DNA from: Candidatus Latescibacterota bacterium
GTDB taxonomy: Bacteria > Latescibacterota > UBA2968 > UBA8231
NCBI GenBank assembly: GCA_965217585.1
Contig: OZ244561.1
Span: 2,752,001 to 2,816,000 of the forward strand
DNA: 64,000 nucleotides
Reading direction: 5' to 3'
Position 1 is the first letter of the stretch. The number at the start of each line of letters is the position of its first letter. The translations under genes were made by a program, and so were the position numbers. Shown here piece after piece: positions 1 to 64,000 of the stretch. The notes under the pieces are model-generated. The model worked only from the letters and a program-made list of their open reading frames with translations. It ran no database searches and was not told where the DNA came from.

Positions 1-428
1 TGAAGGTACGTCGCGGCAAACTCCGGCCGGGGAAGCAGCTTCCAAGCGCGTAGGCTGGACTCGGTCGCCTCGTTGGAATACCGCCAGTCCCCCCCCAGAA
101 ACGCGAGTGCTTGCGCGTAGAGTCCCCACGGGTTGTCCGGCTCCCGTTCCAAGATCGCGTCGGCTTGCTCCTGGATCTCTCGGTGCCCGTACAACTGTCC
201 GTGTAGCTGACGCGCGTAGAGTGCCCGCAGCTCGGCGTCCTCCGGCGCGCGGCTCGTCCATTCACGACCGAGTACGGCTCCCGCCTCGAACGTCCACAAC
301 CGATTGTGCTGGCGCAGTTTTGCTTTCGCCGCTTCCAGCTCTTGGGGCGAATAGTTTTGCTCGGCTTCGCTCGCGGTACAGACGCAGACGCTCATCAATC
401 CGATGAGACTGCCGATCAAAGACTTCAT
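1..428 (-). CDS. N-terminal part of secreted TPR-repeat protein (runs off window), paralog of 585..3563
   Basis: ATG at 428, MKSLIGSLIGLMSVCVCTASEAEQNYSPQELEAAK...; nearly identical to the 5' end of 585..3563. Confidence 0.85.
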   Translation of the reverse strand, partial: MKSLIGSLIGLMSVCVCTASEAEQNYSPQELEAAKAKLRQHNRLWTFEAGAVLGREWTSRAPEDAELRALYARQLHGQLYGHREIQEQADAILEREPDNPWGLYAQALAFLGGDWRYSNEATESSLRAWKLLPRPEFAATYL

Positions 429-558
429 AGGGCAAATACCTTTAGAAAGGGTTTTGAGACGGCTCTTCCCAGAGAAGATGCGTGCGGCAGGTTGGACAGA
501 CATGGAAGCTCCGGTGGTTTGAGGCCCTGCTGTTTAAACATAAGGAAACGGGATTTTG
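1..558. repeat. Direct duplication of 3133..3690 (5' coding part plus upstream region)
   Basis: Colinear high-identity match, including the upstream AAACATAAGGAAACGGGATTTT at both sites. Confidence 0.9.
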
Positions 559-584
559 CGGCAGACGTTTCATTAATTCAGGGT

Positions 585-3563
585 TTAGAAGCTATCTGAA
601 AACTCAATGCGGAAGATGGCTTGGGTGATTTCGTCGCTGGTCAAATAGAGGCGTCCGGCCTCATCAGTAGTCAATCCGACCGGCTTACCCCACACGTTCC
701 CGGTATTAAAAGAGAAAAAACCGAAGATCGTACCCCTGTTAGCATCCTCGTCGGAGGCGAGCCGGAAGCCGGTGAGAAAGTCGGCGATGCGGGCGTTGGA
801 CCCATCCGGCTCGGCAAAGAGCGCCATGACCTTGTAGCCGGGATCGTTGCCCAAGGCACCCGCGCGGCAGGCGACAAACGCGGCGTGTTTGTACTGAGGG
901 GGAAACTGGTCGTACGTGTAGAAATGCAGCCCCATCAGCGCCAAGTGGGCGGGAACGAGGACGGCTGGAGGCTCCATGTTGGCGACCAACAGCGAATCGG
1001 CGCGAGTCAGTGGAAAGATCGACCTGTGGTAGGCGCGAATGGAGAAATCGGTCCAGACCCGGTCGGCATAAGCCAACGGCCAGCCATAGAAGCCGCCATC
1101 GCGGAGGGGGGTGATCCACTCCGGCGGCAAGTCCCGTCCCTCGCGGTCGTGCCCAGTGTTGGCACCCCACAGCTCGCCGGTGATCGGGTGCAAGGTGAGG
1201 CCGATGGCATTGCGCAGGCCAGAAGCAAAGATCCGCCGACCCGTGCCGTCGGTGTTCATCTGTATGATCGCGGACCGTTCCGAGTCGTCTTCGCGGCAGA
1301 TGTCGCAACTCGCGCCAACGTGGAAGTAGAGCTTGTCGTTGGATTCGTCGAAAACCAGCGTATGCGTTACGTGCTCAGAGGCTAGGCCCATAATGCCGGG
1401 TACTTCAGCGAAGACGGCGCGCTCCTCGTAGAAGCCGTCCGAATCCCGGTCTTCGAGGCGGTAGATGGCATCGTCGTCGGCGACGAAGAGTGCGCCTTGG
1501 TAGAAGGCGATGCTGTGGGGCCAACGCAGGTCAGCGGCGGCCTTGTACACGGTGTCGGCGCGGCCATCGCCGTCTTTGTCGGGCAAGGCCAACACCGTGC
1601 TTTGGCGGCCGGAGGCCGGGCTCCATGTATTGCCCCTCTGCGGCTTCATGTTGGCTACGTGCAGGACGCCTTGGTCGTCCCAAGCCATAAAGCGGGCTTT
1701 ATCTACTTGGTCGGAGAAGAGTTTGACCTTAAAGCCGGGCGGGAGGTTGAGGGTGCGGTCGGGGAGCCCCTCGACAGGGGTTGGTTCGAGGTGGAGGTCA
1801 ACCTTGGGCGTTAAGCGGATCTGACCGGGAGAGTCCTCGCCGCGGAGCGTGGCGAGATACTTGTCGAACCCTTCGCGCGAGCCGTTCCGGCGCTCGTACA
1901 GCGCGACTAAGGCCGCCTGGCAGGGGTTGGGCCCCCAGCTTCGGACCTCGAGGCCGGCGCTGTAGGCGTCCGCCGCCTTGTCGAGCCAAGTGCCGGCTGC
2001 CTCGACGTCATCCCGAGCCTCGGCCTCGCTCGCCATGTGCTCGAACACCTGGCCTAAGTGATAGTGAGCACGGGTGTTTCTCTCCCAGAACTCCAGTGCC
2101 CGCTCGATCTCGTTGCGGCCTTCCTCGATACGACCCGCTTTGTAGAGAGCCCACCCAAGGGCGTCGTGGACGAGGCCCAGGTAGTAGTCCGGTCGCTCCT
2201 CCCACGCTTCCTCTTCGGCCTTATCGAGCGTGGCTTGTATGAGGCCCCGAGCGATTGCTGCCGCCTCCTCGGCGTACGGCGTGTGGTCGGCCATCAAGAT
2301 AAGGGCGCTGCACGTTAGGCGCGGGTTGAGCCACTCCTCGTACTGGACCAAGCCGCGAACCGCCTCGGCGAGTTCCTCGGTCGGAACCGGATTCATGGCG
2401 CTTAGGGCACTGAAGAGCGCTCGGTACGCCCGCTCGCGGAAGCTATCGTCGTAGAGGGGTTTTTCGAGGAACTGATAGGCCGCGTCGCAAATGAGGAGAA
2501 GCTGATCTTGGTACTCCGGCGCGTCCTTGCGACCGATGAGGTCCAACTCGGACTGTAATCGTCGGTATTCCTGTTGGAACTTCTCTTGGTGGATCCGCGA
2601 CGCATGTGGACCCGCGGGAGCCCGCGCCAGCAGCTTCGCCTCGAACGCCGCCGCCTGCTCTTCGTCCTCGAGTACGTTCCTATAAGCCGTGGTGAGCATG
2701 GCGAGGCCGCGTACGGTTTCCGGCACGGCCTGCCGATACGCGGTGATGCTGGCCTCAATGGCGGGGCGTCGCTCGTCGGCGGGAAGCTGGTCCGTGTCGT
2801 TGAGAATCTGCCAATGCAAATAGCGCACATCGGCGGAGCCCGGAGCGAGGCGAACAGCCTCTTCGATCAGCGGGAGGGCCTCCTGCGGCTTGTTGGACCG
2901 GTAGAGCTGTTCCGCAGCCCGAAAGTAGCCGCTGACGTGATCGGGCCAATACTCTCGAAGTGTGGCCAAGGTAGCGAGGCTCGTGTCCGCATAGGCGGAA
3001 TCCTCCAGCATGTACTGTGCTCGGTACTCGAGTTCCGCGCGGGCATGGAGGACCTCGGGATGCTGGAGCGTTGCCGCATCCACTGAGTCCAGAAATGCCA
3101 TCTCCGCTTCCGGGTCTCTGAACCGAAGCGCCTGAAGGTGCGTCGCGGCAAACTCCGGTCGGGGCAGCAGCCTCCAAGCGCGCAGGCTGGACTCGGCCGC
3201 CTCCTCGGAATACTGCCAGTCCGCCCCCAGAAACGCGAGTGCTTGCGCGTAGAGCCCCCACGGGTTGTCCGGCTCCCGTTCCAAGATCGCGTCAGCTTGC
3301 TCTTGGATCTCTCGGCTCCCGTACAACTGCCCGTGTAGCTGACGCGCGTAGAGCGCCCGTAGCTCGGCGTCCTCCGGTGCGCGGCTCGTCCATTCACGAC
3401 CGAGTACGGCTCCCGCCTCGAACGTCCACAACCGATTGTGCGCGCGCAGTTCCGCTTTCGCCGCTTCCAGCTCTTGGGGCGAGTAGTGTTGCTCGGTTTC
3501 GCTCGCGGTGCAGACGCAGACGCTCAACATCAATCCGATGAGACTGCCGATCAAAGACTTCAT
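585..3563 (-). CDS. Secreted TPR-repeat protein fused to a PQQ-dependent sugar/sorbosone dehydrogenase-like beta-propeller
   Basis: Signal peptide; TPR helices (DALGWALYKAG...AHYHLGQV); C-terminal LPPGFKVKLF, FASGLRNAIG, GGFYGWP, GKPVG and LYLTSD motifs. Start chosen by comparison with the paralog. Confidence 0.8.
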   Translation of the reverse strand: MKSLIGSLIGLMLSVCVCTASETEQHYSPQELEAAKAELRAHNRLWTFEAGAVLGREWTSRAPEDAELRALYARQLHGQLYGSREIQEQADAILEREPDNPWGLYAQALAFLGADWQYSEEAAESSLRAWRLLPRPEFAATHLQALRFRDPEAEMAFLDSVDAATLQHPEVLHARAELEYRAQYMLEDSAYADTSLATLATLREYWPDHVSGYFRAAEQLYRSNKPQEALPLIEEAVRLAPGSADVRYLHWQILNDTDQLPADERRPAIEASITAYRQAVPETVRGLAMLTTAYRNVLEDEEQAAAFEAKLLARAPAGPHASRIHQEKFQQEYRRLQSELDLIGRKDAPEYQDQLLLICDAAYQFLEKPLYDDSFRERAYRALFSALSAMNPVPTEELAEAVRGLVQYEEWLNPRLTCSALILMADHTPYAEEAAAIARGLIQATLDKAEEEAWEERPDYYLGLVHDALGWALYKAGRIEEGRNEIERALEFWERNTRAHYHLGQVFEHMASEAEARDDVEAAGTWLDKAADAYSAGLEVRSWGPNPCQAALVALYERRNGSREGFDKYLATLRGEDSPGQIRLTPKVDLHLEPTPVEGLPDRTLNLPPGFKVKLFSDQVDKARFMAWDDQGVLHVANMKPQRGNTWSPASGRQSTVLALPDKDGDGRADTVYKAAADLRWPHSIAFYQGALFVADDDAIYRLEDRDSDGFYEERAVFAEVPGIMGLASEHVTHTLVFDESNDKLYFHVGASCDICREDDSERSAIIQMNTDGTGRRIFASGLRNAIGLTLHPITGELWGANTGHDREGRDLPPEWITPLRDGGFYGWPLAYADRVWTDFSIRAYHRSIFPLTRADSLLVANMEPPAVLVPAHLALMGLHFYTYDQFPPQYKHAAFVACRAGALGNDPGYKVMALFAEPDGSNARIADFLTGFRLASDEDANRGTIFGFFSFNTGNVWGKPVGLTTDEAGRLYLTSDEITQAIFRIEFSDSF

Positions 3564-3711
3564 AAGGCAAATACCTTTAGAAAGGGTTTTGAGACGGCTC
3601 TTCTTAGAGACGATGCGTGAGTAGGCTGGACAGACACGGAAACTCCGGTGGTTTGAGGCTCTGCTATTCAAACATAAGGAAACGGGATTTTGACGTTCAA
3701 ACTCGTAAAAA

Positions 3712-3841
3712 GGTTGCGGCGAACGGTATTGGATCAATCCGTCCGCCGCTTTTGCTTGACCGGGCCGGAGGCCACCACTCCCCCGGCCCGGGTTGCGGCG
3801 GACGGGATTAGGTCAATTCGTCCGGTCCGTCGCTTTTGCTT
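3712..3841. repeat. Two imperfect ~46-51 bp direct repeats, each a hairpin, flanking a GC hairpin
   Basis: GGTTGCGGCG..ACGG..ATT.G.TCAAT.CGTCCG..GCTTTTGCTT at 3712-3757 and 3791-3841; CCGGGCCGG/CCGGCCCGG between them. Confidence 0.7.
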
Positions 3842-3932
3842 TTGCCGTTCGTTGCTGGTTATCAGGGCCCGCGAATGGCGGGGGACCTACGATAGTATAT
3901 CCGTTTGAAATTTGCCGGAAGTCGCCGCTAGG

Positions 3933-4403
3933 TCAGCGCATCGCCCTTGCTTTAAGCGATCCCCAAGTGACGGCCTTGACCGCGGTCTCAGGATCGCCAG
4001 CTATTACTAGGGTATTCCGACTCGCGTATTTCCCCATTACGCCGTCAACTTCGACCTCCGCCACCAACCGGAACTCGCCGGGCATGTCCGGGGTCATGCC
4101 GCAAAATGAGCTGCCGGTACGCTCTGTTCCCGCCACGTCGCTCCATGCGGAATCCCCTCCTTTGCGCATCTGCCACTTGGTAGCGCGGATAGAATACCTC
4201 GTGTCGTTGATGGTGAAGCCTCCGACCGCGAAGCACCCTGAGCCTGAGACGTAGGTGAAAGCGCCCACCACCAATTTGAATTCTCCATCTTCAAAGTAGA
4301 ACGCGACTCCTGAATTTTCGGTCACTTCGAGCCAGTCAACGGGCGTGTATTCATCCGCGAAAGCGGTGGACGCCAGCGCAAGCAGCAAAACGATAGCCTT
4401 CAT
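3933..4403 (-). CDS. Secreted hypothetical protein with C-terminal TAVxxxTWGxLK motif
   Basis: GGAG RBS, MKAIVLLLALASTAFA signal peptide, ends ETAVKAVTWGSLKARAMR. Confidence 0.8.
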   Translation of the reverse strand: MKAIVLLLALASTAFADEYTPVDWLEVTENSGVAFYFEDGEFKLVVGAFTYVSGSGCFAVGGFTINDTRYSIRATKWQMRKGGDSAWSDVAGTERTGSSFCGMTPDMPGEFRLVAEVEVDGVMGKYASRNTLVIAGDPETAVKAVTWGSLKARAMR

Positions 4404-4588
4404 GATAGTACTCCTTCGGGTTATGAGATGTTGGACGAACCAATCGAGCAATTCCAAGAAAATTGGCGGATGAAATGCTAGAGCTGGTTTCAAAACCGCC
4501 TTAATGTGATAAGCATACCCAAGGGCCTGGGGCCTCCTTTCCTTTATGTGTCGCCCTTGTTGGCGTGAAAGCGTAAGAAAAGGGCCGG

Positions 4589-5383
4589 TTATATGGCCGA
4601 GAATAGGAAAGGGTTCGGCCGTTTGGAGGTGTAGAAGACTTCTACAAAGCGCCACATCGTCCGCTCTGGATCCCAGACCAGCCGACAGAAGAAAGGAGTG
4701 CAGACCGGGCCTTCCGACCCGGCGAACTCGGCCGGCTCTTCGGTGACAAACGCGATGTCGGTGAAAACTCGCTTCTCGCCCGCTCGTAGCGCTGCTTCAA
4801 CCTCTTTTTGCAATTTGAATCTGCTCTTGACAACGTTCCTCGGGTACGACCGATAGCGCTCGTATTGGCCCTGCATCTCGAACACCTTGAACGTGCTGTG
4901 GCGAAAGAAGGCGTTGCCAAAGCAGTATTCCCCTTGGTGGTCAAGTATGGCTCGGTGCATGGCACGGAAGAGGTCTAAGGGCGTGTCGCCTTGGGGGATG
5001 TCCCAGCTTTTTAGGGTCTCTTGCATGTGCTGCAAGGCCGTGGGATTGTTGGCACCCTCGCGGAGGTAAAACTCGGCGACGAGGCTGTCGTTGCCGGAGA
5101 CGGAGAAGGCGACGAGAAAGTCGTAGAGCCAGTCGCGCAGGTCGGTTTCTTGCGCGGGGGTGATGGAAATGTCCGTCGCGACGGGGATGGATTCGATGGC
5201 CTGCCACAACGTGGGACCGGCTTTGACTTGGATCTTCTTCGCGGTATGGACATAGTCAAGCAAGCCTTGGAGCTTGTCGAGGCGGGGCTCAAAGCCGCCA
5301 TGGGGATACTTGGTCTCGACGGCCGTTGCGCTGGAGACGGTAATCAGCGCGAGAGATAGGATGCGAATGGCTAAGGGTTGCAT
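4589..5383 (-). CDS. Secreted hypothetical protein
   Basis: AAGGAGGG RBS, signal peptide MQPLAIRILSLALITVSSATA, downstream of a sigma54 promoter. Confidence 0.75.
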   Translation of the reverse strand: MQPLAIRILSLALITVSSATAVETKYPHGGFEPRLDKLQGLLDYVHTAKKIQVKAGPTLWQAIESIPVATDISITPAQETDLRDWLYDFLVAFSVSGNDSLVAEFYLREGANNPTALQHMQETLKSWDIPQGDTPLDLFRAMHRAILDHQGEYCFGNAFFRHSTFKVFEMQGQYERYRSYPRNVVKSRFKLQKEVEAALRAGEKRVFTDIAFVTEEPAEFAGSEGPVCTPFFCRLVWDPERTMWRFVEVFYTSKRPNPFLFSAI

Positions 5384-5433
5384 GATGCCCTCCTTTGTAG
5401 AAGAGTGCGGGTTGTTGCTTCGGTAAGCACTAC

Positions 5434-5449
5434 CGCAACTATCGTGCCA
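5434..5449 (-). promoter_or_regulatory. sigma54 (-24/-12) promoter
   Basis: Minus strand TGGCACGATAGTTGCG matches TGGCAC-N5-TTGC, 50 bp upstream of ATG 5383. Confidence 0.8.
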
Positions 5450-5596
5450 ATGGAGGGAGGGAGCGGTCGCCAATCGCGCTGATTACTCTATCTTATTTAT
5501 CTAACTTCCTGTTAAATAATACTTTATTAAAAGTAAGATAATTTTTATCTGTCTCTCAAACTTTGGCAGTATCCGCCGTTTTGATGATCTGACTAC

Positions 5597-5638
5597 TGTA
5601 CGCGAGCGGACAGCAGGTGTACGCAAGCGGACAGCAGG
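5597..5638. repeat. 21-bp tandem repeat x2, candidate upstream activator site
   Basis: TGTACGC(G/A)AGCGGACAGCAGG twice, ~150-190 bp upstream of the sigma54 promoter, across an AT-rich spacer. Confidence 0.7.
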
Positions 5639-5731
5639 GGTTGGTAGTGCATCCGTTTGAATTTCAAATGAATACGCTACTGGCCCTAGGCGATCCTTGA
5701 CAGAGGGTGATGGTATCATTTTGATAGCAGT

Positions 5732-5962
5732 ATGAAATCACTACATATCAGAGACGTGGATCCCAACATTCTGGCTGCCCTGAAACGGCTGGCCAAGAGC
5801 CACCGTCGCTCGCTCCAGGGAGAGCTGCATACAATACTGGAGCGGGCCGCTCGCACTGCTCCGCCTGAACAGCCAGAGGCGATGTCGTGGATCACGGTGG
5901 AGACCGGCCGATCCACACCGACATGGTCTCGAAGCGAGATCTACGATGACGACGGCAGGTGA
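5732..5962 (+). CDS. FitA/Arc-like ribbon-helix-helix antitoxin
   Basis: MKSLHIRDVDPNILAALKRLAKSHRRSLQGEL pattern; overlaps the PIN gene. Confidence 0.85.
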   Translation: MKSLHIRDVDPNILAALKRLAKSHRRSLQGELHTILERAARTAPPEQPEAMSWITVETGRSTPTWSRSEIYDDDGR

Positions 5963-6404
5963 GATCCTGTTCGCCGACACCAACGTGTTCCTGTCGGCCA
6001 CAGACCGTTCGCGCAAGCACCACGCCGAGGCTCGGGAACTATTGCAAGCGGCAGGAGAAGGCAAAGCGGTTCTGGCCGTCAGCGGTCAGATAATCCGCGA
6101 ATACCTCGTGGTCGCCACGCGTCCTGTCGAAGTCAACGGTCTCGGCTTGGCCGCGGAAGACGCGTTGAAGAATATCGATGTCTTTACCCGCCCGCCTTTC
6201 CTATTCTGCGAGGAGTCAGAGAGGGTGGCCCGCCGCCTTCGGGATCTCGTGCAGACGCATCGCCTGACGGGCAAGCGCGTCCACGACGGCAACATCGTGG
6301 CGACCATGCTCGCGGAGGGGATCGATCGTCTGATCACCGAGAATGCGGGAGACTTTGCCTCCTTCAAAGAGATCGAAGCCATCGGGCTGGCATTTATGAG
6401 ATAG
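5946..6404 (+). CDS. vapC: PIN-domain toxin (VapC/FitB-like)
   Basis: FADTNVF, IIREY, HDGNIVA and LITEN..DF PIN motifs. Confidence 0.85.
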   Translation: MTTAGEILFADTNVFLSATDRSRKHHAEARELLQAAGEGKAVLAVSGQIIREYLVVATRPVEVNGLGLAAEDALKNIDVFTRPPFLFCEESERVARRLRDLVQTHRLTGKRVHDGNIVATMLAEGIDRLITENAGDFASFKEIEAIGLAFMR

Positions 6405-6570
6405 CGTTTGGTCGTTTCAGCCCGTACTTGCGCATTCGATACCGCAGCTTTTCTGGGCTTATGCCCAACAAACGAGCCGCTCCCCGCGGGCCATAGATCC
6501 GCCAGTTGGTGGCTTGGAGGGCCGCCAGAATTTGCCGCTTTTCGGCCTCCGGTAGTGTCATCAGGGGCAT
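6394..6570 (-). CDS. Stand-alone Fis-type HTH (58 aa), near-copy of the C-terminus of 9632..12760; mini-gene or remnant
   Basis: EKRQILAALQATNWRIYGPRGAARLLGISPEKLRYRMRKYGLKRP; AAAGGA RBS 7 nt before ATG 6570. Confidence 0.65.
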   Translation of the reverse strand: MPLMTLPEAEKRQILAALQATNWRIYGPRGAARLLGISPEKLRYRMRKYGLKRPNAIS

Positions 6571-6624
6571 AACCAAATCCTTTCGGCGAAGCGTCGTTAA
6601 GACAATTGACCTGTTGGACCCGAC

Positions 6625-7752
6625 TTAGCTACCGGCCCGCAGTAGCGCCTTGATTTGCTCTTCAGTAGGCGGCTGATTGCCGAGCGCCTCTACAGGGACG
6701 ATGCGGTTATCCCGGCCGATCAGGAAATAGCGGGGGATGCTCTCAACGCCGTAGCGCCGGGCGGTCTCGCCCGTGTCGAGGGCAATGGGGAACGGATAGT
6801 CATGACGGCCGACAAAGTCATCTAGGTTGCCGGCCATATCCGCCGAATGCAGGGCAATGACGATAAAGCCTTGGTCCCGATAGCGCTCGTATAGCTCGGA
6901 GACATAGGGCAGTTTTTCTATGCAGGGCGAACACCACGTAGCCCAGAAATCAAGCAGCACTACCTTGCCCTGCAACTGCGCCAGACTGTTCAAAGGGGAA
7001 TCCTCATAACCAGCGACGGGCGCTACCCAGCGCTCAATGTCAATTTCGAAGGGCACGGCACCCTGATCCAGAGCGTGCCGCTGGTGCATGACTTCCTTTT
7101 CTCTAGGGCTGATGTAGCGGACGGAAAAGGTCTGACCGTCGTCGGTGAATTCGGCGCGGTCCCAATGTAGGATCACCTGATCAGCCGTGGGTCTTTCTAA
7201 GGTTTGGCGCTGGGGAACCGTCAGGATGGGGGCGAGGCGGACGACGGTGTGTAGCAGGGCGTCCGAGGAGCCAGATCCAGCCCAAACCCAATGGTCTCGC
7301 TGCCAACGGGTCAGGTGCGTGCGGGGTGGATTCTCGGCAGACCGGTATGTGGATTGGGTTTGGACCGCCGGGTCGCCGACCTCGGTTTCTAGGCCGGGGA
7401 AAGGCTCGCCCACCAGTGCTTGGCGGTGTCCCGACAGGCGGTTCCGGTTAATGTCGTCCCGAATGTGCGATTGGCCGTCTGGGTGGTGGACGACCACGGT
7501 AAAGGGGTTGGTCTTTTCAATCTGTCCAGGTTGATCCGCTCGGCCGAGAATGGTATGCCACAGTTCTTGGCCTTCGGCATCCACGCGCCAAGCGTGCAGC
7601 CATCCCTGGCGCAGTTGCGCCTGCACGGAACCGCCGATTGAGGCCGGTAGGTCAACCGAATCGCGCCAAGCAGGGGTCTCGGCGGCCTCTGTGGCGGCGA
7701 CGACGATTAGGCCGGCTACGAGGCCGGTGCAGAGGATCTTAGCACAAGTCAT
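6625..7752 (-). CDS. Secreted TlpA/redoxin-family thiol-disulfide oxidoreductase with unknown N-terminal domain
   Basis: GKVVLLDFWATWCSPC, YGVESIP; signal peptide. Confidence 0.85.
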   Translation of the reverse strand: MTCAKILCTGLVAGLIVVAATEAAETPAWRDSVDLPASIGGSVQAQLRQGWLHAWRVDAEGQELWHTILGRADQPGQIEKTNPFTVVVHHPDGQSHIRDDINRNRLSGHRQALVGEPFPGLETEVGDPAVQTQSTYRSAENPPRTHLTRWQRDHWVWAGSGSSDALLHTVVRLAPILTVPQRQTLERPTADQVILHWDRAEFTDDGQTFSVRYISPREKEVMHQRHALDQGAVPFEIDIERWVAPVAGYEDSPLNSLAQLQGKVVLLDFWATWCSPCIEKLPYVSELYERYRDQGFIVIALHSADMAGNLDDFVGRHDYPFPIALDTGETARRYGVESIPRYFLIGRDNRIVPVEALGNQPPTEEQIKALLRAGS

Positions 7753-7774
7753 GACGAAAACTTTTCGCTATGGG

Positions 7775-9154
7775 TTAGCGGGTCGGAAACTTGTCGGTGT
7801 CGTCGATCAAGTACTCCAGTTGGGCTGGACTCGGCGTTTCGCCCTCTTGGCTGAGCCAAGCCAGCCGACACTCGCGGTCAAGGAGGACGGATTGGGGGAA
7901 GTTCCAGATGCCATAGCGCTGCGCGCTCGCGCCTTCGTCCACCGCTATAGGCAACGTATAGCCGCGTTCGGCAATGAAGGCGTCCAAATCGTCGGCCCCT
8001 TCGGCGCTGTGGATGGCGATGACGACTAGGCCTTGGTCTTTGTGTTTTTTGTATAACTCGTCATAGTGGGCCAGTTGCTCAATGGATTCGGGAGACCAAG
8101 CGGCCCAAAAGTGCAGCAGTACCACTTTACCCTTGAAAAAGCCTAGGCGGTCGCCGTGCTCAATGGGGTTGATCCAGTGCTGGGCCTCTATGTTGAAGGG
8201 TATGGCACCCCGGACCAATTTGTGCTCTTGCTGCTTACGGTCTGCTTCAGCAAGGGAGACATACTGGGCTGTCAGCACTCCGCCGCTATCCAAGAATTGG
8301 GCGTCGTCCCAGCGCAAAAAACCCCCGTCGGCGAAAGCGCCAAGCCCCGGCTTTTCCGGCACGAACACCGTCGGAGTCAGGCGGATGAGCGTATCCCAAT
8401 GGTCCGCATTCGGTCCGAGGGCTGCCCAGAGCTGCCCATCTTTCTCCCATTTGGTGATGCCGCGCTGGAGAGTGGGCCAACTGATCTTTACCCCACTCTC
8501 ACTCTGGCCAATGTCGCCGCCGGTATTGGGATTGGCGAACGCCTCCGGCACCCGTTTTTGGATCAAAGCCAAAGTGGTGGTGTCAAGGCTGGCGAACGCC
8601 TCCGGCCCCAATTCTTGGAGCATAGCTTGGAGGAGGATGGGGTCGAGATTGGCGAACGTCTCCGGCGGCATTTCTTGGAGCCTAGCCGGAGAGGGTGGAC
8701 CGATACCCCTAGTGTATCCACCTCGGTCTATGCCGTTATGGCGGACGGTGGTGTCGAGGCTAGCGAATGCCTCTGGAGCCAGTTTTTGCCGGTGGGCCGC
8801 TAAGGTACTGCTCCAAAAGGTGTCGCGGACGAAGTACGCGCCGTTGGCGTGGCGCACTTCGACGGCAAAGCTGAGGTGTTCGAGGGTAGGGGGTTGATGC
8901 GGGTCGGCTTCGGCGAGGATGAAGTGCCAAAGGGGGATGTCGTTTTGGTCAAGGCGGCGGGCGTGCAGCAGGCCATCGACAATATATGCCTCTATGCGCT
9001 CGCCCGGACCGACCAGAGGAAAGTCGCCAAGGGGAACGGACCCGCTCCATTGGGCTTGGTCGGCCGGATCTGCGGCTGCGGCGATGTAGGGGCCGCTGAG
9101 TAGCAGGGCTGCCGCTGCGAAGAGGTGGTACTTTATCGAACGGAAGGAACGCAT
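7775..9154 (-). CDS. Secreted TlpA-like protein lacking CxxC (SPES)
   Basis: GKVVLLHFWAAWSPES; N-domain similar to 6625..7752; AGGAGG RBS before ATG 9154. Confidence 0.8.
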   Translation of the reverse strand: MRSFRSIKYHLFAAAALLLSGPYIAAAADPADQAQWSGSVPLGDFPLVGPGERIEAYIVDGLLHARRLDQNDIPLWHFILAEADPHQPPTLEHLSFAVEVRHANGAYFVRDTFWSSTLAAHRQKLAPEAFASLDTTVRHNGIDRGGYTRGIGPPSPARLQEMPPETFANLDPILLQAMLQELGPEAFASLDTTTLALIQKRVPEAFANPNTGGDIGQSESGVKISWPTLQRGITKWEKDGQLWAALGPNADHWDTLIRLTPTVFVPEKPGLGAFADGGFLRWDDAQFLDSGGVLTAQYVSLAEADRKQQEHKLVRGAIPFNIEAQHWINPIEHGDRLGFFKGKVVLLHFWAAWSPESIEQLAHYDELYKKHKDQGLVVIAIHSAEGADDLDAFIAERGYTLPIAVDEGASAQRYGIWNFPQSVLLDRECRLAWLSQEGETPSPAQLEYLIDDTDKFPTR

Positions 9155-9276
9155 CTGAAGCCTCCTTTGAGGTGTCCCCGACAAGGTCAGGGCGATTGGT
9201 GGACGGTCTGTTGCTCTATGAGAGCCCTTCGTCCAAAATGCGTAAACTTTTTTGCGTCTCTTGGGAATCGACGTAA

Positions 9277-9292
9277 TGCACATTTTGTGCCA
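9277..9292 (-). promoter_or_regulatory. sigma54 (-24/-12) promoter
   Basis: Minus strand TGGCACAAAATGTGCA (GG-N10-GC), upstream of the TlpA pair and downstream of the sigma54 activator gene. Confidence 0.75.
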
Positions 9293-9439
9293 TAGATCGG
9301 AGCGCGAACAAAAAAATCCTTTAGGAGTTATCCTAAAGGATTGAAAAACATGGGGGTTAAATAGCGAGAAAAATGTTGCGCTACGAGGCAGGCATTAGAT
9401 GGCGTTGCAAGCTGATCTACGATTTTTCGTTCAAACGGA

Positions 9440-9491
9440 CGACTTTTGAACGACTTTTGAACGACTTTTGAACGACTTTTGAACGACTTTT
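9440..9491. repeat. 11-bp tandem repeat (CGACTTTTGAA) x4.7
   Basis: Four perfect copies plus a partial one, read directly from the sequence. Confidence 0.95.
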
Positions 9492-9525
9492 TACAGATTA
9501 GCGATGGCTTCTCTAATCCGTGACA

Positions 9526-9591
9526 GATGTTATGCTCGGGCCCCTTGGGTATGGGATGCTTCGACTCCGCTGCGCTGCGCTCAGCATGACA
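9526..9591. repeat. REP-like palindromic repeat, related copy at 33380..33431
   Basis: GATGTTA...GCCCC.T.GGTATG.GATGCTTCG...CGCTCAGCATGACA shared between the two sites. Confidence 0.7.
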
Positions 9592-9631
9592 AGGGGAGGA
9601 ACGCGTCAGTCCGCGATCTTCACACAAGCTC

Positions 9632-12600
9632 TTACTGCGACGGCTTCTCTGGTCGTTGCAACCCGTGCTTGCGCATTCGATACCGCAGCTTCTCCGGACC
9701 TATGCCCAACAACCGAGCCGCCCCTCGCGGTCCATAGATCCGCCAGTTCGTGGCTTGGAGGGCCGCCAAAATGCGCTGCTTTTCGTCCTCATCTTCAGCA
9801 TCCCCGTCGAAGTCTTGTTCAACAGGCAGGGCAAGCTCCGCTTCGGCAGCTTGAAGCGGCACGTCTACCACCTGAATGACATCCCTGTCGCCCAACACGA
9901 CCGCCTGCTGGATTACATGCTCCAACTCGCGCACGTTCCCCGGCCACGCATGTTGCTGCAAATGCGCCACTACCTCCTCGCCCAAAACCGGCGTCGGCCT
10001 CCCTAGCTGTTCGGCGCACCGGCTCGCAAAATGCGCCGCCAAGAGCGGGATGTCCTCCTGGCGCTCCCGCAGGGGCGGCAGTACTACGGAGAGTACGCTC
10101 AGCCGATAGAATAGATCCTCGCGGAACGTCCCCGCCTGAATGGCCTCTTCCAAATCCTTGTTAGTCGCAGCGACGACCCGCACATCCACCGGGATAGACT
10201 GCTCGCCGCCGACGCGCGTCAGGTGGCCCTCCTCCAAGATGTGGAGCAAGGCCCGTTGGGAGTCTAGGGGCAAATCGCCCACCTCGTCGAGGAACAAGGT
10301 GCCGCCATTGGCCCGTTCAAAGTAGCCGATCTTTTGGGCATTCGCGCTGGTAAAGGCCCCCTTCTCGTGGCCGAACAGTTCGCTTTCGATCAGCCCGGCG
10401 GATAGGCCCCCGCAATTGACAGGTATAAAAGGGTTCGCTTGGCGCGGGCTAAGATTGTGGAGCAGCCGCGCCAACACTCCCTTGCCGACCCCGGTCTCGC
10501 CCAGCACCAGCACAGTCATATCCGTCTCGGCCATTGATTCGACCTGATCGAGGAGCCGGGCGATGGATTGGCTCTGGCTGAGAAAGCCCTGATTCGAGAC
10601 CCGCAGCATTTGCTCTAAGCGCCGGAGGTGGGTGGGGACCACTCGCATCTCTAGGCGAGCTATGTCCGACATCAAGCCATCCCTATCTATGGTCCGCACT
10701 TCAAAGTGGAACAGGCCGGCCGGCACGTCTTGGTACGTCACTCGATTGGCGGGTGTGAACGCGCTCCACTCTTCTGCCGGGCCGTGGCCGACGAGCCGGT
10801 GGCTGTAGCGCATCTGCTCTGCTCCGCTTCTGAAACTGGTGCCTTGGAAGTGGAACTGAATCTCGGGGGTGCTCTCCGGGCAGGACACGGCTTGGGGTTC
10901 GTCGAAAGTCCGCCCGGCCACGACTTGGCGGATGCGGATGCGAGGCGGCGTCTCCCCGGGCTGATACGCAATGAGACCAGCCCGCGTCCCAAACCACAGC
11001 CGCCCCCGGCTATCGAGCAGAATGGCATCGACGATATTCTCAAGGGCGGCTTTTCCCAAGCGGATGCTTTGAAAGGTCCGACCATCGTACTTAAGCACGC
11101 CCCCGCCGCTGGTCCCAATCCACAGACATTCTTGCTGCGGGTCGGCCACCAAGGCCAGAATGCCATTGGCGGACAGATCGCCTTGGTCTGCCGTAAACTG
11201 ACGCACCTCTTTGGATTGGTAGTCAAAGGCGAAAAGGCCGTGAGCGGTTCCCACCCAAAGCGCGTCCTGGTACTCGCACAAAGCATTTACATAGGCGACG
11301 GCTTCCATGCCGGCCATGTCAGACGCGCAGAGATGACCATCCCTGTAATTGTATAGAGCCGGTTTTGTTCCATGGAGGCCGAGCCAGAAGGAGCCTTCTC
11401 GATCTTGTAGCACGACTCTGCAAAAGGGCCACTGATCCTCAATCGCGGTGAAGCGGTCCCCTTCGATCCAGCCGAATTGCTCCTCGGAAATGTAGGCGTT
11501 TAAGCGCCCTTCCCGGCCTTGGAATAACATCTTGATTTCTACATAACCGTCCTTTGCGGCCACGGTGATCGCTTGGGTTTCTTTACCTGCCGACTTGAAT
11601 ACTTGTCCATCGGGGCCACTGCTCCAAACCTGCCCTTGTCGATCTACTACCATAGAGAAGACGGTATAACCGACCTCCACCGGATGGATCTGGCCGTCCT
11701 CTAAGCAGGCCAAGCCTCCGGTAGTGCCGATCCAGACTCGGCCCTCCCGGTCTTCACTCAGACACCGAATCTCGCTGTCGGGCAGGCCGTCTTCTTTGTC
11801 GTATAGCTGAATACTGATCGGATCGCAAAAGATCAGCCCGCCTCCCCATAGCCCCACCCAAATATTTCCCTCGCTGTCCTCGTAGGTCAGGCGCGTATCC
11901 GAAAAGTGAACATCCGGCAAACCGGCTGAGAAAGGATGCCATTCCTTCCCGTCGTACACTAACACGCCTCGGCGACTCAGCCAGAGCCGACCGCGGTCGT
12001 CCACGCGCACATGGCGCGTTCCATGCTGGACGACTTCCGTCCCCTCAACCCCAGCATCCACGCGGATGATCTCGAATTGTTGACTCGCGGGATCGTAGCG
12101 GCCTACAACCACTTCTGTACCTACGTAGCGGAAAGCGATCCACAGGTTGCCAGCGGCGTCATGGGCGAAATTCCAAGGCCACTGCATCGCGTCGTTCCTC
12201 GTAATCATGCGTCGGCCATCCAAGCTAATGACCCCCCACTCCCACGTCGCCAGCCAGGTCGTACCCGCCGCGTCGATCGCTATGTCGTACACCACTCCTA
12301 GGGGCTGACCCGCTAGTTCCGTCATACACTCTACGCACCGTCCTTCGACGAACCGACCCACTCCGGCTGTAGTCAGCACCCACACCGAGCTGTCGGCTTG
12401 GGTTTGTAGGCCCAATATTTCGTTGGAAGGTAGCCCATGTTCGGTGGTATACACCTGAAAGCCACGCCCGTCGTATGCAGCGAGCCCGCCACCGAACGTG
12501 CCGAATAACAGCCGTCCGTCCGCGTCTTCGTCGATAGCTGTTACGGTGAGATGGGGCAGCCCGTCCGACAGGCCAAAGGTATCGAAGTGCGCTCCGTCAA

Positions 12601-12760
12601 ACCGGCTTACGCCGCCGTCGGTTGTGCCGACCCAGAGGAGGCCGTGGCGGTCTTGGTAGATGTCCTCCACATACATCCCGGCCAACCCGTCGAAGACCGT
12701 GTATTGCTCTCCGAGGATGTGACCAAATGCCTTGTTCTGGCTTGGGGCCGCGTGGTTCAT
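9632..12760 (-). CDS. sigma54-dependent enhancer-binding protein with N-terminal Reg_prop beta-propeller and Y_Y_Y domain
   Basis: Repeated (E/Q)DxxGxxWxGT blades, GETGVGK, ESELFGHEKGAFTSA, LFLDEVG, FREDLFYRL, WPGNVREL, Fis HTH. Confidence 0.92.
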   Translation of the reverse strand: MNHAAPSQNKAFGHILGEQYTVFDGLAGMYVEDIYQDRHGLLWVGTTDGGVSRFDGAHFDTFGLSDGLPHLTVTAIDEDADGRLLFGTFGGGLAAYDGRGFQVYTTEHGLPSNEILGLQTQADSSVWVLTTAGVGRFVEGRCVECMTELAGQPLGVVYDIAIDAAGTTWLATWEWGVISLDGRRMITRNDAMQWPWNFAHDAAGNLWIAFRYVGTEVVVGRYDPASQQFEIIRVDAGVEGTEVVQHGTRHVRVDDRGRLWLSRRGVLVYDGKEWHPFSAGLPDVHFSDTRLTYEDSEGNIWVGLWGGGLIFCDPISIQLYDKEDGLPDSEIRCLSEDREGRVWIGTTGGLACLEDGQIHPVEVGYTVFSMVVDRQGQVWSSGPDGQVFKSAGKETQAITVAAKDGYVEIKMLFQGREGRLNAYISEEQFGWIEGDRFTAIEDQWPFCRVVLQDREGSFWLGLHGTKPALYNYRDGHLCASDMAGMEAVAYVNALCEYQDALWVGTAHGLFAFDYQSKEVRQFTADQGDLSANGILALVADPQQECLWIGTSGGGVLKYDGRTFQSIRLGKAALENIVDAILLDSRGRLWFGTRAGLIAYQPGETPPRIRIRQVVAGRTFDEPQAVSCPESTPEIQFHFQGTSFRSGAEQMRYSHRLVGHGPAEEWSAFTPANRVTYQDVPAGLFHFEVRTIDRDGLMSDIARLEMRVVPTHLRRLEQMLRVSNQGFLSQSQSIARLLDQVESMAETDMTVLVLGETGVGKGVLARLLHNLSPRQANPFIPVNCGGLSAGLIESELFGHEKGAFTSANAQKIGYFERANGGTLFLDEVGDLPLDSQRALLHILEEGHLTRVGGEQSIPVDVRVVAATNKDLEEAIQAGTFREDLFYRLSVLSVVLPPLRERQEDIPLLAAHFASRCAEQLGRPTPVLGEEVVAHLQQHAWPGNVRELEHVIQQAVVLGDRDVIQVVDVPLQAAEAELALPVEQDFDGDAEDEDEKQRILAALQATNWRIYGPRGAARLLGIGPEKLRYRMRKHGLQRPEKPSQ

Positions 12761-12788
12761 TTTTAATCTCGTTCATCGGGACGACCGG

Positions 12789-12820
12789 CCGTAGGGGCGA
12801 CCGGCCGGCTGCCCCTACGG
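12789..12820. repeat. GTAG-type REP palindrome
   Basis: CCGTAGGGGC-GACCGGCCGGCT-GCCCCTACGG intergenic hairpin. Confidence 0.7.
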
Positions 12821-12860
12821 AGATGGTGAGGGATCGGCGAAAGGACTCCCTTCCCGACCC

Positions 12861-13883
12861 CTACGATGGCGTCGGCGCGTCTGCCCGCAGCAACCCTTCT
12901 GCCTTTAGCTCGGCCCACAGGTCCGTTGGTATTTCGTGCTGAAACCACTGGGCATTGGTCTCGACGTGCGCCGGGGTCTGCGCCCCGGGGATAATCGCCG
13001 CGACGAGGGGGTTCCCGAGCGGGAACTGCATGGCGGCGGCGGGCAAGGGCACGTCGTGCCGCTGGCAGACGGCTTGGATGCGGCGGGTCTTTTCGAGGAT
13101 TTCGGGCGAGGCTGTGTCATAGGCGTAGCGGGCACCCTCGACCGGGCCGGAGGCGAGGATGCCGGAAGCAAAGACCGAGCCGATGACGATACGCACGTCG
13201 CGCTCCGCGCAGAGTGGGAATTCCTCGTCGAGGGAGTCTTGGTCCAAAAGCGTATAGGGCATGGCGACGATGCAGAAGTCGAGGTCAACCCCGTCGAGCA
13301 GGCGCGGCATGGCACCCATGCGGTTGAGGCCTGCGCCGACGGCCTTGATCAGCCCCTGCGAGCGCAATTCGTCGAGGGCGCGCCAGCCGCTGGTGATTAG
13401 GTGGTTGACGTGGGCGGAGAAGCGCTGTTCGCTGTCGTGGAAAAAGCTGTCGAGGTCGTGGATCAACAGCAGGTCAATGGAGTTGAGGCTCAGCCGCTGC
13501 AAGCTGTCTTCCCACGAGCGCATGATGCCGTCGTACCCGTAGTCGAAGCGGAAATCGAAGGGCAGGCCGCCGACCCAGAAACCCTTCTCGAAAGAATCGA
13601 GGTCGCGGGTGGCCGTGAGCACTCGGCCGACCTTGGTCGAGAGCACGAAGTCCTTGCGTTCCTGCTGGCGGAGAAAGTGTCCGAGGCGGTGTTCGCTTTT
13701 GCCATAGCCGTAGAACGGGGCGGTGTCGTAGTAGCGGATGCCAGCGTCCCAAGCCGCTTGCAGGGTGTCTTGGGCTTGGGGTTCGCTGACCGGATCGAAA
13801 AGCTCGCCCAAAGGAGCACCGCCAAAGCCGAGCGTGCTTAGCTCGACGCCGGTACGCAAAGCGCGCGTGGGGATGGTGGACAT
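12861..13883 (-). CDS. Aldo/keto reductase (D-threo-aldose dehydrogenase-like)
   Basis: LGFGGAPLG, YDTAPFYG, LSTKVGR, IDLLLIHD. Confidence 0.9.
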   Translation of the reverse strand: MSTIPTRALRTGVELSTLGFGGAPLGELFDPVSEPQAQDTLQAAWDAGIRYYDTAPFYGYGKSEHRLGHFLRQQERKDFVLSTKVGRVLTATRDLDSFEKGFWVGGLPFDFRFDYGYDGIMRSWEDSLQRLSLNSIDLLLIHDLDSFFHDSEQRFSAHVNHLITSGWRALDELRSQGLIKAVGAGLNRMGAMPRLLDGVDLDFCIVAMPYTLLDQDSLDEEFPLCAERDVRIVIGSVFASGILASGPVEGARYAYDTASPEILEKTRRIQAVCQRHDVPLPAAAMQFPLGNPLVAAIIPGAQTPAHVETNAQWFQHEIPTDLWAELKAEGLLRADAPTPS

Positions 13884-13940
13884 AGGATGCTTCCTTTCGT
13901 TTGTAGATTGCTCTAGAATTTGGTGCTAAAGTGAAGCAGC

Positions 13941-15122
13941 TTAGAAGCGGCCGTGATGCGATTCGGCTGGTGCCTGGTACTCCACCTTGAGGTGGGGCGT
14001 TTCGAGTCGCTTGTGGTCCTCCACCTTGGAGGTCAGGCAGCTTTCGAGCGCGCCGCTGACGATTAAGGTGCGCTCGGCGGGAAAGGGCGCTTGCCCGCTC
14101 TCGATCATTTCCCAAATCTTGGCTACCAGACAGGCCGAGTACGTGACGTTGGGCGTCGGCGGCAAGAAAAATTGGGTCGAGATGGGATCGTCCTCGCCCG
14201 CGAGCTTACAGGCGAAGCAATAGTCGCGGATGGCGCCGTTGAGCATCAGGAGGGTTGTCTTGAGGCCGTCGTTGTGCTCGATGAAGTACGCGGCTGGCTC
14301 TTTGACGAGCCGGGGTAGCTCGCCGTTGCCCAGCAGGTCTTGGGTGCGGCCGTCCTCGTCGGTTTTGCCGCAAGGGGAGTCGCTGCGCGAGAGGGCGGAG
14401 TCGAGCAGTTCCAGCGAATAGCGCCCCTTCTCGCCCGCCTTCCACACGGCGTCTCCTTCGATCAATTGCACGGATTTGACGCCGGTTTCGCCGCCGGAGC
14501 GGCGCTCGATCATGCACTGCATGGCCTCTAGCGCGTGGTAATCCATCGGGTCGGAGCCGCCGACGCCGACCATCAGCGCCTCTTCGATCTGGCAGCCCAA
14601 GGGCAGCTCGACATCGGGCAGACGCCAAGTGACCGGCAGTGACGAACCGGCGAGAATCGGGAAGCCGAGCCGGTGGCCGTCGTCGACCATTTCTTGCGCC
14701 TTGTCGAAGCTATAGGAGAGGTGCTTGTCGTTGTAGATAGGCGCGGTGCGGCCGTCTGCTTCAAAGACCTTGACGCATTCTTTGAAAAACTCGTAGCGCG
14801 GATAGAGCTTCTGCCCCTTTTCGTTGTTGGGGTACTCGCCGTGCTCGCCAATGATCAGGACGGCGTCGCAAGCCAGTTCGTCGCCGCCGCAGCGCAGGGC
14901 CTCGGCGATGGTGGGGTACACTGCAAAGCCGAATTCGCGCGCTCGGTCTTGGCTTTGGTCGCCTTCGGGCTGCTGATCAACGTAGAGCGAGACGATTTTG
15001 CAGTCGGGGCGGTGCCAGTGGCCGCCGTAGGGATAGCCGACTAAGAAGCGGTCGGCAAAGTGCTGGGCGTGCGAGAGGTAGCGATAGATGGTGGCGATGA
15101 CGGCGATGCGTTTGGTAGCCAT
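13941..15122 (-). CDS. Conserved hypothetical protein (Rossmann-like, possible oxidoreductase)
   Basis: 393 aa; SHAQH, GEHGEYP, NDKHLS, GSSLPVTWR; paralog of the next gene. Confidence 0.75.
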   Translation of the reverse strand: MATKRIAVIATIYRYLSHAQHFADRFLVGYPYGGHWHRPDCKIVSLYVDQQPEGDQSQDRAREFGFAVYPTIAEALRCGGDELACDAVLIIGEHGEYPNNEKGQKLYPRYEFFKECVKVFEADGRTAPIYNDKHLSYSFDKAQEMVDDGHRLGFPILAGSSLPVTWRLPDVELPLGCQIEEALMVGVGGSDPMDYHALEAMQCMIERRSGGETGVKSVQLIEGDAVWKAGEKGRYSLELLDSALSRSDSPCGKTDEDGRTQDLLGNGELPRLVKEPAAYFIEHNDGLKTTLLMLNGAIRDYCFACKLAGEDDPISTQFFLPPTPNVTYSACLVAKIWEMIESGQAPFPAERTLIVSGALESCLTSKVEDHKRLETPHLKVEYQAPAESHHGRF

Positions 15123-15198
15123 GGGCGACGAAAGCTCCGGGGAAAGAGGCGAAGGGGTTCGGTGGTTGTGTTCTTAAAAGAAACACCGAAGGGGCATC

Positions 15199-16392
15199 CT
15201 AAGTTCTCCAGAAAGTGGATTCTTCGGTGGCCTGATAAGCGATGTTTAGATGGGGCGTCTCGACTTGGGTCTGATCTTGCTGAAGGCTATCGACGCCGGC
15301 GATGACCAAGCCCGAAGTGAGCAGGGTGCGTTCAACCGGATAGGTGGCTTTGCCGGTCAGGAACATCTGCTCGATGTTGTTGACCAGCGGGCTGAAGAAG
15401 TTGGCCAGCGTGGTGCGAGCCGGAGGCATGGGCAAGTACATCTGAGTCGAGAACGGCTCGTCCCGTCCTTTGAGCCGCGCGGCGAAGTTGAAGTCTTGAA
15501 CTAGTCCGTTCATCAGAATCATGGTCGAGCGGAGGCCGTCGGCGTGCTCGTACTGGTAGGCGATGGGGCTCTCGACTAGGTGCTTGAGTTCGTCAATGGT
15601 GGGGAAAGGATTGTTGAACCCAGGTCTTGCCGGAGTGAGCGTGTGGCTGCGGCAGAGGCAGGCTTCAAAAAGCGCGGGCGACCACACGCCCTCGGCGTGC
15701 GCTTGCCAGAAGGCGTCGTCGCGGTAGGCCCGGAGCCATTTGACGCCCGTCTCGCCCCCCTTTCTGCGCTCGACCATGCACTGCAAGGTCTCCAGCCCGT
15801 GGAAGTCGTAGCTATCGACGCCGCCACAGCAGACGCAGACAGCTTCTTCGACCTCGGCACCGAGAGGCATGTCGAGCGAGGGGGTGCGCCAAGTAACGGG
15901 CAACGAAGAACCGGCCATAAAGGCGAAATCGAGTTCGCACGAAATATCGTACATCTCTTGGCACCAGTCCCAGTTCCAGGAAAGGTGCTTGTCGTTGAAT
16001 ACGGGTGCGCTCTTGCCGGCAGTGCGATAGACCGAGGCGATCTGTTTGAAAAGCTCGTAGCGCGGGTAGAGGTGCTGGCCCTTTTCGTTGTGGCCGTAGC
16101 TGCCGTGCTCGGCGATGAGTAGGACGCCATCGACGGCCAAATCGGCCCCGCCCAGCGTCAGGGCGTCGGCAACGGTGGGGTAGATCGCCATGTGGGGAAA
16201 GCGGGTCGCTCGATCTTGGCTCAGATCGCCTTCGGGACGCTGATCCACGTACAGCGAGACCAGATCCATGGGCGGGTGGTGGTGCCGGCTGTTCCAGCCG
16301 TAGCCTTCGAGGAAGCGGTCGCAGATGTGCTGGGCGTGGGAGTACTTGCGGTACTCGGTGACGATGCCGGCGATTCTGGGGCGGTCGGCCAT
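15199..16392 (-). CDS. Conserved hypothetical protein, paralog of 13941..15122
   Basis: Same motifs: SHAQH, NDKHLS, GSSLPVTWR, YDFHGLE. Confidence 0.75.
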   Translation of the reverse strand: MADRPRIAGIVTEYRKYSHAQHICDRFLEGYGWNSRHHHPPMDLVSLYVDQRPEGDLSQDRATRFPHMAIYPTVADALTLGGADLAVDGVLLIAEHGSYGHNEKGQHLYPRYELFKQIASVYRTAGKSAPVFNDKHLSWNWDWCQEMYDISCELDFAFMAGSSLPVTWRTPSLDMPLGAEVEEAVCVCCGGVDSYDFHGLETLQCMVERRKGGETGVKWLRAYRDDAFWQAHAEGVWSPALFEACLCRSHTLTPARPGFNNPFPTIDELKHLVESPIAYQYEHADGLRSTMILMNGLVQDFNFAARLKGRDEPFSTQMYLPMPPARTTLANFFSPLVNNIEQMFLTGKATYPVERTLLTSGLVIAGVDSLQQDQTQVETPHLNIAYQATEESTFWRT

Positions 16393-16509
16393 GATGTTAG
16401 TCCCTCGATAGGGGGCGGTATTAGCGGTTTCGGAGAGGGAAGGTAGGAGAAGGGAGTTGGGGGAGCAAGCGGGGTGGTGCTGTGGGGTGGACGGTAGGGT
16501 CGAGAGGGT

Positions 16510-16610
16510 CCTCTACGCTCATTCTCGCCCGACCATCCTGGCCGGGCTCCGAGGGCTACTCCCCGATTTTGCAATCCTGCAAAATCGGGTTCGGCTATGT
16601 AGGCGTAGGG
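16510..16610 (-). other. Structured intergenic element with two AGGA-loop hairpins
   Basis: Minus strand CCCGATTTTGC-AGGATT-GCAAAATCGGG and GCCCGGCC-AGGAT-GGTCGGGC, closed by CTACGC/GCGTAG. Confidence 0.5.
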
Positions 16611-16774
16611 CTGGTGAATAATAGCTCTTCGCTCCTTCGTAATCGTCAATGCGCAATACGGGATAGGCACGTTCCAAGAGGGGGTCTCCTTTATTGGACG
16701 AAAAGGGTAATTACGTAGATATGCAATCGGTATTACAGACAATAAACCAGGCTTATAAAACCCTTGTAAGCGGT

Positions 16775-17848
16775 TTATAGAAAGACGGCGTGTGGCTCGC
16801 GGGCGGGCAGGTCTTGCAGCACCGACTCGTGGATTTCCCAGCTCAATTTCCACACATCGCAGTCCTGGTTGGCGAGGATAACCAGCGTCGCGTCCCGGCG
16901 CGGGTAGTAGCTGAGGATGCAGGCGACGCCGGCGTTCTCGCCGTCCTTTTTTAGGAAGACGATCTCGTCGCCGTCCATCAGGTAGTGGAAGCAAAAGCCC
17001 ATTTTCTCGATATAGCGCTCGCGTTGGCGGTAGACGACCTGCGGGGTGAACAGCATACGCGTGAGGTCGGCGGAAAGCGCCTTGCCAGCGAGCAGGCCGC
17101 GGATAAAGCGATCCAGGTCTTCGGCGGTAGCGCAGGCGCCGCCGTCGGGCGAGCCGATCGGCGGATAGGAATAGATGTTTTTGCGCCAGTGACCGTCGAT
17201 GAGAGAATAGCCTTCGGCCAGTCTTTCATGCACGCCGTCCATGCTGGCGAAGAGCGCGTCGCGCATGGCCAGTTTATCGAAGATGTGCTCTTGCACGTAG
17301 TCGCGATAAGAAAGGCCGGTCGCCTTTTCGATCATCAGGCCGAGCAACACAAAGCCGACATTGTTGTAACGGCAGCCCTCGCCGGGCGGGAAGTTGGGTT
17401 TTTTGTGCGCGAATTGGGGCAGGAAGTTGCGGGTCTGGCGCACGGCGTAATTCGGCGTGTTTTCCCAGAGCGCCTCGTAGCTCTCGCCGGCTTCCTCGTC
17501 GGCGTCGTCGGCTATGCCGGAGGTGTGGGTGAGCAGGTGGTAGGCGGTGACTTCGGCGGGGATCGCCGTCTCGCTGAGCTCGAGGAATTCGACGGCGCGG
17601 GTGTCGAGCGCGAAATCGCCGCGCTCGACGCATTGCAGGACGGCGACGGCGGTGAAGAGCTTGGTGATCGAGGCGGTGTCGAAGCGGATGTCTAGCGCGT
17701 TGGCGATGGAGTGGCCGCGATGCGCGTAGCCGTAGGCACCGGAAAAGAGGGTCTCGCTGCCGCTTTGCAACAAGCCGACGCCGGAAAAGTCGTGCTCGCG
17801 CTGGTAGGCGGCGAATAGTGTTTCGATGGCCTGTTGCAGGTTGGCCAT
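16775..17848 (-). CDS. Serine hydrolase, beta-lactamase/AmpC-like family
   Basis: FSGVGL, SxxK (ASITK), LLTHTSG, YNN. Confidence 0.9.
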   Translation of the reverse strand: MANLQQAIETLFAAYQREHDFSGVGLLQSGSETLFSGAYGYAHRGHSIANALDIRFDTASITKLFTAVAVLQCVERGDFALDTRAVEFLELSETAIPAEVTAYHLLTHTSGIADDADEEAGESYEALWENTPNYAVRQTRNFLPQFAHKKPNFPPGEGCRYNNVGFVLLGLMIEKATGLSYRDYVQEHIFDKLAMRDALFASMDGVHERLAEGYSLIDGHWRKNIYSYPPIGSPDGGACATAEDLDRFIRGLLAGKALSADLTRMLFTPQVVYRQRERYIEKMGFCFHYLMDGDEIVFLKKDGENAGVACILSYYPRRDATLVILANQDCDVWKLSWEIHESVLQDLPAREPHAVFL

Positions 17849-17923
17849 GCGTCAGCCCTCCTTGTATCGTTTTTTATCGCGCTTTCCAGTATTCAGAGCG
17901 TCAGCTAAAACGCAATATTGGCC

Positions 17924-18814
17924 TTATCCCGTCGCCACCTGCTCGAACCGTCGGCGAATCTCGGCCCGCGTCTCCGCGTCCAACGCACCCCGTTCGGCGC
18001 AGGCCACATTGGCTTCGAGATGATCGATGTTGGTCGTCCCGACAATGGCTGTATGCACTCTGGAATCGCTCAAAAGCCAGCGCAAGACCGTTTCGACGCG
18101 GGAGAGGCCGCCTAGGCCCTCGCCGGCAAGAACGGTCTGGGCGCGATCCCACAATACGGCCTCGTCGCCTGCGGGGCGCGGTTTTTCGTAGAGGGCGTTG
18201 GCGATGGGGTTTTTGACGATGATGCCCATGTCCTGCCCGCGGGCGGCCTCGACGAGGCCGCCTGGCTGCTGCTCGAGGATATTGTAGGTGAGTTGCAGCG
18301 TATCGTAGAGGCCGATCTCGATAGCTTTCTGTGCGGCGTCGCCATCGGCCGATAGACTGATAAAGCGGACTTTGCCCTGTTTTTGCGCCTTCAGCAAGCC
18401 CTCCAGCCCGTCGCCGAAGGCCACGTCGTCGTAGCTGGGGCTATGCAACTGGATAATGTCGATGTGGTCGGTCTGCAGCCGCTGTAGACTGCGGTCGATT
18501 TGCGGCTCAATCGCCGCGGCCGAGTAGTCGAGCGTCTGTACCCATTCTCCGTCGGGCTGCTGCACGCGCCACGAACCGCATTTGGTGGCGAAGAAAAACT
18601 CGTCGCGGCGATGGCCGATGTATTTGGCGACGAGCTCTTCGCTCCAGCGATAGGCGGCCGAAGAGTCGACGAAGTTGATCCCCAGGTCGAGCGCGCGGTT
18701 GAGCAACCGTCCGACGACGGCGCCCTCAGCCGGGTCCGTCCAGCCGATCTCCCAGGCTCCGAAACCAAGTTCCGAAACCTCCAACCCCGTGCGGCCCAAG
18801 TTCCGATAGCGCAT
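17924..18814 (-). CDS. Aldo/keto reductase
   Basis: LGRTGLEVSELGFG, ATKCG, SLQRLQTDHIDIIQLH. Confidence 0.9.
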   Translation of the reverse strand: MRYRNLGRTGLEVSELGFGAWEIGWTDPAEGAVVGRLLNRALDLGINFVDSSAAYRWSEELVAKYIGHRRDEFFFATKCGSWRVQQPDGEWVQTLDYSAAAIEPQIDRSLQRLQTDHIDIIQLHSPSYDDVAFGDGLEGLLKAQKQGKVRFISLSADGDAAQKAIEIGLYDTLQLTYNILEQQPGGLVEAARGQDMGIIVKNPIANALYEKPRPAGDEAVLWDRAQTVLAGEGLGGLSRVETVLRWLLSDSRVHTAIVGTTNIDHLEANVACAERGALDAETRAEIRRRFEQVATG

Positions 18815-18829
18815 AGCGTGTCTCTCTTG

Positions 18830-18954
18830 TTAAAGTATGAATCCTTCCAAGAAGCGATCGACGATGTGCTGGGTGTGGGAGTACTTGTGGAAGATAGTGC
18901 TGATGGCGGCGTTGGAGAGGGAAGGTAGGAGAAGGAAGTTGGGGGAGCAAGCGG
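18830..18954 (-). pseudogene. Remnant of a third paralog of 15199..16392 with duplicated upstream sequence
   Basis: Encodes AAISTIFHKYSHTQHIVDRFLEG; 18914-18954 matches 16432-16472. Confidence 0.7.
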
Positions 18955-19041
18955 CGGGATGAAGGGTTACCGCCGCAACTCAATGCCCACTCCGGTCGTA
19001 TCGTATATTGTCATGCATTCACCCAAAACCGAGAGGCAACC

Positions 19042-20289
19042 ATGCAGACGATCACTGTATCGCGCAACGACGAGATCTACGAGGCATTCGCCGATGTGGC
19101 CCAAGCGGCCGACGGCACCCTAGTATGCACTTACCGCGAGAGCATGGGACACAGTTCGCGCCCCTTTTCTCGCATAATCGTGCGCCGCAGCTTCGACCGC
19201 GGTTTGACTTGGGGCCCGCGCCAAGTGGTGGTGGCGCGCACCGAGGAGGAGACCGCCCGGGGGCTGGGACGGCTCAACTGCTCGCGCATCGCCGCCTGCC
19301 GCGACGGGACCTTGCTGCTCATCGTTGACTTGCTGCTCAAGGATACCTTTGAAGAATACCTAGAGCCGGGCATGTGCATGAACCTCTTGTTGCGCAGCCA
19401 CGACAACGGGGCCACTTGGGAGGGGCCGGAGGAGACCGACATGACCGAGGGCATCGTCCCCTCCATCAAGGAACTGTCCAACGGCGACCTGATTGTCGGA
19501 CTCACCGAACAGTGGCCCGGTCAACGGGGGACCGAGGATTTTGTCGAAGTGCAGACGTGCTATCTGTCCGCCGACCAGGGCCGGACTTGGGAAGGCCCTT
19601 GCAAGGTGCCCGACCCCGAAGGTTCGTCCTACACCGGGCTGCCCTGGCGGCTGAACGAGGGGGATTTCGCCGAAATGGACGATGGCACCCTAGTGCTCTA
19701 CATGCGCGAGGATGGCGAGGGCCTGAGCGGCTGGAAGAGCTTTTCCAGTGACGGCGGCCGGACGTGGTCAACGCCGATACGCACCCACATGATGCACTGC
19801 CTCGGTCGCCCCTCGGTGGGTCGCCTGCGCTCGGGGGAGGTGGCCATTACCTACCGAGTCGCCTGCGGCCTTTCTACTTCCCTGGGGCTCTACGTGGAGA
19901 CCGCGGCGGAGGCCCTGCGCGGCTCACCCGCCCGGGCGGGTGAGCCAGCCGACCCGGAGCAATACCAAGGCGAAACCGAGGCCCGCTTCGCCTTTCTGGA
20001 CAACGATCGCGCCCTGTCGGCCGACAGCGGCTATTCGGGCTGGGTGCAACTACCCGACGGGACGCTCTACGTGGTCAATTACATCACCGACGACGCGCCC
20101 CGCGCCCATATTCGCGGCTATGTAGTGGGCCGCGAGGTCTGGTATCTCTTTCCCGAGGGAGCGATCCGCGCCAATACCCCCTTGTCGAACAATCCCCACT
20201 ACTACGACAAGGCCCAGCAAATGGCCCTTGAACAGCAACGCTGGGTTGACGAGCAAGATTGGTCGCGCCGCGTGCCGACGCAGAAATAG
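19042..20289 (+). CDS. BNR-repeat sialidase-like glycoside hydrolase
   Basis: Asp-boxes SFDRGLTW, SHDNGATW, SADQGRTW, SSDGGRTW; DSGYS. Confidence 0.85.
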   Translation: MQTITVSRNDEIYEAFADVAQAADGTLVCTYRESMGHSSRPFSRIIVRRSFDRGLTWGPRQVVVARTEEETARGLGRLNCSRIAACRDGTLLLIVDLLLKDTFEEYLEPGMCMNLLLRSHDNGATWEGPEETDMTEGIVPSIKELSNGDLIVGLTEQWPGQRGTEDFVEVQTCYLSADQGRTWEGPCKVPDPEGSSYTGLPWRLNEGDFAEMDDGTLVLYMREDGEGLSGWKSFSSDGGRTWSTPIRTHMMHCLGRPSVGRLRSGEVAITYRVACGLSTSLGLYVETAAEALRGSPARAGEPADPEQYQGETEARFAFLDNDRALSADSGYSGWVQLPDGTLYVVNYITDDAPRAHIRGYVVGREVWYLFPEGAIRANTPLSNNPHYYDKAQQMALEQQRWVDEQDWSRRVPTQK

Positions 20290-20292
20290 ACC

Positions 20293-21264
20293 TTATTCGG
20301 CCTGTTCGAGTGCGGTCAGATCAAACGGATTGGACCATGCCTTTTGGCCGCGGTCGTCGACGATCTCGAAGCGCACCCAGCGGGCGTTGGCCCTGAGCGC
20401 GAAGGTCGCGGTCTCAAAGAGGGCACCGTGCTGATGGTATTCGGTGCCGAAAGAATCGGACACCGCGGCGATGCGCTGCGCCGGCGAGCAGGACACCGTA
20501 GCTTCGACTTGTATGCGGTCGTCGCCTTCGCGGTCGGTGCGGCGGAGTTGGATGTCGTGGATTGCGGGGCCGGTGCTGCCGTACGATGTGCCTGCGACTA
20601 GGGCGGCAACGACTGCGTCGGCGGTGCGTTCTTTGACGCGGACCCAGGTCCAGCCTTGGTAGGTGTCGCGCTGGTCGGCTTCGAGGGCATGTGAATCGTC
20701 GTTGGCCAGCGCGGGGTAGAGGCGATTCTCTAGATCCATCCAGTCGTCCCAATGCACGCTCGACTCGCCGCGTCCGGCGCAGCGGCAGGTGGTGTTGAAG
20801 ACCTCAATGCCGGCGAACCCAGTCAGCGGCACCGCGTCGCGCAGGATATTGACCGAACTCCAATGGGGATGGGCCAGCCAGACCGCACCGCCTTGGCGGC
20901 GGACCTCGTCGATGACGTGCTGGGGGGGCATCTTCTCCGCTTTCATGTCCTCGTGGAAATTGAGGCAGACGAAGTGGTGCCGCTGGCCGCCGAAGGGGTT
21001 GTCCGGGTGCAGTTCGGCCCCCTGGATGAGCACGAAGTCGCTTGGGGCCTGCACCGTATCGGTAAAGGTGATTTTGTGGTGATCGGACAGGCAGAGGAAA
21101 TCATAGCCCTGGCCGACATAGCCGTCGAGTCGCTCTTGGGGCGCGGCTTTGCCGTCGGAATTGGTCGTGTGCGAGTGGAGATTGCCCTTGAGCCAGGTGT
21201 AGCCGTCGTCCGTGCTGAGGGCAAACGGGTTGGTCAGTGCGCCCTTAGGTGTGATGTCCGACAT
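20293..21264 (-). CDS. PHP-domain metallohydrolase (CehA/McbA-like)
   Basis: KGNLHSHTTNSDG, LSDHH, AHPHW, IEVFN, NDDSH. Confidence 0.85.
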   Translation of the reverse strand: MSDITPKGALTNPFALSTDDGYTWLKGNLHSHTTNSDGKAAPQERLDGYVGQGYDFLCLSDHHKITFTDTVQAPSDFVLIQGAELHPDNPFGGQRHHFVCLNFHEDMKAEKMPPQHVIDEVRRQGGAVWLAHPHWSSVNILRDAVPLTGFAGIEVFNTTCRCAGRGESSVHWDDWMDLENRLYPALANDDSHALEADQRDTYQGWTWVRVKERTADAVVAALVAGTSYGSTGPAIHDIQLRRTDREGDDRIQVEATVSCSPAQRIAAVSDSFGTEYHQHGALFETATFALRANARWVRFEIVDDRGQKAWSNPFDLTALEQAE

Positions 21265-21394
21265 TTTGGTCCTTTCTCTAGGTGGGGAGTTTAGCGTGTG
21301 TCAGCGTTGAACGGCATAGTATAGAGCGACCCTCTTAGGAGGGCAACGGGGCTTTATGAGTCCTGCGGCCCAGCGTCCAACAAAAGCCACTCCT

Positions 21395-22291
21395 CTATGT
21401 TTTAGACCGCCGCCCCAATCCCACCTGCGAGATCAGCATTCCCGCAAACATCAGCCCACACCCGACCAGCCCGCGCAAGGGCATCTCCTCGTCCAGCAAC
21501 AGCCACCCCCCCAACGCAGCGAAAACCGTCTCCAGGCTGAGGATGATGGCTGCGTGGCCGGGGGCCGCTCGCCGCTGAGCCACCACCTGCAAGGTATAGG
21601 CCACGCCCACTGATAGCACACCTCCGTAAAACACGGGTACGGCCGCATCGACAAGGGGTTGCAGGGCGATGTGCTCGGTGCCGAGGGCGAAGGCCGTGCT
21701 GAGAAGCGAGCAGACGAGGAATTGCAAAAAAGCCAGCATCGCCCAATCGAGCTGACGCGAGAGGCTGCCGATGACCAGCACGTGCCCGGCCCAAAAGAAC
21801 GCGCTCACGAGCACGAGCGCGTCGCCGCGAGCAATGGCCAGTGGCGGCTCCACGCTCAGCAGATATAGGCCGGCGGTTGCCACTAGAGTGCCGGTCCAAG
21901 TGCTGCGGCGACTGCGATGCCGTAGCAAGAGACCGAGGATCGGCACCAGAATTACGTATAGCCCGGTGATGAACCCGGCTTTGCCGGCCGTAGTATAGAC
22001 GATGCCGACCTGTTGCAAGGAAGCGGCGGTAAAGAGGAAAAGCCCAGCGAGCAGGCCGCCTGGGAGAGCGTAGCGGAGGCGGGATGCAAGTGGCGCGGCG
22101 GTCGTTCGCAGGACAAACGGCAAAAGCGGCAAGCAGCCGAGGGCGAAGCGCACGCCATTGAAAAAGAAGGGGCCGACGTGCTCCATGCCGGCGCGTTGGG
22201 CGACGAAGGCGAAGCCCCAGATCAGGGCTGTGAGCAGGAGCAGGAGGTCGCTGCGAACTTGGGCGGAGTGTGTCGCCGCGCCAGCGTTCAT
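21395..22291 (-). CDS. DMT/EamA family transporter
   Basis: ~10 hydrophobic segments, IWGFAFVAQ, AGKAGFITG, SLETVF. Confidence 0.9.
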   Translation of the reverse strand: MNAGAATHSAQVRSDLLLLLTALIWGFAFVAQRAGMEHVGPFFFNGVRFALGCLPLLPFVLRTTAAPLASRLRYALPGGLLAGLFLFTAASLQQVGIVYTTAGKAGFITGLYVILVPILGLLLRHRSRRSTWTGTLVATAGLYLLSVEPPLAIARGDALVLVSAFFWAGHVLVIGSLSRQLDWAMLAFLQFLVCSLLSTAFALGTEHIALQPLVDAAVPVFYGGVLSVGVAYTLQVVAQRRAAPGHAAIILSLETVFAALGGWLLLDEEMPLRGLVGCGLMFAGMLISQVGLGRRSKT

Positions 22292-22292
22292 C

Positions 22293-23108
22293 TCAGCGCC
22301 TGAAGGGCAGTGGCTGGCCCGCGTATTTTTGCGCTAGCGCACAGACCAAGAGGTTGGTGCCGAACTGTAAGCTGCGGTTGCGGCCATCGGCGTCGAGGTT
22401 GCCCCAGAACCAGCTAATGTTGAGGTCGCTGAAGATAACGGCGATCCGACCCTTGAGCTCTATAGCTTCCAAGGAGAAGACGTTGCCCCGGTTCGTGCCG
22501 CTTAGGGGTGGCCCATCGGAAAAATCGAAATAGGCCGAGTACAGAGGGTCGCTCTTGGGCAGTTTGCGCCAGCGTCCTCCGGCGCTGCCGAGGACTTGCG
22601 GGTCTTTGAGCAGGGCCTTGAACTGCCGGTCGAAGGGCGTGCCGGCTACGCCAGCGGGCCCGCGGAAATTCGTCTCTAGGGGCAAGATATCCTCGGCAAA
22701 GAGCAGGCCACCGCTGCGCAGGTAGTGGGCGAGGCCTTGCTTTTCGCGCTCGTCTAGGTGCACGACGCAGTCGAAGCCGGTCATGTAGAGCATCAGCGCG
22801 TCCGCGATGCGCGGGTCGTCGAGGGTGAGGACGCGCGAGTGCAGCGGCACTTCGAGTTGGGTCGATGTGCGGGTGAACCTCACTAGCTCCTGCACGGCCT
22901 GCGAGAGATAGTCGCGCTCCTTGACCGCGTATTTGTAGTTCACTTGGACGATGGTCAAGGGGCCGCCCGGTGCCGGAGTCGCAAGCCGGCGTTCGGGTTG
23001 GGGGATCGATACAGGGGGACGCTCGTCTTGAGCTAGGGCCAGGGTGCCGAGCAGTAGTGTAAGAAGGAGATTTGTGCTCGGCCGGCGGATGTGGTGGACG
23101 GTGGCCAT
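22293..23108 (-). CDS. DUF4159-like protein
   Basis: LYMTG, YLRSGGLLFAED, GRIAVIFS, FGTNLL. Confidence 0.7.
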   Translation of the reverse strand: MATVHHIRRPSTNLLLTLLLGTLALAQDERPPVSIPQPERRLATPAPGGPLTIVQVNYKYAVKERDYLSQAVQELVRFTRTSTQLEVPLHSRVLTLDDPRIADALMLYMTGFDCVVHLDEREKQGLAHYLRSGGLLFAEDILPLETNFRGPAGVAGTPFDRQFKALLKDPQVLGSAGGRWRKLPKSDPLYSAYFDFSDGPPLSGTNRGNVFSLEAIELKGRIAVIFSDLNISWFWGNLDADGRNRSLQFGTNLLVCALAQKYAGQPLPFRR

Positions 23109-23141
23109 GTTTATATCCCAAGGTTGCGCCGTGGCGACAGG

Positions 23142-24122
23142 TCACGCGCTGAGCTTGTTGACCACTTGGATGAGGGCCTGCATAAAGCCCACGCAATGGG
23201 CGCGCCCCCTGTGGCCCCAAGGCGAGTCATCGACAATATGGGGCACGTGATCGGTGATCATAAAGCCGTCAAAATCGACCGCCTTGAGCGTCTTGACGAC
23301 CTCGAATGTATCGACTTGGCCGCAGTCGATAAAGGTCTCGTGGAAGTCCTCTACCGGCCCGATGACATCGCGAAAGTGAATGTAGATGATTTTCTTTTGG
23401 CCGCCGAAGTGGCGGACGGCGCGGATGACGTTGTCGTGGCCGCCCATCTCCGACCAGCACCCCATGCAGAAATCGAGGCCGTGATGCGGGCTGTCGAAGG
23501 TGTCCATGTTGCGCTTGAAGTCGTCGAAAGAACTGCATATCCGCGCTATGCCGCCGAGGGTCGTGCCGGTGGGCGGATCGTCTGGGTGCAGGGCTAGACG
23601 CACATCAGCTTCCTCGGCTACGGGCAGGATTCGCTCCAAATACCAGCAGTAGTTTTCCCACATCTCGTCGTGGGTGAAGACGCGGCCGTGGGTCAGTTCC
23701 TCGGGGTCGTGCTCGGCGAGGGCAAAGCGAGTGGCGCGAGCGCCGCCGCGCAAGGTCGCCGGCTCGGGCGTGCGCCAGACGCTATTGGGGACCCAGTGGT
23801 AGCCTAGGATCGGGATGCCGGCCTTGCCCATATTGTGCACGGTGTTGAGCATGTGCTGAAGTTGTTCTTCGCGGCCGCTTTGGCCGAGCATGATCTTGTC
23901 GTAAAACGATGTGGGCACGTTTTCCAGCGCCATCAGCCGCAGCTCGGCGGCGTCGGCCCGCTTTTTGAGGGCGGCCAAGTCATCGTATTCCCACTGCTTG
24001 TCTCCAGGAAGCCTAGGGGTATTCATCAGGAAATCGTCGCAGCCCATCTGCTTGATAAAGGCGAGCTTCTCGTCGGTGAGTTCGTTGAACTGGCCCAGAC
24101 CCACGCGCATTTGCAGGGACAT
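23142..24122 (-). CDS. uxuA: Mannonate dehydratase
   Basis: LPVAEEADVRLALHPDDPP, GLDFCMG, IHFRDV, FHETFID, DHVP. Confidence 0.85.
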   Translation of the reverse strand: MSLQMRVGLGQFNELTDEKLAFIKQMGCDDFLMNTPRLPGDKQWEYDDLAALKKRADAAELRLMALENVPTSFYDKIMLGQSGREEQLQHMLNTVHNMGKAGIPILGYHWVPNSVWRTPEPATLRGGARATRFALAEHDPEELTHGRVFTHDEMWENYCWYLERILPVAEEADVRLALHPDDPPTGTTLGGIARICSSFDDFKRNMDTFDSPHHGLDFCMGCWSEMGGHDNVIRAVRHFGGQKKIIYIHFRDVIGPVEDFHETFIDCGQVDTFEVVKTLKAVDFDGFMITDHVPHIVDDSPWGHRGRAHCVGFMQALIQVVNKLSA

Positions 24123-24183
24123 AAGTAGCCTCCAGAGGTGAGGGGTTGCAGAGCGGGAAATTTGCCGAAGCCGCCGGAGCAGG

Positions 24184-25098
24184 TCAAGCGCGGCCGCCGA
24201 CTCCGGCCCCGGTGCGGACGTGTACCTCTAGGCCGGTTGCGGAGTCGGTGACTAGATCGCTGTCGAAGGCTATCGCCCCCGGCTCGAAAAGCAACGCGAC
24301 TGTCGAGCCGCCGAACTGGAAAAAGCCCTTTTCTTGGCCGCGCTCACAAGGCCCTGGCGAGTACGTCTGGACGATGCTGGCGACGTTGATGGCACCGACC
24401 TCGATGTAGGCAATCCTGCCGAAGGCGGGCGTCGCTAGCTCGCAGACGGAGCGCCGGTTGCGGTGGAATACGTCGGGCACGCGGGCGAGGGCGATTGGGT
24501 TGACGGAGTGGTAGGTGCCGTTGATCCACTGCGTCTGACCGACTTGGCCGTCGGCTGGGAAGTGGAAGCGGTGGTAGTCGTAGGGAGCGAGGCGCACGAC
24601 GAGGGCGGCCCCGCCGTGATATGGAGTGGGGTCGATTGCTTCGGCTAGGAGTTCGCGGGCCGCAAGTTGGCTGCTTTTGACCGGCAACACATCCTCCGCT
24701 GCGATCTGCGGATAGACGAGAACCTTGCCATCGGCGGGGCAACAGAGGCGCTTGGGGTCGGGGTCGCAGGGCCTAGCTCCGGGCTTGAGGCGGCGAGTAA
24801 AGAAGTCGTTGAAGCTGGAGTACTGGCTGAGGGGATATTCGATTTCGTCGAGGTCGATGCGGTAATGCTCGACAAAAGGGCGAATTTGACGCCGAGTCCA
24901 GGTGCTTTGCTGCCACCAGCCATAGAGGCGAGAGCAAAGAGGCCGGTTGAGGACCGCGCGAAAAGCGAGCCGCCCCGCACTCGTGTGGTAGAGCCAGCGG
25001 AGGAGGGACTGCCCCGGGACGTGTTCGACGACGATATCCCCGGTTTGGCGGTCGCGGTAGCGGGTTGGTGTGGGGGTAGTGGCTCGACGAGAAAGCAT
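24184..25098 (-). CDS. psd: Phosphatidylserine decarboxylase proenzyme
   Basis: FNDFFTRRLK, CPADG, RLAPYDYHRFH, FQFGGST cleavage motif. Confidence 0.92.
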   Translation of the reverse strand: MLSRRATTPTPTRYRDRQTGDIVVEHVPGQSLLRWLYHTSAGRLAFRAVLNRPLCSRLYGWWQQSTWTRRQIRPFVEHYRIDLDEIEYPLSQYSSFNDFFTRRLKPGARPCDPDPKRLCCPADGKVLVYPQIAAEDVLPVKSSQLAARELLAEAIDPTPYHGGAALVVRLAPYDYHRFHFPADGQVGQTQWINGTYHSVNPIALARVPDVFHRNRRSVCELATPAFGRIAYIEVGAINVASIVQTYSPGPCERGQEKGFFQFGGSTVALLFEPGAIAFDSDLVTDSATGLEVHVRTGAGVGGRA

Positions 25099-25112
25099 AT
25101 GAAAAGAAATAA

Positions 25113-27447
<2,335 letters not shown>

Positions 27448-27451
<4 letters not shown>

Positions 27452-27930
27452 CTGATGGCCTCTTCGATGGCGGCGACCAGTGCCGGATCGTTAGGTGTGG
27501 TCCGAGGATCAAAACGGGCCAGCGGTTGGCCGTCCTTGTCGATGAGGAATTTCTCAAAATTCCAAGAGATGTCGCCGGGAAAGGCCGCATCCTCGCCGGC
27601 GAGATAAGCATAGAGCGGGTGCCGGTTGGAGCCGTTGACCTCTATCTTGCCAAAGAGCGGGAAACTCACGTCGTAGCGGGTCTGACAGAAGTCGAGGATC
27701 TGCTCCTCGCTGTTAGGCTCTTGTCCCCCGAATTGGTTGCAGGGAAAGCCGAGGACCGCTAGGCCCTTGGCGGCGTATTGGCGATGCAGTACCTCTAGGT
27801 CGGCGTATTGCGGGGTCAGGCCGCACTCGCTGGCCACATTGACGACGAGGAGTGCTTTCCCGGCGTAGGCGGCTAGGTCGGCATCTTGGCCGCGAATGGT
27901 TTGGGCCGTGAAGTCGTGGACGCTGCTCAT
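27448..27930 (-). CDS. Glutathione peroxidase
   Basis: VNVASECGLT, GFPCNQFGGQEP, WNFEKFL. Confidence 0.95.
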
Positions 27931-28081
27931 ATTTTTTCTCCTTGTAATTCGATGGTTCGGTTGAAGTTGGGTTAGACTCTAATATTGCCACTCGCCTAGC
28001 TGCGTTCAATACCCGGTGCATATCCGGTTTATCTTGCCTATCTTTTCATGCCCTTCTAACACAACAGCATAGGATCTGACT

Positions 28082-28894
28082 ATGACCGACCGACCGGCTA
28101 TCGAAATTTACTCTATCGGCACAGAGCTTTTAAACGGACAGATCCAAGACACCAACTCTTTCTGGATGGCGCAGCAGATCGCGGCGCTCGGCGGCTATGT
28201 GCGTCGGATCGCGATCCTCGACGACGATATGGACGAGTTGACCGGCGTGCTCAAAGACGCCTGCCGGCGCGGAACCCGGGTGGTGATCACCACTGGGGGA
28301 CTCGGGCCGACGCCCGACGACATGACGGTCGAAGCCATCGCCAAGATCATGGGGGTGGGCACGGAAGTCGATGAAACCTTGGTCAAGCGCTATATGGAAA
28401 GCCGTGGTATCGAAAAGCGCGCTGACGTCAGCGAAGGCCTGGTCAAGATGGCGACCAAACCGGAAAGCTCCACGGCCCATCCCAACCCGGCGGGCGTGGC
28501 TCCCTGCGTGGAGTCGCAGGTCGGCGAGACCACGATTTACAGCCTACCGGGTCCGCCGCGTGAGGTTGAAGCGCTGTTTCGCCAGTCGGTAGAGGATGCC
28601 TTGGCCGGGATATACGACGATGTGCGGCTTGCGTTGCGGGTCGTCGTCAACCTACCCGAATCGCAGTGCGGCCCGATCCTGCACAGCGTAATGAGCCAGT
28701 GTCCCAATACCTACCTCAAGGCCTTCGTCGCGTTGAGCGAGCGCACTGCCGATGGTCAGCGGTTGCCGGTGGATATCGTCGTTTGGGGCAAGGAGGCCGA
28801 GGAGGCGCAGGCCCTGCTCGACAAGGCGTTGGCGGAGTTTAAGGTTCAGGCGTTTGAGAAGGGTAGCGAGGTCGAAATCCGCGACGAGCAGTAG
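28082..28894 (+). CDS. CinA-like molybdopterin-binding (MocF/COG1058) domain protein
   Basis: [34 protein letters not shown]. Confidence 0.85.
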
Positions 28895-30612
28895 GTCCGC
28901 GAAGTAGCAACAGCCCGCTCGTCCTTTGATAATCCATAGATCTGGAATACAGCCGCGTTGCAGGCGGCAATGTCGCGGCTATTCGCTGCCTCCCCCAGAG
29001 CACTTTTGAGCTTTTCGTCCACGTCTTGCCAGTAAGGCAGTCGGATACGGCGCAGATATTGCGCCTGAAATCGCAAGTAGCCGCCACGCATCCGAGTCGA
29101 ATAGACCGACACAAACAGGCGGGCGATACCCGATAGCAGCACGGCTTGCAGCGCGTACAAATCCCATTCATCACTCGTGATAAAGTAGAGATTGTGGTGC
29201 GGGTAAAGCTTGCCGCATTCATAGACGATATGGGCTTGGCCCTTGATATCAGGGATTAGCAACTTCGGCTTACTGGCGAGGGCTGGATAGATGCGATCAA
29301 TCGTGCGATACCAGTTAGCAGGTGATTTCTTTGCGACATGCCGTTTTGCTATCTGGTCCTTGCGGGCTTCCAGATAGGTTTTGAGTTTGGGGAATTTTGC
29401 TAGATCAACAAGCCCCCCTTCATCGGCAAACGGATTGACGACGCCAAGGCCGCGCCATTTGACGGTGCCTGTGATAATATCGCGGGTCATCGCCAGTGGT
29501 AGTTTGCGATCCGGCTCTACATCCAGCTCGTCATAGGGACCGATAAAGGCTTGATCGGCACCGGTAGCGACACCGACGCCGATCTTACACCCTACCTCTT
29601 CGATTAGCGGAAAATCTCGCTCCAGTCGCCGGACAAGGGCAAGTTGGTCGGACGACTCCAATATCCAGGGTTCGGCTCCTGCCGCAACGCCGGTCATTTC
29701 CTTGACCCCACTCTCTGAGGCGGGCTTTTCTTTGGATAGCAGGGTCTTGCTTAAAGCCTTGAGCGTTGCCGGCTTAATCTCGGGACGGTGCGCGACGCGA
29801 GTTTTGCCCGGCTTTTCATTAGCAATAATAGTAATAGCTGGATAGGCAATAACATCTGTATGGAAGGCCGGTGTATCGACCATATCGACATACATTTTCA
29901 GATGAAATTTATCAGCAGTCAGTTTACGTAGCGGTCCTCCATAACGGTTTTTCATCCAGCGATCAGCGCAGATAAATCCAAGCGTACCGCCCGACTCCAG
30001 CAGGTTAAGTGAGCGCTCGATAAACGGGATATAGAGGTCTGCGCGGTCAAATACGGTCGTATAGCGCGTGCGGTATTCGGCAAGAAGCGCAGCGGGAATC
30101 AGCTCTTGCCGCACATAAGGTGGATTGCCAACCACGCAGTCAAACGCAAACGGCAGCGGCGTGAGAAGAAAATCGCCCTTGATGAGCCAGGTATCGGCAA
30201 GAGTGGTGGCTGGCTTTGTCTCAAGCCCTTCTGCCTTGAGCATGGCGATGACCTTCTCGCGCGTTGCCTGAAAAGTATCGTCATGCAATTCGACGGCCCT
30301 AATGGCATTGGCCAGCATTTCTTTCGGATCGGCGTTGCTCTTTCGCTTGCTCCACGCCTTGAGCAAGCGCTCGATCGCGATAAGAAGAAAATCGCCACCG
30401 CCAAAAGAAGGCTCCAGCAGGCGAATTTCATGCAAAGGTCGGTCTGTGGTATAGTTGACAAGGTCGAGGATGAACTCGACGACCTCGCGCTTTGTAAAGA
30501 TTGCGCCGCGTTCCTCGATTCCGGCTTGCGCCAGTTTGGTCAGCGCATCCTCGACCGGGCACATGCCGGGGAAGGAGGCTTGAGTTACTTGTTGTAGTGC
30601 GCTCTGCACCAT
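28846..30612 (-). CDS. Type II N6-adenine DNA methyltransferase (Eco57I/TaqI/PaeR7I-like)
   Basis: [38 protein letters not shown]; lower GC than neighbours. Confidence 0.88.
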
Positions 30613-30628
30613 GGCCCCGCTCGTTTTC

Positions 30629-30760
30629 TCAGTTCGCGTGTTTGACTATCTGTTTATGATATTCGATAAACTCGCGCAAGGAGCGTGGAATAAGATAGGA
30701 GGCCGTCACATCGCTGTGCTGGCCCATAAGGTCAAAACGATTATTGGGTACTAAAAATAT
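30629..30760 (-). pseudogene. Probable 3' remnant of a lost gene upstream of the methylase
   Basis: AT-rich; reads ...[22 protein letters not shown] ending 16 bp before the methylase start. Confidence 0.35.
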
Positions 30761-30875
30761 TATCGTTGGTGAGTCAACCGGTTTTAGAAGCCTTTTTAAA
30801 TTCCGCTGCTCTACCTCAAGTAGCTCAGAGCAGCGTAGAATCGCGCTAATCCTTCGACGCCTCAAAGAGAAAATC

Positions 30876-30912
30876 AGAAGCGCCCGATGGCTCGTCGGCA
30901 TCGGGCGCTTCT
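30876..30912. terminator. Intrinsic terminator-like hairpin
   Basis: 14-bp stem AGAAGCGCCCGATG/CATCGGGCGCTTCT after 30947..31774. Confidence 0.7.
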
Positions 30913-30946
30913 TTGTGCGCATCTTAGAGGGTCTTAGGATCAGCCC

Positions 30947-31774
30947 TCAGCTCGATGCTCGCCGCGCCGTGTTTAGCACGTCGTAGCAAAACTGCGCCGT
31001 GCTCCAGGCGTCGTAGCCAGTTGCGTTCCATATCTGGCCGGTGACCTCCGGGCAGAGGTACTGGTCCCAGCCGGCGTCTTGCAGGGCCTTGTAGTAAGCC
31101 TTCATGTCTAGCTTGCCGCTGCCGGGCAGGAGATAGCGGACCCGCCCCTCCTCGTCGAGATAGCCGTCCTTGATGTGATTGTGGACCGAGTACTGAAGAT
31201 TCAGGTCAATCGAGTGCTGCAAGTCGATGCCCTCGACCCAGAAGTGGCTGTAGTCGAAGTTGAGGCCGAGGTTTGGGTGGTTGGTTTGCTGCATGAGCCA
31301 AGCGGCCTTTTCCGGCGTCTCAAAGTCGTCGCCAGCATGCGGCTCGATGGCGACGATGACGTCGTATTCGGCGGCCATGTCGCCCAGTTCGAGTACCAGC
31401 TCGACGATGCGCTCTTTGCCCGTCTCCCAGGCGGGTTTGGAGCCGAGGGTGGTGCTGACGACCATTGGGCGGTCGTCGAGCCGAAGTGCGCGGCTCAGTT
31501 CAAAGGTCGCTCTGAACTGCGCCAGCGCGGCTGCGCGTCCCTCGCCTTCGACGCAGGGCGAGAGCAGGGCCATTAGCGCCGGCGTGGGGAAGCCGAGCTG
31601 GCGGAGGAGGTCGGCGAGTCTTTTGCGTGCGGCCGCGTCCATGTTGGCCGGCTCGGTCGGCCAGCCAGGGGTGACGGCGATTTCCATGCCCTCGTAGCCC
31701 ATGTCGGCGAGGCGCGGCAGGGCCTCGAAGACGTCGAGTTGCTTCATGCCATAGGTGCTGTAGTAGAGTTTCAC
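30947..31774 (-). CDS. Sugar phosphate isomerase/epimerase (xylose-isomerase-like TIM barrel)
   Basis: GYEGMEI, AIEPH, NFDYSH, HIKDG, PGSG; GTG start overlaps the upstream TGA. Confidence 0.85.
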   Translation of the reverse strand: MKLYYSTYGMKQLDVFEALPRLADMGYEGMEIAVTPGWPTEPANMDAAARKRLADLLRQLGFPTPALMALLSPCVEGEGRAAALAQFRATFELSRALRLDDRPMVVSTTLGSKPAWETGKERIVELVLELGDMAAEYDVIVAIEPHAGDDFETPEKAAWLMQQTNHPNLGLNFDYSHFWVEGIDLQHSIDLNLQYSVHNHIKDGYLDEEGRVRYLLPGSGKLDMKAYYKALQDAGWDQYLCPEVTGQIWNATGYDAWSTAQFCYDVLNTARRASS

Positions 31775-32367
31775 GCGGTGACGACCTCCTGTTGTGCGCC
31801 CATGCGCTCGCGCTCGGCGATGAGCAAGTTGATCCAGTGTTTCACGTAGTGCCCGTGGTCGTGCCAAGTGCGGCCGCTGATGAGATTGCCATCGACGACG
31901 CAGGGCGCGTCTACAAAGGTGCCGCCGCAGACCTCTAGGTCGAATTGGCACTTGGGCACGGTGGCCATGCGCCGCCCTTTGACGCAACCGGCGCGAGCGG
32001 GGATTTCGACGCCGTGGCAGACGCAGCCTATGGGCTTGTCGTGGTGAAAAAAGTAGCGGGTAATGCGAATCAGGTCCGGGTCGTCGCGGATGTATTCGGG
32101 GGCGCGCCCTCCGGAGAAAAAGATCCCCACGTACTCTTCGGGCACGATGTGGCGGAAGGCGATGTCGGCTTGGATGGTATAGCCCTCAAATTCGCGGGTG
32201 ATGTCCCAACCCTCGGCCGGGACCTCGTGCAGAACCATGTTGTAGCGGCGGGCGTCCGGCCCGGCCACCACGGGCGCGAATCCCTCTTCTTGGACGCGCA
32301 GGTAGGGATAGAGCGTGTCGACGGTTTCGGTGGCATCGCCGACGATGATGAGGACTTTGGCGGTCAC
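31771..32367 (-). CDS. DJ-1/PfpI family protein
   Basis: SGGRAPEYIR, VCHG, VVDGNLISGRTW. Confidence 0.9.
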   Translation of the reverse strand: MTAKVLIIVGDATETVDTLYPYLRVQEEGFAPVVAGPDARRYNMVLHEVPAEGWDITREFEGYTIQADIAFRHIVPEEYVGIFFSGGRAPEYIRDDPDLIRITRYFFHHDKPIGCVCHGVEIPARAGCVKGRRMATVPKCQFDLEVCGGTFVDAPCVVDGNLISGRTWHDHGHYVKHWINLLIAERERMGAQQEVVTA

Positions 32368-32485
32368 TGCATTCTCCCTTGGACGATGTAGGCTGGTGGG
32401 ATACCTTTTTCGCGCCGGAGAAACTAATGTGCCATATTGGGTGCAGCAAGCTGTAATCACGTCTTAAAGACGCAAGGAGGTTATC

Positions 32486-33361
32486 GTGGAATACCGCCGC
32501 TTTGGACAGACAGACATGGAGCTGAGCACCATTGGCTTGGGTGGGCTGTTGGCCCGCTACGAGGGCATCAACGGCCATCCGCCGCCCGCGGAGAAGCGCC
32601 GAATTTACCTGCGGGCCGCCGAGCTGGGCGTCAACCTCTTCGACATGGGCTACGGCGACGAGGTCCACATCCCCGATGAGCTGAAAGGCCCGCGAGACGA
32701 CCGCTTCTTCTCGCTCAAGGTGGGTGCGCCCGCAGCCGCTGAGGTGGAAGGGACTATCGACAAGCACCTCGCCAATGTGCGCCGCGAGGCCATTGATATT
32801 TTGCGGGTACACCACTATGCCTATCTGCAAAACGAGGGCTTGGCCGAGCGCATTGCCGAGTGCAAGGCCAAAGGCAAAGTGCGCGCCCTGTGCTTGATTC
32901 GGCACATGCTGGCCGACCAACAAGCCTACGCCACGCGCGGTCCCGAACCCGAGGCGGACGCTGATTTGGTCATCTACAACTACGTCTGCCGCTGGCAGGC
33001 CCCAGGCATTGCGGCGTCGGCCTGGGCCGGGAAGGGCGTGCTGATTATGAAGGCCCTGGGTGGCCAGTGGCTTAGCTGGGCCGACAAGACGCAGACCGAC
33101 TGGTCGGCAGTGGACGAGTCAAGGGTTGAGGAGCTATCGCCAAGGGGCGAAGGCATTCGCCGAGAGCTGCCGCTGGTCTATCCTGTTGTCTCAGGCCCTT
33201 GGCACGAGCTGGCTGAGCCGGGCGAGCCGGTGCCGCGCACCGAGCGGGCGATACAGTGGGTGCTGGCGACCGAGGGAGTACACTGCACTTTGGTGGCCTT
33301 TGCCAGCGTCGAGGAATTGGAGGAAGGGTTGGGAGTGATGGAGGCAAGTGCTGTCGTTTGA
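32486..33361 (+). CDS. Aldo/keto reductase-like protein
   Basis: RRFGQTDMELSTIGLG, LGVNLFD, IMKALGG; AAGGAGG RBS. Confidence 0.7.
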   Translation: MEYRRFGQTDMELSTIGLGGLLARYEGINGHPPPAEKRRIYLRAAELGVNLFDMGYGDEVHIPDELKGPRDDRFFSLKVGAPAAAEVEGTIDKHLANVRREAIDILRVHHYAYLQNEGLAERIAECKAKGKVRALCLIRHMLADQQAYATRGPEPEADADLVIYNYVCRWQAPGIAASAWAGKGVLIMKALGGQWLSWADKTQTDWSAVDESRVEELSPRGEGIRRELPLVYPVVSGPWHELAEPGEPVPRTERAIQWVLATEGVHCTLVAFASVEELEEGLGVMEASAVV

Positions 33362-33379
33362 TTGGGGTATTAGATACTG

Positions 33380-33431
33380 ATGTTACGTACGGCCCCCTAG
33401 GTATGAGATGCTTCGCTCCGCTCAGCATGAC
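33380..33431. repeat. REP-like repeat related to 9526..9591
   Basis: GATGCTTCGCTCCGCTCAGCATGACA between convergent genes. Confidence 0.7.
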
Positions 33432-33436
33432 AGAAC

Positions 33437-34492
33437 CTATTCTTCTAGAAAGCTCCACATCGCGTCGAAATGCGCCCCTTCAATCGGCTCTCGCAGCACC
33501 GAATTGACGCCTTTTTCCGCCATGTAACGCGGCGCAAACGCCAGTCCCTTTTGCAGCGCCGTGCGTTCCAGCCCCATTTGCCTAGGCCGCCAGCGCACCT
33601 GACAGCGCTCCAGCCGCTGCGCCAACCCCGCGGTATCTCCCGCGCAGCACCACGTGATGATCATCGCCCCTAAGGCCACTAGCTCGCCGTGGATCCAAGT
33701 CTGTTGGTTGGCCGTCTCCAGCGCGATCCAGAACGGGTGATCGCCGCTTGCTGTGGGGGCCTTCAAATGCTGACTATCGCGCTCCTTAATCCGCTGCGCG
33801 ATGTTGGCCACACTCGCTTCCGTCATCCGCCCGTTGGGATCCAGCGTTGCGGCAAAAGAAGTTGTGATCGACTCGTGCTGGGCCACCTGCTGTGCCGCCA
33901 GCGCCGGGTCGAACGCTGCCCCTTGCCCCAAAGCCGCCCGCCGCCGCCACTCCTCCAGCCCCGCATGGCTGCAGAGGATGTCGCCTAGCCCGGCGGTGTG
34001 CAAGTGATCCGGTGCCTCGAGGACCACATCGACGTCCACGAGCACGTATTGGCAATCCACCCACGGCCAGTCGTCCAAACCGCCCACGGTCTGATAGCCG
34101 TCCCACCGCGCCACGTGGCTGTGGATGATTGCTCCGGAAGAGAGGATCGTCGGCACCAAGATCAGTTCGGCGTCCTTGTCGAGGGCTACGAACTTGGAAG
34201 CGTCGAGGGCCTTGCCGCCGCCCAAGCCGATGACCAGTTCGATCCCGGCTGGCAGCCGATCGCTGAGGTCCTGCTGATGCGCCGAGTCCAGCCACTCGGC
34301 AAAGACCACGCCCTCTGGCTCGCGCACGAGGTGGTCCTTGGCGGCTGCGTACGCGCTGGGCGTGGTCACAATAGCATACGCCGGCCAGCGGGCACTTTCT
34401 CGTTGCAACAAGCCGCGGGCGACGCGCATGTCGTATTCAGCAGCCGGTTTGCACTGGCTGCCCATGATCCATCCTCTATTAGTTTTAGGCAT
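33437..34492 (-). CDS. Glycerol(-1-phosphate) dehydrogenase / iron-ADH superfamily protein
   Basis: IGLGGGKALDASK, VPTILS, AGLGDIL, HGELVALG. Confidence 0.8.
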   Translation of the reverse strand: MPKTNRGWIMGSQCKPAAEYDMRVARGLLQRESARWPAYAIVTTPSAYAAAKDHLVREPEGVVFAEWLDSAHQQDLSDRLPAGIELVIGLGGGKALDASKFVALDKDAELILVPTILSSGAIIHSHVARWDGYQTVGGLDDWPWVDCQYVLVDVDVVLEAPDHLHTAGLGDILCSHAGLEEWRRRAALGQGAAFDPALAAQQVAQHESITTSFAATLDPNGRMTEASVANIAQRIKERDSQHLKAPTASGDHPFWIALETANQQTWIHGELVALGAMIITWCCAGDTAGLAQRLERCQVRWRPRQMGLERTALQKGLAFAPRYMAEKGVNSVLREPIEGAHFDAMWSFLEE

Positions 34493-34619
34493 TTGTTCTC
34501 CGTCGCTCTCGGGGATTAGCTCCTAGGCAAAACAAACTATTGCTCCTATGATTGCTAATGCACAACAATATACAAGCCCTTTTTGCGCCGCCAACGCATC
34601 TTCCTGAGTCCAAAAGCCT

Positions 34620-35534
34620 ATGTCCACTGCCCACATCGCCCGCGTGCTCTCCGCAATGGACGAGCCTTTCGTGCGCTACAAGATCCGTCTCAACGTCTCG
34701 GCTCGCCCGCCCCGCGAGCGCGAGATTCGCATTCTCCGCGACGAGATCCGCGAGTCGGTCTTGGTCCGCACCCTGTTGGCCGAGTTGGATGCTGCGGGCC
34801 GCATCCCCCTCCCGCCGAGCCACCGCTGGCGCGGTGCCCATTGGGTGCTCTACATGCTGGCCGACCTAGGCTCCGCGCCCCGCGACAAAAGCCTGTGGGC
34901 CTTGCGCGACCAAGCGTGCGAGTGGCTTTTGGATCCCAATCGCCTTGAGCCTATTTGCGGTGCAATCGAGGGCAATGCGCTGTACTACTTGCTCTTCCTC
35001 GAGATCGACGATGGTCGCGCCGACGCCTTGGCCCAGCGCCTCGCGGGCAGCTTGCCCAAGGCATTGGGCCGCAGTCCGGCTGCCTTCGGCCAAGCGCTCA
35101 CCGCCCTGCGCGGCCTCGCCCTGCACGCCCGCCTCCGCGCTGACCGCGTCTCTGCCGATGCCGCCGCCCGCCTCGCCGAGCACTTGCTCGCCCACCGCCT
35201 CTACCAAAAGCCCGATGGCAGCCCCTTGAGCGCGAACTGCGCCTCGTTGCACTATCCCTGCTACGAGCACTGCGATTTCCTCTTTGCCCTCAAGGTCATG
35301 GCCGAGGCCGGCCATCTCGCCGATGCGCGTTGCCGCGAGGCGCTCGATCTGCTCAAGTCGAAGCAACTCGCCGACGGCACGTTTCCGGCCGAGCGCAAAT
35401 ACTACCGAGTCGGGCGCGTCGGCAAGGGCGACGACTCGCTCGTCGATTGGGGCCGCCCCAACCGCAGCCGGCCCAACCTCCATGTCACCTGCGACGCGCT
35501 CGGCGTGCTCCACGCTGCGGGTGAGCGGTTTTGA
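34620..35534 (+). CDS. Hypothetical alpha-helical protein (prenyltransferase/squalene-cyclase repeat-like)
   Basis: WRGAHWVL, LHYPCY, ALDLLKSKQLADGTF. Confidence 0.6.
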   Translation: MSTAHIARVLSAMDEPFVRYKIRLNVSARPPREREIRILRDEIRESVLVRTLLAELDAAGRIPLPPSHRWRGAHWVLYMLADLGSAPRDKSLWALRDQACEWLLDPNRLEPICGAIEGNALYYLLFLEIDDGRADALAQRLAGSLPKALGRSPAAFGQALTALRGLALHARLRADRVSADAAARLAEHLLAHRLYQKPDGSPLSANCASLHYPCYEHCDFLFALKVMAEAGHLADARCREALDLLKSKQLADGTFPAERKYYRVGRVGKGDDSLVDWGRPNRSRPNLHVTCDALGVLHAAGERF

Positions 35535-35554
35535 GCGCCGCCGCAAAATGCTGA

Positions 35555-35670
35555 TATAGCAATCCTCAATCATTCACAAGATGATCCGCAGATGGACGCA
35601 GATAGACGCAGAATAGTATTCACAAGACGATTCGTATCTCGAATCGTTCAAGTCATTCAGAATCGCTATA
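35555..35670. mobile_element. 116-bp MITE-like element, copy 1
   Basis: TATAGCAATCC...GAATCGCTATA ends; internal CCGCAGATGGACGCAGATAGACGCAGAATAGTA identical to 63758..63873. Confidence 0.75.
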
Positions 35671-35705
35671 TTGTACAACATCCGCCGCTTCACAGGTTTG
35701 CTACT

Positions 35706-36662
35706 ATGCGCTCTCTGCTGTTGTTCCTCTCCCTCGCCCTTGCGGGCTGCTATGCGGCCTCGCTCGCGCCCGATCCCGTAGGCCACTTTGCCGCGCGCAC
35801 CGACCACCTCCAGCGCCTAGAGCCGCTCGGCGAGCGCATCTTGCACGGGGCTGCGCTCAGCTTCGGGCCGCTGGATCCCGAAGAACGCACGCGCCCGCTC
35901 GTCTATGCCGTGTACTACGAACTCCACGACTTGCCCTACGACTGGCATCTGACGTTGGGCGCACATCTGGACCAGTACGCAGGCTACGGTCTCCCCCAAA
36001 TCGACCTCGGTTTCAACTCCGCCGGCCAGCCTTACGAGGAGGCCATTGCCGAAGGCCAGTTCGACGAGGCGATTGAGCGGCTCTGCTGGGGGTTGCAGGA
36101 GCTAGACCGCCCGGCCCTGCTGAGGTTGGGCTATGCGTTCAATAGCTCTTGGCGCGCCTATGAGGCGACGAGCTACATCGAGGCTTGGCAGCGGCTAGCG
36201 CAAACGCTGCGGGGTCGCTGGGGCTTGGACAACGTCGCGCTGATCTGGACGCATAAGGCCGACGGCGGCTCCGATTACTTGGCGTACTATCCGGGGGATG
36301 AGTACGTCGATTGGTGGTCGATTGACGTGGCTGCGCCGCAAGATCTGCGCCGCAGCCACGCCTTTATCGAGGCGGCGCAGGAGCGCGGCTACCCCGTGCT
36401 CGTCGGCGTGGTCACGCCAGTTACCACCGACCTAGGCCGGGCCGAGCAGGCGTGGCCTCGTTGGTTCGTCCCCTTCCTCCGCTTCTTGCGCCGCCACCCC
36501 AACATCAAGGCATTTACTTACATAGACTGGGACTGGTCGCAGGCGCAGCGCTTTGTTGATCCCGTGCTCTTTGCGCGCTACCGCAGCGAGTTGATGCACC
36601 CGATTTACCAACACGCTGCCCCGCCCGCCGAGTTGCGCTGGCACCTAAACCTCGATCCCTAG
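35706..36662 (+). CDS. GH26-like lipoprotein, catalytic glutamates apparently absent
   Basis: LAGC lipobox, IAEGQFD, RLGYAFN, YYPGDEYVDWW, IKAFTYIDWDW. Confidence 0.75.
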   Translation: MRSLLLFLSLALAGCYAASLAPDPVGHFAARTDHLQRLEPLGERILHGAALSFGPLDPEERTRPLVYAVYYELHDLPYDWHLTLGAHLDQYAGYGLPQIDLGFNSAGQPYEEAIAEGQFDEAIERLCWGLQELDRPALLRLGYAFNSSWRAYEATSYIEAWQRLAQTLRGRWGLDNVALIWTHKADGGSDYLAYYPGDEYVDWWSIDVAAPQDLRRSHAFIEAAQERGYPVLVGVVTPVTTDLGRAEQAWPRWFVPFLRFLRRHPNIKAFTYIDWDWSQAQRFVDPVLFARYRSELMHPIYQHAAPPAELRWHLNLDP

Positions 36663-36674
36663 CTTAGAGAAAGG

Positions 36675-37562
36675 ATGCAGCAAATGGATAAAATTGATGT
36701 TCACGTTCACGTCTTCGACCTGCCGAGCGAGCGGTTCCCCCGCGAGCTGAGCGGCCTTGCACCGGCCGACCGCGCCTGCCCGATAGAGGCGCTTTTGGCC
36801 GACATGGATGCTTCGGGCATCGAACGCGCGGTGCTGATCGAAATGAACGGCACCCAAATCGAACAGCACGCCTATGTCACGCATTGCGTGCGGACGTGGC
36901 CCGACCGCTTTACGGCGACGGGCTTGATCGACATGGACGACCCGGACCCGCCCGCTCGACTGCGCGAGCTCGTCGCCGCCACTGGCATTGAGGGGATCCG
37001 GCTGGGGGCGTTGGGCGACCCGGCTGCCCAGCGGGCTGAAGACCTGTCAACCTACGCGCTCTTCGAGTGTGCGGACGAGCTAGGAATCAACATCAACATC
37101 TACACCGGCGGGGCCCAGTTCCCCTGCATCGAACTGCTGGCCGCGGCCTTCCCCGGTGTGAACATTTCCCTCGACCATCTCGGCGTGATGCCGACCACGC
37201 CCGGCGGGCCGGACCGGTGGGGTCGCCCCCGCTTTGACGCCGAGCCGCTGCCGCCGGCCAACTATCCGCAAGTGATGGCGCTAGCCCGGTTCCCCAACGT
37301 CTATGTCAAAATTTCGGGGGAGTATGCGTTTTCTAAGGTGCCTTGGCCTTACGGGGATATGCAGGCCATGGTCGAGGATGTGTATCGGGCCTACGGCGCG
37401 GATCGCATGATGTGGTGTACGGATTCGCCGTGGATTGTGGTGGAACCTGGATACCAGAAACTGGTGGATTTGCTCGACTACCATCTGCCGAATATCTCCG
37501 CGGCGGAAAAAGAGATGATTATGGGCGGGACGGCACTGAAGCTGTGGTTTAAGGGGCGCTAG
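36675..37562 (+). CDS. Amidohydrolase_2 family protein
   Basis: IDVHVH, LDHLG, NVYVKISG, RMMWCTDSP. Confidence 0.88.
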   Translation: MQQMDKIDVHVHVFDLPSERFPRELSGLAPADRACPIEALLADMDASGIERAVLIEMNGTQIEQHAYVTHCVRTWPDRFTATGLIDMDDPDPPARLRELVAATGIEGIRLGALGDPAAQRAEDLSTYALFECADELGININIYTGGAQFPCIELLAAAFPGVNISLDHLGVMPTTPGGPDRWGRPRFDAEPLPPANYPQVMALARFPNVYVKISGEYAFSKVPWPYGDMQAMVEDVYRAYGADRMMWCTDSPWIVVEPGYQKLVDLLDYHLPNISAAEKEMIMGGTALKLWFKGR

Positions 37563-37565
37563 CGC

Positions 37566-40004
37566 ATGGCTTTGAAGAAGTCGCAACTCTACTCGTCGCT
37601 GTGGCAAAGCTGCGACGAGTTGCGCGGCGGCATGGACGCTTCGCAGTACAAGGACTACGTCCTAACGCTGCTGTTTATGAAGTACGTCTCGGACAAGTAC
37701 GCTGACGATCCGTACCCGCTCATTGAAGTTCCACCCGGCGGCAGTTTCGCGGACATGGTAACGCTCAAGGGCGACAAGGAGATCGGCGATAAGATCAACA
37801 AGATCATCGGCCAGCTTGCCGAGGCTAACGACCTCAAGGGCGTCATCGATCAGGCCGATTTCAACGACGAGAGCAAGCTCGGCACGGGCAAGGAAATGCA
37901 GGATCGGCTCTCCAAGTTGGTCGCCATATTCGAGGGCCTCGACTTCCGCGCCAACCGCGCCGAAGGCGACGACCTGCTCGGCGATGCCTACGAATACTTG
38001 ATGCGGCACTTTGCCACTGAGTCGGGCAAGAGCAAGGGGCAGTTCTATACGCCGGCCGAGGTCTCACGCATTATGGCGCAAGTGGTCGGCATTGGCTCGG
38101 ATACCCAACAGGACCGGACGATCTACGACCCGACTTGTGGTTCTGGTTCGCTGCTGCTGAAGGCTGCGGACGAAGCGCCGCGCGGCATTACCGTTTACGG
38201 CCAGGAGATGGACAACGCCACCTATGCGCTGGCGCGGATGAACATGATCCTGCACGGCCACGAGACCGCCGAACTCTGGCGCGGCAACACCTTGGCCGCT
38301 CCGTACTTCAAGAACCCGGACGACCGTCTCAAGATCTTTGATTTTGCCGTCGCCAATCCGCCCTTTTCCGCCAAGGCTTGGTCCAGCGGTCTCGATCCGG
38401 CTAACGACGAGTTTGGGCGTTTTGCCTACGGGATCCCACCGGCGAAGAATGGAGACTATGCCTTCCTCTTGCATCTGATTGCGTCGCTCAATAGCAAGGG
38501 CAAGGGCGCAATCATCCTGCCGCACGGTGTGCTGTTTCGCGGCAACAAGGAGGCGGACATCCGCAAAAATCTCATCCGGCGTGGCTTTATCAAGGGTATC
38601 ATCGGTCTGCCGACCAACCTGTTCTACGGCACTGGCATTCCCGCCTGCATCTTGGTTCTCGATAAAGAGAATGCCCACGCCCGCAGCGGCATCTTCATGA
38701 TCGACGCGAGCAAGGGCTTCCTCAAGGACGGCAACAAGAATCGCCTGCGCGCCCAAGACATCCACCGGATCGTCGATGTGTTCAATCGGCAGACCGAGGT
38801 GCCGCGCTATTCTCGCATGGTGCCGGTGTCCGAGATCGCCAGTCCGGCGAACGACTATAATCTGAACATTCCGCGCTACATCGATTCCAGCGAACCGGAA
38901 GACCTGCACGACCTCGACGCGCATTTGCACGGTGGCATCCCCGACCGCGATCTCGACGCGCTCGGCACCTACTGGGACGTCTTTCCCTCGCTGCGTCAAG
39001 CGTTGTTTGTGGGCAACGGGCGGGTGGGCTACAGCGAGGCTCGCGTTGAGACGCCGCAAGTGAAGGCCGCCATTCTCGGTCATGGGGAGTTCGGGTCGTA
39101 CGAGGCGCGGGTCGCCGGTATCTTCGACGCTTGGCGTGAGGCGCACGAGCCGATTCTCAAGGGACTGGAGATAGACGCCAATCCCAAGGACATCATTCGC
39201 ACTCTGGCGGAGGATATGCTGGCGAGATTTGCCGACGTACCGCTGCTCGACGCGTACGATGTGTATCAGCGGCTGATGGACTATTGGGACGAGGTGATGC
39301 AGGACGATATGTATCTCATCGCCGCGGACGGTTGGGGCGAGGCGGCCAAGCCGCGCGGTATCGAAGACAAAGACAAAAAGATCAAAGAGACGCCGGACCT
39401 TACTATCAAGCGCAAGAAGTACAAGATGGACTTGATTCCTCCGGAGTTGATCGTCGCGCGTTACCTAGCCGATGAACAGGCCGCTGTCGAGGCGCTACAG
39501 GCCAAGCAGGAAGTGGCCGCGCGCGAGTTGGAGGAGTTCGTCGAAGAGCACACCGGCGAGGAGGGTTTGCTGGAAGACGCGGTGAACGACAAGGGCAAGG
39601 TCACCAAGGGCGGCGTGATGGAGCGGCTCAAGGCCATCCGGTACGAGCCGGAGAGCGACGAGGAACGCGATGCCCTCAAGCAATGTCGGACGTTGATTGA
39701 GTCTGACGCCGAGGCGGCCAAGGCTGTCAAGGAGGCCCAAGCTCGTTTGGATGAGCAGGTGCTGGCCCGCTATGGCGCGCTCACCGAAGCCGAGATCAAG
39801 ACGCTGGCGGTCGAGGACAAGTGGTTTGCCAGCATCCGGGGCGCTATCGAGGGTGAGGTGCAGCGGCTGACCCAGCAGCTCGCCGGGCGGGTGAAGGAAC
39901 TGGAAGAGCGCTACGCCTGTCCGCTGCCGGAGTTGGAGCGGGAGGTGGAGGCGTTTGGCGATAAGGTTGAGGGGCACTTGAAGCGGATGGGGATTTCGCT
40001 ATGA
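37566..40004 (+). CDS. hsdM: Type I restriction-modification methyltransferase subunit M
   Basis: DELRGGMDASQYKDY, GQFYTP, YDPTCGSG, ANPPF, LPHGVLFRG. Confidence 0.95.
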   Translation: MALKKSQLYSSLWQSCDELRGGMDASQYKDYVLTLLFMKYVSDKYADDPYPLIEVPPGGSFADMVTLKGDKEIGDKINKIIGQLAEANDLKGVIDQADFNDESKLGTGKEMQDRLSKLVAIFEGLDFRANRAEGDDLLGDAYEYLMRHFATESGKSKGQFYTPAEVSRIMAQVVGIGSDTQQDRTIYDPTCGSGSLLLKAADEAPRGITVYGQEMDNATYALARMNMILHGHETAELWRGNTLAAPYFKNPDDRLKIFDFAVANPPFSAKAWSSGLDPANDEFGRFAYGIPPAKNGDYAFLLHLIASLNSKGKGAIILPHGVLFRGNKEADIRKNLIRRGFIKGIIGLPTNLFYGTGIPACILVLDKENAHARSGIFMIDASKGFLKDGNKNRLRAQDIHRIVDVFNRQTEVPRYSRMVPVSEIASPANDYNLNIPRYIDSSEPEDLHDLDAHLHGGIPDRDLDALGTYWDVFPSLRQALFVGNGRVGYSEARVETPQVKAAILGHGEFGSYEARVAGIFDAWREAHEPILKGLEIDANPKDIIRTLAEDMLARFADVPLLDAYDVYQRLMDYWDEVMQDDMYLIAADGWGEAAKPRGIEDKDKKIKETPDLTIKRKKYKMDLIPPELIVARYLADEQAAVEALQAKQEVAARELEEFVEEHTGEEGLLEDAVNDKGKVTKGGVMERLKAIRYEPESDEERDALKQCRTLIESDAEAAKAVKEAQARLDEQVLARYGALTEAEIKTLAVEDKWFASIRGAIEGEVQRLTQQLAGRVKELEERYACPLPELEREVEAFGDKVEGHLKRMGISL

Positions 40005-40007
40005 GTC
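39942..40007 (+). repeat. hsdM 3'-end repeat (A), further copies at 41223..41273 and 42538..42567
   Basis: GAGGGGCACTTGAAGCGGATGGGG shared with the second copy; TTGAAGCGGATGGGGATT(T/G)CGCTATGAGTC 29/30 with the third. Confidence 0.9.
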
Positions 40008-41140
40008 GAAAATTCGATTTTGAGAATCTCGTGGAGTTGTGTCGGCGAACCCACGAGGAAACACAACGCTCGGCGGCGCGTACCGTCGATAGTTCACTTG
40101 TAGTGCGAAACTATCTGTTCGGCTGGTATATCGTCGAGTATGAACAGCATGGCGCGGATAGGGCGGAATACGGCAGTCAGACCCTGCGAAAGCTCTCTGC
40201 TGCTTTGACGGCCACTATTGGTCGAGGCTTCGGCGAGAGAAATTTGCGGCAGATAAGGCAATTCTATCTGCGCTACAGCAGCCTACTGCAACAGCCTGCG
40301 ACACCACAGACTGATGGCTCCGAGATTTGGCAGACACCGTCTGCCAAATTCACAACTCCGGATCCAGAATCTCTCGCGCTACGAGCCATGACGACAGACT
40401 TGGCCCATCAAATCTCCCTCGGCTGGTCCCACTACGTCACTCTTCTGACCATCGACAATCCCGAAGAGCGCCGCTTTTACGAGGTTGAGGCTGCGGGCAA
40501 CGGCTGGAGTGTGCGCGAGTTGGAGCGGCAGATCGCCAGCTCCCTGTACGAGCGGCTCGCACTCAGCCGCGACAAGGAGGAAGTTCGTCGGCTTGCCAGC
40601 GAGGGGCAGGTGATCGAGAAGTCATCAGACTTGATTAAGAACCCACTGGTGCTGGAGTTTCTTGGGTTGAAGGAAAAGCCCGTCTATTCCGAAAGCGAAC
40701 TGGAAACAGCGATTATCGACCGGCTTCAGCACTTCTTGCTGGAGTTGGGCAAGGGATTTCTGTTCGAGGCGCGGCAGAAGCGGTTTACTTTCGACAACAG
40801 TCATTTCCGCGTGGATCTCGTTTTCTACAACCGGCTACTGCGCTGCTATGTTCTGATTGACCTCAAACGCGGCGAATTGACCCATCAGGACTTGGGTCAG
40901 ATGCAGATGTACGTCAACTACTTTGACCGCTATGTGAAGACTGACGACGAACTTCCGACCATCGGTATTGTGCTCTGTGGCCGCAAGAACGATGCCGTGG
41001 TTGAGCTGACGCTACCGGAAGAAGCCAACATCTACGCGTCGAAATACCAACTCTATCTGCCGTCGAAACAGGAGCTTGTAGCCCAACTGGAGAGCATCCA
41101 GAGAGAGTTGAACTATCGGGAAGGCGCAGACGATGAATAG
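40001..41140 (+). CDS. DUF1016/YhcG-family PD-(D/E)XK nuclease
   Basis: GWSHY, WSVRELERQI, KNPLVLEFL, FLLELGKGF, DLGQMQMYVNY. Confidence 0.92.
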   Translation: MSRKFDFENLVELCRRTHEETQRSAARTVDSSLVVRNYLFGWYIVEYEQHGADRAEYGSQTLRKLSAALTATIGRGFGERNLRQIRQFYLRYSSLLQQPATPQTDGSEIWQTPSAKFTTPDPESLALRAMTTDLAHQISLGWSHYVTLLTIDNPEERRFYEVEAAGNGWSVRELERQIASSLYERLALSRDKEEVRRLASEGQVIEKSSDLIKNPLVLEFLGLKEKPVYSESELETAIIDRLQHFLLELGKGFLFEARQKRFTFDNSHFRVDLVFYNRLLRCYVLIDLKRGELTHQDLGQMQMYVNYFDRYVKTDDELPTIGIVLCGRKNDAVVELTLPEEANIYASKYQLYLPSKQELVAQLESIQRELNYREGADDE

Positions 41141-41291
41141 CGGGCAAGGGACAATGGGCAGCGCCGTTGGAGCCGGACGCCGTGCGCTGTCGAAAGAGGT
41201 ACCAGTGGGTTACAAGCGGACTGAGATGGAGGTGTTCGGCGCGAAGGTCGAGGGGCACTTGAAGCGGATGGGGCTGGGAGCGGTGCGATGA
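41133..41291 (+). CDS. 52-aa hybrid mini-ORF: HsdS N-terminus fused in frame to HsdM C-terminus
   Basis: MNSGQGTMGSAVGAGRRALSKEVPVGYKRTE|MEVFGAKVEGHLKRMGLGAVR; overlaps both neighbours. Confidence 0.7.
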   Translation: MNSGQGTMGSAVGAGRRALSKEVPVGYKRTEMEVFGAKVEGHLKRMGLGAVR

Positions 41292-42541
41292 AACGATTGG
41301 AACTTCTCGAACTGATAGCCGGGGGCGAAAACTCTGGAGTGGAGTTCAAGCGGGATGATTTGCGTCCGGAGCAACTGGCGCGGGAAGTGGTGGCTCTCGC
41401 CAACTTTCAGGGGGGTCGCGTCCTGCTCGGAGTGGAAGACGACGGCACCATCACCGGCATACAGAGAGACGATCTCGAACAGTGGGTGATGGATTCCGTG
41501 TTTGGGCGCGTGGTGCATCCGATGATACTGCCATTCTACGAGGAGGTTCCGATAGATGACGTTCGCCGCGTCGCGGTTGTCACTGTCACGCAAGGTGCCA
41601 CCAAACCCTATGTCGTCCGGTATCGCGGCAGGGAAGACATCTACGTACGGATCGGCAGTACCTCTCGGCTGGCCTCGCGCGAGCAGCAGGCGCGGCTTTT
41701 TGCTGCCGGTGGGCTGATTCACACGGAGCTATTGCCCGTTTCCGGCAGCGGTCTGTGCGATTTGAGCCGGGAACGGTTGGCGGACTATCTCACCGCTATT
41801 GTCGGCGACCGGGAAGTGCCGGAGACCGACGAGGCGTGGAACGAGCGGCTTTGCGCGCTGGGATTCATGGTCGAGCGGGAGGACGGCCCGCCCGCCTGTA
41901 CGATCGCCGGATTGATCCTGTTCGGCTATCGGCCGCGCCGCCTGTTGCGCCATGCCGGCATCCGCTGGATGTGCTTTGAGGGGCGGGAGAAAACCTACGA
42001 TGCCCTTGACGATCAAGTGATTGAAGGGCCGCTTGTCGATCATTGGCAGGTGCTGTCGGGGGGTCGTGAACTGGTGGAGAAGGGGCTGATTGAACGCCTT
42101 GCCGATGCGATGCGGCCGTTTGTATCCGAGGAGGCTGGCCAAGTAGAAGAATCCATGCGCCGGGAACGACGCTGGCACTATCCGCTGGAAGCGCTGCGCG
42201 AAGGCGTTGTCAATGCGCTGACGCATCGGGATTGGACGCGGTACGAGGAGATTGAGGTGGTCCGTTATGCGGACCGGATAGAGATACTCAGCCCTGGTGC
42301 ACTGCAAAACGGCATGACGGTCGAAAAAATGGTTGCTGGTCAACGGGTTCCCCGCAATCTGCTCATCTCCGAGACGCTGCGGGACTACAGCTATTCGGAT
42401 GCACGCGGCATGGGGGTGCGGAACAAGATCATTCCGTTGATGCGGGCGCACAACGGCGTTGACCCGGAGTTTGAGGCGACGGAGGACTACTTGCGGTTGA
42501 CGCTGCGCCGAGGTTCGGCACAAAGGCCGAGGGACGATTGA
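41288..42541 (+). CDS. Schlafen/AlbA_2 domain plus HATPase_c_4 (RecG-C-like) protein
   Basis: GENSGVEFK, VALANFQGG, GVEDDG, YVRIGS, LREGVVNALTHRDW, RGMG. Confidence 0.88.
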   Translation: MKRLELLELIAGGENSGVEFKRDDLRPEQLAREVVALANFQGGRVLLGVEDDGTITGIQRDDLEQWVMDSVFGRVVHPMILPFYEEVPIDDVRRVAVVTVTQGATKPYVVRYRGREDIYVRIGSTSRLASREQQARLFAAGGLIHTELLPVSGSGLCDLSRERLADYLTAIVGDREVPETDEAWNERLCALGFMVEREDGPPACTIAGLILFGYRPRRLLRHAGIRWMCFEGREKTYDALDDQVIEGPLVDHWQVLSGGRELVEKGLIERLADAMRPFVSEEAGQVEESMRRERRWHYPLEALREGVVNALTHRDWTRYEEIEVVRYADRIEILSPGALQNGMTVEKMVAGQRVPRNLLISETLRDYSYSDARGMGVRNKIIPLMRAHNGVDPEFEATEDYLRLTLRRGSAQRPRDD

Positions 42542-42585
42542 AGCGGATGGGGATTGCGCTATGAGTCAAACGAAAGAAAAATAAA

Positions 42586-42897
42586 ATGTCCGCACCAAGA
42601 CCTCGGTACAGCAAAGAGGAGTTTGCTCGCCGTGGCGATGAGATTTACGACCGAGATATAAGCCCTCATGTTGGACCTGACGACGAAGGTAAATTCGTGG
42701 TCATCGACATTGAGACGGGAGCATATGAGATTGATCAGGATGAACTGGCTGCATCCGACCGGCTTCTTGCCCGCAGACTTGATGCACAAATTTGGACAAG
42801 GCGTGTCAGATCCCGGTATGCTCGCCGCCTGCCGCGCAGATTGAACAGACAGTGTCTGCGAAATTCACGACCGCTGCTGCCATTCGAGATCAGGTGA
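42586..42897 (+). CDS. Small hypothetical protein (DUF5678-like)
   Basis: EEFARRGDEIYDRDI...GKFVVIDIETGAYEID; 3' tail may be a scar. Confidence 0.65.
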   Translation: MSAPRPRYSKEEFARRGDEIYDRDISPHVGPDDEGKFVVIDIETGAYEIDQDELAASDRLLARRLDAQIWTRRVRSRYARRLPRRLNRQCLRNSRPLLPFEIR

Positions 42898-42902
42898 ACT
42901 TG

Positions 42903-44120
42903 ATGGATAGCGGGCAAGGGACAATGGGCAGCGTCCTTGGAAATAGACGCCGTGTGCTATCGGAAGAGGTGCCAGTGGGTTACAAGCGGACTGAGGTGGG
43001 GGTGATTCCAACTGATTGGATTGTTACTCGTCTTGGCGGCTGCGGTGAGATAATCATGGGTCAGTCCCCGCCCGGTACGTCCTATAACAGGTCAGGCGTT
43101 GGTAGTCCACTGATCAATGGCCCCACTGAGTTCACTGAATTACATCCAGTCAAAGTTCAATGGACGACACAGCCTGCGAGGTTTTGTAAGCCCGGAGACC
43201 TGTTGATTTGTGTGCGAGGAAGCTCTACCGGGCGTACCAATTATGCAGACGAAATATATGCGATCGGTCGCGGCGTCGCTGCGATACGAGCCAAAGCCGA
43301 CAATGACACGCAATACTTGAGCTATCAAGTGATATCGGGGGTATCCGATCTTCTGGCGGCAGCGACGGGATCTACATTCCCAAGCGTCGATGGCGCATCA
43401 TTCAGGAAGATCCTCGTTTTATTGCCTTCTCCAGCCGAACAACGCGCCATGGCCGAGGCGTTGTCGGATGTGGATGGGTTGCTCGCGGCGTTGGAGGCGC
43501 TGATCGCCAAGAAGCGGGCCATCAAGCAGGCCGCCATGCAGCAACTCCTCACCGGCAAGAGCCGCCTGCCGGGGTTTAGCGGGGCGTGGGAGACGAAGCG
43601 GTTGGGGGAGATCGCACCACTACAAAGAGGTTTTGATTTGCCCACCTCACAAATCCAACCAGGATCATACGCTGTCGTTTATTCAAATGGTGTCTTACAG
43701 CACCATGAACGGGCGATGGTGAAGGGTCCGGGCGTCGTCACTGGGCGATCAGGGACAATTGGGAAAGTTCATTTCATCGAAAAGGACTACTGGCCGCATA
43801 ACACAGCTCTTTGGGTCACGTCCTTTCGCGAGAACGACCCGAAGTTCATTTACTACCTTTACACCCACATCAATCTCGTACAATTCCTGTCTGGCTCAGG
43901 CGTTCCTACGTTGAATCGAAATGATGTTCATCAGCATCTCGTCGCTTGTCCCCCTCTCCCAGAGCAACGCGCCATCGCCGCCGTCCTCTCCAACATGGAC
44001 GCCGAGATCGCCGCGCTGGAACGACGCCGGGCCAAGACCCGCGCCGTCAAGCAGGGCATGATGCAGCAGCTTCTCACCGGCCGGGTGAGGCTGGTCAAAT
44101 CGGAGCAGTCATGGCGGTAA
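42903..44120 (+). CDS. hsdS: Type I R-M specificity subunit S
   Basis: VPVGYKRTEVGVIP; two TRDs; repeated EQRA..A.LS.D...KQ..MQQLLTG helices. Confidence 0.95.
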   Translation: MDSGQGTMGSVLGNRRRVLSEEVPVGYKRTEVGVIPTDWIVTRLGGCGEIIMGQSPPGTSYNRSGVGSPLINGPTEFTELHPVKVQWTTQPARFCKPGDLLICVRGSSTGRTNYADEIYAIGRGVAAIRAKADNDTQYLSYQVISGVSDLLAAATGSTFPSVDGASFRKILVLLPSPAEQRAMAEALSDVDGLLAALEALIAKKRAIKQAAMQQLLTGKSRLPGFSGAWETKRLGEIAPLQRGFDLPTSQIQPGSYAVVYSNGVLQHHERAMVKGPGVVTGRSGTIGKVHFIEKDYWPHNTALWVTSFRENDPKFIYYLYTHINLVQFLSGSGVPTLNRNDVHQHLVACPPLPEQRAIAAVLSNMDAEIAALERRRAKTRAVKQGMMQQLLTGRVRLVKSEQSWR

Positions 44121-44590
44121 CGTACTTAGACCAGGAGATCGAGTCGTTGGTACAGGAGCGCAAGCCTGCGCCTGCCGATTGGCACAATCGGATTCGTCTA
44201 AAACCCAAGCGGGGGCACGATGAGGAGCAACTGGATCTGACCGGTGATGCAGGTAACGAGTTCCGCTTGATCTTTAGGCAGAACAAGATCAATCCGCTCG
44301 ACTTCTCGGTCATCCTAGCTGTTCGAGTTCCGGGATTGAGCCAGATATTTCGCCTCCGGCGCTACAACGGCAAGAGCCACGAACACACCAACCATATCGA
44401 AGACGTCACATTTTATGATTTTCACATTCACATTGCGACGGAGCGGTATCAGGAGCGCGGAACACGAGAGGACGCCTACGCCGAGCCGACTGATCGTTAT
44501 GGCGATTTCCACGGTGCCCTTCGCTGTCTAATTAACGACGCGAATCTCGAAGTCCCGCCCGAATCGCAGGGCAACCTTTTCGAGGAGTAG
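44111..44590 (+). CDS. Hypothetical protein (DUF6978-like, His-rich)
   Basis: RLRRYNGKSHEHTN...FHIH; overlaps the hsdS stop; paired with the DUF1828-like gene. Confidence 0.7.
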   Translation: MAVTYLDQEIESLVQERKPAPADWHNRIRLKPKRGHDEEQLDLTGDAGNEFRLIFRQNKINPLDFSVILAVRVPGLSQIFRLRRYNGKSHEHTNHIEDVTFYDFHIHIATERYQERGTREDAYAEPTDRYGDFHGALRCLINDANLEVPPESQGNLFEE

Positions 44591-44593
44591 TAA

Positions 44594-45373
44594 GTGATGT
44601 CCATCGAGACCATAGAGCGAGATTTTCACCAGAAGGTTTCGGCGAAGGTTCGGCTAGCAGCCGAGGGCATGGAACGCTTCCGCGTGTTTACTCCGTTCCT
44701 GTTCGAGGACGGCGACCACTTAGCCATTGTCCTGAAAAAGGAGGGAGCGCGGTGGGTACTGTCCGATGAGGCGCATACGTACATGCACCTAACCTATGAC
44801 ATTGATGAGAGGGATTTTCATGGCGGCACGCGCCAGAAGATCATCTCCAACGCACTGTCCACGTTCCAGATTGAGGACCGCGATGGCGAGTTGGTACTCG
44901 ACGTGCCGAATGAACGTTACGGTGACGCGCTGTATTCCTTTGTGCAGGCGCTTCTCAAGATCTCCGACGTGTCGTACTTGTCGCGGGAACGGATTCGGTC
45001 CACGTTCATGGAGGATTTTCGGGCACTGTTGAGTGAAGCTGTCCCGGAAGAGCGCAGGAGTTTTGACTGGAGCGATCCCAGACATGACCCCCACGGGATG
45101 TACACCGTGGACTGCCGAATCAACGGCATGCCCCGACCGCTTTTCGTTCACGCCCTCACCAGTGACGGCAGGACCCGCGATACTACGATCGCGCTGCTCC
45201 AGTTCGAGAAGTGGAATATCCCGTTTCGTTCCCTAGCCATCTTCGAGGATCAGGAGTCGATCAATCGCAAGGTGTTGGCACGCTTCAGCGATGTCTGCGA
45301 GAAGCAGTTCTCCAGCCTCACCGCGAACCGGGAAAGGATCACACGCTTTCTGCATGAAAGCATCTCAGGATGA
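44594..45373 (+). CDS. DUF1828-like protein
   Basis: [33 protein letters not shown]. Confidence 0.75.
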
Positions 45374-45394
45374 GACACCAGGAACTCACGGAGC

Positions 45395-46069
45395 TTGAGC
45401 GTGCCGACGAATATCCACCTAGACTACGCCAGTCCCCTCACGATTCAGATTCGCGTGCACGACGACCGGATCACAATCTGGAATGCGGTGCAGTTGCCAC
45501 CTGAACGGGCTACAGGTCAACTTGCCGGGGAACTTTCGTCAAAGCCGTATAACCCGCGAATCGCCTACGCGTTCTTCCGTGCCGGAATGATCGAAGCTTG
45601 GGGACGGGGTATCTGGCGAATCGTGGAAATGTGCAAAGAGGCTGGCAACCCCACGCCACAGTGGAAGCTGGAAGCTGGCGGTGACGGTCTGTGGTTGAGG
45701 TTCCCGTTCTCTGCCGCGTACTTGGACTTGGACAGGGAAACAAGGCAAGTCATAGGGAGGCCAGAGTCGCAAGTAGACCGGAATCAAGATGGGGTGCAAG
45801 ATGGGGTGCAAGCTGAATTGTCAGTCAGAGATGTTGCCATGCTGCAAGCTTGTATTCAAGGAGCGACTACGAGTAAGGGATTGCGAGCGGCTGCGAGCTA
45901 TTCGACGCGAACGAGGAGCTTCGAGCAGCGGCTTGAGCGACTCCTGCAAGAAGAATTGTTGGAAATGACTCTCCCTGACAAACCGAGGAGTCCATTGCAG
46001 GAGTATCGGCTGACGGACAAGGGGCGGGCCGCGCTCGCAAGTCTGAATCCAGAGAGCACACAGACATAA
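45395..46069 (+). pseudogene. 5'-truncated HATPase_c_4 plus C-terminal winged-HTH protein
   Basis: IHLDY..IQIRVHDDRITIWN, PYNPRIA, IEAWGRG, EMTLPDKPRSPLQEYRLT; begins mid-domain. Confidence 0.7.
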
Positions 46070-46170
46070 GCGCCTTCGCCTCGGCCATCTTCCGCCTCGC
46101 TTCCGCACGGGGAAAGCTGGTCAATCGGCAGGCCGTCGCTTAGGTTTGCCTCCGCGAAAGGAGGAATCGC

Positions 46171-46968
46171 ATGGCGTCAGAATACAAGGTTTTGCTCATC
46201 GGTGGGCGCGGCACGATTGGCTCGGGCCTGCGGACCTATATGCCGAGGCTCGACCCGCGCTACCGCATGGTTTCCGTGGATTTGCCCGGCGCGCCAGATA
46301 AGGCGACCGAGCCGGATGCCGGAGGGGATTTTATCGACCTCGATATTACGGAGTCGCCGGATGCTTTCCGCGCCTTGATCCCCGGGTGCGACTTGGTCGT
46401 CTATCTGGCTCGCGGCGGCGACTTGGCGGCCATGCACCGGATGACCGACTTGGTGTTTGCAGCGGTGTTGGCCCAAGACGAGCCGCCGATGATCGTCGGT
46501 TCCAGCTCGGTGCACGCGGTCGATGGGCTGTACGCCTTTCACCAGCCGGGTTTCTTTTGGACCTTGGCCGAGCGGCGGTTCGACGAGATAACCGATTGGC
46601 CCGAACGGATTTCCGCGGCCGTGCCCGCGCATCCGATCAACGACTACGGACGCGAAAAAGCCCACGTGGAAGAGTGGGCGCAAAAGGTCGCCGACCAGGG
46701 CCACAGCGCGGTTGCCATGCGCTGGGGCGGCGTCAACGCGCGAAACGCCGTCCGCGTACCGGAGCGGGGCTACTTTGCCGTCTGGTGCCATCAAGAGGAC
46801 GCTGCCCGCTTGGTCCACGCCTGCTTCCAGCGGCATTGCGCCGGCGACCTGCCCAGCGGTGCGCATTACTTTGCGATCTCGGACAACACCTATAACATCT
46901 TTGACATTGAAACGCCCCGGCGGGAAGTCGGCTACGACCCGGTGCACAACGCGGAGACGTATTACTAA
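46171..46968 (+). CDS. NAD-dependent epimerase/dehydratase (uronate dehydrogenase-like)
   Basis: IGGRGTIG, SSSVHA, YxxxK (YGREK); AGGAGG RBS. Confidence 0.82.
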   Translation: MASEYKVLLIGGRGTIGSGLRTYMPRLDPRYRMVSVDLPGAPDKATEPDAGGDFIDLDITESPDAFRALIPGCDLVVYLARGGDLAAMHRMTDLVFAAVLAQDEPPMIVGSSSVHAVDGLYAFHQPGFFWTLAERRFDEITDWPERISAAVPAHPINDYGREKAHVEEWAQKVADQGHSAVAMRWGGVNARNAVRVPERGYFAVWCHQEDAARLVHACFQRHCAGDLPSGAHYFAISDNTYNIFDIETPRREVGYDPVHNAETYY

Positions 46969-47805
46969 ATGAACGACACAGAAAAATTCCTCTTCGACCT
47001 ACAGGGCTTCCTAAAGGTCCCCGACTTCCTCACGGACGCCGAAGTCGATGCACTCAACGCGGCCTTTGACGCCAATGAGGACAAGCGAGGCGAAGACGGC
47101 AATCACAATACCGGCGGCAGTGACGCGCTCGAGGGCCGGCGGCGCGGCATGTTCACGGGGATGCTCGAATGGGAAAAACCCCACTGTCTGCCCTTCCGCA
47201 CTCTCTTGGCGCACAAAAAGCTCATCCCCTATCTCGACGCGCTCTTTGGCCGCGGCTGGAAGATGGACCACTCGCCCTTTATGCTCTGCGGCGGCAAGGG
47301 AGCCGAGGGCCTGATCCTCCACGGCTCGACTAGCCGCCACTTTAATGGCTCGCAGTACTACGCTTATGCCAACGACCAGATGCGCTGCGGCATGATCGTC
47401 TGCCAGTTCCAACTCGCCGACGTCAACGAGGGCGACGGTGGGCTGTGCGTGATCCCAGGCAGCCACAAGGCGAATTTCCCGCGGCCGCAAAAAATTTGCC
47501 ACTGGCAGGAGCACCGCGAAGTCGTGTACAACGTCCCCTGCAAGACCGGCGACATGGTCATCTTCAACGAGGCGACCTTGCACGGCACGCTCCCGTGGAC
47601 GGCCGAGCACGAGCGACGCTCCCTACTCTACCGCTACTCACCCAAGTATTTGCACTTTGCCGGCGGCACCTACCAAACCAGCCAGCCGGAATGGGTCAGC
47701 GAGCTGACCGAGGCGCAGCAGGCCGTGCTCGAACCCCCTTATATCTACAACCGGCCGCTGGTGGAAGCCGATGGCGAAACTGTAGTCCGCCCGCGCACTG
47801 GCTGA
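46969..47805 (+). CDS. Phytanoyl-CoA dioxygenase (PhyH) family protein
   Basis: FDLQGFL, GGLCVIPGSHK, GDMVIFNEATLHG, RRSLLYRY. Confidence 0.88.
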   Translation: MNDTEKFLFDLQGFLKVPDFLTDAEVDALNAAFDANEDKRGEDGNHNTGGSDALEGRRRGMFTGMLEWEKPHCLPFRTLLAHKKLIPYLDALFGRGWKMDHSPFMLCGGKGAEGLILHGSTSRHFNGSQYYAYANDQMRCGMIVCQFQLADVNEGDGGLCVIPGSHKANFPRPQKICHWQEHREVVYNVPCKTGDMVIFNEATLHGTLPWTAEHERRSLLYRYSPKYLHFAGGTYQTSQPEWVSELTEAQQAVLEPPYIYNRPLVEADGETVVRPRTG

Positions 47806-47837
47806 GCCTTTTCCCTGTCGCACAGAAAGGATTTTTT

Positions 47838-48878
47838 ATGTCCGTCATTTCTGCCACTGACCCTCGCCTGACGTGGAGCGGTGTCCTCTCACTCGAAGAG
47901 GGGCCGAACTGGGTCAAGCCTTGGCGCATTCCCCATGGGGATGCGGACCTGTACTCGCCCGGAGAGAGCGGCCTTGCCGAGCGGGCCGAGATGCCTTCGG
48001 GCGTGCGCGTGCGCTTGGCCACTGATGCCGAGGAATTAGTCGTCGGCTGCGAGCCGCTAGCTGAGGACGGCCGCTTTGACCTGTGCATCGGCGGGCAGAT
48101 AGCGGCTACGGCTTCGTATGCGGCTGGCGCGACCGAGGTCCGCTTTGAGGACTTGCCGGCGGGCGAGAAATCCTTGGAGATTTGGCTGTCGCCGGCCATG
48201 CCCGTCGCCCTGCGCCACATTGCATTGCCCGAGGGAGCGCATTGCGAAAAAAGCGAGGACACTCGGCTGAAGTGGGTCGCGTATGGCAGCTCCATCACCC
48301 ATTGCCGCACCGCGGGATCGCCCGCCGCCACTTGGCCTGGGGTGGTAGCTCGCGCTCGAGACTTCAACCTCACGTCGCTGGGCTACGGCGGCCAGTGCCA
48401 CGCCGACCCGTTCATCGCCCGGCTGATCCGCGACCTGCCCGCAGACTTTATCTCGGTCAAGATCGGCATCAACATCCACGGTGCGGCTAGCCTCGGCCCG
48501 CGCGCCTTCCGCCCGGCCGTCCTCGGCACCATTGCCACCATCCGCGACGGCCATCCCCACACTCCGTTTGCGGTCTGCTCGCCGATTTGGGGCCACGACC
48601 GCGAGACCACGCCCAATGCGGTTGGCTTAACTTTGGAGCAGATGCGCGTCGAGGTTGCGGAGGCCGTGGAAGCGTTCAAAAGGCGCGGCGACGACAACAT
48701 CTATTATATAGACGGTCTCAAGCTCTTTGACGAAAGCCTCGCCGAATATCTGCCCGACAATCTCCACCCGGACGCCACCGGCTACGAGATCATGGGGCAG
48801 AATTTTCTCGAAGAAGTGTTTGGGGTGCAGGGGGTGGAGGTGGGGAAGAAGCCTGGCCAGCGGGCATCGACCGCCTGA
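47838..48878 (+). CDS. SGNH/GDSL hydrolase
   Basis: YGSSITH, LGYGG, GIN, DNLHP. Confidence 0.88.
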   Translation: MSVISATDPRLTWSGVLSLEEGPNWVKPWRIPHGDADLYSPGESGLAERAEMPSGVRVRLATDAEELVVGCEPLAEDGRFDLCIGGQIAATASYAAGATEVRFEDLPAGEKSLEIWLSPAMPVALRHIALPEGAHCEKSEDTRLKWVAYGSSITHCRTAGSPAATWPGVVARARDFNLTSLGYGGQCHADPFIARLIRDLPADFISVKIGINIHGAASLGPRAFRPAVLGTIATIRDGHPHTPFAVCSPIWGHDRETTPNAVGLTLEQMRVEVAEAVEAFKRRGDDNIYYIDGLKLFDESLAEYLPDNLHPDATGYEIMGQNFLEEVFGVQGVEVGKKPGQRASTA

Positions 48879-48898
48879 AGACTAGATTAGGAGGCATT

Positions 48899-49483
48899 AT
48901 GCAGGTTGTATGGGAGTTGGATAATTTAGAGCAGTTGGGCGACAACAAACTCGACGTGAGTGGCCGACCCGCCGTAATTGCGGGCCCCTATGGACCGGCT
49001 ATCGAGTTCGATGGGGTGCGGGATGCGTTGTTTATCGGGACCAATCCCCTCGCTGGGCTGGAGGTTTTTACCATTGAACTTGATTTCCGGCCCGATGAGG
49101 GTGGGTTGGCCGAGCAGCGCTTCTTGCATTTGGGGGAAGCCAGCGGGGACCGCGTGCTTTTCGAGACGCGTCTGACCGGGGCCGGGCACTGGTATCTCGA
49201 CACCTTTATCAGCTCGGGAGACTCGAACCGGCCCTTGTTAAACGAAGGCCAGCTCCATCCCGTGGGGGAGTGGTACCATTTAGCACTGACCTGCGACGGG
49301 CGCGATGAAACCAACTTTGTCAATGGCGTTGAGGAGGCGAGCGGGCCGATTGATTTTGCCCCGTTAACAGCGGGCCAGACGTCGATTGGGGTGCGGTTGA
49401 ATCGCGTGTGTTGGTTTAAGGGAGCGATTGGTCGGATCCGGTTTACGGCCGGAGTATTGGCACCAGAGGAATTTATGCACTAG
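48899..49483 (+). CDS. LamG/concanavalin-A-like domain protein
   Basis: AIEFDG, FTIE, WYHLALT, FVNG, FKGAI. Confidence 0.8.
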   Translation: MQVVWELDNLEQLGDNKLDVSGRPAVIAGPYGPAIEFDGVRDALFIGTNPLAGLEVFTIELDFRPDEGGLAEQRFLHLGEASGDRVLFETRLTGAGHWYLDTFISSGDSNRPLLNEGQLHPVGEWYHLALTCDGRDETNFVNGVEEASGPIDFAPLTAGQTSIGVRLNRVCWFKGAIGRIRFTAGVLAPEEFMH

Positions 49484-49703
49484 GCCTGCAGGCGGGATAG
49501 CAGAAATCTTGTTTGTTGCGTAAATAGCTGTAATTAGGTATCTTATTCAATAGTGTAGTTTATCTGAACCTTTCAGACTACGCGAAGTTTTTTAAACCTA
49601 CCGACGGTTTCTGCGCTTTTCTCGGCACCCCCAATCCAATCCTGTTTTGAGTGTATCCCCGAGGCATGTCGCTTTATCTCTCGGACTATCAAGACAGGAG
49701 TTT

Positions 49704-51122
49704 ATGTCTTCTATTCAATTTGAAGCCCTCAAGCTAAACGAGCCATTGCTGCGCGCGTTGGCTAAAGAAGGGTACCAACAGCCGACGCCAATCCAGGAAC
49801 AGGCTATTCCCAAGGTGCTGGCGGGCCAAGATCTGTTGGCCACCGCACAGACGGGTACCGGCAAAACGGCGGCCTTTGCACTGCCGATGCTGCAAGTGCT
49901 CGACGGGCGCAAGGGCCGCGGACAAATCCGGGCGCTGATATTGACGCCGACGCGGGAGCTGGCGTTGCAGATCGACGAGAGTTTCCGCAACTATGGCCGC
50001 TATCTAAAGCTCACCAGCATGGTGATTCTCGGTGGAGTGCCGCTGGGCCCACAAGTGAGCGCGCTGCGCAAAAACCCCGATATCGTGGTGGCGACGCCGG
50101 GCCGCTTGCTCGACCTGATGAACCAGGGCTATATAAAGCTGGACCAGATCGAGATGCTGGTCCTCGACGAGGGCGACCGGATGTTGGACATGGGCTTTAT
50201 CCACGACGTGCGCCGGATTGTCGAGACCTTGCCCAAAAAGCGGCAGACGATGCTCTTTTCGGCGACCTTGTCCAAGGATATCACCGCACTAGCCGGTGAT
50301 ATGCTCGACAAGCCGGTCAACGCCGAGGTGACGCCGGCGGCGTCGGTGTCGGAACGAATCGACCAACAAGTGCTCTTTGTCGAACAAGATGGCAAACGCG
50401 ATCTGCTGAAGCAGGTGCTCAAGGGCGAAGACGTGCGCCGCGCTCTGGTCTTTACGCGGACCAAGCGTCGAGCCGACAGGGTGATGAAGCAATTGTCCAA
50501 TCAGGGTATCGCCGCCGCCGCGATCCATGCCGACAAAAACCAGGGTGCCCGCCAGCGAGCGTTGGCGGCGTTTGATCGCGGGCGGATCAAGGTCCTGGTC
50601 GCCACCGATATCGTCGCCCGAGGTATCGACGTGGAGGGAATTTCCCACGTTATCAACTACGACCTGCCCAACGACAAGGAGAGCTATGTGCACCGGATCG
50701 GCCGCACGGCCCGAGCCGGGGCGGAAGGCATCGCCCTGTCGTTTTGCGCGACGGAGGAAGTGGCGATCTTGCGGAGCATTGAGCGGCTGACGGGCGTGCC
50801 CTTGACCATCGTCTCGCGCGGCGCAAGGGCGGAATACCAAGATAGCAATGGGGATAATGGGCAGGGTGCGGCGAAGAGGCAGCGAGGGGGCGAGGGAAAA
50901 CCCTCGAATGCGGCGAAACCGCGGCGCAGTGGCAATAGCAATGGCAGTAGCAATGGAAATCGCCGTGACGGGCCTCATGGTACATCGATGCTCGGTCCAG
51001 CCGCGAATGCACGGCGCGATGCCAATGCGAATTCGCAAAAGCGCACGGGGATGCAAGGCGAGAGGGTAAGCCGGCAAAGCCTGTTTGGGCGGCGGACTCG
51101 CGCGGCGCAGACGACTCGTTAG
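49704..51122 (+). CDS. rhlE: DEAD-box RNA helicase (RhlE-like)
   Basis: PTPIQ, AQTGTGKT, PTRELA, TPGR, DEGD, SAT, ARGID, HRIGRTAR; CAGGAG RBS. Confidence 0.9.
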   Translation: MSSIQFEALKLNEPLLRALAKEGYQQPTPIQEQAIPKVLAGQDLLATAQTGTGKTAAFALPMLQVLDGRKGRGQIRALILTPTRELALQIDESFRNYGRYLKLTSMVILGGVPLGPQVSALRKNPDIVVATPGRLLDLMNQGYIKLDQIEMLVLDEGDRMLDMGFIHDVRRIVETLPKKRQTMLFSATLSKDITALAGDMLDKPVNAEVTPAASVSERIDQQVLFVEQDGKRDLLKQVLKGEDVRRALVFTRTKRRADRVMKQLSNQGIAAAAIHADKNQGARQRALAAFDRGRIKVLVATDIVARGIDVEGISHVINYDLPNDKESYVHRIGRTARAGAEGIALSFCATEEVAILRSIERLTGVPLTIVSRGARAEYQDSNGDNGQGAAKRQRGGEGKPSNAAKPRRSGNSNGSSNGNRRDGPHGTSMLGPAANARRDANANSQKRTGMQGERVSRQSLFGRRTRAAQTTR

Positions 51123-51272
51123 CGGCGCGATAGCGACAGGATGACCTGAAGATGCAGGGGCGTGATGTCTCTGCATCTTTTTTGTTCTGGACCGGGTCTG
51201 TGAGGGTGTGGAGCATCGTTGCTCAATGCGTTATATTCGGCGGACTCGCGCGGCGCAGACGACTCGTTAGCG
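51090..51272. repeat. Perfect 35-bp direct repeat of the helicase 3' end
   Basis: CGGCGGACTCGCGCGGCGCAGACGACTCGTTAGCG at 51090-51124 and 51238-51272. Confidence 0.9.
51149..51184 (+). terminator. Intrinsic terminator
   Basis: AAGATGCAG...CTGCATCTT followed by a T-run. Confidence 0.8.
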
Positions 51273-51324
51273 ATTCGCCGTCAGTGTGGCCGGTCAAACT
51301 CAAGGGCAGGATCGACTGAAAACT

Positions 51325-52044
51325 ATGGCAGATCTAACAGGCAAAGTGGCGATCGTCGTCGGTGCCAGCAGCGGGATGGGTGAGGCGACGGCGAAAACCT
51401 ATGTCGAAGCCGGAGCAAAAGTGGTGCTGGCCGCCCGCAGCGGCGACAAACTGGAGGCGCTGGCTGAGGAGTTAGGTGAAAACGCCTTGGCGTGCGCCAC
51501 CGACGCGCGGGACAAGGCGGCTGCGGCGGCATTGGTCCAGCGGGCGGTAGCAGCGTATGGCCGAGTAGATATCCTGGCCTATGTGACGGGGACCAATATC
51601 TCGGATCGCGCATTGAAGGTGCTCACCGAGGAGACCTGGGAAATGATGCTCGGCACCAATCTGACGGGGGCGTTCCACTGCACCAAGGCCGCATTGCCGG
51701 TGATGCGCGAGCAGGGCACCGGATTGATCATTTACGTGTCGAGCGGTTGTGTGCAGAAGCCGGATGCCTCTGGGGTCTCTTATCAGGCGAGCAAGCACGG
51801 GATGGTCGGATTGGCCCACGGCACTTTCCAGGAAGAGAAGGAGAACGGCGTCCGCACCTGCGTGATCTTTCCGGGACTGACCGACACGCCGCTGGTGCTC
51901 AAGCGGCCGGTGCCCACCCCACCGGAGGTGATGGCCGAGGCGTTGATGCCGCAGGATGTGGCCGATGCCTGCCTCTTTGTCGCGGCGCTGCCGGCGCGGG
52001 CCTATGTGCCAGAGTTGGTGCTATTGCCAGCGGGACTTTCCTAA
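51325..52044 (+). CDS. Short-chain dehydrogenase/reductase
   Basis: VGASSGMG, TNLTG, YQASK. Confidence 0.92.
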   Translation: MADLTGKVAIVVGASSGMGEATAKTYVEAGAKVVLAARSGDKLEALAEELGENALACATDARDKAAAAALVQRAVAAYGRVDILAYVTGTNISDRALKVLTEETWEMMLGTNLTGAFHCTKAALPVMREQGTGLIIYVSSGCVQKPDASGVSYQASKHGMVGLAHGTFQEEKENGVRTCVIFPGLTDTPLVLKRPVPTPPEVMAEALMPQDVADACLFVAALPARAYVPELVLLPAGLS

Positions 52045-52065
52045 CGATCAAATGGAGGACAGACC

Positions 52066-52470
52066 ATGGGCGATATCTATCGAGTGCAAAATTGCTTCGG
52101 CCAACCGGCTGAAAATCACGGCCATCCCGGCAGTATCTCGCGGGTTATACTTGGCCCTGGAGCGCGTCGGAAGGAGCGCCCGGCCGCCATAAATACCGAG
52201 CGGCTAGTAATCCACACCAACGAATACGAGCCTGGCGGAGTCTCAGGTGACGGCCACGCTCACGCCGATCAGGAGCAGGCCTTTTACATCTTAGAAGGCG
52301 ATATCGAAGTTGAGGTGGGGAACGAGACCTATCAACTGGGGCCGGGCGACTGCGTGCTCCTGCCGCGCAATGTCTTTCACAAGCACCGCAATGTTGGCGA
52401 CAAGCCGCTGAAGTTTCTCTTTATCAGCGCGATGCTCGGCCATGAGTCGCCGTCGGGAGACAGGGGCTAG
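52066..52470 (+). CDS. Cupin domain protein
   Basis: HAHADQEQAFYILEG, PGD..LLP..FH. Confidence 0.88.
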   Translation: MGDIYRVQNCFGQPAENHGHPGSISRVILGPGARRKERPAAINTERLVIHTNEYEPGGVSGDGHAHADQEQAFYILEGDIEVEVGNETYQLGPGDCVLLPRNVFHKHRNVGDKPLKFLFISAMLGHESPSGDRG

Positions 52471-52569
52471 TCTTTATCGCGTGAGGACATACTCAACCGC
52501 TTCACCCGACGGGTCGAAACGTTGGAAGGTTTTCAGCACCAGCAGCGCGCCCGCCAGCTTAAGCGACCA

Positions 52570-53304
52570 TTATTCTGAGGGCGGTGGCATATTCTGGCCG
52601 ATGGTCTCGATGACGACCCCGCCGATTAGCCAGAACAGCCACAGCAGTCCAAGTGCGAGAGTCGCCTTGCGCACGGGCGCGTCGGCCAGCGCGTTCAACC
52701 CGACGCCCATGATCCCAATCTGCCACAGATCAAAGGGGTTGAGGGCCATGAGCACCCGGCCGCCAAACGTGGCTGCGGCCTCCTCGGACAGAAAGGGCCC
52801 CAGCCCCAGATGCGCCCCAATGTCGCCGGTTGCCAGCACCAGCACCGCCCGCACCGCCCACTCGATAGCCACCACCAACGCCGCATACGCTTTGACTACC
52901 AGCATTTGCCGGTAGCTGACCGCGGCTTGGAAAACGGAGCGCGCCAGCCCCAAAAGCACGCCCCCGACCACGACTAATGAGGCAAAAAGCCCCACCGGGA
53001 TCATCATCCAGCCGTGCGCCCGCATCATGGCCGCGCTCTCTTTGTAGCGCTGCTGCTCAGCCTCGTCCATGCCCTCTAGATGCTGCTGTATAGCTGGGCC
53101 ATCTAGACCGGTTACAGCGTCTAAGGTCAGGTGGTATGCCCCGAGGCCCACGGCGCAGACGAGGAGGGCCGGTAGCAACCAGTCGTGCGCGGTCTCTTGG
53201 CCGCGCACTGCGGCAAAAGCTGTGCGCGGCGCGTAAAACACGCGCTGTATCCGCGCGAAGAGGCTCAGGTCTTCGGCGGCAAATCCCGGTCCGGTTGCAC
53301 TCAT
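52570..53304 (-). CDS. Yip1-domain membrane protein
   Basis: RIQRVFYAPRTAF, SYRQML, NPFDLW; several TM helices. Confidence 0.75.
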   Translation of the reverse strand: MSATGPGFAAEDLSLFARIQRVFYAPRTAFAAVRGQETAHDWLLPALLVCAVGLGAYHLTLDAVTGLDGPAIQQHLEGMDEAEQQRYKESAAMMRAHGWMMIPVGLFASLVVVGGVLLGLARSVFQAAVSYRQMLVVKAYAALVVAIEWAVRAVLVLATGDIGAHLGLGPFLSEEAAATFGGRVLMALNPFDLWQIGIMGVGLNALADAPVRKATLALGLLWLFWLIGGVVIETIGQNMPPPSE

Positions 53305-53698
53305 GGGCCGTTTATCTCCATTGGTGAGACATGGATGGATGGACAAACGGATTGGGGCCGTCTATCCGGTTGTGAATTCCTTTAATATAGAGGCCGCAGT
53401 GCCAATGCCAAACCAAGGAGTGGAGGGGAAGGGATGGGTTTGAGCAGGTTGGACGGCCCGGCGGTAGGCGAATTAGTTGCTTGTGCTGCGGCTGAGATTG
53501 ACTATATTTAGCCAATCACTTGTCTCTGCAATAGTTGTAGGGGCGTTTATGGACCGCGTTGGCAGTCGTTCGGATCCGCGTAGATTCCTACCCCCGGGCC
53601 TGATGTAGTTTTCCTACCGAAAAGCCTGAAGCAGTAGATTCCTACTCAAAGTTATTCGCACGTTCTGCTCTAACCGCACATTGCAAAGGATTTTACCC

Positions 53699-53908
53699 AT
53701 GGCAGATCGCGAGAAGGGAACCGTAAAGTGGTTCAACGACGCGAAGGGCTTCGGATTTATCGAGCGCGAGAACGGCGAAGATGTCTTCGTCCATCACAGC
53801 GCGATCCGGGCCGAGGGTTTCCGCACCTTGTCCGACGGGCAGCAGGTGGAGTTTGAAGTCGTTCAGGGCAAGAAAGGCCCGGCGGCTGAGAGCGTCGTAG
53901 CACTTTAG
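53699..53908 (+). CDS. Cold-shock protein (CspA family)
   Basis: [29 protein letters not shown]. Confidence 0.96.
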
Positions 53909-53978
53909 GCTTGTCCTCATAATAGTGCAAAAGGGGGTGATGTACACTGCATCACTCCCTTTTATTTTTGGAGTTTGG

Positions 53979-54248
53979 ATGAAGATTCGCGTCGATAATC
54001 TATCTGCTGACACCACCGAGGACGACCTCCGCACGCTGTTCGAGCTGTTTGGTGCCGTCGCCGCTGTCACTATTGATCCGCGCCGCCGCTGGGGCCAAAT
54101 CGACATGCCCAGCAAGGCCGCGGCCCGCGAGGCCATCGATATGCTCAACGGGCAACATCTCAAGGGCCTTGATATAGTCGTCGGGGAAATGCCCGACCGC
54201 CCCTCCGCGCGCCCGCGCGGCAAGCCTCGCAGGGGCCGACGGCGCTAG
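53979..54248 (+). CDS. RRM RNA-binding protein
   Basis: IRVDNLS..TTEDDLRTLFELFG, AIDMLNG, Arg-rich tail. Confidence 0.85.
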   Translation: MKIRVDNLSADTTEDDLRTLFELFGAVAAVTIDPRRRWGQIDMPSKAAAREAIDMLNGQHLKGLDIVVGEMPDRPSARPRGKPRRGRRR

Positions 54249-54251
54249 CCC

Positions 54252-57200
54252 TTACTCGTACCACCGAGCTTGTAGGCTGAACAAACGGCTGTACTCTCCG
54301 CCTTGCTGCATCAGTGCCGCATGCGTCCCCTGCTCAACGATCTGTCCGCCTTTGAGCACGAGGATCCGGTCGGCGGCCCGGGCCGCGCCCAGCCGGTGTG
54401 AGATCATTACCGAAGCCTTGCCCCTCGTCATCTCCCCGAAGCGCCGATAGACCTCGGCCTCGGCCTTGGGATCGAGCGCGGCCGTCGGCTCGTCTAACAC
54501 CACGAACTCGGCCGCCCTCGCCAGCGCCCGGGCCGTGGCCAGCTTCTGCCACTCACCCGTAGATAAGTCAGTACCCCCTAGCTCCTTGCCCAGCAGGGCC
54601 TCGTACTGGCCGGGTAACCCGGCGATAAACTGCGCTGCTCCAGCTAGCTCTGCCGCCCGCTCGACAGAGGCGTCTTGCCCCAGCGCCCCAAAGGCGATGT
54701 TGTCGCGCACGGGAAATTGGAAGCGCACAAAGTCTTGGAAAACCGCGGCAAACAGCCGCCTGACTCGTTCCTGGGGATAGTCCAAAAGCGGCTTGTTGCC
54801 GAGCAAGATCCGTCCGCCCGTCGGTTGGTACAGCCCCAGCATCAGCTTGACCAAGGTCGTCTTGCCGGCCCCGTTTTCGCCGACTAGCGCGATGCGCTCG
54901 CCCGGCCGGATCTCTAGGTCGATGCCCGAGAGCACGAGGTCGCCGTCTGGATAGCGGAAGGATACCTGCTCAAAGCGCAACGGCCGGTTTTTTAGGTCTT
55001 GGCCTTCGTCCTCAGCCCCGAGGGACGCTGTGGGTGCCGTCAGAGCGAAAAATTCGTAGAGATCCCCCAGGTACAGCGACTCCTCATGCAGCGTGTTCAA
55101 GGAGCGCATGATCCCGCCGAGCTGCCAAGCAAACTGCAGTACGGCCCGCGCCAACATGCCGTACTGGCCGATAGTTAGCTGCGCCCCGGCGACCAACCAG
55201 ACGAGGATCGTCAAGCAGCCCACGTATCCCCAGCCCCCGATGCTGGAGCTCAGCCCGCCGAGCCAAGCTCGTTTGGCCTCTAGCCCGCGGCGCTCCGTGG
55301 CCAGCGCGACGGCCTTCTCGCGCCACGTGTCGAGTAAGTGGTCACGCAGCGTGAAGAGCCGCACCTCCATGGCTTGTTCGCGCTCGGTCAGCAATTCGCG
55401 GAAGTAGGATGCTTCGCGGTATTGCGGCGTGCGCTCGCGATAGACGTAGTGCGTCTTTTTGCTGATCCGCATCATCACCCACACCCCCGGGACCGAGCCG
55501 ATCAAGGTCAGCGGCCCCAAGGCCCAGTGCCCAGTTAGCAGCACCCCTACGACCGCGACCATCCCCCCCAGAGCACCGACCGTGTCTAGCGCTACGTTGA
55601 GCAGGCTGAGGAGCCGGCCGCTCAGGTCCTCGTTGGCTCGCTTGAGCGCATCGTAGAACGCGGGGTGCTCGAAGTGGACCAGCTCGACCTTTTGCACCTT
55701 GTCCACGACTTGCCGCTGCAAGCGCACGCTGATTCTATCGAAGTACGCGCGCGACAGAGCCAGCTTCTGCCACTGTCCGCGCGATAGATCCTGCCCGCCC
55801 TCGAAGTAGCGGCCCAGCGTGGTGTCGTAGCGCTCGGCCAAGGACTCGATCAGCAGCGCACTGCCACCCGCTGTTGCGGCCCGCTCCACCCGGGCCTGAT
55901 TGGCGAGGGCTTCGGCTTGGCCATAGCCGATGTTTTCGCGCGCGGTGCGCTGGTATTGCACGAAGTCTTGGAAGACCGCGGCGCAGCGCTGCCGCAAGAC
56001 CTGCGGGTTGATTTCGCGGCCGTCCACTCCGTTGTAGAGGACGCGCCCCGCGCTTGGCTGGTACAGCCCTAAGATCAGCTTGATTAGGGTCGTCTTGCCG
56101 GCTCCGTTTTCGCCCACTAGTGCGAGCTTCTCCCCCGGCCTAATCCGCAGATTGACCCCGCTGAGCACGGGCGGCCCGTCACCATAGGCAAACCCCGCGT
56201 CTTCCACCGCGATTTCCAGCGGCGCGGCCGGCAGGGCCACTTGGCCTTCCGGCTCGGTTGGCGACTCGACGAAGTCGCGCAAGTCGCGGATGTGGAGTGC
56301 TTGCTCAAAGACATTGCCCATCTGGCGCAGCAGTTGGAAGAGCGTGCCTTGGAAGCGCGTGATGGCCTCGGCGAGGGCGAAGAAGCCCCCCAAGGTCAGG
56401 GCACCATAGGTGGCTTGATAGAGCAAGATGACCAGCGACAAAAGCGCCGAAATGATGCCGCTTAGCCGCCCGCCGAACATATAGCGCTGCTGTTGCAGGG
56501 TCAGCCGCAGTCGCTGCTGCCTGAGCGTTTGCGCCACCTGCTCATAGGTGCGGACGAGGAGATCGCCCAGTCCGTAGAGCCGGATTTCTTTGGCCGCGTC
56601 GCGGTCGGTCATCAGCTCGACCAAGTACTCGGCGCGTCGCTGTTTGGGCGTCTGCTGGTGAAAGAGCGCGTAGATTTCGCGGCCTCGCCGAATTTGGGTG
56701 TAGAAAACCGGAGCCGTGCCCAAGAATAGCACCACCGGGATCGACCAGTGCCCGGTGGCAAACAGCGCGATTAGCGTGCAGAGCATGACAAAGCCTTCGA
56801 GCGCGGCGGTGGCGTCGCGGAAGATGCCGTAGGCGCGGTAGTACGCGGCCTGCCGCGCCCGCTGCATGCGGTCGAAAAATTCTCGGCGTTCAAAGGCGTC
56901 CAACCCCACGCCGGCCGCTTGGTCGAGGACCCGCTCTTGGAGCTTCCAGCTAGTCTGCTCCCGCATGGCCGCGGCCGAGTGCCCCTGCACCGCCTCCAGC
57001 CCAGCCTCCAACATCTGCAAGCCAGCCAAGCCGGCCAGCAGGGGAGCCACGGCTATCAACTGGTCCTCGCCTTGGCCGAAGCCGGCGTGGACTGCATCGA
57101 CGAGCTCCTTGATCAACAGGATGCGCCCGGCCGGCAACAGGGCGGTTAGGAACTGCGCGCTGGTGTTTAAGAGCATGGCCTTGGGTGAGCCGCGCCACAG

Positions 57201-57269
57201 GATGCCGGCAAACCAAGTCAAGGCACGGCGCACCTCGCGGGGGTGGACTTTGGGGGGGGATGGATTCAC
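54252..57269 (-). CDS. ABC exporter, apparent in-frame fusion of two truncated half-transporters
   Basis: Two GENGAGKT motifs; NBD1 stops after LSRGQWQKLALSRA; NBD2 complete (LDEPT, SHR). Confidence 0.8.
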   Translation of the reverse strand: MNPSPPKVHPREVRRALTWFAGILWRGSPKAMLLNTSAQFLTALLPAGRILLIKELVDAVHAGFGQGEDQLIAVAPLLAGLAGLQMLEAGLEAVQGHSAAAMREQTSWKLQERVLDQAAGVGLDAFERREFFDRMQRARQAAYYRAYGIFRDATAALEGFVMLCTLIALFATGHWSIPVVLFLGTAPVFYTQIRRGREIYALFHQQTPKQRRAEYLVELMTDRDAAKEIRLYGLGDLLVRTYEQVAQTLRQQRLRLTLQQQRYMFGGRLSGIISALLSLVILLYQATYGALTLGGFFALAEAITRFQGTLFQLLRQMGNVFEQALHIRDLRDFVESPTEPEGQVALPAAPLEIAVEDAGFAYGDGPPVLSGVNLRIRPGEKLALVGENGAGKTTLIKLILGLYQPSAGRVLYNGVDGREINPQVLRQRCAAVFQDFVQYQRTARENIGYGQAEALANQARVERAATAGGSALLIESLAERYDTTLGRYFEGGQDLSRGQWQKLALSRAYFDRISVRLQRQVVDKVQKVELVHFEHPAFYDALKRANEDLSGRLLSLLNVALDTVGALGGMVAVVGVLLTGHWALGPLTLIGSVPGVWVMMRISKKTHYVYRERTPQYREASYFRELLTEREQAMEVRLFTLRDHLLDTWREKAVALATERRGLEAKRAWLGGLSSSIGGWGYVGCLTILVWLVAGAQLTIGQYGMLARAVLQFAWQLGGIMRSLNTLHEESLYLGDLYEFFALTAPTASLGAEDEGQDLKNRPLRFEQVSFRYPDGDLVLSGIDLEIRPGERIALVGENGAGKTTLVKLMLGLYQPTGGRILLGNKPLLDYPQERVRRLFAAVFQDFVRFQFPVRDNIAFGALGQDASVERAAELAGAAQFIAGLPGQYEALLGKELGGTDLSTGEWQKLATARALARAAEFVVLDEPTAALDPKAEAEVYRRFGEMTRGKASVMISHRLGAARAADRILVLKGGQIVEQGTHAALMQQGGEYSRLFSLQARWYE

Positions 57270-57421
57270 TTTGTGGTTGGATTAGAAGGATGGCGGCGCT
57301 GGTCCACGCGCCTTGTGCTATCTATTGGTTTCTGTCCTAATTAATCTATTGCCCGGCACAGTCGCCACCCTGCGCAACGGGCGGTTTTTCTCGCTGCCGC
57401 AACCAACGCTAGGCTTTGCTC

Positions 57422-59977
57422 ATGCACGATATAGCACTCGACTTACTCATCTTGCTCGCCGGGATCTGGCTAGTGGCCGTGACCTTGCGGCCGCTGGGCC
57501 TGCCGACGGTGATGGGCGAACTGATCGTCGGGGTCTTGGTGGGGCCGGCGGTCTTCGGCTGGATCGAGCCGAACGAGGCCATCCAATTGTTGGCCGAGAT
57601 CGGCATCTTCTTTCTGATGTTCCACGCCGGGGTGGAGACCCAGCCCAACGAGTTTTTCAACGCGCTCAAGCGCTCGCTAGGGGTGGCGATTGCAGGGGCC
57701 GCAGTGCCTTTTGCCGTCAGCTTTGCTGTCGCACAATTCTTCGGGCTGGATCTTGTCGCCTCTATCTTCGTGGGGCTGATCATTGGAACCGCTACCGCAG
57801 TCGTAATCACCCTCAAAAGTCTCAAGGACTTGGGGTTGACCGATACCCGCATTGCGCGGATCATCGTCGCTAGCTGCGTCATCAACGACCTTTTGACCTT
57901 GATCTTTTTTAGCCTAGTGACCGGCGCACTCTCCAGCGGGACCTTTGCCCCCTTGGACCTAGTGGTCAACTTGGGCAAGGTTGTGGGCTTCTTCGCGGTC
58001 GCGTTGCTTTTGGGCACCTTTGTCTATCCCCGCCTCACCCTGCCCTTCCGCGCCGAAGGCGGCAAGGGCTTCACCTTTGTGTTGCTGGCCGCCATTGCCG
58101 CCGGTCTTTTTGCCGAGGCTATTGGGCTGCACATGATCTTGGGTGCCTACTTGGCGGGTCTGTTCTTCGAGGAGCGCGTCGCCCATCCCAACTTGGTAAA
58201 GGTGGTAAACGACCGCGCGTACGGCATCGCCTATTCGTTCCTCGGGCCGATCTTCTTCATCTCGCTGGGCTTTTCCATTTCGTTTAACATTAGCGCGTCG
58301 GGCGTGGCGTTTATCGCGCTTCTGGCAGTGACAGTCATCGCCGGGCAGGTGCTTAGTGCCGGCAGCATGGCGCTGCGCATTGGCATGCCTTGGCGAGAGG
58401 CGCTGACGGTGGGCGTAGGCATGTGCGGCCGCGCCGAGATGGCGTTTATCTTGGCCGCGCTGGCTTTGGCTCAAGGGGCAATCGATCAGGCGACCTTTAG
58501 CATTTTGATCTTCACCGCGTTCCTGTTAAATCTCTTCACGCCGTTGGCGCTCAAGGGCTGCTCAGTCCTCCTAGAAGGCCGAGTGGCGCATGGAGGGGAC
58601 ACCCAACTCGGAGTGTTTCAGATCGACAAGTTCAATACCCCACTCGTCGCCGAGAATCCAACCGGACGCGCCTTGCCCGCAGTGGAGGATGCTGTGGTCA
58701 TCTATAGATACGGGCCAGAGGTCGAGACCCTAATAGAAGAGCTTTCCAGCCGGCACCTGCCGCTGGTGGTGATCGAAGAGGACGAGGTGACGGTGCAGCA
58801 GCTCCAGACAAACGCCGATGTGCAGGTCGTACATGCGCACCTAGCGGCGGAGACTCTGGACCTGCGGCCGTTGACCAAGGCGAAGGCGCTGGTGGCCAAT
58901 GGCTCAGACGACGACAACGCTCTGTTCGCGCTCAGTGCCCGCGAACAGGGCTTCGTCGGTCCCATTGTGGCGATGATCGAGCACCCCCAGCGTCGCGGCC
59001 CCATGTTACTGGCGGGCGCGACTGCGGCTTTTACCCCCAACCACGTTCTCGCCGCGGCGATTGCCGTCCGCGCCAGCGCGAAGATCGGGCCGCGGGTGGC
59101 GGGCGTAGAGCCGCTCGACTCATTCCTCGAAGTGGCCGAGCTGCGCGTTCACGACCAAAGCCCGCTCGCCAACCGCACCTTGGCCGAGACCGAGCTATAC
59201 ACCCGGACCGGTGCCCACATCGTCGGGCAGTGGGCCGACGACACGCTCGGCTCGCCGCCGACTGCTGCGGAAAAACTACAGCCCGGAGCCATTCTGGTGG
59301 CGGTCGGCACGCCTGAGAGCATTCACCGGTTAAACGAGATGTCCCGGCCGATTACCCAGCAGGGGCCGATTCTGGTGATTGGCTTTGCCGATGTCGGGCA
59401 GAAGCTGGTCGAGATTCTCCGCGCTGCGGGCGAGGACGTGCGGGTCGTCGATGAGGTTGAAAGCGCCGGAGTCGATGTAGTCGGTGATGTACTCGATGTG
59501 CGCGTCCTCGACCGCGCCGCCATTGCGGAAGCGCGGGTCGTCATCCTCGCCCTCGACAGCGACGGGGCCGCCCTGTTTACCGCGGCGGTGGTCCGCGATC
59601 ACGTCCCGGAGATTCCCCTGTTGGCCTGCGTGTCCCACGTTGAAAACGCAGACCGAGTGCAGCGCGCCGGCGCTGATTTTGCGCTCTCGGTCAGCCAAGT
59701 CGCCGGCCAGTTGCTAGTCCACCACGTCCTCGGGGAAACGGTTTCGCACAAACCCCGGATCAAGATGGTCAAGCTCAGGCCCGGCTCCCTCGCCGGACGC
59801 CACCCGCTCGCAGCGCGCATCCGCGAGCGCACGGGTTGCTCGGTGGTGGCTGTCGAGCGGGCCGGCGAGGTGCTCATGGACATCCCGGCTTCGTTCGTGC
59901 TCACGCCCGAGGACGCGCTCTACATCTGCGGCACGCCCGCGGCCTTTGACCGCTACTACGAAGAATTTCCGACTTAG
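57422..59977 (+). CDS. Cation:proton antiporter (CPA2/Kef-type) with two TrkA-N/TrkA-C pairs
   Basis: GELIVGVLVGP, GLHMILGAYLAG, PIFFISLG, RAE; soluble RCK-like C-terminal half. Confidence 0.88.
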   Translation: MHDIALDLLILLAGIWLVAVTLRPLGLPTVMGELIVGVLVGPAVFGWIEPNEAIQLLAEIGIFFLMFHAGVETQPNEFFNALKRSLGVAIAGAAVPFAVSFAVAQFFGLDLVASIFVGLIIGTATAVVITLKSLKDLGLTDTRIARIIVASCVINDLLTLIFFSLVTGALSSGTFAPLDLVVNLGKVVGFFAVALLLGTFVYPRLTLPFRAEGGKGFTFVLLAAIAAGLFAEAIGLHMILGAYLAGLFFEERVAHPNLVKVVNDRAYGIAYSFLGPIFFISLGFSISFNISASGVAFIALLAVTVIAGQVLSAGSMALRIGMPWREALTVGVGMCGRAEMAFILAALALAQGAIDQATFSILIFTAFLLNLFTPLALKGCSVLLEGRVAHGGDTQLGVFQIDKFNTPLVAENPTGRALPAVEDAVVIYRYGPEVETLIEELSSRHLPLVVIEEDEVTVQQLQTNADVQVVHAHLAAETLDLRPLTKAKALVANGSDDDNALFALSAREQGFVGPIVAMIEHPQRRGPMLLAGATAAFTPNHVLAAAIAVRASAKIGPRVAGVEPLDSFLEVAELRVHDQSPLANRTLAETELYTRTGAHIVGQWADDTLGSPPTAAEKLQPGAILVAVGTPESIHRLNEMSRPITQQGPILVIGFADVGQKLVEILRAAGEDVRVVDEVESAGVDVVGDVLDVRVLDRAAIAEARVVILALDSDGAALFTAAVVRDHVPEIPLLACVSHVENADRVQRAGADFALSVSQVAGQLLVHHVLGETVSHKPRIKMVKLRPGSLAGRHPLAARIRERTGCSVVAVERAGEVLMDIPASFVLTPEDALYICGTPAAFDRYYEEFPT

Positions 59978-60795
59978 GAAGGTGGATAGGCCCGGAACAA
60001 GTCCCGTTGCGCTTCGGTGAGGCGGGCGAACGTCTCCGGGGTGATGTGCTGCTTTTCGTCCATGGTGGCGATGTTTTGCGACATCATCCAGTGCGGCCCG
60101 TAGCCCACGTGCAGGGTCTTGCGCGTCTGCTCAGAGAGGTTGGTGAAGCCGCCGTGGCGCAGGTTTTCGGTGAAGAGGATCGCGTCTCCGGCCTTGACCG
60201 CTAGGCCGATCATGTCGGGGTCTTCGTCCGGGTCGTTGCTGTGGGGCGAGGGCAGATTGGTCTTGTGCGTTCCCGGTACCACGCAAAAGGCCCCCTGCTC
60301 ATTGGTGCAATCGTGGATGAAATAGACCATCCGCACCATCATGCAGTCGATGCCGTGCTCGGTGTAGCTATAGCGATACTTTTGGTTGGCCGAGACGGTG
60401 CCGCCGTGGCAGCCGGTGGCGTTGCCTTGGTAGCGGATGCGGATCTCGGAATTGTTGATCGTTGGCCGCTGTTTGACGATGCCGTGGATATAGTCCATCG
60501 TCGGCGGGTGGTCGAGCAAAACGTCGAAGGCCGGGTTGGCGTTCCAGAAGTCTTCGACCATCAGGGTCTTGCCCTCGGCCCGCTCGCCATTGGCGTGATA
60601 GCCGCGCTCGGGATTGGCGTGGTAGTTGGCTCCCCAGCCGCTTTGCTTGCGCGGTGGTTGGGTGACATGCGCGAGCGAGTGTTCTTCTAGCTCATCCACG
60701 GCCTCGGCCAGCGCGGCCACTTGGGTCTCGTTCAGCAGCTTCTCAATGACGATGTAGCCCTGGCGATCGAATTCAAAGGTTTCGATTTCGTTCAC
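59974..60795 (-). CDS. Phytanoyl-CoA dioxygenase (PhyH) family protein
   Basis: FDRQGY, GAFCVVPGTHK, AGDAILFTENLRHG. Confidence 0.88.
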   Translation of the reverse strand: MNEIETFEFDRQGYIVIEKLLNETQVAALAEAVDELEEHSLAHVTQPPRKQSGWGANYHANPERGYHANGERAEGKTLMVEDFWNANPAFDVLLDHPPTMDYIHGIVKQRPTINNSEIRIRYQGNATGCHGGTVSANQKYRYSYTEHGIDCMMVRMVYFIHDCTNEQGAFCVVPGTHKTNLPSPHSNDPDEDPDMIGLAVKAGDAILFTENLRHGGFTNLSEQTRKTLHVGYGPHWMMSQNIATMDEKQHITPETFARLTEAQRDLFRAYPPS

Positions 60796-60810
60796 GTGTT
60801 GCTCCTTTTG

Positions 60811-61611
60811 TTATTTGAACCACCCGGCCAAGTTGCCCCCCTTTACCAGCGCACGCTCGGCTGCTGAGTAGCTCGCTAAATGCGCATCGACAATCGCCGG
60901 CGCGCCGCTGCCCCAGACCATGCGCTCCGGCCCAAAGGCTTCGATCACGCGCCGCGTAAAGGACTTGGCACTTTCGTATAGCGGCGCGTCTTGGGCGAAG
61001 TGGCCGAGGCCGGAGAGCTTCATATAGACCTCGGCGTCAGCACAGCCCAGCTCCAGTATATCGGCATATTCGACCGCGCTGCCCAGATGCGGCTCGGCTA
61101 GGTGGTCGATCAGCGTCACTGTCTGGGGAATGTCGCGCAAGACTTGGGCGACTTGGGCACCGTAGTTAGGCCCGATGTGCAATTCGACGATCAAGCCTAG
61201 CTCCACCGCCTTTTCCCACAGGGCGCGCACCCCTTTGTCGTTGAAGCTGTCGAGATACAGCTCCTTGCCGCGGTGTGCGTGAAAGCGGGTGGCGATGATC
61301 TTGGGCTCGCGAGCGACTAGCTCGGCCAACTTTTGGGGCGCGTCTGGGTCCTTGGGATAAAATAGCGACGTGCCCCGCAGCCGTTCCGGTTCGCGCTCCA
61401 GACATTCGAGTATCAGCCGGTGATCGTCTCCATACGGCTCGGGATGGACGACGACGGCCCGGTCGATGCCAGCATCCGCCATGCGCTGTAAATAGGCTCC
61501 CAATGGGTCTGGGGGATGTACGGAAACATCCGGTCGGTAGGCCGCCCTGTGATGCAAGGGATAGCGCTGGGTATCGGGGCTGAAAATGTGGGTGTTCCAC
61601 TCGACGATCAT
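60811..61611 (-). CDS. Amidohydrolase_2 family protein
   Basis: EWNTHIF, IDHLA, YMKLSG, FGPERMVWGS; AGGAG RBS. Confidence 0.85.
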   Translation of the reverse strand: MIVEWNTHIFSPDTQRYPLHHRAAYRPDVSVHPPDPLGAYLQRMADAGIDRAVVVHPEPYGDDHRLILECLEREPERLRGTSLFYPKDPDAPQKLAELVAREPKIIATRFHAHRGKELYLDSFNDKGVRALWEKAVELGLIVELHIGPNYGAQVAQVLRDIPQTVTLIDHLAEPHLGSAVEYADILELGCADAEVYMKLSGLGHFAQDAPLYESAKSFTRRVIEAFGPERMVWGSGAPAIVDAHLASYSAAERALVKGGNLAGWFK

Positions 61612-61681
61612 CGGGCCGTCTCCTCTTGCAAGGCAACAGTACCACGCTTGTCCGCGACTGTCAAACGGCCCTGCCGCAACC

Positions 61682-61710
61682 TTGACAATACAGTTTGAGG
61701 ATTCTATTTT
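61682..61710 (+). promoter_or_regulatory. sigma70-type promoter of tRNA-Glu
   Basis: TTGACA-17 nt-TATTTT. Confidence 0.65.
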
Positions 61711-61743
61711 TTGTAACCTACAGGTTGAAAACGAACTTTCTTT

Positions 61744-61819
61744 GGCCCGTTCGTCTAGAGGCCTAGGACGCCGGCCTCTCACGCCGGTAACACGGGTTCG
61801 AATCCCGTACGGGCTACCA
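61744..61819 (+). tRNA. tRNA-Glu (CTC)
   Basis: Cloverleaf; anticodon arm CCGGC-CTCTCAC-GCCGG; GGTTCGAATCC; encoded CCA. Confidence 0.97.
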
Positions 61820-61826
61820 ATTATTG

Positions 61827-61864
61827 ACCCCAGGTTGGCTACACTAACCTGGGGTTTTCTTTTT
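61827..61864 (+). terminator. Intrinsic terminator after the tRNA
   Basis: ACCCCAGGTT/AACCTGGGGT stem plus T-run. Confidence 0.8.
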
Positions 61865-61914
61865 GCCAATCCGCTAGGCCGTCAAGCCTTGCGCTCGTCT
61901 GATTCTATTCTAGC

Positions 61915-62310
61915 TCAGCATCCGCATTTGATCTCGGTACCAGATTTCGTCTTGTCGCCGCCGGTGGCGTAGCCGTCGCGCTTCCACCAGTCGAGGCCGC
62001 CGATTAATTCGCGCACTTGAAAGCCCAGCGTCAGCAGTTTCAGCGCCGTCTTCGTTGAGGCGTTGCAGCCGATGCCATCGCAGTAGCAGACATAGAGCTT
62101 TGATTTGTCGAGCGACTCAGTCGAATTGAAGCAGATTTCTCTATGGGGCAGATTGAGCGCACCCGGAATGTGCTCTTGGGCATAAGCCTCCGTAGAACGG
62201 CCATCGACGACGGTGATGGGTTCGTTCTCGCCCAACGCCACGTAGAGATCCCACGAATCCATTTCATAAGCAAGCTTGCGCTGGTAGTAGTTCATCTGGT
62301 CAATGGACAT
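61915..62310 (-). CDS. Rhodanese-like domain protein
   Basis: VVDGRS, HIPGA, YCDGIGC, LIGGLDWW. Confidence 0.9.
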   Translation of the reverse strand: MSIDQMNYYQRKLAYEMDSWDLYVALGENEPITVVDGRSTEAYAQEHIPGALNLPHREICFNSTESLDKSKLYVCYCDGIGCNASTKTALKLLTLGFQVRELIGGLDWWKRDGYATGGDKTKSGTEIKCGC

Positions 62311-62361
62311 AGTTTTTCCCGTTGTTGAAGCGGATTGTCGAAATCGCGGCAGGCCCAAAAG

Positions 62362-63747
62362 CTACGAACACCAGTAGGCGTACAGGCGGGCGTTGTGCAG
62401 GGCGAAACGCAAGCGTACCGGCTGTCCTCGCAACGCGCTCAAGTCTCGGCCGTCGCGCCAGCGCACGGGCACGGCGACTCCGTCTTCGGTGATGGCGACG
62501 CAGTCTTGGGCCGTATGGCCGGGAATGGGGTTCCCTTCCTCGTCGAGCATTTCGACGGTTAGCTGCCCGTAATCCGCCTTGGCGTTGACCCGCAATTCAT
62601 CCCCACCCAACGCAAAGGGCCGAGTCGTTAGCTGCCCGCCGTCAAAACTGGCGTTGAGCGACGCAAAGCCGTCGAGGCGCAGCATGGCCAAGCCAATGCC
62701 CATCGTCCCCACATCCTGATCGGCTGCAATCGGCGGATCGAATTCGCGTGGGATCTTGGCGTGCCGCCGGGCCGTGCCTCGGTAGTAGATATAGAGCTTG
62801 TCGTCCACGGCAATCGGCGGCGCACCACTGAGCATTAGCTGGAACCGATCCCACTCACCCACCGCGCCCAAACCCACCAGTGGCTTCCCCGGCACTCGCT
62901 GCCAGCGCTCCCCATCGCGGCTGCACAAAAGCCGCAGGACTTGGGTTTGTTGTCGCGGGCGTTTGTCGAAGTGGGTCAGGATACCTAAGTAGTGAGCGCC
63001 GTAGTTGAAGCCCGTATTGTTGTAGAGAGCCTCTTCTTCGTTGAGCGGTGCTAGGAAGGGCCGCGGCGGCGACCAGTGGACGAAGTCCTCACTCGTACTC
63101 ATCAGCCGCTCGGGCACGCCGCGCAAAAAGGCCACGTAGCGCCGGCGCTCAATATCCACCATCATCGACTGCGCATCCCCGACCGGCCCCAAGTCGCGGG
63201 TGCCGGGCCGCGGATGGTAGCGAAAAATCGGGTCCGGTGAATGCGACCAGTTGATCCCGTCCGGCGAAGTGGCGCTGTAAATGCCCGAGCGCGGCCCGTC
63301 CCAGTCGTAGCTCGACCAGCCGATGGCCTTGTAGCGGCGGGTGGGATCCGGGTCGAGGGGGTCCTTGAGCATGGTCTCCCAGTGGTCCTGCCCTTCGTGG
63401 TGAGTCGCGGGGATGACGATGTTGTTGTCTTTTGAGCCGAGGGCCTCGTGGATACCGAGGGAGGGGCGCTCCCAGTGGATTCCGTCCGGCGAAAGCGCGA
63501 GGCATTGCACGTGTTCGCACCCCGGCGCATAGTGGCCGGCCATGTACCACGCCTTGAAGATTTGTTCCTCGGCGTCGAAAATCACCGCTGCGGTCATGCC
63601 GCCGTGTTGTTCCCACGGCGCTTCCTGTTTGAGCACGGGATGCGTGCCGTACTTCTCCGCTTGGTGGAAGACCCGCTCCACGTTTTCTTGGCGCTCGACG
63701 TCGTCCATATCGACGAAGAGGCGTTTGCGGTGGTCGAGTGAGTTCAT
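62362..63747 (-). CDS. Five-bladed beta-propeller glycoside hydrolase-like protein
   Basis: SPDGIHW, SPDGINW, SEDFVHW, SRDGERW, LRLDGFAS. Confidence 0.75.
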   Translation of the reverse strand: MNSLDHRKRLFVDMDDVERQENVERVFHQAEKYGTHPVLKQEAPWEQHGGMTAAVIFDAEEQIFKAWYMAGHYAPGCEHVQCLALSPDGIHWERPSLGIHEALGSKDNNIVIPATHHEGQDHWETMLKDPLDPDPTRRYKAIGWSSYDWDGPRSGIYSATSPDGINWSHSPDPIFRYHPRPGTRDLGPVGDAQSMMVDIERRRYVAFLRGVPERLMSTSEDFVHWSPPRPFLAPLNEEEALYNNTGFNYGAHYLGILTHFDKRPRQQTQVLRLLCSRDGERWQRVPGKPLVGLGAVGEWDRFQLMLSGAPPIAVDDKLYIYYRGTARRHAKIPREFDPPIAADQDVGTMGIGLAMLRLDGFASLNASFDGGQLTTRPFALGGDELRVNAKADYGQLTVEMLDEEGNPIPGHTAQDCVAITEDGVAVPVRWRDGRDLSALRGQPVRLRFALHNARLYAYWCS

Positions 63748-63757
63748 TGGCGTTCCC

Positions 63758-63873
63758 TATAGCAATCCTACATCATTTACAAGGTGATCCGCAGATGGAC
63801 GCAGATAGACGCAGAATAGTAGAAACAAGACGATCTATCGCTCGAATCGTTCAAATCATCCCGGATTGCTATA
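63758..63873. mobile_element. 116-bp MITE-like element, copy 2
   Basis: Perfect TATAGCAATCC/GGATTGCTATA terminal inverted repeats; same length and core as 35555..35670. Confidence 0.78.
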
Positions 63874-63877
63874 TATG

Positions 63878-64000
63878 CTAGGTCCGCATCCCCGACTGCG
63901 ATTCGAAGCCCATCAATCGTTTTAGGATCGGCGTTGCCCGCGCGACGACCTCGGGGCGCGCCAGCTTGAACTGGTCCTGCTGCGGCTTCATAAACGAGCG
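63878..64000 (-). CDS. 3' end of a gene entering from beyond the window (possibly PhyH family)
   Basis: Open frame ...RSFMKPQQDQFKLARPEVVARATPILKRLMGFESQSGMRT*. Confidence 0.5.
   Translation of the reverse strand, partial: RSFMKPQQDQFKLARPEVVARATPILKRLMGFESQSGMRT

Follow-up and report, generated by a model that had tools for sequence, protein, structure and literature searches.

Guest genes and repeated hsd gene ends between hsdM and hsdS in a type I restriction-modification island

Genes and repeats of the hsdM-hsdS interval

The window (the whole 64-kb stretch of DNA that was analysed) contains a type I restriction-modification (R-M) island that has lost hsdR; described here is mainly its hsdM-hsdS interval. 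The island occupies a conserved chromosomal site, with an amidohydrolase gene on one side and an epimerase gene on the other. Three guest genes are stacked between the core genes hsdM and hsdS, and copies of core-gene ends are present at the joints. Based on ORF calls and Pfam and PADLOC matches, the gene order is hsdM, a DUF1016 gene, a 52-codon ORF in which the hsdS start is fused to the hsdM end (hsdS'-'hsdM), an AlbA_2/HATPase_c_4 gene, a further hsdM-end copy, a truncated small gene and hsdS. All features described here are on the + strand. The order and positions agree with those given in an earlier note on this DNA.

The intact hsdM gene (37566..40004) encodes a type I methyltransferase subunit of 812 aa with N6_Mtase (Pfam, 9e-102) and HsdM_N domains and a full-length match to PADLOC MTase_I PDLC03027 (1-811 of 810). 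Its product shares 81-94% identity with at least 120 database clusters among the matches listed. The first guest gene (40001..41140) encodes a full-length, PDDEXK nuclease-like protein of 379 aa with DUF1016_N and YhcG_C domains (Pfam, 1e-34 and 9e-53; PADLOC PDC-S02, 1e-135). It is ATGA-coupled to hsdM and has 90-94% nucleotide identity to DUF1016 genes of L021, L062, L003 and L029 (L numbers denote the 80 relatives' loci of our comparison set, 73 of which have both hsdM and hsdS). The in-frame fusion ORF that follows (41133..41291; 52 aa) has no family match; there is an 8-nt overlap with the DUF1016 stop at one side and an ATGA overlap with the AlbA_2 start at the other. The second guest gene (41288..42541) encodes a 417-aa protein with AlbA_2 (Schlafen-type) and HATPase_c_4 domains (Pfam, 8e-20 and 2e-16), and is 86-94% identical at the nucleotide level to genes of L006, L009, L014, L021, L023 and L024. 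No match was identified in Pfam or NCBIfam for the third (42586..42897; 103 aa). This small gene is 91% identical in nucleotides to a gene of L035, where the gene for a 91-aa protein has a TIGR03698 protease gene behind it, and departs from that counterpart beyond residue ~80. By this comparison, it is the first gene of a small-protein and clan AA aspartic protease pair, truncated at its 3' end.

The specificity subunit gene hsdS (42903..44120; 405 aa as annotated) is intact, with Methylase_S matches in two stretches (Pfam; PADLOC Specificity_I, 7e-81), and its TRD1 region is 92% identical to L040 across 711 nt. Full-length Pfam and PADLOC matches identify both HsdM and an HsdS with two target recognition domains, as in type I R-M. 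HsdR was not identified: tblastn with the L006 HsdR and YgjP proteins gave no match to hsdR or the YgjP-like gene in the 64-kb window. The hsdR gene is downstream in 54/80 relatives. At the same chromosomal site in L005, L006 and L014, it is present at the island end, where the window has an N-terminally truncated gene with HATPase_c_4 and Fic-like_C domains (45395..46069; Pfam). A DUF6978 and DUF1828 pair 3' of hsdS (44111..45373; Pfam; PADLOC PDC-M24B) is the cargo of a second (S-R) hotspot. This pair is 94% identical in nucleotides to that of L005, and in L007 hsdS 3'-end copies flank the same pair. The stacked array is retained in a system without hsdR.

The hsdM 3' end occurs three times in the window and the hsdS 5' start twice, far above chance. 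A1 (39942..40010) comprises the genuine hsdM 3' end, the stop/ATGA overlap and the first DUF1016 codons. Comparison with relatives identifies A2 (41223..41291; tail ...MGLGAVR, ATGA) as the 3' end of hsdM from an allele linked to AlbA_2, and A3 (42513..42584) as an old hsdM-end scar with a remnant of ~11-13 nt of a DUF1016 start, which forms a 7-codon dead ORF. The final codons and TGA stop of the AlbA_2 gene sit within A3. B2 (42902..43004) is the leader and 5' start of the functional hsdS, and B1 (41132..41234) is a decayed copy of it; they are identical at 90/103 positions. The best identity of B1 to any hsdS start is 89%, versus up to 94% for B2. A1 matches A2 at 45/51 positions (39942-39992 vs 41223-41273) and A3 at 47/58 (39953-40010 vs 42513-42570), and the 29/30 identity noted earlier at 42538-42567 was confirmed on reading the sequence. 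The longest exact runs between window copies are 15-27 nt, at 66-88% identity. The 15-mer core TTGAAGCGGATGGGG occurs exactly three times in the 64 kb and in none of 100 shuffles. Profiles of the relatives' hsdM ends and hsdS starts were run on the window. The former matched the A copies (E 3e-14 for A1, then 1e-12 and 4e-7) with one extra match at chance level (9341-9369, E 0.37), and the latter matched only the B copies (E 3e-38 and 6e-29).

Stop/start overlaps (ATGA) were identified at 40001-40004 and 41288-41291. These fit the earlier note, in which a copy of the hsdM terminus supplies ATGA to the first two guest genes. The small gene has no such direct coupling to A3: the dead ORF intervenes before its ATG at 42586. 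A3 is no longer coupled to a live gene. Four-nucleotide overlaps are the rule at hsdM ends in the relatives compared, and the hsdM tail matches the gene behind it (ISL/LSL and ATGAGTC with DUF1016, an LGAVR-type tail with AlbA_2). Promoter-like sites (1 in the array vs 3.2 expected from shuffles) and terminator-like sites (5 vs 8.0) are not in excess. By their overlaps, the co-oriented genes probably form one operon driven by the hsd promoter. The scars carry the ribosome-binding stretch of the next gene and its ATGA or GTGA stop-start overlap, and A3 also gives AlbA_2 its stop. The scars may persist because of these features, and also because they are too short and diverged to recombine often. 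Translational coupling is a candidate selective reason for scar retention, as suggested by the overlaps.

Cargo turnover and decay among relatives

The gap between hsdM and hsdS is at least 450 nt in 35/73 related loci with both genes. Pfam assignments for the cargo include DUF1016, AlbA_2/HATPase_c_4, PIN pairs, TIR, Gp49/DUF2188, and Cap15 with a DAC cyclase, as well as DUF2971, DUF6883, DUF6932 and pentapeptide proteins. Pfam matches were identified for 35/77 scanned interval ORFs, all 35 on the hsd strand, and for 0/15 opposite-strand ORFs. Seven loci (L004, L005, L006, L009, L014, L016 and L062) occupy the same site as the window, with 88-93% nucleotide identity in the upstream flank and a downstream flank common to four. 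The M-S content differs in every one of the seven. The earlier note had proposed a variable cargo site, an idea to be given up if the cargo proved invariant among relatives; the cargo varies, and thus the idea survives this comparison.

The window stacks inserts that are found separately in other loci. Positions 40413-41234, including B1, are colinear with the DUF1016-hsdS junction of L021, L062 and L003 (90-93%), and positions 41228-42570 with the block of hsdM end, AlbA_2 and scar in L021 (91%) and L006 (92%). Two allele types that are separate in sister genomes, hsdM-DUF1016-hsdS and hsdM-AlbA_2-A'-(DUF1016 remnant)-hsdS, are joined in the window. L021 has both cargo genes, in the reverse order.

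Extra hsdM-end copies lie behind cargo in 15/76 loci (14 of the 15 between hsdM and hsdS) and start -37 to -108 nt from the stop. Extra hsdS 3'-end copies are present 3' of hsdS in 17/71 loci. Some relatives have long, near-identical duplicates (L049, 102/108 with a 43-nt exact run; L057, 113/116 with a 58-nt run) that could still recombine. Among 48 sequences with a B match (47 loci and the window), the B duplication is present in the window only. Additional hsd pieces were identified near hsdM. L018 has a 3' fragment of hsdM upstream of it, whereas L029, L016 and L062 have a truncated AlbA_2 gene there, with or without a scar, together with the small gene.

The joint of AlbA_2 and the hsdM end seen at A3 also occurs in L004, L006, L014, L016, L021 and L024. 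It is one old inherited joint, common to at least seven loci. It had been suggested that the diverged copies come from different donor alleles. This is supported for A2, which is closer to the hsdM ends of L023 and L024 (49/51) than to the resident A1 (45/51), and whose tail also precedes AlbA_2 in L004 and L016. A3, however, is not a recent import. Behind scars of the A3 type, DUF1016 is full in L021 and cut at differing points in L006, L014, L024/L023, L016 and the window. The scar of an internal deletion is present in L040, and L004 and L016 have internal deletions within AlbA_2. In the relatives, cargo is lost by imprecise internal deletions with differing endpoints and not by precise excision, contrary to the proposal that A-A or B-B crossover could excise cassettes.

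Comparison with known systems

Earlier work has catalogued genes that lie embedded within type I R-M operons (Payne et al., 2024, preprint 10.1101/2024.01.29.577857). According to the text of PMC11411939, examples include PrrC in EcoprrI, TgvAB in Vibrio cholerae VPI-2 and, as cited there, the Campylobacter rlo genes. DUF1016 between type I core genes was noted in PMC9881135. In the window, as in these cases, hsd core genes enclose accessory genes of the same strand. Intervals like that from hsdM to hsdS are already known as hotspots in which accessory genes, candidates for defence, become embedded. PADLOC assigns DUF1016 to PDC-S02 and DUF1828 to PDC-M24B; it gave only weak pAgo-associated matches for AlbA_2/HATPase_c_4 and none for the small gene. 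The cargo may have a defence role. Any interplay of the cargo with restriction would be lost, as hsdR is absent from this system. In the text searched, the papers on embedded genes catalogue cargo without describing duplicated ends, joints or an insertion route, whereas in the window the joints are mapped. In the searched preprint text of Payne et al., "recombination" and "hotspot" do not occur, and "repeat" occurs once, in an unrelated sense.

The array had been likened to an integron with no integrase in view. As in an integron, co-oriented, apparently promoterless single-gene inserts lie behind one promoter, with repeated boundaries and variable content (all cargo on the + strand, differing among the seven same-site loci). 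Unlike an integron, the window has no IntI beside the array, no attI or attC hairpins and no fixed crossover point; what bounds the inserts is left-over coding sequence, and they are lost imprecisely. Integrase, recombinase and transposase domains were not identified in island ORFs or in window ORFs of at least 250 aa, and to this extent the statement that no integrase is in view stands. Single-strand folds of A1 (z +0.25) and of the B1/A2 joint (z +0.34) are no better than those of shuffles, nor are those of the opposite strand (z -0.40 and +1.53). Only A3 folds better than shuffles (z about -3), a trait absent from the other copies. No inverted repeats were found at cassette boundaries. The repeats are short and diverged, and attC-like structure is lacking. 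Active excision of cassettes in the manner of an integron is not favoured; what is seen has the look of scars left by recombination, not of a new machine of that kind.

A closer parallel in form is provided by Rhs arrays. In these, the text of Jackson et al. (2009; PMC2935791) describes modules that lie behind an intact conserved gene, each of them led by a conserved 3' fragment of variable length. The model given there is recombination on the conserved fragment, possibly via circles, with no dedicated recombinase. As in this Rhs/CDI C-terminal displacement, modules led by 3' fragments of an intact gene are found here (A2 and A3 in the window, and the hsdM-end and hsdS 3'-end copies of relatives), and arrays differ between relatives. 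Unlike the Rhs case as described, the repeated fragment in hsd loci is only 28-108 nt. The hsd modules are separate ORFs rather than silent alternative C-termini, and the displaced ones would stay linked by ATGA overlaps. The hsd loci also have a second kind of joint, the hsdS start fused to the hsdM end.

Homology-facilitated illegitimate recombination (HFIR), as defined in the text of PMC3240628, inserts foreign DNA that is anchored by homology at one side and joined by microhomology at the other, and the window shares this anatomy. The minimal mobile elements of Neisseria are described (PMC3787668) as alternative cassettes swapped between conserved flanking genes by ordinary recombination, a form of exchange that is likewise similar. 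No description of either for hsd gene ends was found in the literature searched.

Origin and meaning of the array

The fusion ORF connects hsdS codon ~31 to hsdM codon ~796. By three-way sequence comparison, the joint is a 12/13-nt in-frame microhomology of the GAGGTGGRGGYG type (41223..41235) common to the hsdS start and the hsdM end, and relatives carry the same motif at their own hsdM ends and hsdS starts. Crossover on conserved hsd ends had been proposed as the origin of new joints. Instead, this joint and that of the AlbA_2 3' end with the hsdM end are illegitimate joints with short microhomology. Five of seven database matches to the fusion ORF (8 candidates scored) are hsdS'-'hsdM fusions, with 77-94% identity and three different tails. 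P0121 is 94% identical with the same joint and tail, P0122-P0124 have other tails, and P0125 is decayed. This recurrence speaks against an artefact of assembly. Besides the window, 4/5 related fusions have the ORF open, a count that is biased because only called ORFs enter the database. An open fusion ORF with varied downstream tails could indicate function or an active recombination joint.

We consider it probable that the array is an embedding hotspot enlarged by unequal or illegitimate recombination between hsd alleles, much like Rhs terminal displacement. Most likely, recombination would have occurred between differing alleles of this very conserved, widely transferred family. One parent allele would have been hsdM-DUF1016-hsdS, and the other hsdM-AlbA_2-(hsdM-end scar)-DUF1016 remnant-small gene-hsdS. 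A single crossover at the microhomology would then form the 52-codon fusion ORF. The route may have been HFIR of incoming DNA, an unequal crossover (sister or tandem copies), or a circle that integrated. A3 would be the scar of an earlier event of this kind, in which AlbA_2 was put before a unit of hsdM end and DUF1016, and that DUF1016 later decayed. The nearest donor among the 80 loci has ~90-95% nucleotide identity, and along hsdM a sliding comparison reveals no sharp breakpoint. The events are therefore old, and their order as given here is the probable one.

It is unlikely, in our view, that the array is instead an active, integrase-free cassette system in which the A and B ends are working sites and circles with a B/A joint re-insert by RecA-dependent crossover, so that arrays reshuffle continually. 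Cargo does vary at one chromosomal site and is flanked by terminal duplicates at both hotspots. The B/A fusion is the joint expected of a circle and recurs with three different downstream tails, the few long duplicates (L049, L057) are nearly identical, and an analogous model has been published for Rhs (PMC2935791, in the text cited above). However, the window copies share only short exact runs, the B duplication is confined to the window, and relatives lose cargo by imprecise deletions. In addition, the AlbA_2/hsdM-end joint is a single inherited event rather than many, and neither a hairpin signal common to the copies nor a recombinase (island ORFs and window ORFs of at least 250 aa) was found.

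A rather doubtful alternative is that tandem hsdM-DUF1016-hsdS and hsdM-AlbA_2-...-hsdS units became fused when an intramolecular deletion removed the DNA between hsdS codon ~31 and hsdM codon ~796. The joint is of the microhomology deletion type, and extra hsd remnants lie beside hsdM in L018, L029, L016 and L062. Yet in the range fetched for the 80 loci, none has a complete M...S unit of this family twice in tandem. A prior tandem insertion and a deletion of >3.5 kb would be needed where one unequal crossover suffices, and the P0122-P0124 fusions with other tails would require repeated tandem ancestors.

We regard it as very unlikely that the fusion ORF was kept for a functional 52-aa product, for example one that mimics the HsdS N-terminus and HsdM C-terminus and modulates methyltransferase assembly. 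The open frame and identity of the related fusions would fit such a product, but the database holds called ORFs only, and B1 is further from all hsdS starts than is B2. Moreover, the first 60 nt of the hsdS start lack codon-position bias even in real hsdS genes (nt 60-105 are biased). An assembly chimera of two strain alleles is extremely improbable: although the window may derive from a metagenome assembly and both allele types occur in related genomes, an overlap of only 12-13 nt between the two sides of the joint is not enough for an assembler to cross, the frame is kept through the joint, the copies are diverged rather than collapsed repeats, and P0121 and the decayed P0125 come from other database entries.

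Of the claims in the earlier note, the variable cargo, the stacking and the lack of an integrase (in the ORFs scanned) stand; crossover on the gene ends and precise, integron-like excision are not supported.

The nesting of extra defence genes in type I R-M, BREX and similar operons has already been reported and used to predict new systems. The route of embedding is not addressed in the literature searched, and the window and its relatives supply mapped joints: the 3' end of the upstream hsd gene duplicated behind cargo at two hotspots, and a recurring hsdS'-'hsdM fusion joint. Remnants mark DUF1016 as the earlier occupant, and other cargo took its place or was stacked on it. Together, these joints and remnants point to recombination resembling terminal displacement among alleles of a very widely shared hsd family. 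The joints give simple sequence signatures for finding similar events elsewhere, and the window illustrates how type I operons collect extra defence-type genes.

A broader reading, which is speculative and probably incorrect, is that the duplicated ends are working parts of a general, recombinase-free capture of defence genes. Units bounded by the hsdM 3' end and the hsdS 5' leader (likewise the hsdS 3' end) would circularise at in-frame GAGGTGG-type microhomology, with the conserved hsdS'-'hsdM mini-ORF as the joint. They would cross phyla with the highly conserved hsd family, and 50-100 nt of homology would serve for their re-insertion. If this were true, embedding in multi-gene immune systems would have a defined mechanism, and arrays would reshuffle in living populations.

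Architecture of the array and its island

All genes of the array are on the + strand. We identified hsdM (37566-40004; ORF list, Pfam and PADLOC), a DUF1016_N/YhcG_C PDDEXK gene (40001-41140; Pfam, PADLOC candidate PDC-S02), a 52-codon ORF in which an hsdS start is fused to an hsdM end (41133-41291; ORF list and sequence), an AlbA_2 + HATPase_c_4 gene (41288-42541; Pfam), a small gene of 103 codons (42586-42897; ORF list) and hsdS (42903-44120; Pfam and PADLOC). The genuine hsdM 3' end (A1) recurs as two extra copies, or scars: A2 (41223-41273) is identical to A1 (39942-39992) at 45/51 positions and A3 (42513-42570) to 39953-40010 at 47/58. Similarly, an extra copy of the hsdS leader (B1, 41132-41234) matches the start of the functional hsdS (B2, 42902-43004) at 90/103 positions. 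The window has three occurrences of the core 15-mer of the hsdM-end copies, while 100 shuffles gave none, and profiles from relatives' hsd ends match only the A and B copies there, apart from one chance-level match. The repeats agree with their description in the earlier note. ATGA stop/start overlaps can be read from the sequence at two places in the array; downstream of A3, a dead ORF of 7 codons comes first and the small gene after it. Every repeat is direct, so phase-variable inversion was discarded. A Xer/dif-like site was discarded as well, as no likeness to the consensus was seen by eye.

The island continues 3' of hsdS with a DUF6978 + DUF1828 pair (PDC-M24B; Pfam and PADLOC) and ends with an N-terminally truncated HATPase_c_4/Fic-like_C gene (45395-46069; Pfam). 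Its G+C content (0.54-0.58) is below that of the flanks (0.60-0.68). No integrase or transposase domains were identified in the island or in any window ORF of at least 250 aa. Also lacking is hsdR, which was found nowhere in the 64-kb window; it is present in the same-site relatives L005, L006 and L014 (L numbers denote related hsdM loci) at a position where the window has nothing of the kind (43946-46100). A YgjP-like gene at this position in L006 and L014 is likewise missing. The window's type I system is probably methylation-only. A second modification gene, without an obvious partner, encodes a 588-aa Eco57I/TaqI_C-type methyltransferase (28846-30612, - strand; PADLOC MTase_II, 3e-258) 7 kb upstream, in a patch of low G+C (0.52-0.53).

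NCBIfam searches with six window proteins (three cargo, three downstream) gave no matches, and in a protein atlas the small gene falls only in unnamed clusters of ~90 aa (0.90-0.91). In locus L035 (12517-13160), its relative is paired with a gene for a clan AA (retropepsin-like) aspartic protease, the only protein with an NCBIfam match (TIGR03698). The window retains the small gene alone of this type of pair (42586-42897), with an altered tail.

Over its first target recognition domain (42902-43612), hsdS is 92% identical at the nucleotide level to L040 (12801-13511), from a MAG titled Rhodothermales, whereas hsdM is only about 81% identical between the two, a pattern suggesting that specificity domains have been exchanged between phyla. 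Codon-position bias is absent from the initial 60 nt of hsdS as annotated (42903-42962, with the aligned starts of 16 loci; 0.15/0.17/0.14) and present in nt 60-105 (0.04/0.04/0.18). The true start of hsdS may be later than annotated, and the initial stretch may be a conserved leader.

Origin of the stack

The stacking of separate inserts proposed by the earlier note holds. Across 40413-41234 (DUF1016 3' part and B1), the window is colinear with the junction between DUF1016 and hsdS in L021, L062 and L003 (90-93%), and across 41228-42570 (A2, AlbA_2 gene and A3) with a genuine hsdM end, AlbA_2 and scar in L021 and L006 (91-92%). The gene order in L021 is hsdM-AlbA_2-scar-DUF1016-hsdS, so that the two cargo genes are reversed in the window. 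At the fusion joint, the hsdS start and the hsdM end have a GAGGTGGRGGYG-type stretch in common (12 of 13 nt) in the same reading frame, because of which the fusion ORF is open; the microhomology 11-mer is exact in 13/49 hsdS-start copies. A2 is nearer to the hsdM ends of L023 and L024 (49/51) than to A1 (45/51). Of the 48 sequences that match B, the window alone has a second copy. Among the best 80 of 563 relatives, the closest reaches 89% at most for B1 and up to 94% for B2, and B1 thus looks like a decaying remnant.

Of the seven database proteins that match the 52-aa fusion, two (P0126, P0127) are normal HsdS starts. The other five (P0121, P0122, P0123, P0124 and P0125) are relatives of the fusion, with three different tails distributed over them: P0121 is 94% identical and has the same joint and tail, and P0125 has the same joint and is then broken. 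In view of these five, the joint is real, old and propagated. In a sliding comparison of hsdM with 18 relatives, identity shows no sharp mosaic breakpoint and exceeds about 95% for none of them, so donors could not be named. A plasmid vehicle was not found by distant blastn of a plasmid collection with 39000-43100 as the query; the 28 records recovered each cover at most 16% of it (26 at 60-80% identity, 2 at 80-90%).

Cargo turnover among relatives

The HsdM family is very conserved (81-94% identity for all 120 clusters among the matches listed). A genome scan confirmed 563 hsdM relatives, and locus comparison was based on the best 80; their record titles span many phyla and include one archaeon (L049). 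Both hsdS and the hsdM stop were located in 73 of the best 80, and the gap between them is at least 450 nt in 35/73 and below 450 nt in 38/73. Pfam matched 35 of 77 gap ORFs, all on the hsd strand, and 0/15 opposite-strand ORFs. DUF1016 is full-length in 8 of these loci; AlbA_2/HATPase_c_4 is present in 5, and further loci have truncated copies. Further gap cargo includes PIN pairs, TIR, Gp49/DUF2188, Cap15 + DAC cyclase, DUF2971, DUF6883, DUF6932, pentapeptide and a 281-aa family without a Pfam match. The Cap15-like receptor and DACNG-DACNH-DAC cyclase genes, between hsdM and hsdS in L033 (12499-14985), are an embedded cyclic-nucleotide signalling pair.

The upstream flank of the window is common to L004, L005, L006, L009, L014, L016 and L062 (88-93% nt), and four of the seven also have the downstream flank. 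Content between hsdM and hsdS differs in each, so cargo is variable at one orthologous site; invariant cargo, the outcome contrary to the earlier note, was looked for and not found. In L016, the closest hsdM relative among the best 80 of 563, an IS630-type element (HTH_33 + DDE_3; 14267-15270) breaks hsdS just 3' of its conserved start.

The window, L004, L006, L014, L016, L021 and L024 all have the AlbA_2 3' end joined to an hsdM-end copy at one and the same position, and A3 is older. In L006, L021, L024 and the window, AlbA_2 ends at a TGA belonging to the conserved core. After the scar comes a DUF1016 start, which is complete in L021 and is cut after about 185 nt in L006 (where a 288-nt 3' piece also survives), about 180 nt in L014, about 25 nt in L023 and L024, about 20 nt in L016 and about 11-13 nt in the window. 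L040 has DUF1016 reduced to its two ends, and AlbA_2 has an internal deletion in L004 and L016. Thus, cargo is lost by imprecise deletions.

A DUF1016-like start lies directly 3' of hsdM despite other cargo in L007, L012, L018, L026 and L033, and a remnant resembling its 3' end precedes the hsdS leader even in loci without DUF1016. For this reason DUF1016 was apparently there first, and other cargo seems, from these sequence remnants, to have replaced it or been stacked upon it. Upstream of hsdM, too, there are truncated copies of AlbA_2/HATPase_c_4 together with the small gene, in L016 (8062-9058) and L062 (4502-6644), both with a Methyltransf_11 gene, and in L029 (8864-9922) with an hsdM-end scar. 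These pieces are what is left of earlier arrangements on that side of hsdM.

Terminal duplications and known systems

In a profile search of the best 80 of 563 loci, extra hsdM ends were identified in 15/76, in 14 of them between hsdM and hsdS and in one upstream only. Weak rows (L020, L044, L070) were left out of this count, and a scar in L023 was added on blastn alone. Relative to the stop, homology begins at -37 to -69 nt, except for -108 in L049 and -258 in an upstream fragment of L018, and the longest exact runs are 6-43 nt (self-overlap rows L018 at 12597, L036 at 12542 and L017 at 13776 left out). L049 (10001-15120), an archaeal MAG titled Methanoculleus sp., has the same hsdM (74-75% aa) and DUF1016, with a 108-nt hsdM-end duplicate (102/108 identical) just ahead of hsdS. 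Apparently, the whole arrangement is shared between domains of life.

Stop/start overlaps of 4 nt are the norm among loci. An hsdM tail of ...MG(I/L)SL + ATGAGTC goes with DUF1016 as next gene, and an ...LGAVR-type tail + ATGAAACG with AlbA_2. Promoter-like or terminator-like sites do not exceed those in shuffles. Each scar may be kept because the next gene's translation start region sits in it, and the scars that survive are probably limited to short or diverged ones, as new cargo would be deleted by long scars.

As a route, homology-facilitated illegitimate recombination (HFIR; PMC3240628) is plausible. The nearest mechanistic model is Rhs C-terminal displacement (PMC2935791). The array lacks two of the three integron features tested for, no hairpin is common to the copies, and attC-like folding is no better than in controls. 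On balance, the analysis does not favour integron-like activity, which is unproven.

That type I R-M systems have genes embedded in them is already established (Payne et al., 10.1101/2024.01.29.577857), V. cholerae TgvAB is a further example (PMC11411939), and DUF1016 between type I core genes is on record (PMC9881135); duplicated ends or an insertion route are not discussed in their searched text. A search of the openly available literature found no description of either.

Copies of the hsdS 3' end occur downstream of hsdS in 17/71 loci among the best 80 of 563 (e.g., L007, L028, L057 and L042), on either side of cargo in the hsdS-hsdR interval; in L007 (17598-19113) this cargo is a DUF6978-DUF1828 pair. 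The hsdS-hsdR interval is a second hotspot under the same terminal-duplication rule. The array in the window is a real and well-resolved case of stacked embedded genes, with its recombination joints mapped, in an R-less type I island.
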